Under the pieces are notes generated by a model. The model was given only the letters and a program-made list of their open reading frames with translations, was not told where the DNA came from and searched no databases. A stretch of 41,351 bases of DNA from a virus (taxonomy: Duplodnaviria > Caudoviricetes). A program made the position numbers and the translations under genes. Below are positions 1 through 41,351 of the stretch, piece after piece (the first letter of the stretch is position 1; each line of letters starts with the position of its first letter). The stretch is taken from IMG/VR virus record IMGVR_UViG_3300020402_000161, positions 1 to 41,351 of that record, one strand, 5' to 3'.

Positions 1-11
1 CACTGCCCGCT
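1..11. repeat. 11-bp terminal overlap CACTGCCCGCT, identical to 41341-41351
   Basis: Direct sequence identity. The reading frame across the junction is intact, consistent with a circular assembly. Confidence 0.9.
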
Positions 12-451
12 GCTAGAGCTACATCTTGAGAAGTAGCACGGATAACAACACCGTCTTTACTCTCAAAAACATAGGTACCACCGGTTGCAGTTGTATCTTC
101 GCCAAAATCGAAGTACCCTGCAGTGTCTACGTTAAGTCCATCTACTAGACCATCAGGATCTGCTGCGGTTGTCGTACCATCGACAGCCTCATACGCATCC
201 CAACCAAGATCTAATGTCGCTGAACCAGTTGTCCAGTTAACATACGCTTTAGACATACTAAGAAGAAGACGTACTCTTCCTCCAGGTATTTTACCTAGTG
301 CTACTGAAGAGGTTGCGTCACCTGCACCTGACTGGTCGTGAGTAAAATACATAATTCTTACTCTACCTGCCATTTCTGTAGGTTGAACAAACTCAGGCGG
401 AGTAGCAGTTTGGTTTGTATACTCAGTAGATTTTTGAGTTGTTACAGCCAT
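1..451 (-). CDS. Post-capsid virion protein (putative decoration/cement protein), N-terminal part of a 161-aa gene that continues at 41340-41306
   Basis: Not in the ORF track because it crosses the window junction. ATG at 451 with a GGAG SD just after the capsid stop. Reads MAVTTQKSTEYTNQTATPPEFVQPTEMAGRVRIMYF...DVALAAGS|DLVGYIAYVVD* across the junction. Function inferred from its position between major capsid and tail tubular A. Confidence 0.8.
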   Translation of the reverse strand, partial: MAVTTQKSTEYTNQTATPPEFVQPTEMAGRVRIMYFTHDQSGAGDATSSVALGKIPGGRVRLLLSMSKAYVNWTTGSATLDLGWDAYEAVDGTTTAADPDGLVDGLNVDTAGYFDFGEDTTATGGTYVFESKDGVVIRATSQDVALAAGS

Positions 452-461
452 TTTCTATCTC

Positions 462-1346
462 CTATTCCGCGCACTTGATTTCAATTACTTTCTCTTCGTT
501 CATTCTTACTGAACCGAAAGAAGCTGAGCAATAAACCTGAGTACTATTTCTCTTGTCACGTCTAGGACCAATATCCACATTGATGTCTTGTCCTACTGCA
601 AGCAGCATACCTGACTTAGTGAAACATGGTACTCTACGATAAGAGTTAGCGTCAGTGTTTACGAGTTCGGTGCGAACAAACTCGAAGCCCATGAAAGTGT
701 TAACATCGCCTTGAACAAGTGCTTTAACAGAGTTGAAGTCAGCGCTTGTTACTTCAGTTGTTTGCAATAGATCAGTGATCTGTTTTGCAGTAACAATGAT
801 GTAACGAGGATCTGCCGGATCAGTCTCTGATGCATCAAGCATTTGTTTAGCTTTTCTGAGTTTCCCGATAGTTAAACCAGAGTTAGCAGCTGCTCCACTC
901 TCTACATAGTTAACAGCGATTTGCTGTGATGCAGGGAATGTTACCGTGCTTGATCCAGTTTTTCCAGTAGACACAGAGTTGAAAGCTGCTTCAAGAATGA
1001 TTTCATCCATTTTTCTGCCAAGTGCAAAAGATGCGTTTTGGCTATATGGAGAAGTCGGATCTATTAACAACCTAATTCTGTCGGGTCTATCAATCAACTC
1101 CGCCCAGTCAAAGTCACGCAATGAGACTCTACGTCTGTCATGCGGTACGTTAACTAGAGGTGTATCTTGATGTCGTCCTGTCACTTCCTGTGCAGAGGTC
1201 GCGCCAATTCTGTCATAAAAATCGAACTCAGCATTCTGAGTTTCAACTCTCACATACGGACGTAGGCGAGAACCTTTTTGCTGCAGGAGGTGCTCAACAT
1301 TAGCTCTGTACTGCTGTACAAAAGCTGTTGTGATTTGAGTTGACAT
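462..1346 (-). CDS. Major capsid protein
   Basis: 294 aa. Starts MSTQITTAFVQQY...LLQQKGSRLR and ends VRMNEEKVIEIKCAE, typical of podovirus capsids. AAGGAGG SD, own promoter, downstream of scaffold. Confidence 0.9.
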   Translation of the reverse strand: MSTQITTAFVQQYRANVEHLLQQKGSRLRPYVRVETQNAEFDFYDRIGATSAQEVTGRHQDTPLVNVPHDRRRVSLRDFDWAELIDRPDRIRLLIDPTSPYSQNASFALGRKMDEIILEAAFNSVSTGKTGSSTVTFPASQQIAVNYVESGAAANSGLTIGKLRKAKQMLDASETDPADPRYIIVTAKQITDLLQTTEVTSADFNSVKALVQGDVNTFMGFEFVRTELVNTDANSYRRVPCFTKSGMLLAVGQDINVDIGPRRDKRNSTQVYCSASFGSVRMNEEKVIEIKCAE

Positions 1347-1384
1347 ATTTGCCTCCTTATCAACATTAAGATTAACATTAAACG

Positions 1385-1459
1385 CTTTGGCTGCCCTTTC
1401 GGACCTCTGCTACCCTTTATAGTCTGGGTGATGACTCGGACGGTTTCCCGCTACCCAAT
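1385..1459 (-). promoter_or_regulatory. Structured 5' leader of the capsid mRNA with GAAA-capped bulged hairpins
   Basis: Minus strand reads UUGGG-UAG-CGG-GAAA-CCG-UCCGA and GG-UCC-GAAA-GGG-CAG-CC. GGGYAGC occurs three times. Confidence 0.55.
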
Positions 1460-1465
1460 ACTTGT

Positions 1466-1494
1466 ATTCTACCGTAAAAACGCCGTTTTGTAAA
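1466..1494 (-). promoter_or_regulatory. Sigma70-type promoter for the capsid gene
   Basis: TTTACA-17 bp-TAGAAT on the minus strand, about 115 nt upstream of the capsid ATG. Confidence 0.7.
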
Positions 1495-1854
1495 CTACAT
1501 TCCTAGCTTAGTACCAGATGGTTTATTACCCAACGACTTACGTACGATATTCATAGATTGTGCTTCAGAATAGCCAACAAACTCTTGGCTTCTAATAAAA
1601 TCAATAGGGTTCTGCAATGACTGCGCTCGACCTGTACCTGATTTTGCCGGCTTAAGCGGTGTTGCCGTTTGTTTGTTTTTAGCTTGTTTTTCAACTTGAG
1701 CTTTAGCACTTTCTAAATATTCTGAAGGAATAGATAGCCTATCAGCTATCTGTCTTTGATAGCTTGCGTTTGTTTGACTAGAACGTGACGTACGACCTAT
1801 AGTAGTCTTACGAAACTCATCGTCAAAATATCCAACTTTAATCTTCTTGGCCAT
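1495..1854 (-). CDS. Hypothetical basic protein
   Basis: 119 aa. Start abuts the upstream stop (TAAATG) in the head operon. Confidence 0.7.
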   Translation of the reverse strand: MAKKIKVGYFDDEFRKTTIGRTSRSSQTNASYQRQIADRLSIPSEYLESAKAQVEKQAKNKQTATPLKPAKSGTGRAQSLQNPIDFIRSQEFVGYSEAQSMNIVRKSLGNKPSGTKLGM

Positions 1855-1941
1855 TTACTTTCCCTTTGGTTTTGGCTTAGGCTTAGGTTTTTTAGGTGGT
1901 CTACCTAGCTTAGTGCCGTATGTTCCTTTTCCCTTTGGCAT
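1855..1941 (-). CDS. 28-aa Lys/Pro-rich microprotein
   Basis: Read by hand: MPKGKGTYGTKLGRPPKKPKPKPKPKGK*. Fills the gap between neighbouring genes exactly. Below the ORF-track cutoff. Confidence 0.7.
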   Translation of the reverse strand: MPKGKGTYGTKLGRPPKKPKPKPKPKGK

Positions 1942-1943
1942 AG

Positions 1944-2093
1944 TTACCCTTTCTTTGTTTGTGATCGTTTTAAATCAGCGGCAGTCGGAGCCCCTTTGGA
2001 CCCCGGCTTTCGCATTTTTTCACCACTACCGGCTGCTATACGCTTTCGTTTAGCATGTATATTAGCCCATAATCCCATTTTAGTTTTAGCCAT
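1944..2093 (-). CDS. 49-aa basic microprotein
   Basis: Read by hand: MAKTKMGLWANIHAKRKRIAAGSGEKMRKPGSKGAPTAADLKRSQTKKG*. GGAGG SD, overlaps the scaffold stop. I recall the GLxANIHAKRKRI..GSGEKMRKPGSKGAPT pattern from other aquatic podoviruses. Confidence 0.8.
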   Translation of the reverse strand: MAKTKMGLWANIHAKRKRIAAGSGEKMRKPGSKGAPTAADLKRSQTKKG

Positions 2094-2937
2094 TTATATC
2101 CTCCGGATAAGCATAAGCAAAGAGATCTCTCATCTTTTCTATTGCTTGTTGATGGCCATCTACCTCTGAATCATTATACTGCTTCATAAAGTTAGGATCA
2201 CGTTGTAATCTAGCGATCTCTTGACGTGCAGCATCAGGAGTCAATGTAAACTGAGATGATTCACCAGTTGGTTCAATACCTGATTCCATCATTGATTGAC
2301 CAATCTTAGCAAACATCCTAATCATCATTGGATGATCACCCATACCAGAGTCATCTAGCCATTGTTGAAATGGTTCACCACCAAATTCAGCTGCAGCACG
2401 TTGAGCAAGATCAACTCGCTCGTCGTAAGCCTTGCCAAACTCTTGGCGTATTTCTTTATCCCACCCTTCACGCTGCATAGCCGTATTAGTAGTGTTTTCA
2501 GTATGGACATTACTAATGTAATCCATATAACCAGAAAATACTTTATTAGCTTGCGCGTTAGATAAACCAGCATCATGTAAGACGCCTAGCATCTTTGTTT
2601 CCATATCAGTATTATATTCAAGACCTTCAGCCAGTTGTGGTTTAGTTATCTCATATTTTTCAGGCCGACCCAGACGATTATAAAACTCATTCATTTCATC
2701 TGGTGATGCGTCATCTTTAGGAATAACGATCTTGTCTGCACCTATCATTTTTTGACCATGCACATAGCCTTTTGCAAGACTAGCTACGTCATTTATACTT
2801 GCCAGGCTCGGGTCATTTCTTAGGTCTTCGCTTAACGATGCCTTCCAATCAATAACTGCCGGGCTACCCGCTTCTGCTCCACCAGTATCTGCTACTGGCT
2901 GCGGCGCTTCTACGGACGCGACTGCTTCTTCACTCAT
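2086..2937 (-). CDS. Capsid scaffolding protein
   Basis: 283 aa, acidic and helical, contains FYNRLGRPEKY. Lies between portal and capsid. Confidence 0.8.
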   Translation of the reverse strand: MSEEAVASVEAPQPVADTGGAEAGSPAVIDWKASLSEDLRNDPSLASINDVASLAKGYVHGQKMIGADKIVIPKDDASPDEMNEFYNRLGRPEKYEITKPQLAEGLEYNTDMETKMLGVLHDAGLSNAQANKVFSGYMDYISNVHTENTTNTAMQREGWDKEIRQEFGKAYDERVDLAQRAAAEFGGEPFQQWLDDSGMGDHPMMIRMFAKIGQSMMESGIEPTGESSQFTLTPDAARQEIARLQRDPNFMKQYNDSEVDGHQQAIEKMRDLFAYAYPEDING

Positions 2938-3190
2938 CTATAGCCTCCTTTTCTAAGTTAAGAAACTCTTGAGGATCTCTATCGATAAACCTCAAGATAC
3001 TTATTACAACTCTACGCATACCTTCACGATGCGCAGTTTCGTGTGAATCACCACTTACATAGGTTGCATCATTTACAAAACCTACTTTACATAGATGATT
3101 CAATACTCGCTTACCATCTGCTGTATCAAACACAGCTCGATAGCTTGCGTGTAATTCACTAGGTTTACTGGGCTTGTCCGCCAAGTGCAC
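2930..3190 (-). CDS. Small conserved protein downstream of portal (Bbp19-like)
   Basis: YRAVFDTADGKRVLNHL...TAHREGMRRVV pattern. The start may be the TTG at 3184. Confidence 0.7.
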   Translation of the reverse strand: MHLADKPSKPSELHASYRAVFDTADGKRVLNHLCKVGFVNDATYVSGDSHETAHREGMRRVVISILRFIDRDPQEFLNLEKEAIDE

Positions 3191-4802
3191 CTCCTATCAT
3201 TTCTTCCATACCAGCGTCTTTAGCTGCTTTAGCCATATCTTTAGCTGTTGCAGCATCTTGCGCCATAGCGCCTCTTTCTTCCATTTGCTGCATTTGTTCT
3301 GCTTTTTGTTGTCTAATTTCAGCTACTTGGTCAGGATTTGTAAGTGTTTCTACCGGAGCATCTAATGTTTTATGAGCCCATCTAAACGTAGCGTCAGCAT
3401 CTATATTATCAAAAATCTCTGGCTTCACGTTAGCAAGTGGTATCATTTGTTCCATAAATCTAGAAAAGTTAAATACTGCCTGTGCTTTTTGTGCTCTTGC
3501 TACAGGTGAGACATAATCAAGTTGTAAGTCAATACCTTCAAGCTCTTGTGGTACTGGCGGTAATTCTTTTCTACGCATCATTAATTGAAATACACGAGTA
3601 ATCATGGGGCCAAGGAACTCGGATTGTAATCTACCAACCATTGGTCCCATCAATCTCATTTTCTCTTCTTGACGCTGCATTACTTCTGTAGCAGTCATTT
3701 GAGGACCTTCCCTCATTTGTAACCAATCTACATGAAATGCTTTCTTAATATGTTCACGTCTAGATTCTATAAAATCTAAACCTACATCTGGTCTCTCACC
3801 ACCGATTAATGGCTCTACTTTATCTGGCGTACCAGAACGATAGTAGTTTAGACCACCAGGAACCGTCCTTAGTGGCATCATAAAACCATCGTCTGGAACC
3901 AGTAGGGGAGGATCAGTTGCTTTTTGAGCAGCTCTAATAGTCGTCTTCATCATTTCGTTTACCATCTTAATATCTGGCATACACATCATTGATGGCGATC
4001 GACCGTAAACTTCACCTGAGGTTTTACTCCAACGAGGTACCATATAAGGAAACTCTTGGAATCCACCCTCTTTTAACATTATTTGTTCTTCAACTAAAAC
4101 GTAACATGATTTAAATGGCATATTGTTTTTATCTTTTTTGCCATAATCTAAATCAGCTCTTGGCTCAACTGCGTGAACACAAGTAAATTCTTGAAACGGT
4201 TGCTTAGTAGCTATTTCTTTTATCTTTTCAGGAAGTACATCAGCATATAGCTGCATTAGTTGTCTGGCTGTATGCTTATATCTACGATATACCGTATCTA
4301 CTACGCCTTCGTGATTTTCAGCTACATAACAATCAGCTAAGTGGAATGATCTAAAACCTATAGGTTTACCAGGTTTATCTTCAACAAATATTACAGCGGT
4401 TCCATAAGCACCTAAATCTAAGTATAATTCATGTACTGAGGTTATGAAGTTAGACTCTGCAATGTTAAATACTTTATCAAACATAATCCCCACTGATTGC
4501 TGCAACCAAGCATGAGTACCTGCAGATGCTTGTTGACCTGGGACTCTAAGATGAAACCATCTTTCAGCCACATTAGTCAAGTGTCCGTGCAGGCCAGATG
4601 CTAGCTGCTCGTTTGCCAGTGGAGCGGTAGAATCAAATACTTTATCAAATCTAGCTCGAGATCCCCTTGCTTGTTTGGTCTGGAAGTCACCCCGGCGAGG
4701 ATTTACAAAGTCTGTACAATCTTGCCAGAGTGTCTCCCAGGGAGCTCTAAAAGATTCTAGTTGTTCCAACCGCTTTAATATTTGGTTGACTTGCTGCTTC
4801 AT
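3165..4802 (-). CDS. Portal (head-tail connector) protein
   Basis: 545 aa with T7-type connector motifs: FDSTAPLA, PYMVPRW...GEVYGRSP, MTATEV, LGPMITR. Confidence 0.93.
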   Translation of the reverse strand: MKQQVNQILKRLEQLESFRAPWETLWQDCTDFVNPRRGDFQTKQARGSRARFDKVFDSTAPLANEQLASGLHGHLTNVAERWFHLRVPGQQASAGTHAWLQQSVGIMFDKVFNIAESNFITSVHELYLDLGAYGTAVIFVEDKPGKPIGFRSFHLADCYVAENHEGVVDTVYRRYKHTARQLMQLYADVLPEKIKEIATKQPFQEFTCVHAVEPRADLDYGKKDKNNMPFKSCYVLVEEQIMLKEGGFQEFPYMVPRWSKTSGEVYGRSPSMMCMPDIKMVNEMMKTTIRAAQKATDPPLLVPDDGFMMPLRTVPGGLNYYRSGTPDKVEPLIGGERPDVGLDFIESRREHIKKAFHVDWLQMREGPQMTATEVMQRQEEKMRLMGPMVGRLQSEFLGPMITRVFQLMMRRKELPPVPQELEGIDLQLDYVSPVARAQKAQAVFNFSRFMEQMIPLANVKPEIFDNIDADATFRWAHKTLDAPVETLTNPDQVAEIRQQKAEQMQQMEERGAMAQDAATAKDMAKAAKDAGMEEMIGGALGGQAQ

Positions 4803-5017
4803 TAGTATTTACCAAGTGGTTCAGATGCGCCACCAAGAAGTTTCTTCTTCTTGATCTGCTCCATCTTTTGCGCTTCCGTATCGGTTAATACCGTTGAACC
4901 TTTCCCCTTACGTTTCTTTTCGCTTTCAGTAAGCTCTGTTACTGAAGGACCCGTATCCACCGGCTTTGGAGCTGGTGGTGGTGGTGGGGGAGCTGGTCGT
5001 GATCCGCCTCCGCACAT
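4802..5017 (-). CDS. Small virion-associated protein upstream of portal (T7 gp7.3-like position)
   Basis: 71 aa, MCGGG start followed by polyproline and a basic region. GGAGG SD. Confidence 0.7.
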   Translation of the reverse strand: MCGGGSRPAPPPPPPAPKPVDTGPSVTELTESEKKRKGKGSTVLTDTEAQKMEQIKKKKLLGGASEPLGKY

Positions 5018-5028
5018 AATAAGCCTCC

Positions 5029-5499
5029 TTATAGTTTACATTTCCTAAATACGTAACCCACGGTATCATAACCAAGAGCTTCGTACAATTTTTTCGTGTC
5101 TTCAGTCTGAACGCCCGTAGACGTAGCAGGTCTAACTTCACTAGCACCTTTATCAAATGCCCATTGCTGAAACCGTTTTATTAATCTAATTGCAGCCACG
5201 CCGCCACGTTTAGACTTATCGACAAACAGCAAACAATCATTCGCTACTAGGTCCTTACCGAAATAATACTCTGAAATGAACCCAACGTACATCGCAAATA
5301 TCTTATTTTCGCAGATTGCTATATCTGCAAAGTAAATCTCAGGATTAGCGAGCCAAGTTGCTGCCATTAAGTCTAATTTAGCGGGATCATAATCTAAATG
5401 ACTATAATTAGATTCTGCATGCATTTGTCGCCCTAATTCTACCATTGCTGGCAAATCATCTAGTTTAAATGGACGATACGTTATAATCCCCGAAGACAT
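5029..5499 (-). CDS. GNAT family acetyltransferase
   Basis: YRPFKLDDLPAM start, LFVDKSKRGGVAA acetyl-CoA motif A, LYEALGY. Start moved to ATG 5499, which has a GGAG SD. Confidence 0.85.
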   Translation of the reverse strand: MSSGIITYRPFKLDDLPAMVELGRQMHAESNYSHLDYDPAKLDLMAATWLANPEIYFADIAICENKIFAMYVGFISEYYFGKDLVANDCLLFVDKSKRGGVAAIRLIKRFQQWAFDKGASEVRPATSTGVQTEDTKKLYEALGYDTVGYVFRKCKL

Positions 5500-6781
5500 T
5501 GTACTCCTGTTCTGCTTGACGCGGTAATTTTGAAACATTCTTGTTAATACGGTCTCTGATGCCTAGAGCTAAGTACCTCATAGCGTCTGCGGGGTGCGAA
5601 GTCCAGTCATGCAGCGGCCTATCTCTAAATGTTTTATTCTTGTCGTCAAAATCTTTTCTATATTGTCTTAATGCTTCTATTAAGTGATTACATTTATTTT
5701 CGTCCATATAACAACGGGGTAATATAGACCTGACAGCTTCTATACCGTCTTCTATTCTTAAATTAGCTACAACTCTAAACCTTATGCCTAATTCTCTAGC
5801 AATCTCTATTCTAGATTTACCTGTACTTAGATCTCGTACCTTAATATCATGAGGAGCAAAGTGGTCTCCATAGACATATTCCTTCTCCCTAACGATTTTA
5901 ATGTAGTGAGCCAAACCTTCCCCTTGATTTTCATAATAATCTATTATACGTACTTCATTGTGGTGCATTTGGAAGAATATGATCACGGTCGAATCACCTA
6001 CACCCAAGTCCCACGACGTATGTACATCGAGTGTCGGTTCGTACGGGACCTTGGTTAGATGTTGGTCAGCTAACAACCTAGCCATGGCGTTACCATAATA
6101 CGAACCGACCAGCGGAGCATCAAATGAACAGAAGAATTCTTGTTGTATCATTTCCTCGGGCATACCTGCTGCACGTTCCTCATCAACAGCAGATATTGGG
6201 ATTGCCCGAGTGTCTTCGACAGATAAAACTTGTTGGAACCAAGATTCGTTTTTCTTAGCTATATTAAGAAGATCATATCCATGGTTTCTACCTCTAGCTG
6301 TATAAATGAATAATGCCCATCCTCCATTTTCAGCCAAGATGGGACGTATGTAATCCCAGGCACGAGGATCTTGCAGGGAATACTCTGAAAACACGACTCC
6401 AACAGGATTTGCTCCAACGAGTCTGTCGACATTATCGGTTCCCACAACTTGATAGATTGACCCATTCTTTAACGTTAATCTCATCTCCGTATTATTAATA
6501 GCTTCGTGCATTTGTTTGGGAAAGTGATCTAAAAACTTACGGCCGTCTCTAGTCATACCATCCCATGCAATCTTTCTTCCCTGGTTATAAGTAGGAAAGA
6601 GATGCCAGTATAGTCCTGGCCTTGTCATCGCAGAAACAGCACACCAATTTATGCTGCATAAGTCTTTACCGGCTCTTCGATGCCAAACGCAAACTGCTCT
6701 TTTTCCGCCGCCCTCAAAAAATTCCCACATGGGCATTTGATACGGACGAGGTTTCCAATCACTCGGTACTTGTATCTTCAT
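5465..6781 (-). CDS. terL: Terminase large subunit
   Basis: PRPYQ, HRRAGKD Walker A, VVFSEY Walker B variant, SWDLGVGDST and SHPADAMRY nuclease motifs. Confidence 0.93.
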   Translation of the reverse strand: MKIQVPSDWKPRPYQMPMWEFFEGGGKRAVCVWHRRAGKDLCSINWCAVSAMTRPGLYWHLFPTYNQGRKIAWDGMTRDGRKFLDHFPKQMHEAINNTEMRLTLKNGSIYQVVGTDNVDRLVGANPVGVVFSEYSLQDPRAWDYIRPILAENGGWALFIYTARGRNHGYDLLNIAKKNESWFQQVLSVEDTRAIPISAVDEERAAGMPEEMIQQEFFCSFDAPLVGSYYGNAMARLLADQHLTKVPYEPTLDVHTSWDLGVGDSTVIIFFQMHHNEVRIIDYYENQGEGLAHYIKIVREKEYVYGDHFAPHDIKVRDLSTGKSRIEIARELGIRFRVVANLRIEDGIEAVRSILPRCYMDENKCNHLIEALRQYRKDFDDKNKTFRDRPLHDWTSHPADAMRYLALGIRDRINKNVSKLPRQAEQEYNVFGDYNVSSI

Positions 6782-7058
6782 CTACAATATCACTAAACTT
6801 TACTACCTCAATACTTACATTACCATCGATGCTTGCATCAACATCAACAGCTTTTCTTTTAGGCGCAACATATTGTGCAAGTTCCTTAAATGCCGTTAAA
6901 CGTAAACCATGATCAAGCGAAGTATCGTTCGCGATCATCGCCATACCTTCAATAGGATCACAATTTAGTTGTTCCAGTCTTTCTGCTATCTCTCTGGATC
7001 GCTTATTAGCCTGACCTTTAGGCCTACCAGCTCCTGGACGTGCGCCACCTTTAGACAT
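6759..7058 (-). CDS. terS: Terminase small subunit (putative)
   Basis: 99 aa starting GGARPGAGRPKG, with ELAQYVAPKRKAV. Directly upstream of and overlapping terL. Confidence 0.75.
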   Translation of the reverse strand: MSKGGARPGAGRPKGQANKRSREIAERLEQLNCDPIEGMAMIANDTSLDHGLRLTAFKELAQYVAPKRKAVDVDASIDGNVSIEVVKFSDIVDEDTSTE

Positions 7059-7075
7059 TCTTACTCCTTAATGGT

Positions 7076-7123
7076 GTGGACAAGGACGATTGACTAGCCT
7101 AGGATGAGAACCGCCCCGCCCAC
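7076..7123 (-). promoter_or_regulatory. Long hairpin in the leader of the late operon
   Basis: GUGGGC-GGGGCGGUU pairs with AAUCGUCCUU-GUCCAC, using several G.U pairs. Confidence 0.5.
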
Positions 7124-7140
7124 GTTAATACTATACCATA

Positions 7141-7169
7141 ATACTACAATGAATTACAGCTCCTGTAAA
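7141..7169 (-). promoter_or_regulatory. Sigma70-type promoter for the packaging/structural operon
   Basis: TTTACA-17 bp-TAGTAT, with TG immediately before the -10 hexamer, on the minus strand upstream of terS. Confidence 0.75.
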
Positions 7170-7181
7170 CAATATCCGACA

Positions 7182-7254
7182 TATTGGCATATTGTATTTA
7201 TTGGTATTCTACAAATGTTTACATTTTTTTACAAATTATTTCCTATATATAATA
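7182..7254 (+). repeat. Copy 1 of an inverted ~70-bp element (copy 2 at 9381-9454)
   Basis: TATTGGCATATTGTATTTATTGGTATT matches the reverse complement of 9428-9454 at 24/27 positions. AAATTATT and TATATA boxes follow at near-identical offsets. Confidence 0.7.
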
Positions 7255-7292
7255 CAAAATGCTAGCGTACTATGTCCGATTGTAAAAAAGTA

Positions 7293-7365
7293 CCCCCGCA
7301 GATCGACTGACTTGGCGCTCGAAGACCCGGACGCGATGCCGGTCGCCCCCGGGCCCCGAATCGGG
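7293..7365. other. GC-rich island between the divergent arms; candidate genome terminus or packaging site
   Basis: About 70 bp of C/G runs and short palindromes (CCCGGG, CCCGAATCGGG) inside very AT-rich DNA. Function inferred from position only. Confidence 0.45.
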
Positions 7366-7604
7366 AAAAAATAAAATATAAAAATGATAATGTTTTCTAG
7401 TACTTTTGCTAAAATAAATTTAAAACTATAATTAAAATCCAATAAACTCCGTTTTATTTTAAATAAATAATATAAAGAGTTAATAGAAAAAAATAGATTT
7501 TAAATCAATATGAGATTTATAATTAATTAATAATAAAGAGAGTTATATATAATAAAGTAATAAATATATTTCGAAATTAATTTTAAAATTATTTTAAAAA
7601 ACTA

Positions 7605-7632
7605 TTTACAAATATAAAAAACAATATAATAT
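7605..7632 (+). promoter_or_regulatory. Early sigma70-type promoter
   Basis: TTTACA-16 bp-TAATAT, then AGAAAGGA SD and ATG at 7666. The AT-rich context weakens the call. Confidence 0.55.
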
Positions 7633-7665
7633 TAAATTAATATTAATTAAGAAAGGATAGTTATT

Positions 7666-7830
7666 ATGAGTAATAAAATTACTGAAAAACAAATAATTGC
7701 TATATTAGAAAATAATTTAATTAATTTTATAAGTAATAAAGAAATTAAGAAAATAGTTTTTAATTATGCATTTGGAGAAAAATTTATGAAAAGTAATAAT
7801 AAAGGAGAAAAGGAGAAATATTATGAGTAA
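7666..7830 (+). CDS. Early hypothetical protein, 54 aa
   Basis: Read by hand: MSNKITEKQIIAILENNLINF...KEKYYE*. GAAAGGA SD. Not in the ORF track. Confidence 0.65.
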   Translation: MSNKITEKQIIAILENNLINFISNKEIKKIVFNYAFGEKFMKSNNKGEKEKYYE

Positions 7831-8149
7831 ATGTTTAAATGAAAAATATAATAGTAAAAGATTTAATTTAAATATTAATAAAGATCTTGAAAAATTAAAT
7901 ACTCATATAGAATTATTAAATAATTTATATGATTTTAATAGCACTCCAGATAAAACGGGATATATTAATAAAGATTATTTAATTCAAGAAGATATTTTAA
8001 AAGTTTATAGAAATAAAATCGAGTTTTTAAAAAATGAGATTATTAGTAAACTAGATAATTTATATAATGAAATTGAGATGTTTGATAATATCTCGGAATT
8101 AGAAAGTGCCAATTACGATTTAGATATGGAAAAGCAATCTCATGAGTAA
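7823..8149 (+). CDS. Early hypothetical protein
   Basis: 108 aa with an AAGGAGA SD. Confidence 0.75.
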   Translation: MSKCLNEKYNSKRFNLNINKDLEKLNTHIELLNNLYDFNSTPDKTGYINKDYLIQEDILKVYRNKIEFLKNEIISKLDNLYNEIEMFDNISELESANYDLDMEKQSHE

Positions 8150-8345
8150 TTATAATAAATTATTAGTAATTTTCGAAGAGAGTTTTAATTTTAAACTCTC
8201 TTTTTCCACTATGAGTAAAAAAGAGTTTTATAAATTTATAAAAGATTTTATGAATAATAAAACGGAATATTATCAAGATGATTATTTTTTAAATAATTAT
8301 TATAAAGAAGTAAAAAAACTAATGAGAAAGGAGAAAATAATATGA
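8142..8345 (+). CDS. Early hypothetical protein
   Basis: 67 aa, overlaps both neighbours. Confidence 0.65.
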   Translation: MSNYNKLLVIFEESFNFKLSFSTMSKKEFYKFIKDFMNNKTEYYQDDYFLNNYYKEVKKLMRKEKII

Positions 8346-8530
8346 GATTTTTTAGTTTATTTATGATTTGCGGAAGTGTGTTTTGTTTATATTTACTATT
8401 TGATTTATTAAATACTATTGATCAAATGTGGTTTTTACAGCAGTTAATGATTGGAATGTTATCATTTGTATTTATAATGAGTACTTTATTATTTATACTA
8501 GTATTATTAAATCAAGAAATAAATAAATAA
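8342..8530 (+). CDS. Early small membrane protein with two hydrophobic segments
   Basis: 62 aa, AGAAAGGAG SD, ATGA overlap with the upstream gene. Confidence 0.7.
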   Translation: MRFFSLFMICGSVFCLYLLFDLLNTIDQMWFLQQLMIGMLSFVFIMSTLLFILVLLNQEINK

Positions 8531-8550
8531 CCCAAATTATATCCAACAAT

Positions 8551-8588
8551 AAACCCGTTAAGTTTTAATTAATTTAACGGGTTTTTTA
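8551..8588 (+). terminator. Intrinsic terminator
   Basis: AAACCCGTTAA...TTAACGGGTTT stem followed by a T run. Confidence 0.8.
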
Positions 8589-8627
8589 TTATTTAAAAAT
8601 TTTTTTTAAAATTAATTTAAAAATGTA

Positions 8628-8656
8628 TTTACAAAGCAGAATTTTCAATATAAGAT
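8628..8656 (+). promoter_or_regulatory. Early sigma70-type promoter
   Basis: TTTACA-17 bp-TAAGAT with an upstream AT tract, then AGAAAGGAG SD. Confidence 0.75.
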
Positions 8657-8686
8657 AAATTTATATTATTCAGAAAGGAGAAAATT

Positions 8687-8959
8687 ATGAATAAAGAACG
8701 AACCAGTGATTTTGTATATAAAAATATGTACAAAGCAGAAATCGATGTCGCGTCGGATTATCCAATATCGGATTTTATGGCGTGGATTGAACAACATAAT
8801 TTAGAACAGAGATTAATCCAGGCGTTTGGTCCAGGTGGTGGAAATCCTTGTTTTGAAATTAGTGCGAAAAACAAGAATGATTTGTTAGTCGCATTGGCGG
8901 AATTTCACGATTGTGATATTGCGGATATTAAAAAAGATTATGACTTTTATAATAAATAG
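8687..8959 (+). CDS. Early hypothetical protein
   Basis: 90 aa with a GPGGGNP motif and a strong SD. Confidence 0.8.
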   Translation: MNKERTSDFVYKNMYKAEIDVASDYPISDFMAWIEQHNLEQRLIQAFGPGGGNPCFEISAKNKNDLLVALAEFHDCDIADIKKDYDFYNK

Positions 8960-8972
8960 AAAGGAGAAAGTT

Positions 8973-9347
8973 ATGGACGATAAAATCAAGTCAAAGATCG
9001 AGGCGTATACCGATTCGATAATGGATTTCGATCAAGATACTAAACACAGAGATGTGTATTCCATGTTCGAAGATATTTACAAACTAGGATTTTTCAATGG
9101 TCAACGGGAAGAACACGAATGGCCATCTACGGAACAGGAGTTATTCCCGGAAAAGTTTGAGTTTGAAGAGGGTGAGTATGGGAACATACAAAAGGAGGCG
9201 TTTATCTTTTTAGACGATCTAAAGGATTCTGGTGTGGTCAACATGTTTGGCGCAGCGGATAATATTATGAATGAGTTCGGTTATACTAGAGAACAATCTA
9301 AGAAATTACTCGCCGAGTGGATGGGTTCTCACTCATCACGTAAATAG
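8973..9347 (+). CDS. Early hypothetical protein
   Basis: Start moved to ATG 8973 (AGAAAGGAG SD). The C-terminal FLDDLKDSGVVNMFGA...EWM pattern is one I recall from other phage hypothetical proteins. Confidence 0.8.
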   Translation: MDDKIKSKIEAYTDSIMDFDQDTKHRDVYSMFEDIYKLGFFNGQREEHEWPSTEQELFPEKFEFEEGEYGNIQKEAFIFLDDLKDSGVVNMFGAADNIMNEFGYTREQSKKLLAEWMGSHSSRK

Positions 9348-9352
9348 TAACC

Positions 9353-9372
9353 ATGGGGACTTCGGTCCCCAT
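9353..9372 (+). terminator. cUUCGg hairpin, probable terminator
   Basis: ATGGGGAC-TTCG-GTCCCCAT just after the stop at 9347. The U tract is weak. Confidence 0.6.
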
Positions 9373-9380
9373 ATTACCTT

Positions 9381-9454
9381 TATTACTATATATGAATAAT
9401 TTATTATTTTACTTTTTTTATTGCCAAAATGCCAATCAATACAATATGTCAATA
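9381..9454 (-). repeat. Copy 2 of the inverted ~70-bp element (copy 1 at 7182-7254)
   Basis: Reverse complement reads TATTGACATATTGTATTGATTGGCATT...AAATTATTCATATATAGTAATA. Confidence 0.7.
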
Positions 9455-9522
9455 AATCCTTGAAATTATTAGATAAAAGTAAAGCAATAAATTATTGGTA
9501 TAAATAAATCCGCAAAAAACAT

Positions 9523-9551
9523 TGTACATATTCAGATTTATGCGGTAGTAT
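9523..9551 (+). promoter_or_regulatory. Sigma70-type promoter
   Basis: TGTACA-17 bp-TAGTAT, then AGAAAGGAG SD and ATG at 9576. Confidence 0.7.
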
Positions 9552-9575
9552 CGATAATTAAGAAAGGAGAATATT

Positions 9576-9752
9576 ATGAAAAATAAGTTACCAACGTACT
9601 TTGTACAAGCAGATTCATACACCGTTATTGAACCTGGCTTATCATATTTCTCTAAAGATCAGTCAATCACTCATCAAGAGTTATTAGACTATTTAGACTA
9701 TATGCCAATTGACTCTATCCAAGTATTACCGGAGTTGAGTAATGTCTCTTAA
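9576..9752 (+). CDS. Hypothetical protein, 58 aa
   Basis: Read by hand: MKNKLPTYFVQADSYTVIEPG...LSNVS*. Strong SD. Not in the ORF track. Confidence 0.7.
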   Translation: MKNKLPTYFVQADSYTVIEPGLSYFSKDQSITHQELLDYLDYMPIDSIQVLPELSNVS

Positions 9753-9975
9753 GGTAAAGGATATAGTTGACATATTGAAGGACCACGATCAGAGTGCCAA
9801 GATTAATATAGTAGTTAATCGTGCATTTCCTAGTCAGTCCTCAATATACGGTATTGTCGGTAAATCTGGCGAAGTTTATTTATGTCAGGATTTCGACTCA
9901 CGTCCACTCGATTTTGATCCTTGGTCCGAGTTAGACGTTCCCATTAACAAGGGATCACAGAAAGGAGAAAGTTAA
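9742..9975 (+). CDS. Hypothetical protein
   Basis: 77 aa with a GGAG SD. Confidence 0.7.
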   Translation: MSLKVKDIVDILKDHDQSAKINIVVNRAFPSQSSIYGIVGKSGEVYLCQDFDSRPLDFDPWSELDVPINKGSQKGES

Positions 9976-9976
9976 T

Positions 9977-10492
9977 ATGACAGATAGACTTTCAAGAGCG
10001 CAACAGGTCATCGATGATGGTCTCGAGCATCTAAAAACTAAATATAGTATGACTGAGTTACAAAACTTATTTTGTACTATAGTTAATACTCCGCAAGCAC
10101 CTAAGTTTTCGGATAAGACGGCAGCAGCCAAACGGGTCATTAAAATGGCTCAGGAAGTTGTACTCAATGAAGGTGACGATTACATTCCAGAGATCGATAC
10201 CGCAGAGGAGCCAAAGGTTGTAAAAACTAAGGGTCGTCCCAAAACTAAGCCTCGCGAGTATATTTTCATGCACAGAGATGATTCTCTGTTGCCGAAACAA
10301 GCGTCTGACATAGTAAAGCACATTGACTATGATGTGTGGATCGATGAGACTTTGTTAATGACTAAAATTAACGAACTCGCTGAGTCAGGTTATCTAAAAA
10401 CAAAACAAAAGCCATGGAGGATCTTCCAGTACTATCGTGCTAAGATGATCAATCAAGGTATCGTTAAAATGAGGAATGTCGCCGATGCGTAA
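9977..10492 (+). CDS. Hypothetical protein with a C-terminal putative winged-helix-like domain
   Basis: 171 aa, AGAAAGGAG SD. The C-terminal domain is paralogous to 11758-11982. Fold is inferred. Confidence 0.75.
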   Translation: MTDRLSRAQQVIDDGLEHLKTKYSMTELQNLFCTIVNTPQAPKFSDKTAAAKRVIKMAQEVVLNEGDDYIPEIDTAEEPKVVKTKGRPKTKPREYIFMHRDDSLLPKQASDIVKHIDYDVWIDETLLMTKINELAESGYLKTKQKPWRIFQYYRAKMINQGIVKMRNVADA

Positions 10493-10616
10493 ATTTCTCG
10501 TCTATGTCTTGGAGGCCGGCTGTTTAGTCGGTCTTCTTGCTTTCGCTTATCTATTCGCAGTCACTTTGTGTGCACTTGTAGATCGTTGTTATTATTACTA
10601 TGTACCTGTGCAGTAA
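10485..10616 (+). CDS. 43-aa membrane microprotein
   Basis: Read by hand: MRKFLVYVLEAGCLVGLLAFAYLFAVTLCALVDRCYYYYVPVQ*. GAGGA SD. Confidence 0.6.
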   Translation: MRKFLVYVLEAGCLVGLLAFAYLFAVTLCALVDRCYYYYVPVQ

Positions 10617-10711
10617 TGGATAAGGAATTTTGGAAAGCAATACTATATGCGGTCGGTACGCCGTTCGTAATATGGATCTCAATCTCAGTCGTTGTGGTGC
10701 TCTTATTTTAG
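10616..10711 (+). CDS. 31-aa membrane microprotein
   Basis: Read by hand: MDKEFWKAILYAVGTPFVIWISISVVVVLLF*. Coupled to the upstream gene by TAATG. Confidence 0.55.
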   Translation: MDKEFWKAILYAVGTPFVIWISISVVVVLLF

Positions 10712-10728
10712 GGCACCGCATTTTTCCG

Positions 10729-10757
10729 TTTACAACCCCAGATAATTATTGTAGTAT
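10729..10757 (+). promoter_or_regulatory. Sigma70-type promoter for the DUF932/nucleotide/polymerase operon
   Basis: TTTACA-17 bp-TAGTAT, then AGAAAGGAG SD. Confidence 0.75.
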
Positions 10758-10781
10758 AATTTATATTTTATAGAAAGGAGA

Positions 10782-11756
10782 ATGCTTATGGCACATCAAG
10801 TAGAAACTATGGCTTATGCAGGGGAGTTACCTTGGCATGGTCTAGGTCAAAAAGTTGAGGACAATCTAACTCCTCAAGAAATGATTGCTGCTGCCGGTCT
10901 CGATTGGTCGGTTAGTAGACGTCAAGTCTTCGTACCACAGGAACCAGGACATGGTCACACTGAAGGTACACTTACCACTCAAGAATATGGCATGCTTGTG
11001 CGCGACTCTGATAATTATATATTAGGTCCGTGTGGCAAGAATTATGTACCTATTCAAAATGAGGAGGTATTTAGCTTCTTTGATAAATTTGTCAAGGAAG
11101 GTGATATGACTATGGGAACCGCTGGTTCACTTAACCATGGTCGTCAAGTATGGGGTCTTGCTAATATCAGGCAAGGTTTCAAACTACCAGGCGGTGACGA
11201 AGTACAAGGTCACTTGCTTATCTCACACCCGCATCAATGGGGTAAATCTCTAACTATCATGTTCACGCCAATCCGTGTCGTGTGTAACAACACATTGACT
11301 ATGGCACTTGGTCAAAAAGGTGATCGTTTCAGAATGCCACATGTTAAGGCGTTTGATGCTGATGTGAAACAATCTGCTGAGCTCGCTCTCGGTCTTGCAT
11401 CAAAACAACTTGAGTCGTTCGAGGAACAATCTAAGTTTCTTGCTTCGAAGCAATACACTGATGACAAGTTCGACCAGTTTCTTGCTCAGTTATTTCAACC
11501 AGCTTTATTGCCAAACGTTGATAGAACGCAGTTCAACAGAACGTGTGAAACCGTGCACGAGATTGTGTATACACAACCAGGTCACAAGATGAGCGAAGGT
11601 TCATGGTGGTCTGCTGTTAACGCGGTCACATACTTTGCTGATCACAAGGCAGGACGTAGCAGAGATGCTTCATTGTCTTCAGCATGGTTTGGTCCACGTG
11701 CTGCAACTAAGAGACGTGCATTAGAGCTAGCAACGGAGTATGCGGAGGCAGCTTAA
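10782..11756 (+). CDS. DUF932 family phage/plasmid protein
   Basis: MAHQVETMAY...PWHGLG, AGLDW, YVPIQNEEVF, TPIRVVCNNTL. The start is probably ATG 10788. Confidence 0.9.
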   Translation: MLMAHQVETMAYAGELPWHGLGQKVEDNLTPQEMIAAAGLDWSVSRRQVFVPQEPGHGHTEGTLTTQEYGMLVRDSDNYILGPCGKNYVPIQNEEVFSFFDKFVKEGDMTMGTAGSLNHGRQVWGLANIRQGFKLPGGDEVQGHLLISHPHQWGKSLTIMFTPIRVVCNNTLTMALGQKGDRFRMPHVKAFDADVKQSAELALGLASKQLESFEEQSKFLASKQYTDDKFDQFLAQLFQPALLPNVDRTQFNRTCETVHEIVYTQPGHKMSEGSWWSAVNAVTYFADHKAGRSRDASLSSAWFGPRAATKRRALELATEYAEAA

Positions 11757-11757
11757 T

Positions 11758-11982
11758 ATGAAGTCAACCTTTATCTTTATAAAGGCAGCTGAGGGTGGTC
11801 TGGCTAAACAAGCCCAGGCCATTCTCAACATTGTAGAAGCAAAAGAGGAAATTAGCAAAGATAATCTTTTGCAGCAAATTGAGTTAGACGTTAAATCAAA
11901 ACAAAAAGCCCAGCGTCTACTTAGCTATTATAAAGGTCAACTAATAACCAAGGGCTTTATGGAAGAGAGAAAACATGGCTAA
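11758..11982 (+). CDS. Small putative winged-helix-like protein
   Basis: ATG 11758 after a GGAGG SD. Paralogous to the C-terminus of 9977-10492. Confidence 0.7.
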   Translation: MKSTFIFIKAAEGGLAKQAQAILNIVEAKEEISKDNLLQQIELDVKSKQKAQRLLSYYKGQLITKGFMEERKHG

Positions 11983-12811
11983 TGCGAGAGGAAAAAAGGT
12001 AGATACAACTTATCTATCTATTGACAACGCTGAAGAGCGTGGTTTCCTGCATCGAGATTACATTGCTCATTGTTTGAGATGGTCACATGTCGTTAAATTT
12101 TTAGGGACAAGCCAACGATACAAAACAGCAAGAGTCCTTGATGTAGGTTGTGGTAAAGAAATGCCACTATCAAAGTTGCTGCACTCATCACGTATGGGTA
12201 CAGCGTGGTATGGTGCGGTCGACGTTGCACCACTAACTACACCAGAGCAGTTTCGTAATGCATCATGGAAGCCACATAAGTTGTGGTCTAAGACTGATGT
12301 ATGCGATCTAGGTGTAGATGATTTTGAAGCAAAACCAAATGTGATTGTTTGCTTTGAAGTCGCTGAACATGTCGAACCTGATCATTGTAGACGTATGCTT
12401 GCTAAGTTTAGAGAGCTGATCGACGAAGATGGCAGAGTCTTTTTAAGTACACCATGCTATGACGAGCATGTCGGTGCTGCTGCTAATCATGTCAATGAAA
12501 TGACATATCAAGCATTTGGTGCTGTACTTGAGGACACAGGGTTCGAGATCGAAGGTCACTGGGGCACGTTTGCAAGTATGAAAGACTATAAGGACGAGCT
12601 AACGCCAGCACAACGAGAGGTGTGGGACCAGTTACGTGACTATTATGACACTAACTATCTTGCAACCGTTATGGCGCCGCTAGTACCACAACATAGTCGT
12701 AACGTACTATGGCAACTTAAACCAGGTAATGTTAACAGGCTATTCCCTGCACTCAAAGATGTAGAAGGCAGATGGGGATCGTCAGAAGAATGGGAGAAAC
12801 TATGTCCTTAA
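11975..12811 (+). CDS. Class I SAM-dependent methyltransferase, small-molecule type
   Basis: RVLDVGCG motif I, VIVCFEVAEHV, FLSTP. No DPPY/NPPY or C5-MTase PCQ/ENV motifs seen. Confidence 0.85.
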   Translation: MANARGKKVDTTYLSIDNAEERGFLHRDYIAHCLRWSHVVKFLGTSQRYKTARVLDVGCGKEMPLSKLLHSSRMGTAWYGAVDVAPLTTPEQFRNASWKPHKLWSKTDVCDLGVDDFEAKPNVIVCFEVAEHVEPDHCRRMLAKFRELIDEDGRVFLSTPCYDEHVGAAANHVNEMTYQAFGAVLEDTGFEIEGHWGTFASMKDYKDELTPAQREVWDQLRDYYDTNYLATVMAPLVPQHSRNVLWQLKPGNVNRLFPALKDVEGRWGSSEEWEKLCP

Positions 12812-13209
12812 TGAAAGACATAAAAGACTTTCATGAGCGTTACGAAATGGAGTACACGGGTGAACCCCGTGTGCTGCCATACGACTTGTTTCAATTTCGT
12901 ATTGAGTTTATGAAAGAGGAAATGATTGAATATATAAATGCCAGTGATTTTAAGAAAGGCAATATGGCCGATCAACTAGATGCACTGGTTGATTTAACTT
13001 ATGTAATTTTAGGTACAGCTTACCTGCAAGGCTTTGACTTTGATGAAGCATGGAGAAGAGTACATGCTGCTAATATGAAAAAGGTAAAAGGGGTTTCTAA
13101 GAGATCTGATCAATATGATGTTATCAAACCTGATGGCTGGGTTGCACCTGATTTGACTGACTTAGTACAAGTACAGCAGAGGGATCTGTTTGATGATAAT
13201 AATTCTTGA
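12802..13209 (+). CDS. MazG-like all-alpha NTP pyrophosphohydrolase
   Basis: EEMIEY, DALVDLTYV, VHAANMKK, KPDGW. Start moved to ATG 12802. Confidence 0.85.
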   Translation: MSLMKDIKDFHERYEMEYTGEPRVLPYDLFQFRIEFMKEEMIEYINASDFKKGNMADQLDALVDLTYVILGTAYLQGFDFDEAWRRVHAANMKKVKGVSKRSDQYDVIKPDGWVAPDLTDLVQVQQRDLFDDNNS

Positions 13210-14200
13210 TGGTCCAGATGGAACCGGTAAGACAACGTTAGCTAAGATGCTGCAAAAGAAATTAAAAGCAGACTACTTACATTTGACTTACCGCTGGAAA
13301 GAAAAGATCTTCGACTACCACACAGCGGCGATAAGGTTTGCAGCGAGGAAGAACAAACCTATCATACTAGACCGTTGGTGGCCTAGCGAAGCGATCTATG
13401 CAAAGGGCTACCGTGGAGGATCGGATTGGCCCTTGCAAGGTCGTATGTGTGACCGCATCGCTAGAAAGTTTGGCGCGGTGTATGTTTACTGCTTACCTGA
13501 GAGCGTTCAAGCTGCAGTGATACACCACGCCGAGTTAAAGGCCAAGCGGGAGGAGATGTACGATGACATAGCAGTCGTGGCTGATTTATATCTTAAGCTG
13601 TGGAATGGAGATAGTACACACCCAGACGGCGGGCAATACATTGATCAAGTAATAAGATCAGGTGGACTCAAGGATAGACCTGACTGCATCAAGTATACTA
13701 TCTCTGAGTATGGTCATTGTATGGATTTATTTGTAGAAAGAATTATAGAGAAAGCAAGAGCTTGGCGAGCATTACAATGGCAGCCAGTTCTTAAATATCA
13801 GAATTGGAATATGTTAGGTCATGCTCACAATAGTAAATACTTACTTGTTGGCGAGCAGGTTAATCCTAAGTTTAGAGAATTGTACTGGCCTTTTTACGAG
13901 TACAATCATAGCAGTTTGTTTGTAACACAGGCGCTGCATGAGCTTGGTTTAAGTGAGGATCTATTTATGTGGACAAATGTATTTAACCACGATGGATCTG
14001 ACAACCAACTGATAAGGCCATTGTTAGAGTACCGTAATTCATTAAGCGGTATAGATAATATGAGAGTTATTACGCTAGGTAAGAAAGCAGCATTTGCAAT
14101 AAGAGATGTAGACATACACGCTGAATTACCTCATCCAAGTTGGGTCAAGCGTTTTGGCTCAGTTAACATGGTGGAGGTATTTAAACATGCTATCAATTAA
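13190..14200 (+). CDS. dNMP kinase-like P-loop domain fused to a uracil-DNA glycosylase-like domain
   Basis: N-terminal IILDGPDGTGKTT and ILDRW..SE.IY. C-terminal LLVGEQ.NP, WTN, VITLGKKA, LPHPS. Confidence 0.75.
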   Translation: MMIIILDGPDGTGKTTLAKMLQKKLKADYLHLTYRWKEKIFDYHTAAIRFAARKNKPIILDRWWPSEAIYAKGYRGGSDWPLQGRMCDRIARKFGAVYVYCLPESVQAAVIHHAELKAKREEMYDDIAVVADLYLKLWNGDSTHPDGGQYIDQVIRSGGLKDRPDCIKYTISEYGHCMDLFVERIIEKARAWRALQWQPVLKYQNWNMLGHAHNSKYLLVGEQVNPKFRELYWPFYEYNHSSLFVTQALHELGLSEDLFMWTNVFNHDGSDNQLIRPLLEYRNSLSGIDNMRVITLGKKAAFAIRDVDIHAELPHPSWVKRFGSVNMVEVFKHAIN

Positions 14201-14966
14201 TGAACAATGGATTGCAATGTGTAGAGATATAGTCGAACATGGTGTCGATGTATTTCCACGTGGCGAACCAATAAAAGAGTTACGTTGCTATCAGTCGACT
14301 ATCGACATGGCATCACCAATACTAAGTATAAAAGAAAGAAACCTTGGCTATAAGTTTATGGCTGCAGAAGCATACTGGATTTTATCTGGTGACAATAGAG
14401 TATCAACCATTGCTCCATGGAGCGATATGATACGTGCATTTAGCGATGATGGTGTTACTTTCTTTGGTTCATACGGGCCAAAGATTATAGATCAGCTAGC
14501 CTATTGTGCTGGGATAATAAAAGATGACGAAGATACAAGGCAAGCAGTAATAAATATATGGCGTGAAAAACCAGGTCCAACACGAGATGTACCTTGTACT
14601 TTATCACTACAATTTATAGTGAGAGAGGGCAGGCTACATTGTATTGACACTATGAGATCGTCAGACACGTGGCTTGGTTGGCCTTATGATGTATTTAATA
14701 TGAGTATGATTACAAGATACTTATCTTTGTATATCAATGAGACAGGAGGTAAGCTCTACGACGTTGGTAACTTGTACTTGACTGCAGGCAGCCAACATAT
14801 ATATCAAAGAAATATGCCTAAGATTAGAGACATTATTACTAATCCCATGGCAATTGAAGGATTAAAAGGAGCTACCGTATATCAACCCAGCGAGTTTAAG
14901 ACTCGAGCAAATTTAATGGCATGGCTAGACGAACAAAGAAGATTAAGCAATGCGGCCACAGACTGA
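14187..14966 (+). CDS. Thymidylate synthase homologue, probably a dCMP C5-modifying enzyme
   Basis: DTRQA, DVPCT (catalytic Cys), MRSSDTWLGWPYD, SQHIY. Asp occupies the E. coli Asn177 position. Start moved to ATG 14187 (GGAGG SD). Confidence 0.85.
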   Translation: MLSINEQWIAMCRDIVEHGVDVFPRGEPIKELRCYQSTIDMASPILSIKERNLGYKFMAAEAYWILSGDNRVSTIAPWSDMIRAFSDDGVTFFGSYGPKIIDQLAYCAGIIKDDEDTRQAVINIWREKPGPTRDVPCTLSLQFIVREGRLHCIDTMRSSDTWLGWPYDVFNMSMITRYLSLYINETGGKLYDVGNLYLTAGSQHIYQRNMPKIRDIITNPMAIEGLKGATVYQPSEFKTRANLMAWLDEQRRLSNAATD

Positions 14967-15390
14967 CGAGTACTTCTTACAAATGGCGGCCTTGGTTGCG
15001 ACGCGTAGCACTTGCGTACGTAGATCTGTTGGTTGTGTGCTGGTTGATAGGCATCGCAGGGTTTTGGCTACTGGTTACAATGGTGTGGCTGCTGGTGTTA
15101 CCCATTGCATTGACGACCCTTGCGCTGGTGCTGGCGCCCGTAGTGGTACTGAGCTTGACAAGTGTGACGCAATACACGCTGAGCAAAATGCTATATTGCA
15201 GTGTAACTTTGTGGAGAAAATCGAAGTGGCATATATTACGGTGTCACCGTGTGTTACGTGCACAAAGCTACTCCTCAATACGGGGTGTAAGAAAATAGTA
15301 TTTATAGAAGAGTACGCCGATACATCGGCAAAGAAATTATGGAAAGGAGAATGGATCGAACATGGACCAATTAAGTTTTTTAAGACCTGA
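14950..15390 (+). CDS. dCMP deaminase family protein
   Basis: RSTC.RRSVG, ATGYNG, HAEQNA and SPCVTC zinc motifs. Confidence 0.92.
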   Translation: MRPQTDEYFLQMAALVATRSTCVRRSVGCVLVDRHRRVLATGYNGVAAGVTHCIDDPCAGAGARSGTELDKCDAIHAEQNAILQCNFVEKIEVAYITVSPCVTCTKLLLNTGCKKIVFIEEYADTSAKKLWKGEWIEHGPIKFFKT

Positions 15391-17242
15391 TTCTAACTGG
15401 CTACCACCAGAAAATCTACCTGATTTATCAGGGGCCAAGGTGATAGGTTTAGATGTTGAGACTTGCGATCCTAATCTATTAACAAATGGACCAGGAGGAG
15501 TAAGAAATGACGGTAAACTTGTGGGAATCTCAGTTGCAACGGACACTGGTTTTAAAGGATATTTCCCCATCGCTCACGAAGGGGGAGATAACCTTGACAA
15601 TAACGCTGTCCTCAGATGGGCCCGAGCTACGCTCGGAGGAACACAAACTAAGGTTGGAGCAAATCTGCTCTACGATCTTGAATGGCTTAGGCAAGCGGGG
15701 ATCGACGTTAAAGGAGATCTCAGAGATATACAAGTTGCCGAACCACTCTTAGATGAAGAGAAAAATGGAGGTTATAGTCTTGCTAACTTGTCTAAGTTTT
15801 ATCTTAACAAAGACAAAGATGAAACACTATTGCGAGAAGCAGCACAGGCATTTGGTGTCGATCCAAAGGGTGGTTTATGGAAACTACCTGCTAGGTATGT
15901 CGGCCCGTACGCAGAGGCTGATGCTGCTCTTCCACTAGAGATATATAAGTTGCAAGAGAAGAAAATAAAAGAGCAAGGCTTATGGGATATATTCGACCTC
16001 GAGTCTAGGTTACTTAATATGACACTAGATATGAGGTTTAAAGGTGTCAGAATAGATGTAGACAAAGCTGAACAATTAAATGAAAAGTTATTGAGTGAAG
16101 AAGCTGAGCTGCTTGTTGCATTGAGAAAGGAATGCGGTACCGTAGTAGAGCCATGGTCAGCAGACGAGCTAAGCAAGGCTTTTAATTCACTTGATATATG
16201 GTTCCCTCGTACTGCGAAGGGAAACCCTTCCTTCACTAGTGACTGGCTCAATAGTCATGAGCATCCGTTTGCTAAGAAGATCGCTGACTGGCGAAAGATA
16301 AATAAGATGAGGCGAGACTTTATTGAGGGTATCTGTCTCAAGCAGCAGCACAACGGACGTATTCATGCGCAGTTTCACGCGTTGAGGAAGGACGCTGATG
16401 GTACTCGGACGGGTAGGTTCTCCTCCTCTACCCCGAACTTGCAACAGATACCTGCAAGAGATGAGTACTGGGGTCCACTTGTACGTTCACTTTTCCTTCC
16501 TGATGAGGGCTGCAAGTGGGCCTGCTTAGATTATAGTCAGCAGGAACCTAGAGTCTTAGTACATTATGCTAACTTACGTAAGCTCAGTGGTGCAGACAAG
16601 GTTGTAGCAGAGTACAACGAGAATGCTGATACTGATTTCCACGAGATAGTTGCTGAGATGGCTGGCATACCTCGTAAACAAGCTAAGGTTATAAACCTTG
16701 GTATGTTTTATGGCATGGGTATTTATAGACTAGCACAACAACTTGATATGGAACAAGCAGACGCAAAGCCTATCTTTGAGCAGTATCATAGTCGTGTACC
16801 GTTTGTAAGACAACTCATGTATGAGTGTACACAATCAGCTAATAACAAAGGATATATAAGAACATTACTAGGTAGACATAGACATTTTGATTTGTTTGAG
16901 CCAGCTGATAGTAGAAACACATGGCCAAACAGAGAGACTCCATTAGGTAGAGATGCTGCAATGGAGGTATGGAAGGATAGACCATTACGTAGATCCTTCA
17001 CACATAAGGCACTTAATGCTTTGATACAAGGCAGCAGTGCTGATATGACAAAGAAAGCAATGCTTGATTTATATGATGATGGTATTATACCTCATATAAC
17101 GGTACATGATGAGCTTGATTTTTCCGTCACTGATGGGTTACAAGCCGATAAATATCGTGATATAATGGAACATTGTGTAGAATTAACCGTCCCACTTAAA
17201 GTTGATGTTGAGATAGGCAGCAACTGGGGTGACATAAAATAG
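15362..17242 (+). CDS. polA: Family A DNA polymerase with 3'-5' exonuclease
   Basis: Exonuclease LDVET, YDL, YAEAD. TGRFSS..PNLQQIP. Motif A DYSQQEPR, motif B KVINLGMFYG, motif C VHDE. Confidence 0.96.
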   Translation: MDQLSFLRPDSNWLPPENLPDLSGAKVIGLDVETCDPNLLTNGPGGVRNDGKLVGISVATDTGFKGYFPIAHEGGDNLDNNAVLRWARATLGGTQTKVGANLLYDLEWLRQAGIDVKGDLRDIQVAEPLLDEEKNGGYSLANLSKFYLNKDKDETLLREAAQAFGVDPKGGLWKLPARYVGPYAEADAALPLEIYKLQEKKIKEQGLWDIFDLESRLLNMTLDMRFKGVRIDVDKAEQLNEKLLSEEAELLVALRKECGTVVEPWSADELSKAFNSLDIWFPRTAKGNPSFTSDWLNSHEHPFAKKIADWRKINKMRRDFIEGICLKQQHNGRIHAQFHALRKDADGTRTGRFSSSTPNLQQIPARDEYWGPLVRSLFLPDEGCKWACLDYSQQEPRVLVHYANLRKLSGADKVVAEYNENADTDFHEIVAEMAGIPRKQAKVINLGMFYGMGIYRLAQQLDMEQADAKPIFEQYHSRVPFVRQLMYECTQSANNKGYIRTLLGRHRHFDLFEPADSRNTWPNRETPLGRDAAMEVWKDRPLRRSFTHKALNALIQGSSADMTKKAMLDLYDDGIIPHITVHDELDFSVTDGLQADKYRDIMEHCVELTVPLKVDVEIGSNWGDIK

Positions 17243-17255
17243 AAAGGAGAAAGTC

Positions 17256-17579
17256 ATGTGGTTATATACTAATCAAGGTCACCTGTCTGTAGTCGAAGAC
17301 AAGAATGACCGTACACGCGTACTTGTAAGAGCAAGGAATCAAGATGCATTAGCTGCATTCTCAGATTACTCTGTCTACTATACGCCTAAATCAGACTACA
17401 AATACAGAGTCAACATAAGCAAGAACCATTTTGAACAATGGTTTATTAATTATGTACAGACTATGAATTATACTAATTTTAAAGACAACCTATATACGGT
17501 TGGCATGGGCGAAGAGGAACGTATGGTATTCTATACGGTCTATCAATGCGCATTAAAGCTGGAGGAGATAGATGACTGA
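17256..17579 (+). CDS. Hypothetical phage protein
   Basis: 107 aa, AGAAAGGAG SD. MW..T..G..SVV, VRAR, DYKYR and YTNFK patterns. Confidence 0.75.
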   Translation: MWLYTNQGHLSVVEDKNDRTRVLVRARNQDALAAFSDYSVYYTPKSDYKYRVNISKNHFEQWFINYVQTMNYTNFKDNLYTVGMGEEERMVFYTVYQCALKLEEIDD

Positions 17580-17979
17580 AGCTCAACTCTGGCAGTTAGT
17601 AAAACGTAATGTAGAAGGACACCTGGTCCGGATAGAAAATACGTCTGGATCAGGTACTCCTGACGTACATGGCTGCAGCCGTGGACAAGACATGTGGATA
17701 GAATTAAAACTTGCCAAAGGTAGATGGTTACATTTTAGATCAAGCCAGTTAGCTTGGTTTGCAAAGAGACAAGGTGCCGGTGGTAAGGTTAGAATATTAT
17801 TTAGAAAATTAGATGAGATATATATTACTAGTGCTGATGAGATACTAAAGCTAATTGATCAAGCCGTACCTAATAAAGATAAGAGCGTACGTTTTCCGAT
17901 TGAAATAATTCCCTCGCAAAAATTTTTTAAACCATGGGATTGGAGTGTAATCCGCAATAATCTTTTTTCTGTACACTAA
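17572..17979 (+). CDS. VRR-NUC/Holliday junction resolvase-like PD-(D/E)xK nuclease
   Basis: E..LW, RIEN..GSGTPD, WIELK, QLAW. Confidence 0.8.
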   Translation: MTEAQLWQLVKRNVEGHLVRIENTSGSGTPDVHGCSRGQDMWIELKLAKGRWLHFRSSQLAWFAKRQGAGGKVRILFRKLDEIYITSADEILKLIDQAVPNKDKSVRFPIEIIPSQKFFKPWDWSVIRNNLFSVH

Positions 17980-17999
17980 TGATAATAATAATATATAAT
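17970..17999 (+). promoter_or_regulatory. Sigma70-type promoter for the SSB/primase/helicase genes
   Basis: TGTACA-18 bp-TATAAT, then AGAAAGGAG SD. Confidence 0.6.
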
Positions 18000-18022
18000 G
18001 TTCTTTAGAAAGGAGAATCAGT

Positions 18023-18343
18023 ATGCAAGGTAAAGTGTATGTTATACAAGAAGCAGCAAATCGTAATTTGATACCTGCCTCTGTATACGGTGAGATCACG
18101 GTATTACTACCACCGGGTCAAGTTGCTTTTAGTACTGCGCCGACACTTAGACGACTGCGTGATAAGCTCAGGTCATTTAATGACAATGATTACTTATTAT
18201 TGATGGGTGATCCAGCTGCTATTAGTATGGCATCTGTTATTGCAGCCAATAATAATAATGGTCGATGGAAATTATTGAAATGGGATAAGCAGGAACAGCA
18301 GTACTATGTTGTTAAGGTAGATATATATTCGAAAGGAGAATGA
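18023..18343 (+). CDS. Hypothetical protein
   Basis: 106 aa with DYLLLMGDP and LKWD motifs and a strong SD. Confidence 0.8.
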   Translation: MQGKVYVIQEAANRNLIPASVYGEITVLLPPGQVAFSTAPTLRRLRDKLRSFNDNDYLLLMGDPAAISMASVIAANNNNGRWKLLKWDKQEQQYYVVKVDIYSKGE

Positions 18344-18344
18344 T

Positions 18345-18860
18345 ATGGACGTTACGAACGACCAGTTGCAGCAAGTATCAGCGCTTGCTGAGATACAACG
18401 TAAGTTAGAAGCTGAAGTAAAAAAGAAAGAAGAAAGTCTGAAAGAAACAAAGCAGCAATTAAAGAAAGTATCTGAGGTAGATATTCCTGAAGCATTAGCT
18501 GAGTGTGGTCTTTCAGAAATTAAATTAACTGATGGTACTAAAGTGTCTGTTAGTACTTATTACTCTGCTAGTATTCCTAAAGATAAGATTGATGAAGCAT
18601 TAGACTGGTTGCGTAATAACAATCATGGTGATCTAATTAAAAATACCGTGTCGATAGATTATGCTCGTGGCGAGGACAACGCTGCTGAGAAGATGAAGCA
18701 AGATCTACGTACACAAGGTCAGTCATTCACTGACAAAACAGGTGTTCACCCACAAACGCTTAAAGCATTTGTAAGGGAACAAACCGAGTCTGGAAAGAAC
18801 CTGCCCCTTGACTTACTCGGTGCACATATTGGGCAGAAAACCATCATAAAGGAGGTATAG
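18345..18860 (+). CDS. Hypothetical replication-module protein with an N-terminal coiled coil
   Basis: 171 aa with WLRNNNHGDLIK and VHPQTLKAFVRE. Confidence 0.8.
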   Translation: MDVTNDQLQQVSALAEIQRKLEAEVKKKEESLKETKQQLKKVSEVDIPEALAECGLSEIKLTDGTKVSVSTYYSASIPKDKIDEALDWLRNNNHGDLIKNTVSIDYARGEDNAAEKMKQDLRTQGQSFTDKTGVHPQTLKAFVREQTESGKNLPLDLLGAHIGQKTIIKEV

Positions 18861-18863
18861 ATT

Positions 18864-19601
18864 ATGGCTCGTAATCTAACAGAAAAGAAAGAGCAGCTTC
18901 CTAGTGTGATTGATTTCTCACAGGACGCCTCTGATGGACTTGCTGATTTAACAGCACAAGACTACGCGATACCTTATCTCGTGCTCTTGCAAAAAATGAG
19001 TCCTCAACTTGACACACACGACGTAAAAGCAGGTCAGATATGGAACACGGTTACTGAACAAGCAGTTGACTCGTTGACCGTTGTGCCATGTGCTTACAAT
19101 CGTAACTTTGTTGAGTGGGTACCAAGAGACCAGGGCGGAGGATTAGTTGCAGTACATCAAGCAACTAGTTTACCTGAACACTCTAAGGTCGACACTAAGC
19201 TAATTACTAAGGCTGGTAATTTACTTGTCGAAACAGCTAATCATTTTGTTATTACAATAAGTGATGCTGGTATGGACAAGGGTTTAATCACCATGACTAG
19301 TACTCAGCTTAAAAAGAATAGACGTTGGAATAGTCTCATGGCCGGTCTTAAGATGAAGAACGGCGATGGAAAATTGTACACGCCTGCTCGATACTCACAT
19401 AGCTACAAGCTGAAATCCATTCAAGAAAAGAATGAACAAGGCACGTGGTATGGTTGGGATATTGAAATGGTTGGTCCACTATCTGATCAAGGTATTTATG
19501 CGACAGCTAAAGACTTTGCATCTCAAGTAAATAGTGGTGCTGTACAAGCAGGTCCACCTATTCAAGACCCAGCAACTAACCCTAATTCAGACGACTTCTA
19601 A
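18864..19601 (+). CDS. Putative single-stranded DNA-binding protein
   Basis: 245 aa. IPYL.LLQ.MSPQ, aromatic GTWYGW, acidic tail ending SDDF, upstream of primase. Function is inferred. Confidence 0.55.
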   Translation: MARNLTEKKEQLPSVIDFSQDASDGLADLTAQDYAIPYLVLLQKMSPQLDTHDVKAGQIWNTVTEQAVDSLTVVPCAYNRNFVEWVPRDQGGGLVAVHQATSLPEHSKVDTKLITKAGNLLVETANHFVITISDAGMDKGLITMTSTQLKKNRRWNSLMAGLKMKNGDGKLYTPARYSHSYKLKSIQEKNEQGTWYGWDIEMVGPLSDQGIYATAKDFASQVNSGAVQAGPPIQDPATNPNSDDF

Positions 19602-19608
19602 TTGGGGA

Positions 19609-19630
19609 TGGGGAGGCTTCGGTCTCCCCA
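19609..19630 (+). promoter_or_regulatory. cUUCGg hairpin between the putative SSB and primase genes
   Basis: TGGGGAGGC-TTCG-GTCTCCCCA, no U tract, 9 nt upstream of the primase ATG. Confidence 0.6.
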
Positions 19631-19639
19631 CTGCTGCTT

Positions 19640-21124
19640 ATGTATAAAGAGTTCATGACATTATTTGAGGGCTTACTAAGAGCTCATGGCACCTACGAGA
19701 TCAAGGGTGAAAGAGCTGATGGTAAGAAACAAGGTAAGGCTACTACCGTTCGGGAAGATGTAACTCCTGAGAAGTGGCAAGCACACCTTGATGGTAAAAC
19801 TGGTATTGGTATTATACCAATCAACGACGATAGCAATTGTAAGTTTGGTGCTATCGATGTAGATCAATATGATGGCCTTGATCTTAAGGCAATAAATAAT
19901 AAACTAAAAGAATATAAGTTACCGTTGTTTCCTTGTATGTCTAAATCAGGTGGAGTTCATTTGTATTTGTTTACAACTGACTGGGTACCTGCTGAAGCTA
20001 TGCAAAATAAATTAAGAGATATAGCTGCTGCACTAGGCTTTGGTGGTAGTGAGATATTTCCTAAACAAGCATACATACTAGCAGACAGAGGTGATGTAGG
20101 TCAGTGGATTAACATGCCATACTTTGGCAATGAGAGAACATGCAATGGTATGGACGCAGCTAAGTTTGCTCAAGCTGCTATGCTTAATAGACTGACACCA
20201 GATGACTTTAACAAATTAAAAATAAAACAACCAGAGTCTGACTTTGACGATGGACCACCATGCTTGCAGCATCTATCAGCACAAGGTTTTCCACAAGGTA
20301 CACGCAACAATGGTTTATTTAATGTAGCTGTGTACTGCCGTAAGAGAGATCCAGACAACTGGCAAAGAGATATGGAGAAACTAAATGCAAAACTTATGGA
20401 TCCACCGTTATCGAGCTCAGAGGTTCAGGGGGTTATTAAATCGGCGTCGCGTAAGGACTACCAATTCACCTGTTCCAAGGCGCCCATTGCACCGTATTGT
20501 AATGCTGCTGTTTGTAAGTTGCGTAAGTTCGGTATTGATGGGAGTAATGATTTACCTGCTATTCATTCTCTTACAAAGTTTAATACTAACCCACCTATAT
20601 GGTTTCTAGACATTGACGGAGGAGGTAGATTAGAATTAGAAACGGACGACCTTCAGAATCAACGCAGGTTCCAACGTAAGTGTATGGAGAAATTAAATAC
20701 CATGCCGAACAAAATGAGTGACCAAGCATGGACTAAACTTATAAACCATTTATTAGAAAATTTAACCATTGTTGAGGCACCCGCAGATGCAAGTCCAATA
20801 GGGCAGCTGTTCGAGCACCTGGAACGTTTTGTCACAGGCAGAGTACAGGCCAAGAATCGTGATGAATTACTACTTGGTAAGCCATTTACAGACGAGTCTA
20901 AGCACTACTTTAGAATATCAGACTTCATGGCTTATCTAGATCGTATGCACTTCAGAGATTATAAGGTACACCAAGTTACTTCCATATTAAAACAGAATGA
21001 AGCTGAGCATCACTTCTTTAATTGTAAAGGTAAAGGCGTTAACTGCTGGTCAGTACCACTATTCCAAAAAGCACAAGGTGATTTTGACACACCAGATGTA
21101 GGAGAAGACAATGAGCTCTTCTAA
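19640..21124 (+). CDS. Archaeo-eukaryotic primase (AEP) with PriCT-like domain
   Basis: FGAIDVD (DxD), SKSGGVHLY, INMPYF, PPCL, GTRNNGLF. Confidence 0.82.
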   Translation: MYKEFMTLFEGLLRAHGTYEIKGERADGKKQGKATTVREDVTPEKWQAHLDGKTGIGIIPINDDSNCKFGAIDVDQYDGLDLKAINNKLKEYKLPLFPCMSKSGGVHLYLFTTDWVPAEAMQNKLRDIAAALGFGGSEIFPKQAYILADRGDVGQWINMPYFGNERTCNGMDAAKFAQAAMLNRLTPDDFNKLKIKQPESDFDDGPPCLQHLSAQGFPQGTRNNGLFNVAVYCRKRDPDNWQRDMEKLNAKLMDPPLSSSEVQGVIKSASRKDYQFTCSKAPIAPYCNAAVCKLRKFGIDGSNDLPAIHSLTKFNTNPPIWFLDIDGGGRLELETDDLQNQRRFQRKCMEKLNTMPNKMSDQAWTKLINHLLENLTIVEAPADASPIGQLFEHLERFVTGRVQAKNRDELLLGKPFTDESKHYFRISDFMAYLDRMHFRDYKVHQVTSILKQNEAEHHFFNCKGKGVNCWSVPLFQKAQGDFDTPDVGEDNELF

Positions 21125-22577
21125 TTGGAATATAGTGTTTGGTCCACCTGGTACAGGTAAGACTACCTTTGGTATGAAGTTTATCGAAGATCAATTAGAG
21201 AAAGGCATTGATCCTAGTACAATAGGTTATATAGCATTTACTAGAAAAGCAGCTAATGAAGCTAAGGAACGTGCACAAGAAAAATTTAACTTAACAGATG
21301 AGGATCTATTATATTTTAGAACCATACATAGTTTATGCTTTATGCAGCTAGGTATGAACCCATCAGGCATTATGCAAAAGCCACACTTCGTAGAGTTAGG
21401 TAAACTACTAGGGGTAGAGGTTACAGGTATGGGTCTCATGAATGAAGAAGCATATAACTTATCTATGCCTATAGGTGATAGGTTATTCTTCTTAGATAAT
21501 TTATCCCGCATTACTAGGACCACTCTAAAAGATGTCTATAACAATACGGTTGATGATGACTTAAACTATGATCAGCTTGTTATAGCATCTAAGACATTAC
21601 GTGATTATAAAAAGAAACACAAGCTCAAAGACTTTACTGACTTGCTTGATGAATGGTTAGTCAAGGGTAGTGTACCTAGATTAAACTCTCTGTTTGTAGA
21701 TGAAGCACAAGACTTATCTAAACTACAATGGGAAGTAGTACAAAAGATAGGTGAGCACGTACCACTTAAATATGCAGCAGGCGACGATGATCAAGCTATA
21801 TATCGATGGGCTGGTGCAGCAGTAGATGAGTTTATAAATTTACCTGGTGATAAACAAGTATTATCTAAATCATATCGTATACCTGAAGTAGTACATACCA
21901 TGGCTACTGACTTACTAAAGAATATAGGTAAGCGACAACCAAAGAAGTTTGCACACAATGGGAACAAAGGTTCGTGCAGCTATTACTATGGTGCTGAAGA
22001 CATAGACATGAGTAAAGGTACATGGCTATGTTTAGGACGTAACGCTTATCTATTAAAAGAGTATGAGAGAATTTGTGAGGTAAATGGTTTTCCTTACGAA
22101 TCACCTAGTCGTAAACCCTTGCAGTCAGCTACACTTAGAGCTATAAAAGACTGGACTAAGTTAGGTAAGGGTGAAACCATAGTGGGTAAGCGTTTAAAAA
22201 CTATACGTAGATTCCATGGTTTTAAAATGAAGATAGATGACGAGCGAGTATATACACTAGCAGATCTACCAGTGTCTTATGATGAATGGTACGACGCCTT
22301 TACTCGTATCGATCCTAAGTTAAGAGAATACTTCTTAGCTGCTCGTAGACAAGGTGAAACATTAAATAAACCTAGAATATTAATCAACACTATCCACGGA
22401 GTAAAAGGTGGTGAAGCAGATCATGTAGCTATTATGACTGACATGGCAGCAAGATCACATAGATATATGGAGATGTTTCCTGATGACGAGCATCGAGTGT
22501 TCTATGTGGCTCTGACGCGCGCAAAAGAGTCAATTCATATCATTTCGCCTAACTCCCGCTTATTTTATGAAATTTAA
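21111..22577 (+). CDS. UvrD/Rep-like SF1 helicase
   Basis: GPPGTGKT, AFTRKAA, DEAQD, GDDDQAIY, TIHGVKGGE, YVALTRA. Confidence 0.93.
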   Translation: MSSSNWNIVFGPPGTGKTTFGMKFIEDQLEKGIDPSTIGYIAFTRKAANEAKERAQEKFNLTDEDLLYFRTIHSLCFMQLGMNPSGIMQKPHFVELGKLLGVEVTGMGLMNEEAYNLSMPIGDRLFFLDNLSRITRTTLKDVYNNTVDDDLNYDQLVIASKTLRDYKKKHKLKDFTDLLDEWLVKGSVPRLNSLFVDEAQDLSKLQWEVVQKIGEHVPLKYAAGDDDQAIYRWAGAAVDEFINLPGDKQVLSKSYRIPEVVHTMATDLLKNIGKRQPKKFAHNGNKGSCSYYYGAEDIDMSKGTWLCLGRNAYLLKEYERICEVNGFPYESPSRKPLQSATLRAIKDWTKLGKGETIVGKRLKTIRRFHGFKMKIDDERVYTLADLPVSYDEWYDAFTRIDPKLREYFLAARRQGETLNKPRILINTIHGVKGGEADHVAIMTDMAARSHRYMEMFPDDEHRVFYVALTRAKESIHIISPNSRLFYEI

Positions 22578-22611
22578 GCTCCTAGGATGGCCAGAGATTG
22601 CGGAGAAAAAT

Positions 22612-24060
22612 ATGACCCATAGTAACATATACCCATTTAAGACCCGTCCCTACGCTCATCAGAGGAAGGCCTGGGAGCTTTCACGCGAAAAGGACGAATT
22701 TGCTCTGTTTATGGACATGGGTACTGGTAAGTCTAAGGTAATAATAGACACCATTGCCTGGTTATACGACAAAGGGCGGATTGATTCTGCTCTGATAGTA
22801 GCACCTAAAGGTGTTTATCAGAATTGGATTAGAAACGAGATACCAACACACTTGCCAGACCACATAGTAACACAGCAAGCTGCATGGTATTCATCACCAA
22901 AGAAAGATCAAGAGAAAGCTATAAAAAACATTTTAACACCAACACACGACTTACGTATCTTTGTAATGAATGTTGAAGCATTCAGTACTAGTAAGGGAGT
23001 AAAGTTTGCTGAATCATTTATGAGATGTGCTGGTAAGTGTATGATGATTGTAGATGAATCCACTACTATCAAATCACCTAAAGCTAGCAGGACTAAAAGT
23101 ATTATACGTATAGGTATACAAGCAAAGTATAGACGTATACTTACTGGTGAGCCAGTGACTCGTAGTCCACTAGACTTATATACTCAGTTTCAATTCTTAA
23201 ATCCTGTCTGTCTAGGTTTTAGCAGCTACTATAGTTTTAGAAACAGATATAGTATTATGATTGATATGAAAGCTGGTACTCGTACATTTAAGAAAGTTGT
23301 AGGGTTCCAGAGACTAGATGAGTTATCCAATCAAATTAAAGCATTCTGTTATAGGATTAAGAAAGAAGATTGTTTAGATCTACCACCTAAGACCTATGTA
23401 TATAGAGATATAGAGCTTACACCAGAGCAAAAGAAAGTGTATAAGTCTATTTCAGATAATGCTATTGCTTTCTTAGATGGTAAGGTACTTAGTGTTGATA
23501 ACGCTTTGACAGCATTGTTAAGGCTGCATCAAGTTACTTGTGGTCATTATACATCAGACGACGATGAAATAGTAGAGGTACCTAATAATAGAATAGCAGA
23601 GTTATTACAGGTATTAGAAGAAGGTCCAGACAAAGTAATTATTTGGGCTACATATATTCAAGATATAATGGCCATAACCAAAGCAATACGAAAGGAGTAT
23701 GGCGATGAAAGTATTGTGCAATACTATGGTGCTGTTAGTGTAGATGAACGTAATGAAGCTATTGAAAGATTTCAAAAAGATCCTGATACCAGATTCTTCG
23801 TTGGAAATCCTCAGACGGGTTCTATGGGTATCACACTTACTGCTGCTAGTGCAGTGGTGTACTATTCTAATAGTTATAACTTAGAACATAGACTCCAGTC
23901 AGAAGATAGAGCACACAGAATAGGTCAAGATAAGAATGTATTATATGTTGATTTAAGATGTAAGGGTACGGTTGACGAGAAGATTATTAAAGCATTAAAG
24001 TCTAAGAAGAATATTGCTCAACAAATTATGGGTGATGACTGGCGTGCTTGGTTAAGCTAG
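22612..24060 (+). CDS. SNF2-family SF2 helicase
   Basis: DMGTGKS, IVDES, LTGEP, GITLT, QSEDRAHRIGQ. Start moved to ATG 22612 (GGAG SD). Confidence 0.92.
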   Translation: MTHSNIYPFKTRPYAHQRKAWELSREKDEFALFMDMGTGKSKVIIDTIAWLYDKGRIDSALIVAPKGVYQNWIRNEIPTHLPDHIVTQQAAWYSSPKKDQEKAIKNILTPTHDLRIFVMNVEAFSTSKGVKFAESFMRCAGKCMMIVDESTTIKSPKASRTKSIIRIGIQAKYRRILTGEPVTRSPLDLYTQFQFLNPVCLGFSSYYSFRNRYSIMIDMKAGTRTFKKVVGFQRLDELSNQIKAFCYRIKKEDCLDLPPKTYVYRDIELTPEQKKVYKSISDNAIAFLDGKVLSVDNALTALLRLHQVTCGHYTSDDDEIVEVPNNRIAELLQVLEEGPDKVIIWATYIQDIMAITKAIRKEYGDESIVQYYGAVSVDERNEAIERFQKDPDTRFFVGNPQTGSMGITLTAASAVVYYSNSYNLEHRLQSEDRAHRIGQDKNVLYVDLRCKGTVDEKIIKALKSKKNIAQQIMGDDWRAWLS

Positions 24061-24501
24061 TTCAAAGTGAGGTGCATCGATAAATGGTCTCTTACCTTGT
24101 CCTCGTCTTAGATCAACATAAGCATTCATTGCTGCTTCCATTGATTGATCCCAGTCACGTATGTCAGGTATCTGCCAAGCAGCTCCCCAACGTATACCAA
24201 CACCTAGGTCTTGTGCAGCAGACTTAAAAGCATCTGCTATATCATCATACACATTTAGTTCCCAGGTTATTCTAGATCCTACGTAAGCTACTACGTCAAC
24301 AGCATTACCTTCAAGATGCTTGCTGTTCATGGTCTGAGATGCACCACTATCTACTAGTGCTTGTTGTTCTTCACGTGTTCTCATACCACAAGTCACACCA
24401 AAATCTATATTAGTTATCTTGATAGCTTTTTCTACCACGCTAACTAATTCTTTATTTACACCTATAAGTCTTGCTGATGACGTCGAGCTTAGTTTAAACA
24501 T
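24052..24501 (-). CDS. Endolysin, M15 family L-Ala-D-Glu peptidase-like
   Basis: GMRT.EEQ, SKHLEGNAVD, IRWG, DAPHFEL zinc-peptidase motifs. Confidence 0.9.
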   Translation of the reverse strand: MFKLSSTSSARLIGVNKELVSVVEKAIKITNIDFGVTCGMRTREEQQALVDSGASQTMNSKHLEGNAVDVVAYVGSRITWELNVYDDIADAFKSAAQDLGVGIRWGAAWQIPDIRDWDQSMEAAMNAYVDLRRGQGKRPFIDAPHFELA

Positions 24502-24896
24502 TATTTAGTTATCCCTTTATATTTCTCGAATGTACGTAAACCACCTAGACCTAACATACCCATCAGAACCGTTAGCAAACTACCCATATCAAAGTCAGGT
24601 AGTGCTGGCATGTCTAGACCAAAGTAAGCAGAAAAGAACATTATGAATGGCGCTATAACAAAGTGCCAAGCTAATGCTACACCACAAGTCCAACCTATAA
24701 ATGGTCGCCAACCTGCAACAAAGATAGACTTATGTCCTGCCTCTGCTTTGTTTATTTCTAATTGTCCTTTAGCTAGTTCTTGAGCGTGCTTCTCAGCCAT
24801 AGTACTTAGCTCATGTGCTAGCTTTGCTTTCTGATCTTTATCCTCGATAAACTTATCGAGCAAACTTGTTACTGGACCGATTAATGCTGTTAACAT
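24501..24896 (-). CDS. Holin (3TM-holin-like)
   Basis: FVAGWRPFIGW and LMGMLGLGGLRTFEK, hydrophobic helices, adjacent to the endolysin. Confidence 0.85.
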   Translation of the reverse strand: MLTALIGPVTSLLDKFIEDKDQKAKLAHELSTMAEKHAQELAKGQLEINKAEAGHKSIFVAGWRPFIGWTCGVALAWHFVIAPFIMFFSAYFGLDMPALPDFDMGSLLTVLMGMLGLGGLRTFEKYKGITK

Positions 24897-24904
24897 AGCA
24901 CCTC

Positions 24905-25087
24905 CTATTTTTGTTGAAAGGTTCCGTAGATCCTTCCTATTTGTTTGTTAATATGAAACAACTCTGCTTCGGCACCGGCCAGAGTTGCTTTGATGTCGAC
25001 TAAAGTTATAAGAGCCCAGGTTAGTATTCCAAACAACGATGTTGCTATAAACCCTAATATAACTTTTAAATCTATTTTCACAACCAT
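24905..25087 (-). CDS. Small membrane protein in the lysis cassette
   Basis: Start moved to ATG 25087. One hydrophobic helix followed by a short helical tail. Confidence 0.6.
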   Translation of the reverse strand: MVVKIDLKVILGFIATSLFGILTWALITLVDIKATLAGAEAELFHINKQIGRIYGTFQQK

Positions 25088-25548
25088 CCTTTCTTCTGAG
25101 CATACAATATAAATAATACAAATGCTCCTGTTATTGCTGAGATAATTAAAAACCAAAGTATAACTTGTTGACAGGTCTCTACAAAATTATCTCTTGCTTT
25201 CTGTCTAGCTGCTGCTTCCTCAGCTCTTCTCTTCCTAGCCTCAACACAAAACTTAACATAATCACTATGTAATCCTGGTCTGCCTAGGTAGATCATCATT
25301 TGTTTTAATTCTTCTTCCTTTTGTTTTAACTCCTCCAGAGCCATAAATTCTTCAAGGTCATGCTCTTCCTTACCACTGAAAGCAGACCAGATACTATTCT
25401 TTTTCTTGTCTTTAAGTTTACGCAAATCGTCTTGAGCAGTAACGAATTGACCAATCGCTTTTCCACAAGTGACAAGTTCACGGCCATTCTCCACTGCCTT
25501 TTTTATCACGGCAAACGCCGCATTTGCTGCTGCGATTTCTGCTAACAT
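25078..25548 (-). CDS. Hypothetical coiled-coil protein with a C-terminal transmembrane helix
   Basis: 156 aa, MLAEIAAANAAF...EEFMALE, hydrophobic C-terminus. Confidence 0.75.
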   Translation of the reverse strand: MLAEIAAANAAFAVIKKAVENGRELVTCGKAIGQFVTAQDDLRKLKDKKKNSIWSAFSGKEEHDLEEFMALEELKQKEEELKQMMIYLGRPGLHSDYVKFCVEARKRRAEEAAARQKARDNFVETCQQVILWFLIISAITGAFVLFILYAQKKGWL

Positions 25549-25551
25549 TCA

Positions 25552-25791
25552 TCATTCTATTTTAAGGTTACCGACGACCTTTATTAAGAGGTCTTCGATT
25601 CGATCTATCTTTCGATCTAATTGAGTTAAGTCATTTTGCAAGTCTGTCTTGCTAACATACGTCTCCCTAGTTTCTCTAAGAAGTAGCTGCAGGTTTTTTA
25701 CTTCAGTCACCAAGTACTTAAATGCCCAGGCAAGGGGTCCAATAACCAAGGTTAATACTGCTGTCCAAATGATCATTGGGTCCAAGACCAT
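25552..25791 (-). CDS. Small N-anchored membrane protein with coiled coil
   Basis: Start moved to ATG 25791. TM helix then ETYVSK...LDRKIDRIE. Confidence 0.65.
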   Translation of the reverse strand: MVLDPMIIWTAVLTLVIGPLAWAFKYLVTEVKNLQLLLRETRETYVSKTDLQNDLTQLDRKIDRIEDLLIKVVGNLKIE

Positions 25792-25795
25792 AACC

Positions 25796-26200
25796 CTACA
25801 CTTTCCACATCCAAGATAGCTTAGCTGTTTCATCTGTTCTGATTTTAGCTATAGCTGTCTTAGTCGCATCGTCCGGTGCTGCAAGATCTGCTTGCGTATA
25901 GTTAGCAGTAACATCACGTGAAATGTTTTGATCAAGTATAGGTTTCCAGGCTGCTTCAACTTTTTTAGCGCCAGTTGATGTAGCTGCTGTAAACTTATTC
26001 TCGTTCACTGCATTGTATGTGTCAGCGTAGTCTTTCCAGAAAGTAACAAACAAGCCATCATCTAATGGATGCCATACTACTGGAGGTCTACCCTCTGTGT
26101 TTTCCCCATCAGCTCCTTGTGATGGCAGCTGAGCAGGGTGTACAACCTCACTTAATTCTAAGTCAGTCTTGTACAATTTTATGTCGTCAATATATGCCAT
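25796..26200 (-). CDS. Hypothetical protein (possible fibre accessory or chaperone)
   Basis: 134 aa, GGAGGA SD, follows the RCC1-repeat gene. Confidence 0.7.
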   Translation of the reverse strand: MAYIDDIKLYKTDLELSEVVHPAQLPSQGADGENTEGRPPVVWHPLDDGLFVTFWKDYADTYNAVNENKFTAATSTGAKKVEAAWKPILDQNISRDVTANYTQADLAAPDDATKTAIAKIRTDETAKLSWMWKV

Positions 26201-26209
26201 TGTTCCTCC

Positions 26210-28276
26210 TTACGGTTGCATTTTATGCCAGTGCCTGAAGTGAGTATTGTTATTAGAACCATGCTGGTAGTAATAATTGTTACCAATCATCCAGATGCTA
26301 TTATCAGACATTCTAGCATACCAAGTCCAGTAACTATTATAGTAGTGACCAACAGACATAATCTCTTTAACATAAATATCTGTTGTTCCCGCGTAATGAA
26401 AACCACTAGCCAGTGAATGATTCCAAGGAGCAGGATATAGAAAAGCATTGGTGAAGTTATAACTACTTGTATTAGCTTGATAGTAATAAGCACTATGAAA
26501 ATAACCACCATTCCAAGTTCTATACTGCGTGTCTAAGAATATCCAGCCAGGCGCGTTATAACCACTACTTCGTATTGGAAATATTGCTTTAATATTATTC
26601 TTAGGGAAAGTTAGATTAGTTGTATTAATCGAACCGTCAGCAGATGATGTAACATTTTTAAGATAGTTAGTACCAAATGTAGTTGTCTGTGGATCTCTCA
26701 CACTTTGGTTAGCAGTAGTATTACCAACTAAATGTTGGCCTTGACCATTGTAACCCCAGATAGCTATTTGAAGTCCAGTGTTTGCTGCAACCGTATAAGT
26801 GTATGCATCACCTGGTCCATCTTGTCCTGATGGATTACCTAGGAAAGCACATAAACTTAATGTTGAAGCATTACCTGCAGAGTGTATAGCTGCAAAGTTT
26901 TCTGAACCACCAACCTGCACCCAAGCGGTTTGTGTTGTGGTATTACCAGTAGCACATTGACCTGCACCGTTGTTACCAATCGCGTATAGATCACCTGATG
27001 TATTAATATAATAACCACATGCAGCTACACCGCCGTTGTAGTAATATGTATTACAACACATAATCTGTGCAGCATTACTAACTGCAGTCATTTGAGCAGG
27101 AGATGTTCTAGAAGAACCAAGAGACGAGATACTATTTGTATTAGACCCTGTGTGATAAGCATTACCAGAAGAGTCTAAGAAATATGTATCACTATAACCA
27201 GCTGAGATTGAAACAATATTTGATAAACCAGTGATTCTTGTTGGCACGTTAGTATTAGTCGTATTACCTAGTCCATGAGAACCACTACCACCCCAACCAC
27301 AAACAAACACTCGTCCGTCGTGTGTTATAAAGAAGTAGTGAGTGTTACCCATACCTTGATAACCACCCGCGTCGTTTGTAGCAACACAAGCAATCTCACA
27401 AGTAATACTATTGTTAGTTGCGTCAGGTCCTAGATAAGGGTTTTTAACAAGTTGGTATCTATCGACCGTATCACCTAGTCCTAGCTGGCCAGAACCGTTT
27501 TCACCTTGCACAAACACATTACCCTTGTTTGTGAGCACGACCATACTATTTTCATTATACCAATGTCTTACAAAATACTCGCCATCTTTTAGACCACCAA
27601 ACTCTGTACTGATCGGCATACAATGTTCTACTGATTCATTGTAAGAGCCTGAGCCTATAGCACCTATACCATAGTGAGAATAACCTTTAGTCATTAACTC
27701 GTGGCTGCTATTTAACCAGACCATTTTAGTATATCTATTGTGCATACGTTCACGGTCACGTTTAACTGGTCCACACTCAGGATTAAAGAATGGATCTATT
27801 GGAATCCAGTCTGCACTTGCACCTGACTTACCATTATATTGTGCAAGCCAAGGTCGTTTACCATCTGTTCCTGGTATTGTAGAGTTTGTTGTGTTAGCAT
27901 AAAGTGGCACGTTGGAATCACATATATCCATACTTTGCCAACCGTCTGCTGTACCCCAACCAACAGCCGTTGAGCTAGTTGCTTTAAGTACTTGACCTGC
28001 ATTACCGATAGCTAATCTTGCAACCGTACTACCGTCATGCGTTAATAAATCACCTGCTGTAGTCAGAGTATTACTTGTACCCTGAGCCATTAAGTTCCAA
28101 TGAGTAGTGTTAGTACTCGCTGGAGCACCGGCAGCAGTACCGGTTTTTGATGTAGCGTTTACGTAAACCCATGAATCACCATTGTAATAAACAACGTCAT
28201 CAGCTTCGTAGGTTGTACCGGTTGCAAAAGTACCTTTCCACGTAAACTTTATTTTTCCTATGTCTAAAGTCGCCAT
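26210..28276 (-). CDS. RCC1/BLIP-II beta-propeller repeat protein, putative receptor-binding tail component
   Basis: Repeats GENGSGQLGLGDT, GWGGSGSHGLGNT, GNNGAGQCATGNT, GYNGQGQHLVGNT. N-terminal LDIGKIKFTWKG...YEADDVVYYNG module. Confidence 0.8.
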   Translation of the reverse strand: MATLDIGKIKFTWKGTFATGTTYEADDVVYYNGDSWVYVNATSKTGTAAGAPASTNTTHWNLMAQGTSNTLTTAGDLLTHDGSTVARLAIGNAGQVLKATSSTAVGWGTADGWQSMDICDSNVPLYANTTNSTIPGTDGKRPWLAQYNGKSGASADWIPIDPFFNPECGPVKRDRERMHNRYTKMVWLNSSHELMTKGYSHYGIGAIGSGSYNESVEHCMPISTEFGGLKDGEYFVRHWYNENSMVVLTNKGNVFVQGENGSGQLGLGDTVDRYQLVKNPYLGPDATNNSITCEIACVATNDAGGYQGMGNTHYFFITHDGRVFVCGWGGSGSHGLGNTTNTNVPTRITGLSNIVSISAGYSDTYFLDSSGNAYHTGSNTNSISSLGSSRTSPAQMTAVSNAAQIMCCNTYYYNGGVAACGYYINTSGDLYAIGNNGAGQCATGNTTTQTAWVQVGGSENFAAIHSAGNASTLSLCAFLGNPSGQDGPGDAYTYTVAANTGLQIAIWGYNGQGQHLVGNTTANQSVRDPQTTTFGTNYLKNVTSSADGSINTTNLTFPKNNIKAIFPIRSSGYNAPGWIFLDTQYRTWNGGYFHSAYYYQANTSSYNFTNAFLYPAPWNHSLASGFHYAGTTDIYVKEIMSVGHYYNSYWTWYARMSDNSIWMIGNNYYYQHGSNNNTHFRHWHKMQP

Positions 28277-28291
28277 ATTACTTTACCTTTC

Positions 28292-29182
28292 CTATGGGAA
28301 CGTCGCCACTAAGTGTCCCGAAGCGTTAATAGAGAATGATAATCCAGCTGCGCCGAAATCATAGTCTCTATAGTCGCTTAACGTGTATGAACCACTTTGT
28401 CCGATTACGCTCTTGTCGTATTGTAACGTGCTTCCGTTAAATTTGAAACCATAAAATGTCGCATTATCTTGTGGCGGGGATATAAACTCATAGCCCGTTG
28501 CACCTGAATTAACACGTATATAATACCCCACATAAGTACTACTAAGCGTAGGAAGATTAATCGCTTGTTGTGCTGTTTGTGCAGTAGAGGCACTTGTCGC
28601 GGCAGATGTCGCTGATGCTGCAGCAGCACTTTCACTTGCAGCAGCGTTACTAGCTGCTGTTGCTGCGGCACTTATTTCAGTCGTTGTTGGCCCCATTTCA
28701 ACGCCTGTTCCAGCTGAATTAACTACGAGAGCTTTGTTAGCAACTAACTCTGTCATTGTTAAGCCAGTGGTAGCTGAAGACTCTACAACTTTTAGAGATC
28801 TATCAACTTGCTCACTTAACATTGTAGCAATTGTAGTTAGTTTATCTAATGCACCCTCATGGGTTTCAGCGGGAAATGGGTCACCCTCAACGTAGTCAAC
28901 CTGTTGCGTGATAGCAACATCTCTTAGTATAACTATTCTATGAGTTGTGGGTAAATTATTATTTAAAGTTATGGTAGCAAATTTTGTAGCCGAATTAATA
29001 GTAACCGTGTAGTCGTAAGTACCGCTACCGCCTCGTGTTTGTTTTGTTTGTACGCCAGTAGCAAGTACTAGTGTAAATACTTCTAATGCATCGACGGAAT
29101 CGACCGGTGCATTAAATGTAAAATTAGGTGTACTGCCAGTACCGACCTGTACAACTCTTTTTACTTCGGTTGCTATTGTCAT
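28292..29182 (-). CDS. Tail fibre adaptor with T7 gp17-like N-terminus
   Basis: FTFN, ILRDV.ITQQVDY..GDPFPAETHEGALDKLT, followed by an Ala/Ser-rich shaft. Confidence 0.85.
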   Translation of the reverse strand: MTIATEVKRVVQVGTGSTPNFTFNAPVDSVDALEVFTLVLATGVQTKQTRGGSGTYDYTVTINSATKFATITLNNNLPTTHRIVILRDVAITQQVDYVEGDPFPAETHEGALDKLTTIATMLSEQVDRSLKVVESSATTGLTMTELVANKALVVNSAGTGVEMGPTTTEISAAATAASNAAASESAAAASATSAATSASTAQTAQQAINLPTLSSTYVGYYIRVNSGATGYEFISPPQDNATFYGFKFNGSTLQYDKSVIGQSGSYTLSDYRDYDFGAAGLSFSINASGHLVATFP

Positions 29183-29183
29183 A

Positions 29184-31715
29184 TTAGTCTCTTACTCCTT
29201 CAAACAATCTATCGCCACCACCGTATGGTATCTTCGACGATGGAGGTATCAAGAATCGTTGATTATTTTCCCTCATTATACGCTGTTCTGTCCGTAAAAG
29301 ATACCCCGGACTTACACTTTCCTGCAACTGGTACAAAAACAAGTAATCAAGCGCCATTCTAGTGTAGAACAAGTTTATGAACGGGGTGTTGTTTTTTGCT
29401 AAATCTAACAGGTCTGCTGTTGGATTTTCGCCTTTTCTAATAGTCGATATAATATATTGTAAATCATTTATCTGACCTAGTGTAGGACCTGCCAAGGTAG
29501 ATAAGAAACCGCCGCCGATTCTACTACCCTCGCCAAAGAAGAAATCTCCATAAATACCTAGACCTCCACCTTGCACCATAGCAGCAGATAGTATTTTAGC
29601 TATATCACCAGGGCTAGACCAATCTTCTATAGTTCTTGGTGTTCTGCCTTTTAATACATCTTTAGCATACATAGCGCCGTAACCCATAACGGTAGTAGCA
29701 ACCATAAGTTGAGCTAGTCCCATTATATCGGCCTTGCCATTTGCCTGTCCGTATATTTCTCTACCAAGACCACGTCTAATCATTGTTATTGGAAATGATT
29801 TAAACTGCATCATCATTCTAGCTATCTCACCCCAGAATGTACCAGCAACCGTACCTTGGTTCATGATAGCACGTTCTGCAGCACCAGGCATTGGTATACC
29901 ATGATCAGCTCTATCCATGTAGAATGAATCTAATTTTTGCATTAGTTCATCTTTAGCATCAGATATAGCTCTTGGTCCTTGCTTTACTTTTCCTCGTCTA
30001 GTTAGATACTCTTTGATAGCAGCATCATCTACTTCATCAATGAAATCAGTGGTAATATAATCATTACCATTTGCTTTCCTGTTTCCATGTTGTCTATAAA
30101 AGTCCCAATCAATTTCATCTATCCCATATTGTTTAAAAACATTTTTTAGTCTATCACCTAATTGATTAAATGATTTATTTCTTGCTACACCTAGTCCATT
30201 AGCCATAATCAATGCCATACCAGTACGGTGTGAATCGTTCCACCATGACATTAAATTAAGTTTAAAAAACTTTTGTTGCATCTTAGCAAACCTACCAGGT
30301 ATATGGTCATTAGCATGGAACCTGGATAATAGGTCACCGGTAATACCATCAAAGCCTATTCCTAATGCTCTTGCAATCTGTCTTTGTTCTGCATTTCCTC
30401 GGCCGCGAAATAAATTAGCAAAGGCATTTGTATATGCAGCAAAGAGAGGTTTACCTTGATACCTTAATTCAGCTGCTTGGTTTGCAATATCAGTTACAGA
30501 GGATATAGTAGCACCACCTAGTTTTGATACGTTGGCAATAGCACGAGCAATAGCTCCTACCCTGGCAACCGTAACTCTAGCAGGTATCTGTGTTGTGCCA
30601 TCAAGCTCTGCCATGATATTATCGATAGTTCGACTTTTAAAATCATCTGTAATTTTAAAGTCACCTTTTTTCTGTGCTTTGTCTGCATACATTTTTTTAA
30701 GTTTAGTGATCATAGCCTCAGGATTAGGGCCAAGACCTTTCATCAAAGCAGTACCTCTAGCTAAGTGCTGCAGACCTTGTACAACACCTTCTCGTATATC
30801 GCCAGTACCAAACGTTCCATTGTATTCCATAAAATCTTCTGCAGATTTAAAATGTAATACTCTTTCTTGACTCATACGTCTGCCAAGATTTTTTGGTCCT
30901 TTAAATCCATTTAAGTGATTAGTTTCGCCACCTTGAAATTTTCTATGGATCCCAGAGGCTAGGGCCTTGTAAGCAGACTCTAAGAATTTTTTAGGATCTT
31001 CACCTTTAAATGTTGATTCATCAAGTTTATCTTTAATAAAACCTACCCACTCGTCCATACCAGCTTTTCTTATTGTCTGGATATTATGTGATTGTCTCAT
31101 TATATAACCAGCACGTGGCCTGATAAATGATCCTGCCTTATTAGCATTCTTAACAGCAATCATTTGTGATTCATGTAGAATATTAGCAATACGACGAGCT
31201 GCTGCATTTTTAGTTATACCAGGATTACCGTCAGGTTTTATTTCCCACATTTCTTTTGCGATGTCTACGTCAATCTTACCACTATTATATAATTGTAGAT
31301 CCCCTGGGTTTTGTTCTAGCTTATTAATAATTCTACCAATATACTTGTTACCTAGTGATTTAGCAGATACATCAATACTTAATTTACTTTTATAATTAGC
31401 ATTAATAGATCCAGCTAGTAGTGCTTTGATACCTTCAAATGGATTATCAAAGCTATCGATAAACCTCATGGCTCTTACCTCGGCCATAGCAGAAAGAGCT
31501 TTGTTTCTTTTTTCTATAGTAGCAGCTAAGATCTCATCATTTAATTTAGATTGTATATGCTCTTGTAGTTTAGCATCTAAGTTATCTATATTTTTACTAC
31601 CGGCAGCATCAATAAAATCATTGATCTCTTCCAGTATATCCATAGCTGCAGTATCATCAATCTTTCCTTCTGCTGCTGCATTCTTAATAACACCAATACA
31701 TTTTTTAATACTCAT
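29184..31715 (-). CDS. Large internal virion (ejection) protein
   Basis: About 843 aa from ATG 31715 (ATGA overlap). QFKSFP and QGGGLGIYGDF motifs. Last gene of the core-protein block. Confidence 0.75.
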   Translation of the reverse strand: MSIKKCIGVIKNAAAEGKIDDTAAMDILEEINDFIDAAGSKNIDNLDAKLQEHIQSKLNDEILAATIEKRNKALSAMAEVRAMRFIDSFDNPFEGIKALLAGSINANYKSKLSIDVSAKSLGNKYIGRIINKLEQNPGDLQLYNSGKIDVDIAKEMWEIKPDGNPGITKNAAARRIANILHESQMIAVKNANKAGSFIRPRAGYIMRQSHNIQTIRKAGMDEWVGFIKDKLDESTFKGEDPKKFLESAYKALASGIHRKFQGGETNHLNGFKGPKNLGRRMSQERVLHFKSAEDFMEYNGTFGTGDIREGVVQGLQHLARGTALMKGLGPNPEAMITKLKKMYADKAQKKGDFKITDDFKSRTIDNIMAELDGTTQIPARVTVARVGAIARAIANVSKLGGATISSVTDIANQAAELRYQGKPLFAAYTNAFANLFRGRGNAEQRQIARALGIGFDGITGDLLSRFHANDHIPGRFAKMQQKFFKLNLMSWWNDSHRTGMALIMANGLGVARNKSFNQLGDRLKNVFKQYGIDEIDWDFYRQHGNRKANGNDYITTDFIDEVDDAAIKEYLTRRGKVKQGPRAISDAKDELMQKLDSFYMDRADHGIPMPGAAERAIMNQGTVAGTFWGEIARMMMQFKSFPITMIRRGLGREIYGQANGKADIMGLAQLMVATTVMGYGAMYAKDVLKGRTPRTIEDWSSPGDIAKILSAAMVQGGGLGIYGDFFFGEGSRIGGGFLSTLAGPTLGQINDLQYIISTIRKGENPTADLLDLAKNNTPFINLFYTRMALDYLFLYQLQESVSPGYLLRTEQRIMRENNQRFLIPPSSKIPYGGGDRLFEGVRD

Positions 31716-34700
31716 GACGCACCTCTCACACAAACAGCCGCAGCTTTAGTTGCTTCGTATAAGTCTTTAGCATCTGCAATATCTTGATCTGCTTTAGCAT
31801 TAAAATCCTCGATTTCTTTTGTTAGACTTTTTATATACTTAGGATCTGCATTAGCAAACTCAGCCTTGATTAGCTCTGCTATTTCTTCTAGCTCTCCGTC
31901 AGCTGCTGCTTGTTCTTTAGGTTTATTAGGTGTTAGCTCTGCTTTTATATTTTGTTGATCACCTAATTGTAAGTCAGGATCTGCCATGTCTACATCATTG
32001 ACAGCGTTAGATGGTTGTACCTTATACTTCTCTGCTATCTTGATTTGCTCTGTAGCATTAATTTTTTTAACTAGTTTTTCTCCAGGTGGCAATGCATCAA
32101 GTTCTATAATAACACCTTTTTGAGGTGACTTAGTAGCTTTCTTAACAACATAAGTCAAGCCATGAGGTAATATTATTTCTGACTCTGCTGTGCCAAATGA
32201 AAAATGTTTACCCTTACCAGCATAAAGTACTGGCATACCTTTAGGTAGATTTATTCTAACTCTTGTTTCTGTAGGATAACTACCAAAATTAAATGCTTTG
32301 TTTCTGTATAAACTAGTTGAAGTAAAACCATCTAGTTGTACTTCACCACCTATCATTGCGTTAGCTGTGTGTATATCAGAACCATCAACTAAGCTAAGTC
32401 CCTTAATACCATTGAAAACATCTTTTGGTACGCCGCCACGATATACTCGCATTTGCTTAGTAAGTTTTGTTTTATTAATAGCATCTGATAAATCTTTTAA
32501 ATGAGCATCGATAGCTTGTTTTGCTTGTGCTACACTACCAGCAGCATCAGTATAACCTGCTTTTGTCTTTTGTTCTGTAGGTACATATTTAGAATATTGT
32601 AGTATGGCTGCATCATTTGCTTGGCCACGTAAATATGAATTAATCCAGCCATAACTAGATTGTGTATAATCTTTAATAATAGCTTTTTGTGCAGCAGTAA
32701 GTTTTACATCACCTTGCTCTGCCATTTTATCTAGCGCTTTTTGTGCAGCAGCAAAACTATTAGATGCTATAAAACCTTTTTTAGTAGTTGTAGTTTGTTC
32801 TACTCTAGCAAATTTTTCTGCTAAAGCAGTTCGTCTGTTCCCCAATGCAGTCATTAATTCTTTTTTATATTTAGCAGGCATACCTACAACATCGATAACA
32901 TTAGCAATCTCAGAAGTAGATACACTAAATATTCTTGCTGCTGATTGTTGATGTAATTTCTGTAACGTAGCAGGATCAATAGAGCCAAATACTTTTGCAG
33001 CATTTGGATTTTTATTTTTATCCAGGAATGTGGTCATCTCATCTATAGCATCAGATAATTTTTTAGGCTGACCTTGTGCTCTAAATAATAGTGCGCCACC
33101 TGGATCTATTCTTAGTAAAGTACCGTCTGGCATTTGCATCATATTAAAATTAGGTGCATTACCAACTACGTCCCAGTTACCGAGGTACATGTCAACTAAA
33201 GCATGACCTGCAAATTGTTCTCTTACACCAGCAGGTAATTTTACAAAATCGTCAGGCGTAATCATTTTAGCACCTGGAATTATTTTTGATGCAACACCGA
33301 CTATATTTCCTTGTGCATCACCGACTAATCTAGTCAACGGGAATGGTACACCAAACTCGCGGTAGAGCGTAGCAGCAATAAATTCGTTTTTTGCAAGTTC
33401 AACGTTTTCTGGATATTTAACGTAAAACTCATCACCTGTGGCCATGTCTTTGTAGAAGCCACCTTTTTGTGTACCTGCTTGCGTACCGGTTTGTTGTAAG
33501 TTATCATTTAATATTTGCTCGTCAAAATATGGTTTTTGACCTTCAACATCATTTAAAAAATCTCCTTCATCAAATTTAGAGTATTCGTCAAGTATAGCAT
33601 TTTTACCCCCTTTTATATTACTACTAAATAATGAGATAGCCGGGTCACCTTGAAACATCTTAGCAACTTCATAGCCTGGTGCAACAACCACATTATTTTG
33701 ATTCATTTTAGGATTAAAGTCTACACCCTCAATACTCATAACATGGTGAATAGTACCATCCTGTAATTTAACACTACCTGTGTAGTTAAGATCAGCAGCA
33801 GCCATGTCGACACCATGCATAAGCAATGACCTATGCATCTTCTCCCCTATGACTGCTGTCTCGCCAGGAGCTCCTGCCATTGAGTCACTATCAAATAATC
33901 TTAATGACTCTCCTTGCTTTTGTCTTACAACTACAAAGTCACCATTCTTCGTCTTAATCCTAAATGCTAATTTTTGCTCTAGACTTTTTGCTTTTGCTGT
34001 AGCTACGGCTTCTTCGTATTCTTTTGTTGCCATAGCTCTTTTTAATTTAACTGAGGAAAGTTTAATTCCTTTTTCACCTTGCCTAATTAATGCTAATGAC
34101 TCATCGCCATTTTTATGAGGTGCATATTCTTTTGTAGTACCTGGTTGGTGTGGTTGTGTTGAATCACCTTTAGTTACATTTTGTCTTGGCTGATTAGGTT
34201 GATCACCTGGTTTACCACTATTACCTTCAATATTATTTTTAGGTGTCGTAAATGTAGGTTCGTCTGAACCGTGAGCTATAGGAGTTACTTCTACATTTTT
34301 ACCTTCAGCACTTTGTTTAACTGCAGTATCAAATGCAGCTAAGTGACGTCTAGCTTTAATATGTCTTACGCCATCGGCCAATGCACCAAACTTCATGTGC
34401 AAACCGCCGCCGGCTAATGTACCAAAAGCTATATTAAAAAATGATTGTACTGCGCCATATTGTGCTTGCTCTTGTTGTGCAGCACTATAGATAAGTGGCT
34501 CAACAGCTACAGAACCATAGAAACCAGCCATACCACCGGTTACTAATCGTCCAGCTGATCTACCAGCAAATGACTTAGCTCCTTGTATTCCTAATGCTGA
34601 TAATACTTTTGCACCGCCAAGTGGTGGTATAAACATTAATGGTAAAGTTACTGGGTCTAGCAAAGCCATACCCATTTCAATACCCATACCTTTCCAGAAC

Positions 34701-35197
34701 TGAGAACCGTAAGCCTTATCTAAAACATAATTAAATTTTATTTCTTCTTCTTTTCTTTGTTTTAAAAGATATGCTTCAAGATTAGATACTCGCTCATCAA
34801 ATTTAAGATGACCATCAACGCCGTACTTTTCGTTGGCTTCTTCAGGTTCAATAAATTTTATTTCTTCTTCGTTAAAACCTGGGTAATTTCTTTCTAGATC
34901 TTCAGAAGTAAAAGGCAGTTTAGCAGCACCATATCTAGCTGAACCATGTCTAGCTATTTTTCTTTTACCATGCTGAGCAACTACATTGTCGTAATCTCGA
35001 CGTTGTTCATAACTAGATTCTGTGTAAGTCCTAATATTATTTATCTCTAACATACGATCGATAGAGTTACCACCAGTAAATCTACTACCACGTATTTGCG
35101 CCATATCAGTAACAGAGTCACCATGCGCAGAAAGCATGTCAAGACCCATTACGTCATTTACAGCACTATTGTTAGTTTGATTAAATGTTAACTTCAT
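31712..35197 (-). CDS. Internal virion protein carrying kinase-like and ADP-ribosyltransferase domains
   Basis: 1161 aa. Hydrophobic Gly-rich N-terminal region. Kinase-like motifs GTQKGGFY, YVK, NE, DMYLGNWD, RIDPGG. ART motifs YT...Y..IN.YLR, VYRG, FTSTS, ESEIILP. Confidence 0.82.
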   Translation of the reverse strand: MKLTFNQTNNSAVNDVMGLDMLSAHGDSVTDMAQIRGSRFTGGNSIDRMLEINNIRTYTESSYEQRRDYDNVVAQHGKRKIARHGSARYGAAKLPFTSEDLERNYPGFNEEEIKFIEPEEANEKYGVDGHLKFDERVSNLEAYLLKQRKEEEIKFNYVLDKAYGSQFWKGMGIEMGMALLDPVTLPLMFIPPLGGAKVLSALGIQGAKSFAGRSAGRLVTGGMAGFYGSVAVEPLIYSAAQQEQAQYGAVQSFFNIAFGTLAGGGLHMKFGALADGVRHIKARRHLAAFDTAVKQSAEGKNVEVTPIAHGSDEPTFTTPKNNIEGNSGKPGDQPNQPRQNVTKGDSTQPHQPGTTKEYAPHKNGDESLALIRQGEKGIKLSSVKLKRAMATKEYEEAVATAKAKSLEQKLAFRIKTKNGDFVVVRQKQGESLRLFDSDSMAGAPGETAVIGEKMHRSLLMHGVDMAAADLNYTGSVKLQDGTIHHVMSIEGVDFNPKMNQNNVVVAPGYEVAKMFQGDPAISLFSSNIKGGKNAILDEYSKFDEGDFLNDVEGQKPYFDEQILNDNLQQTGTQAGTQKGGFYKDMATGDEFYVKYPENVELAKNEFIAATLYREFGVPFPLTRLVGDAQGNIVGVASKIIPGAKMITPDDFVKLPAGVREQFAGHALVDMYLGNWDVVGNAPNFNMMQMPDGTLLRIDPGGALLFRAQGQPKKLSDAIDEMTTFLDKNKNPNAAKVFGSIDPATLQKLHQQSAARIFSVSTSEIANVIDVVGMPAKYKKELMTALGNRRTALAEKFARVEQTTTTKKGFIASNSFAAAQKALDKMAEQGDVKLTAAQKAIIKDYTQSSYGWINSYLRGQANDAAILQYSKYVPTEQKTKAGYTDAAGSVAQAKQAIDAHLKDLSDAINKTKLTKQMRVYRGGVPKDVFNGIKGLSLVDGSDIHTANAMIGGEVQLDGFTSTSLYRNKAFNFGSYPTETRVRINLPKGMPVLYAGKGKHFSFGTAESEIILPHGLTYVVKKATKSPQKGVIIELDALPPGEKLVKKINATEQIKIAEKYKVQPSNAVNDVDMADPDLQLGDQQNIKAELTPNKPKEQAAADGELEEIAELIKAEFANADPKYIKSLTKEIEDFNAKADQDIADAKDLYEATKAAAVCVRGAS

Positions 35198-37710
35198 TAG
35201 AACTTATCATTTCCTTTATATTCTTTACCTAGTATATGAGCTACAGAATTATCGCCCATGTAAATACTATCTTTAGTAAATTTATTTAAAGCACTAAATG
35301 GTATACTAAATGGTACACGCTTATCGCCTTGCTGTATTACTACAGGAATATTGAACCCGCTCCCAGATGAACTAGCATCCGCCCCATACAATGCTGGATA
35401 AACCAGCATCACACCGTCCCCCGAATCGTTCATCACAAACCTACCATGCTGCACTAAGTAATTAGCAAAGTAATTAGTTGTCATTTCGCTATCTGCGTTG
35501 ACAATGGCTGATGTTGAACCCGGGATATACAAACCTTCATTTTGTAAAAATGCTACCATATTCTCTTTATTCTCAGTTAAAGCATATAGGTTATTCGAAA
35601 CTACCGCTGCATTTATAGCATTACCATTAGTATCTTTAGCACCAAGTGGTACATAAAAAGCAAACTCATCTTTTTCGTAGGTAAATTGAAGTTGAGAAGT
35701 TGCTAACATATTACCCACAGCAGACACTGATTCTGAAACTGATTTCTGATTTTGGCTCATATCCATCAGTACAGCATTAACAACCATGTTAATAGCGTCA
35801 TTTTCAAAACCTTCTCTGCCAAACACGCCACCAGTTATTGCTTGTAAAAATTCTTTTATATTACCATTAGTTGCTATAGCATCTGTAATCATCTTTTTAG
35901 AGGTCATCGGCGAAACTTTATTTTTAACAATTTCTATTAAGTCATCAGTATCTGCTAGTGCTGCACTACCAAAAACCATTGCTTCGTTTGAACCATGAAA
36001 TAGACCCATAAGTTGCCATTTAGATCCTAAGCCATTATTCATAGTGGTAAGCTGATGCCAAGCAAGATCAAATAATTCTTTGCCTTCTATATCTAGTGTT
36101 TCAGGCTTATCGCCAAATTTTTGTGCTAGGTTTCCCATCCAAGCAGATGCTTGTTCTCCATTTTTTATTCCCTTAGCAGATGCTACAATCTTTGCTGCCT
36201 CATCATTAGTAAACATTGGGACAATACTTAGACCAACCTCTTCTCCGTATGCCTTAATGGCTGCATATTTTTCAGGACCTTCTGGCATTACCTGAATAGC
36301 ATCGATAGTATTAGCAAACGAGACAAAGTCACTACTTCTTGTTGACAGGTCATTTGCCATAGCAGTAGCAGCAGTATTTAAACCATTTACCATTTCTTCT
36401 AAAGTTAAGCCTTCTACTAAACCTTTTTTCTCTGGGAACAGGTCTGTAAATCTTTTTGTAATCTGAGCTTTGCTCGCTTTAGGTGCGTCAGCAATAGCGT
36501 TAATCATAGCTATAACTTCTTCATTGCTTGCTTTATGAGCATAATTAACATATTCTTTAGTAATTAAACCTACCCTAACTTCACTAGTCATTGTATCAAC
36601 TAGTTGATCTGCTTTTACTTTTAGGTCAGGAAATATTTTAAACATCACTTCTATTTCTTTATCTGTATCTCCGTAAAGACCATAGACAGATGCTTTTATA
36701 TTGTCATAGGTAGTTAATTCAGGGTGGTCCGCTTCTTGACCAGCTGCAAACTTGACTAAGTTAGTACCATGCCCTTCACTTAGGACTTTTATTTTTTTAT
36801 TGTTATCAATAATAATATTTTGTTTAGCATAATTTTTTAAAGTATCTATTTCTCCGCTTGTTAAATAACCTAACTTACCAGAAAATACTCCAGCATCTTT
36901 ACCTTGTATATCTCCATTAAGTATCATCCATGTTCTCAATGGTTCTTTAACTGCATTACCCCTAAAGGCTTCTACAATTAATTCTTTCTTCTGTGCCTTA
37001 GCTACACCTAGTAAAGCCTTACCACTAATTCTATTACCATAACCTTCTATGTCTTTAGTTTTAGGATCATCTTTTCCTACTACTAAAATATCAACTTTGT
37101 TCATCATGGTTTCTAAATTACCAGGATTGTCAAAGACATTGCTTTTCTGACTAGTAAAAGTATTTTCTAGCATTTCAGCATAAGCAGCAGATCTTAAATC
37201 AGCTTCATGCCTCATTGCCTGCATTGTATACTTTGATTTTATACGGGCTTTTTCCATCTCCCACAAGTCAGCTGTAGCTTCATTAGGAGCTTTATATCGT
37301 TGTGATTTTGTTCCGTCTTTATTATCTGTTTCTTTATTCACTATGCCTTCAAACTTTGACATGGTTTGATTTGTATAAGTGTCTTTATTAGTACCATTAA
37401 CAAATGACTCGTTACTAATATAATCTCCTGGAACTTGATTTAGCTTTAATTCTTCTGACGCTTGAGTCATTTCCATTTCTAAATCAGTTGATGCAGACAC
37501 AAGCCACATTTTGTTTTTCTTTTCTTGATCTCGTTTTTCGTCCTCAAATACTAGTTCGCCTGCTTTTACTAATGCTTGTCCGCCTCTTGATAATGCTCTA
37601 CCAGCATCACCAGCTGCATAAACTTCTCTAGGACTAAGAGGAGTCATACGACGAGTAGGTAATGAAACTTCGCCGCCTTGCTCACTATATTTTGGTATAC
37701 GTATTCCCAT
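35197..37710 (-). CDS. Internal virion (ejection) protein
   Basis: 837 aa, helical, starts MGIRIPKY. Assigned by position in the core-protein block. Confidence 0.65.
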   Translation of the reverse strand: MGIRIPKYSEQGGEVSLPTRRMTPLSPREVYAAGDAGRALSRGGQALVKAGELVFEDEKRDQEKKNKMWLVSASTDLEMEMTQASEELKLNQVPGDYISNESFVNGTNKDTYTNQTMSKFEGIVNKETDNKDGTKSQRYKAPNEATADLWEMEKARIKSKYTMQAMRHEADLRSAAYAEMLENTFTSQKSNVFDNPGNLETMMNKVDILVVGKDDPKTKDIEGYGNRISGKALLGVAKAQKKELIVEAFRGNAVKEPLRTWMILNGDIQGKDAGVFSGKLGYLTSGEIDTLKNYAKQNIIIDNNKKIKVLSEGHGTNLVKFAAGQEADHPELTTYDNIKASVYGLYGDTDKEIEVMFKIFPDLKVKADQLVDTMTSEVRVGLITKEYVNYAHKASNEEVIAMINAIADAPKASKAQITKRFTDLFPEKKGLVEGLTLEEMVNGLNTAATAMANDLSTRSSDFVSFANTIDAIQVMPEGPEKYAAIKAYGEEVGLSIVPMFTNDEAAKIVASAKGIKNGEQASAWMGNLAQKFGDKPETLDIEGKELFDLAWHQLTTMNNGLGSKWQLMGLFHGSNEAMVFGSAALADTDDLIEIVKNKVSPMTSKKMITDAIATNGNIKEFLQAITGGVFGREGFENDAINMVVNAVLMDMSQNQKSVSESVSAVGNMLATSQLQFTYEKDEFAFYVPLGAKDTNGNAINAAVVSNNLYALTENKENMVAFLQNEGLYIPGSTSAIVNADSEMTTNYFANYLVQHGRFVMNDSGDGVMLVYPALYGADASSSGSGFNIPVVIQQGDKRVPFSIPFSALNKFTKDSIYMGDNSVAHILGKEYKGNDKF

Positions 37711-38189
37711 TAAGACATTCCTAACGCCTGGCCTTGTTTATATTTGTACCCAGCGGAACCAGCACCACTAAGCAGTGTTGATGCTGCACCAAACTTACCG
37801 GCCATAGCTGCAGCTTTACCTTGCATACGCTCACTAGCAGCTTTTGCTCTTTGATTAACAGCTTCTACATCACCACCGTACAAAATTGCCATTCTATCCA
37901 TTTCACCATCCATCATGGTGTTTCTTAACATATCTAAAGCAGTACCTGTATTTGATACAATACCTGATGCACCATAGCCAACCCGTTGTTTGGCAAGCAT
38001 AGCACGAGTTCTTTTCTTCTGACGTTCTGCTTCATACGCAGCTTGATCTCTTGCAATCTGAGCATTTTGCTCGGCAATCTTAGCATTATATTCATGGGCT
38101 CGTTGTTGCGCCTTACCTGCCTGATACTGACCATAGGCAGAAACCGCCGTACCGACTACCATCAATGCAATTGCTACTCCAGTTCCCAT
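37710..38189 (-). CDS. Small internal virion protein (T7 gp14-like)
   Basis: 159 aa. Hydrophobic N-terminus, Ala/Gln-rich coiled coil, YGASG motif. Confidence 0.75.
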   Translation of the reverse strand: MGTGVAIALMVVGTAVSAYGQYQAGKAQQRAHEYNAKIAEQNAQIARDQAAYEAERQKKRTRAMLAKQRVGYGASGIVSNTGTALDMLRNTMMDGEMDRMAILYGGDVEAVNQRAKAASERMQGKAAAMAGKFGAASTLLSGAGSAGYKYKQGQALGMS

Positions 38190-38603
38190 CTAATACACCT
38201 TTGCGTAACGATAATGATCTTGACCATCAGGGCCAAAACATCTCATTATTCCTTCATTAACATAACCTTGAAACTCAAGCCATCGCTGCCAAGCGCAATG
38301 CCTAACAGGCACGGTAGTTTGTGCACGCCTAGGTTTAAAGTTATCTACAAGAAATTTTTCTTGCTGCTTAAATATCTTTATACACTGCAATTTACGGTTT
38401 TTAAACTTTTCTTTATCAGTAAATAAAAATGTTTCATAATTACCTGGCCAAAGAGGTACTGCACCAAAGATAGCGTAGTAATGTCCATCTTCATATAATG
38501 TAAAAGCTACAGCCTGATGTTCCCAGTTTATACCATCTCTGAATATAGGATATTCTGGTTTTATAAATTCTAAATGCCAATTTTCAAAAGGTACTACAAT
38601 CAT
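38190..38603 (-). CDS. GNAT-fold protein in the T7 gp13-like position
   Basis: RWLEFQGYVNEGIMRCFGPDGQDHYRYA. Start moved to ATG 38603 (ATGA overlap). Confidence 0.7.
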   Translation of the reverse strand: MIVVPFENWHLEFIKPEYPIFRDGINWEHQAVAFTLYEDGHYYAIFGAVPLWPGNYETFLFTDKEKFKNRKLQCIKIFKQQEKFLVDNFKPRRAQTTVPVRHCAWQRWLEFQGYVNEGIMRCFGPDGQDHYRYAKVY

Positions 38604-40642
38604 CGTTCTGACACCACCAAAGAATACATTAGAGCTAGTATGGTACAAGGTAATGGATCTTCATGTTGAAGGTATATATCCATAGCTCTATTAGGAGTCA
38701 TCTCTAAGAGCAACCTTTTGTCACCAGTAAATAATTGTAGCGAACCCATAGGAACAGATGGTGTTCTAAAAAATATAGTTTGTAAATCTGTTTGATTAAC
38801 TCCTGCTTTTAAATTATACGTATCAACTACACGTACCGTAATTCTTTCAACACGTCTTGTTTTACCTTGTGAAGGACCTGTTTCTGTTTGTACTTCAGGA
38901 TCTAGTGTTCTTATAAATGCTGTATAGGCTAAACCAACTGCTGCTGAGGTAGCAGTTCTGTCTAATGATATTGATCCGCTTGATACAACTTTATCTGGGT
39001 GGTTAGCACCATTAACAAGTACTTTAACCGTTTCACCTTCTAAATGATCTAATCCAGATAACGACGAAACACCTGTGCCTGAGTAAGATAAACCACAATC
39101 TACAAAAAATGCATCTGCTGGTACCATACCTTTTGCTTGATCAAATGCTTCCTCTAAAAACTCAACATATTGCCTAGTACTACCATTGATAGTACGTTCA
39201 ACAACCATATATAGCTGTTCCTGTAATTCATCAAATGACGGTATAGCTGCAATAGATTTAACCTTAACATTAGTACCACCAATGACATGTCTATGCCAAG
39301 CAACAACATCTTGTTCTCTTTCGTAAGTTAGACACCTTAGTTCACCTGTTTCTAATAATGCCCAAACTAAACTATCAGGAGATCTAGTATAAGCTAGCTC
39401 TATTAAATTACCTGTTGTAACGTGTTCAGCTATTAGTGTAAGATCAGGCGTGGTAAAACCGTCTGCTTCTAAGTTATAAGCTAGTTCTCTTAATTTAGTT
39501 CTTGTTCTATCAATATATAATGTAGCTTTACCAGCACCGATAGGTTTCTTTTGTGCTACACCATCAGATGTTTCTCTGTTTACCGTCACGTTGGTTGGTG
39601 TAAGTGCTAAGTTATCAGACCCAGACGACATTATAAATGGACCATCAGAAGTACCTAGTTGTAATGCTTTACCTGAATACATCCAACGTATAGCATTCAC
39701 TTGGTCTGTGGCTAATGTAAGATCTAGACCTGAATCATCTAATACTTCAGCATCTCTATTTGTAGGACTAAATGTTTCAAAGTTACCAGACTCTGACGCC
39801 CACACCGTATTAGGTTGCTTAGTATTGTTTGCAAAGAATAATCTATCTTGATAGAATGTAGCAGTTCTAGGCCAACCTGTGGTATCAGACCAAATGCCTA
39901 GTCTCCAATTATCACTAGCACTAGTATTGCCAAAATTAAAATCAGTATACGTAGTGGCTGCCACTTGAGTCGTTGACGTGACTGAATCAATTTTCGCTGA
40001 TCCCCACTTACCATTGCTAAGTATTCTAATACAACGCCCCACATCAGTTGATAAAAACCCTTGACCATCGTTTATACCTGAAACACTGCTTGCTGTAATA
40101 GTTAACGAGCCAGATGTAGCACTGGGTGTAAACGTTGTTGATGTTGTATTTATTGGTCCCCATGGTCCGTCAATTGCGTTAAGCGTTGTGAAAGACCATT
40201 GCGTATGTCCTGTACGCGAGAGTTTACGTGTTTGGTAATCCGGGTGACAAATGTAAAGAATGTCAGCGCTCTGCGTAAAATCCAAATTTGCAAGATCGTT
40301 TTGATCGTAAGGACTAGCGACTTCATAGACTGCAGTACCTGCACTATTTTGGATTTGACCTTCGTTACGATAGAATCTAACATAATTATCTCCAAATTCT
40401 ATTATGTAGGCTTGAACCGTACTAAATACAAATGGTACCAACCTAACTTTTTTACTCGAATCTTTTACCTCCGCAATAAATCTCGTACCACTCCTCTTTG
40501 TTACACCGCCATGTGGGAACACCAAGAAGTTTTGGCATGTCTGTAAACTGGCAGTATACTTAGTCAAATCAACACGACCTAGTAGTCTCGGGCTAATTTC
40601 ACCACCAGTAAAATTTGTCTGGATGGGCGTAACTTTAGCCAT
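38600..40642 (-). CDS. Tail tubular protein B (nozzle)
   Basis: QTNFTGGEISPRLLGRVD, GGVTKRSGT, QSADILY, FYQDRL, VVAWHRH. Confidence 0.9.
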   Translation of the reverse strand: MAKVTPIQTNFTGGEISPRLLGRVDLTKYTASLQTCQNFLVFPHGGVTKRSGTRFIAEVKDSSKKVRLVPFVFSTVQAYIIEFGDNYVRFYRNEGQIQNSAGTAVYEVASPYDQNDLANLDFTQSADILYICHPDYQTRKLSRTGHTQWSFTTLNAIDGPWGPINTTSTTFTPSATSGSLTITASSVSGINDGQGFLSTDVGRCIRILSNGKWGSAKIDSVTSTTQVAATTYTDFNFGNTSASDNWRLGIWSDTTGWPRTATFYQDRLFFANNTKQPNTVWASESGNFETFSPTNRDAEVLDDSGLDLTLATDQVNAIRWMYSGKALQLGTSDGPFIMSSGSDNLALTPTNVTVNRETSDGVAQKKPIGAGKATLYIDRTRTKLRELAYNLEADGFTTPDLTLIAEHVTTGNLIELAYTRSPDSLVWALLETGELRCLTYEREQDVVAWHRHVIGGTNVKVKSIAAIPSFDELQEQLYMVVERTINGSTRQYVEFLEEAFDQAKGMVPADAFFVDCGLSYSGTGVSSLSGLDHLEGETVKVLVNGANHPDKVVSSGSISLDRTATSAAVGLAYTAFIRTLDPEVQTETGPSQGKTRRVERITVRVVDTYNLKAGVNQTDLQTIFFRTPSVPMGSLQLFTGDKRLLLEMTPNRAMDIYLQHEDPLPCTILALMYSLVVSER

Positions 40643-40646
40643 GGTG

Positions 40647-41246
40647 CTACCTCGGTGGTGTCGTTATATTTGGCCTAGATATACCTTGTCTTGAGTCTAA
40701 CCAGTAGTCAGCATCAAGCACATCTTGTTGTTGTTCCTGAGCATCTACAAACTTAGCTTCTCTTAATTTAAGTTCATACATTTGCCACATTTGTTCCATG
40801 GCAGAAGTACTTTGTAATAGAGGTTGTGCTAGATCCGCAGCTAATCTCGCGGTCAATGTATCAACAAGAAGAGTATCGTACTTAGTAACATCAGTTACTA
40901 AAGCCGTATATTTAATATTAAATGTGTCTTCATTAGTTAATATGAAACCCATTTCTATTTGAAAAGTTACTTGAGTAGGATTTTCAACAGATAAAAGCCT
41001 CAGATAATCTGCAGGCAACACAAACTTATTTGAGAATTCATACGCTGGCGTTGAAACATCTTTAGGTAGAGATGCTCTGTTTGTTAAACAATTCCAGGGA
41101 TGCCCTCTAAATACAGCTGCTCGTGTGTCATTAAATAATACTCTAGCAGTTGATGCTTGTTTAGTATTGTCAGATAACGATGTTATCGACTCAATACCTA
41201 ATAAAGCTAAACTCCTATTTATTATCTCAATATCACTTGCTGCCAT
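40647..41246 (-). CDS. Tail tubular protein A (adaptor)
   Basis: IINRSLALLG...ITSL, HPWNC, LPADYLRL. Confidence 0.88.
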   Translation of the reverse strand: MAASDIEIINRSLALLGIESITSLSDNTKQASTARVLFNDTRAAVFRGHPWNCLTNRASLPKDVSTPAYEFSNKFVLPADYLRLLSVENPTQVTFQIEMGFILTNEDTFNIKYTALVTDVTKYDTLLVDTLTARLAADLAQPLLQSTSAMEQMWQMYELKLREAKFVDAQEQQQDVLDADYWLDSRQGISRPNITTPPR

Positions 41247-41265
41247 ATTCTATCCTTTGTATCAT

Positions 41266-41294
41266 AAAATGGGGGAGAAATACATCTCCCCCAT
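41266..41294 (-). terminator. Intrinsic terminator after the capsid and post-capsid genes
   Basis: Minus strand ATGGGGGAGA-TGTATT-TCTCCCCCAT then TTT. Position is analogous to T7 T-phi. Confidence 0.75.
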
Positions 41295-41305
41295 AATTTA
41301 TACGT

Positions 41306-41351
41306 TTAGTCTACAACATAAGCAATGTACCCAACTAAGTCACTGCCCGCT
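41306..41351 (-). CDS. C-terminal end of the junction-spanning post-capsid gene (starts at 451)
   Basis: Reads ...AGSDLVGYIAYVVD* with TAA at 41308-41306. Confidence 0.8.
   Translation of the reverse strand, partial: AGSDLVGYIAYVVD

Follow-up and report, generated by a model that had tools for sequence, protein, structure and literature searches.

A marine phage gene cluster predicted to replace cytosine with 5-hydroxymethylcytosine, and a linked methyltransferase that may methylate the modified base

Which DNA base does a phage make when a thymidylate synthase homologue, nucleotide pool enzymes, a DNA polymerase and a methyltransferase share one cluster? The question arises at positions 11975-17242 of the window, by which we mean the whole 41,351-nucleotide stretch analysed here (IMG/VR record IMGVR_UViG_3300020402_000161), where six intact, overlapping ORFs lie on one strand (+). 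They encode a class I SAM methyltransferase of 278 aa (11975-12811, Pfam Methyltransf_23), a MazG-like/PRA-PH pyrophosphatase of 135 aa (12802-13209, PRA-PH), a dNMP kinase-UDG-like fusion (13193-14200, Thymidylate_kin with a score under the cut-off), a thymidylate synthase homologue of 259 aa (14187-14966, Thymidylat_synt), a Zn dCMP deaminase of 146 aa (14950-15390, dCMP_cyt_deam_1), and a family A DNA polymerase (PolA) with a 3'-5' exonuclease of 626 aa (15362-17242, DNA_pol_A). The starts at 12802, 13193, and 14187 were picked by ribosome-binding-site spacing. ORF coordinates and Pfam matches thus bear out the row of six overlapping genes reported in the first-pass annotation. One independent seawater contig matches the cluster over its full length without gaps, differing by 45 substitutions; all six listed variants in the methyltransferase gene are synonymous, and among the remaining four small genes 5 of 17 checked variants are non-synonymous (23 variants were checked out of the 40 listed, from a total of 68). 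In one metatranscriptome, RNA contigs match stretches of the methyltransferase, kinase, and PolA genes, a presence that is not proof of transcription. Promoter and terminator scans of the sequence gave numbers close to those of shuffled sequences (69 vs. 58.8 +/- 9.4 and 10 vs. 8.9, respectively). From this intact set of genes, we predict that the marine phage swaps DNA cytosine for 5-hydroxymethylcytosine (hmC).

The synthase has aspartate at the positions equivalent to E. coli 143, 169, and 177 (D/D/D). The Asp at the N177 position, already seen in the first pass, is D168 within YDVF (T4 D179), where canonical ThyA and dUMP hydroxymethylase have Asn; the N177D exchange is known to confer dCMP specificity. 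The published dCMP hydroxymethylase signature includes an Asp or Glu at the third position ahead of the catalytic Cys, found here as D134-V-P-C137 (D134 corresponds to T4 D145), and also T4 Ser94. The Ser/Thr-x-Tyr arrangement of T4 (S94, Y96) is absent from the synthase, which reads Gly94-Ser95-Tyr96, so that the Tyr is kept and the Ser lies one place off; the hydroxymethylase-annotated Churro and Goe10 enzymes also lack Ser94. Further active-site residues are E61 and D160 (E. coli D169, within RSSD), and the T4 gp42 residues E60, Y96, D145, C148, R168, S169, D171, D179, H216, and Y218 are all kept. The best PDB match is the CMP hydroxymethylase MilA (E 9e-20), and identity to the 5-methylcytosine (5mC) synthase of Xp12 is 22%. 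Judged by these residues, the synthase very probably makes 5-hydroxymethyl-dCMP and is predicted to work like gp42, yet we do not file it as a gp42 orthologue. The D/D/D signature argues against dTMP, 5mC (Xp12), and 5-hydroxycytosine (RB69) as products and lends support to the pre-replicative C5-modified cytosine pathway proposed in the first-pass annotation.

A cultured relative provides a view of the DNA itself. Stenotrophomonas phage AXL3 (gp27-31) and Pseudoxanthomonas phage PW916 carry the same five genes, arranged identically, with an AXL3 methyltransferase only about 30% identical to that of this phage. AXL3 DNA is uncut by 35 of 37 enzymes, the only cutters recognizing AATT and TTAA sites; enzymes with GC-only sites fail, and the DNA bears a G/C modification. 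The DNA also withstands KpnI (13 sites), an enzyme able to digest Xp12 5mC DNA completely, as well as AhdI/Eam1105I, which also cut Xp12 DNA, and XmnI/PdmI (21 sites) and XbaI (1 site). The last three enzymes cut T4gt hmC DNA partly and leave glucosylated T4 DNA uncut, but the AXL3 digest ran for 30 min versus 1 h with excess enzyme, so this is weak evidence for resistance beyond that of hmC.

These data bear on three other products of the synthase. It is hard to believe that the cluster just supplies dTTP to a phage with canonical DNA: the AXL3 authors read gp27-29 as thymidylate synthesis, but the synthase has D177 and D143, and AXL3 carries a separate ThyX besides its restriction-resistant DNA. 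An Xp12-type 5mC pathway, in which the deaminase would make dTTP from 5mdCTP, would fit the published neighbourhood of a D177 synthase, deaminase, PRA-PH, and PolA (Yang et al.) and is highly improbable, since the Xp12 synthase has Asn at position 143, keeps a Trp, and neighbours a DHFR gene, and since KpnI and AhdI/Eam1105I tell AXL3 DNA from Xp12 DNA. DHFR is absent from the complete genome of our phage, a result that rests on Pfam searches with Xp12 as positive control, because tblastn with the Xp12 protein alone is insensitive. Ring hydroxyls are methylated by UbiG-like enzymes, which would suit a synthase that makes 5-hydroxy-dCMP for a final 5-methoxycytosine, and RB69 gp48 is also acidic at position 143. 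Against this barely probable route, all tested hydroxylases carry D169N, the mark of that group, whereas this synthase and all 70 full-length synthases that accompany the methyltransferase family elsewhere keep the Asp. Of the first-pass idea of an O-methyl group on a 5-hydroxy or 5-hydroxymethyl pyrimidine, the 5-hydroxymethyl half is thus favoured: we predict from D169 rather than N169 that the acceptor is 5-hydroxymethyl and not 5-hydroxy.

The remaining enzymes may serve the nucleotide pool of such a pathway. The closest solved relatives of the MazG-like protein are Deinococcus DR2231 and 3nl9, and a dCTPase/dUTPase function is plausible. The fusion protein combines a kinase half (about residues 1-195) of YorR/TMK fold, which may phosphorylate modified dCMP, with a UDG-like half (about residues 196-335) that has GEQ, WPF, N, and HP motifs. 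The latter half has no Pfam match in this protein, but its predicted fold aligns with family-4/5 UDGs (Z 10.5-11.4, rmsd 2.4-2.9, 120-134 residues aligned), in agreement with the fusion named in the first pass. G221, N263, and H315-P316 are conserved in at least 90% of 60 sequences; we take them to represent motif A, the uracil-reading Asn, and the motif B His. With the fold and motifs of families 4/5, this half is a putative glycosylase that might remove stray uracil. PolA would have to take the modified dCTP; it scores below the NCBIfam cut-off of DpoZ, the aminoadenine polymerase (333 vs. 500 bits), and PurZ is not among the scanned ORFs. None of the 19 ORFs > 200 aa scanned matches a glycosyltransferase, in line with the first-pass observation, although an 837-aa ORF among the virion genes has no match at all and Pfam also missed a glucosyltransferase-like ORF in another phage (locus L019, below).

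The deaminase is closest to the canonical dCMP deaminases of S. mutans and T4 (E 9e-19 and 2e-14) and only distantly similar to the PBCV-1 type, which is nearest to mSCD-B5 (E 1e-4); the 5mC-selective deaminase (mSCD) trait, a preference for 5mC/5hmC over C, is polyphyletic. Its probable role is to convert excess dCMP into dUMP, from which the host makes dTMP. If it instead acted on modified dCMP, thymine would be replaced by hydroxymethyl- or methoxymethyl-uracil, the deaminated derivative considered in the first-pass annotation. The genome has neither ThyX nor a second synthase, 7 of 90 tested synthase-linked deaminases gave 5hmdU in vivo, and MluCI and MseI still cut hmU DNA, which makes the AXL3 digest compatible with such a base. 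We nevertheless regard it as very unlikely, given the canonical affinity of the deaminase, the ThyX of AXL3, the resistance of AXL3 DNA to enzymes with GC-only sites, and the many methyltransferase loci that lack a deaminase.

The methyltransferase belongs to a mostly viral family of 1,242 proteins at E<=0.001, a count that possibly includes distant methyltransferases. Its invariant residues are R27, D28, H32, R35, GxG, E128-x-x-E131-H132, S158-T-P, and N171-H172-x-x-E175; ExxEH and STP align to HEN1 and are both invariant in 64 of 64 dereplicated members. The best sequence matches include the O-methyltransferases UbiG and HEN1, the single best profile match is a lysine methyltransferase, and the structural neighbours are ChlM (Z 18.8), CmoM (Z 18.4), HEN1 (Z 17.3), and N-methyltransferases (about 16). 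As these neighbours mix O-, N-, and carboxyl-methyltransferases and the best profile is that of a lysine methyltransferase, they do not fix the acceptor atom. The protein falls far under the NCBIfam cut-offs of HEN1 (14.5 of 340) and UbiG (27.9 of 103), and a short-motif phmmer search for HEN1 had no match; the family is a separate viral one, distinct from both. H172 lies outside the stretch aligned to HEN1; it may correspond to the distal His of HEN1, H860, which completes the metal site, and may have a like role. The E796 carboxylate of HEN1 is said to be rare among small-molecule methyltransferases. The HEN1/UbiG-like ExxEH site suggests O-methylation, and motif IV reads FEVAEHV, in place of the (D/N/S)PP(Y/F/W) of N4mC/N6mA methyltransferases. 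In MetaGPA modified contigs, Methyltransf_23 is enriched only nominally (27 vs. 1436, p 0.006, corrected p 1).

Co-occurrence across phage genomes, proposed as a check in the first pass, links the methyltransferase to the synthase in 72 of 90 loci, and the full-length partner synthases are D/D/D without exception (70/70). Of the 18 loci that lack a synthase, 17 reach a contig edge on one side and the remaining one carries a D/D/D synthase on the same contig at a distance of 58 kb. The partners are spread over six clades, including T4 gp42-like synthases, some of them 46-50% identical to T4 gp42; in L142 and L167, a gp42-like gene lies directly upstream of the methyltransferase gene. Both are T4-like loci in which nucleotide-sugar genes are also present, so that the acceptor there could be a sugar instead of hmC. 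At least 4 changes of partner are required on the methyltransferase tree, and the AU test rejects co-descent (p-AU 1.3e-11). Locus L049 is left out of alignment A1. In L182, a SAM synthetase gene stands between the two genes. In many relatives, PolA is encoded outside the module or a polymerase of a different type is present, and the coupling to the polymerase put forward in the first pass does not hold as a fixed part of the module.

The methyltransferase is missing at 18 of 80 loci of this synthase clade, 14 of them with ample flank, and was not found in 9 of 9 such whole records searched, with AXL3 matched as positive control; pelagiphages HTVC119P/200P have the kinase and synthase only. 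The methyltransferase is thus dispensable for this synthase clade. In L019, the same clade is accompanied by an ORF in the methyltransferase slot that is predicted to be T4 beta-glucosyltransferase (BGT)-like, with a feature score of 0.96 and a TM of 0.71 to T4 BGT in the ESM Atlas, the sole method linking them; pairwise BLAST was empty, and Pfam, NCBIfam, and PDB sequence searches also missed it. The L019 protein had no match in five records (four without the methyltransferase and AXL3, a search with no positive control), and there are no glycosyl- or carbamoyl-transferases among 78 cluster representatives of flanking ORFs. The linkage to D/D/D synthases and the BGT-like gene in the L019 slot make the methyltransferase likely to perform the last step, as the first-pass annotation had suggested.

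We judge the chances to be about even that the methyltransferase O-methylates hmC to 5-methoxymethylcytosine, in place of the glucosylated base of T4. That the DNA holds plain hmC while the methyltransferase acts on a protein, an RNA end, or a by-product that hmC phages need is unlikely. Such a role would agree with the methyltransferase-free pelagiphages, with an RNA substrate as hinted by HEN1, and with an AXL3 resistance that mostly matches T4gt DNA, but it leaves unexplained why the methyltransferase, despite repeated changes of partner, stays with hmC synthases from six clades, why it directly follows T4 gp42-like genes, and why a BGT-like gene replaces it in L019. Methylation of another hmC atom, most likely giving N4-methyl-5-hydroxymethylcytosine, is quite unlikely: it would share the linkage evidence, and ToxA, cap N7, and CNMT N-methyltransferases are among the structural neighbours, but ExxEH stands in place of the amino-methylation motif and the slot exchange with a glucosyltransferase-like gene points to a hydroxyl.

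In the preferred 5-methoxymethylcytosine pathway, the MazG-like enzyme would degrade dCTP and dUTP to monophosphates, the synthase would convert dCMP with methylene-THF to 5-hydroxymethyl-dCMP, and the methyltransferase would methylate the hydroxyl via a probable metal site. The free nucleotide is a slightly likelier stage for this step than DNA, considering the small-molecule fold, the acidic pI of 5.8, and the place of the gene among pool enzymes. The kinase would then phosphorylate the product for incorporation by PolA, while the deaminase would provide the host thymidylate synthase with dUMP and the UDG domain would clear stray uracil. The base would block type II restriction, and its masked hydroxyl may also evade hmC-directed nucleases. 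Extended to other phages, it is an evenly balanced proposition that podo-, sipho-, T7-like, and T4-like phages build genomes with 5-methoxymethylcytosine via a dedicated HEN1-like metal-dependent O-methyltransferase that fits any pathway based on hydroxymethyl-dCMP and offers another option beside glucosylation or carbamoylation.

The first pass proposed a candidate new pathway, but as a whole it is not new: the neighbourhood of D177 synthase, dCMP deaminase, PRA-PH, and PolA is published (Yang et al. eLife 2021, PMC8670742), and the SAM methyltransferase is the new part. The word "methyltransferase" occurs 0 times in the eLife main text (PMC8670742), and the accessible parts of the preprint 10.1101/2024.12.05.627091 and of a later paper citing Iyer et al. 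2013 (NAR) do not discuss or mention the family, respectively. Synthases of this clade may be among those in the mSCD preprint's supplement. 5-Methoxymethylcytosine as a natural DNA base was not found in the literature searched, which excluded subscription journals and bioRxiv supplements and in which synthetic drug analogues did come up. If true, the proposed base would be one more of the few full replacements of cytosine and would explain the modification of AXL3, a cultured phage. A minimal hypermodification of one methyl group could shield hmC from hmC-directed nucleases without sugar genes, and a 5hmC-specific O-methyltransferase would be a possible reagent to tell 5hmC from 5mC in sequencing.

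Among known systems, T4 follows the same logic, with gp56 dCTPase/dUTPase, gp42, gp1 kinase, Cd deaminase, and alpha/beta-glucosyltransferases, and in T4-like loci the methyltransferase comes right after gp42-like genes, a spot held by beta-gt in T4. In contrast, our synthase belongs to another clade, with an identity of only about 24% across 78 residues. Pyrophosphatase and kinase come from other families than in T4, the kinase carries a fused UDG, PolA serves as the polymerase, and the methyltransferase takes the final slot in a phage without glucosyltransferase. The MetaGPA hmC carbamoyltransferase likewise puts a small group on the hmC hydroxyl and also accepts 5hmdCTP (PMC8670742; 10.1101/2024.12.05.627091), but this phage has no carbamoyltransferase. 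Xanthomonas phage Xp12, whose deaminase is 5mC-selective, shares the pre-replicative modified dCMP and a D177 synthase beside a deaminase and a MazG-like gene and differs by N143, DHFR, and the lack of a homologue of this methyltransferase. The 5-hydroxycytosine arabinosylation of RB69/DLP3 (PMC13326640) resembles the proposed pathway in the acidic residue 143, D177, and an ether-linked group on the C5 oxygen, whereas D169N and a need for sugar genes set those synthases apart from this phage, which has D169 and no sugar genes. AXL3 differs in being a siphovirus that encodes ThyX itself and has a distant PolA. Finally, HEN1 and UbiG share the class I fold, the motif IV ExxEH, and the motif VI STP with the phage methyltransferase, which lacks RNA-binding domains and scores far below both family cut-offs.

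The six overlapping genes that the first-pass annotation described at 11975-17242 are all present on the plus strand, and one independent contig covers the cluster without gaps. Domain searches bore out the families named there: a methyltransferase, a MazG-like (PRA-PH) protein, a kinase-UDG fusion, a thymidylate synthase homologue (hereafter synthase), a deaminase, and a PolA polymerase. The second half of the kinase-UDG protein lacks a Pfam match; in its AlphaFold model (pLDDT 96) this half (residues ~196-336) resembles UdgX, T. maritima UDG, TthUDG, and the phiLo PolA UDG (Z 10.5-11.4), and the first half resembles YorR and thymidylate kinases. Nearest relatives are DR2231 and 3nl9 for the MazG-like protein and canonical dCMP deaminases for the deaminase. 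As ThyX is absent from the window genome, the deaminase most likely supplies dUMP to the host, by analogy with T4, in which Cd supplies dUMP to Td in like manner. The pathway had been put forward as a candidate new one, a claim that does not hold for its core, since synthase, deaminase, PRA-PH, and PolA together have been published as the signature of modified-cytosine contigs (bioRxiv 10.1101/2024.12.05.627091, accessible sections). The literature searched, outside subscription journals, contained no paper on the methyltransferase family or on 5-methoxymethylcytosine as a DNA base.

Three positions of the synthase (E. coli numbering) bear on its product. According to the available excerpts of the respective papers, Asp at 177 denotes dCMP selection (PMC8670742), Asp three residues ahead of the catalytic Cys marks hydroxymethylases (PMC6400193), and Asn at 169 marks 5-hydroxy-dCMP synthases (PMC13326640). 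The window synthase has D168, D134, and D160 at these rule positions, and 5-hydroxymethyl-dCMP is therefore its predicted product. Replacement of T4 Ser94 by Gly, found likewise in the Yuavirus Churro enzyme, counts against the hydroxymethylase reading. The top PDB match is MilA, the enzyme belongs to a clade (support 98/98) that includes the Pseudoxanthomonas phage PW916 and pelagiphage HTVC119P and is separate from T4 gp42, and no DHFR was found in the complete window genome. Overall, the cassette is very probably one for synthesis of 5-hydroxymethylcytosine (hmC).

The methyltransferase is modelled (pLDDT 92) with a class I fold resembling those of ChlM, CmoM, and HEN1, and its profile matches include a lysine methyltransferase, UbiG, an N-methyltransferase, and HEN1. 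The residues E128, E131, H132, and STP align with HEN1, whose active-site residues presumably hold a metal that activates a hydroxyl; together with R27 and H172, they are invariant in 64 of 64 family members. The conserved active-site residues of HEN1 are E796, E799, H800, and H860 (PMC1397878, in the text available). We infer O-methylation as the best prediction for this enzyme. It probably acts on hmC, and whether the resulting base would be 5-methoxymethylcytosine is an even call.

The co-occurrence analysis suggested by the first-pass annotation linked the methyltransferase to the synthase at 72 of 90 methyltransferase-anchored loci (80 viral loci, the best among 245, plus all 10 from prokaryote genomes). 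All 70 full-length partner synthases carry D143/D169/D177 (the other two are cut), a count covering methyltransferase partners only. Among the 18 synthase-less loci, 15 end <2.3 kb downstream, two are cut upstream, and in L179 (G001:C5) the methyltransferase and a D/D/D synthase lie 58 kb apart on one 306-kb contig of a MAG. This contig encodes many short repeated N-terminal motifs and resembles a large virus. The family is mostly viral, with 10 loci in 185,579 prokaryote genomes, and all five of these inspected have phage-like or large-virus-like surroundings. The loci are redundant, and of 133 gene pairs 64 remain after collapsing at 90% and 36 after collapsing at 70%. The partner synthases divide into six clades: the window methyltransferase is 64% and 51% identical to those of the related loci L123 and L142, vs. 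21% and 17% for the synthases. A 28-row tree, a quick one with long branches flagged, required at least four partner changes and rejected co-descent (p-AU 1.3e-11), which indicates that the methyltransferase gene tracks chemistry rather than lineage. The gene immediately upstream of it in T4-like loci encodes an enzyme with 50% identity to gp42, which puts the methyltransferase gene where beta-gt stands in T4. A SAM synthetase between methyltransferase and synthase in one locus (L182:9312-10115) fits a high SAM demand. No glycosyl- or carbamoyltransferase was found in 78 representatives of 148 flanking ORFs (plus strand, 150-600 aa, within 3 kb).

The linkage runs one way only, from methyltransferase to synthase: of 80 synthase-anchored loci, the best among 98, 18 are without the methyltransferase, four of these being cut upstream. 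Searches of nine such records over their full length, fragments included, found none either. These phages may contain plain hmC or a different cap. In L019, the methyltransferase slot beside a window-clade synthase holds an ORF (1167-2174) that Pfam did not detect; it is T4 beta-glucosyltransferase-like, though divergent, and a candidate new hmC glycosyltransferase. Six gut-type loci (L055 (10171-10920), L056, L060, L063, L065, and L067) have an HtrL_YibB-family gene downstream of the synthase, possibly another hmC cap, and a UDG domain without the HP motif. The cultured SAR11 phages HTVC119P (L001:6487-7771) and HTVC200P (L002) encode a kinase and a D143/D169/D177 synthase annotated as 'thymidylate synthase', with no methyltransferase or DHFR matches, and thus likely have hmC DNA. 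A Votkovvirus relative (L093) has a synthase closer to that of Xp12 in the same place. In Agathobaculum phage AB434P2 (L091:2850-5582), a D/D/D synthase lies between two unannotated ORFs that look GT-B glycosyltransferase-like by eye, and the locus also holds a cytidylyltransferase-like and a kinase-like gene.

The window record is complete (41,351 bp, completeness 100), its ends share 11 bases, and its predicted portal, capsid, tail, and internal virion genes indicate a podovirus-like phage. Among the matches listed, at least half of the cluster's words were found in 17 of 24 runs, all marine or seawater. No close cultured relative was found, the best PolA matches being 45-48% identical. The top NCBIfam match of PolA (15362-17242) is the DpoZ-1 model (333 bits, below the cut-off of 500); DpoZ is the polymerase clade of aminoadenine phages. 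On the minus strand, an internal virion protein (31712-35197, 1161 aa) has an ADP-ribosyltransferase domain (residues 830-1027, PF03496, E 5e-24) and probably enters the bacterial host by injection, like T4 Alt. A GNAT acetyltransferase (5029-5538, minus strand, phrog_1249) is probably outside base modification because it lies in the structural module, between terminase and portal. A tail-fibre-like protein (26210-28276, minus strand, 688 aa) contains RCC1 repeats.

Five of the genes occur in the same order in PW916 and in Stenotrophomonas phage AXL3 (gp27-31), whose methyltransferase and synthase are 31% and about 43-48% identical to those of the window. In the accessible parts of the two reports, 2 of 37 enzymes cut AXL3 DNA, both with AT-only sites (PMC7504290), a pattern that we compared with the digests of Flodman et al. 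(PMC7653180). There, GC-site enzymes cut hmU DNA, which places the AXL3 modification on C or G; deazaguanine genes are absent from the AXL3 annotation. XmnI and XbaI partially cut unglucosylated hmC DNA (T4gt) and do not cut T4 DNA (PMC7653180). AXL3 resists both (21 and 1 sites), which favours a modification beyond hmC, weakly so because digestion conditions of AXL3 and T4gt differed. Xp12 DNA, which contains 5mC, is completely cut by KpnI and is cut by AhdI, completely in the text and partially in the table (PMC7653180). AXL3 resists these enzymes too (13 and 14 sites), making 5mC an unlikely base in its DNA. The Xp12 5mC synthase also differs from the window synthase, to which it is 22% identical, in having Asn at 143 and a DHFR alongside.
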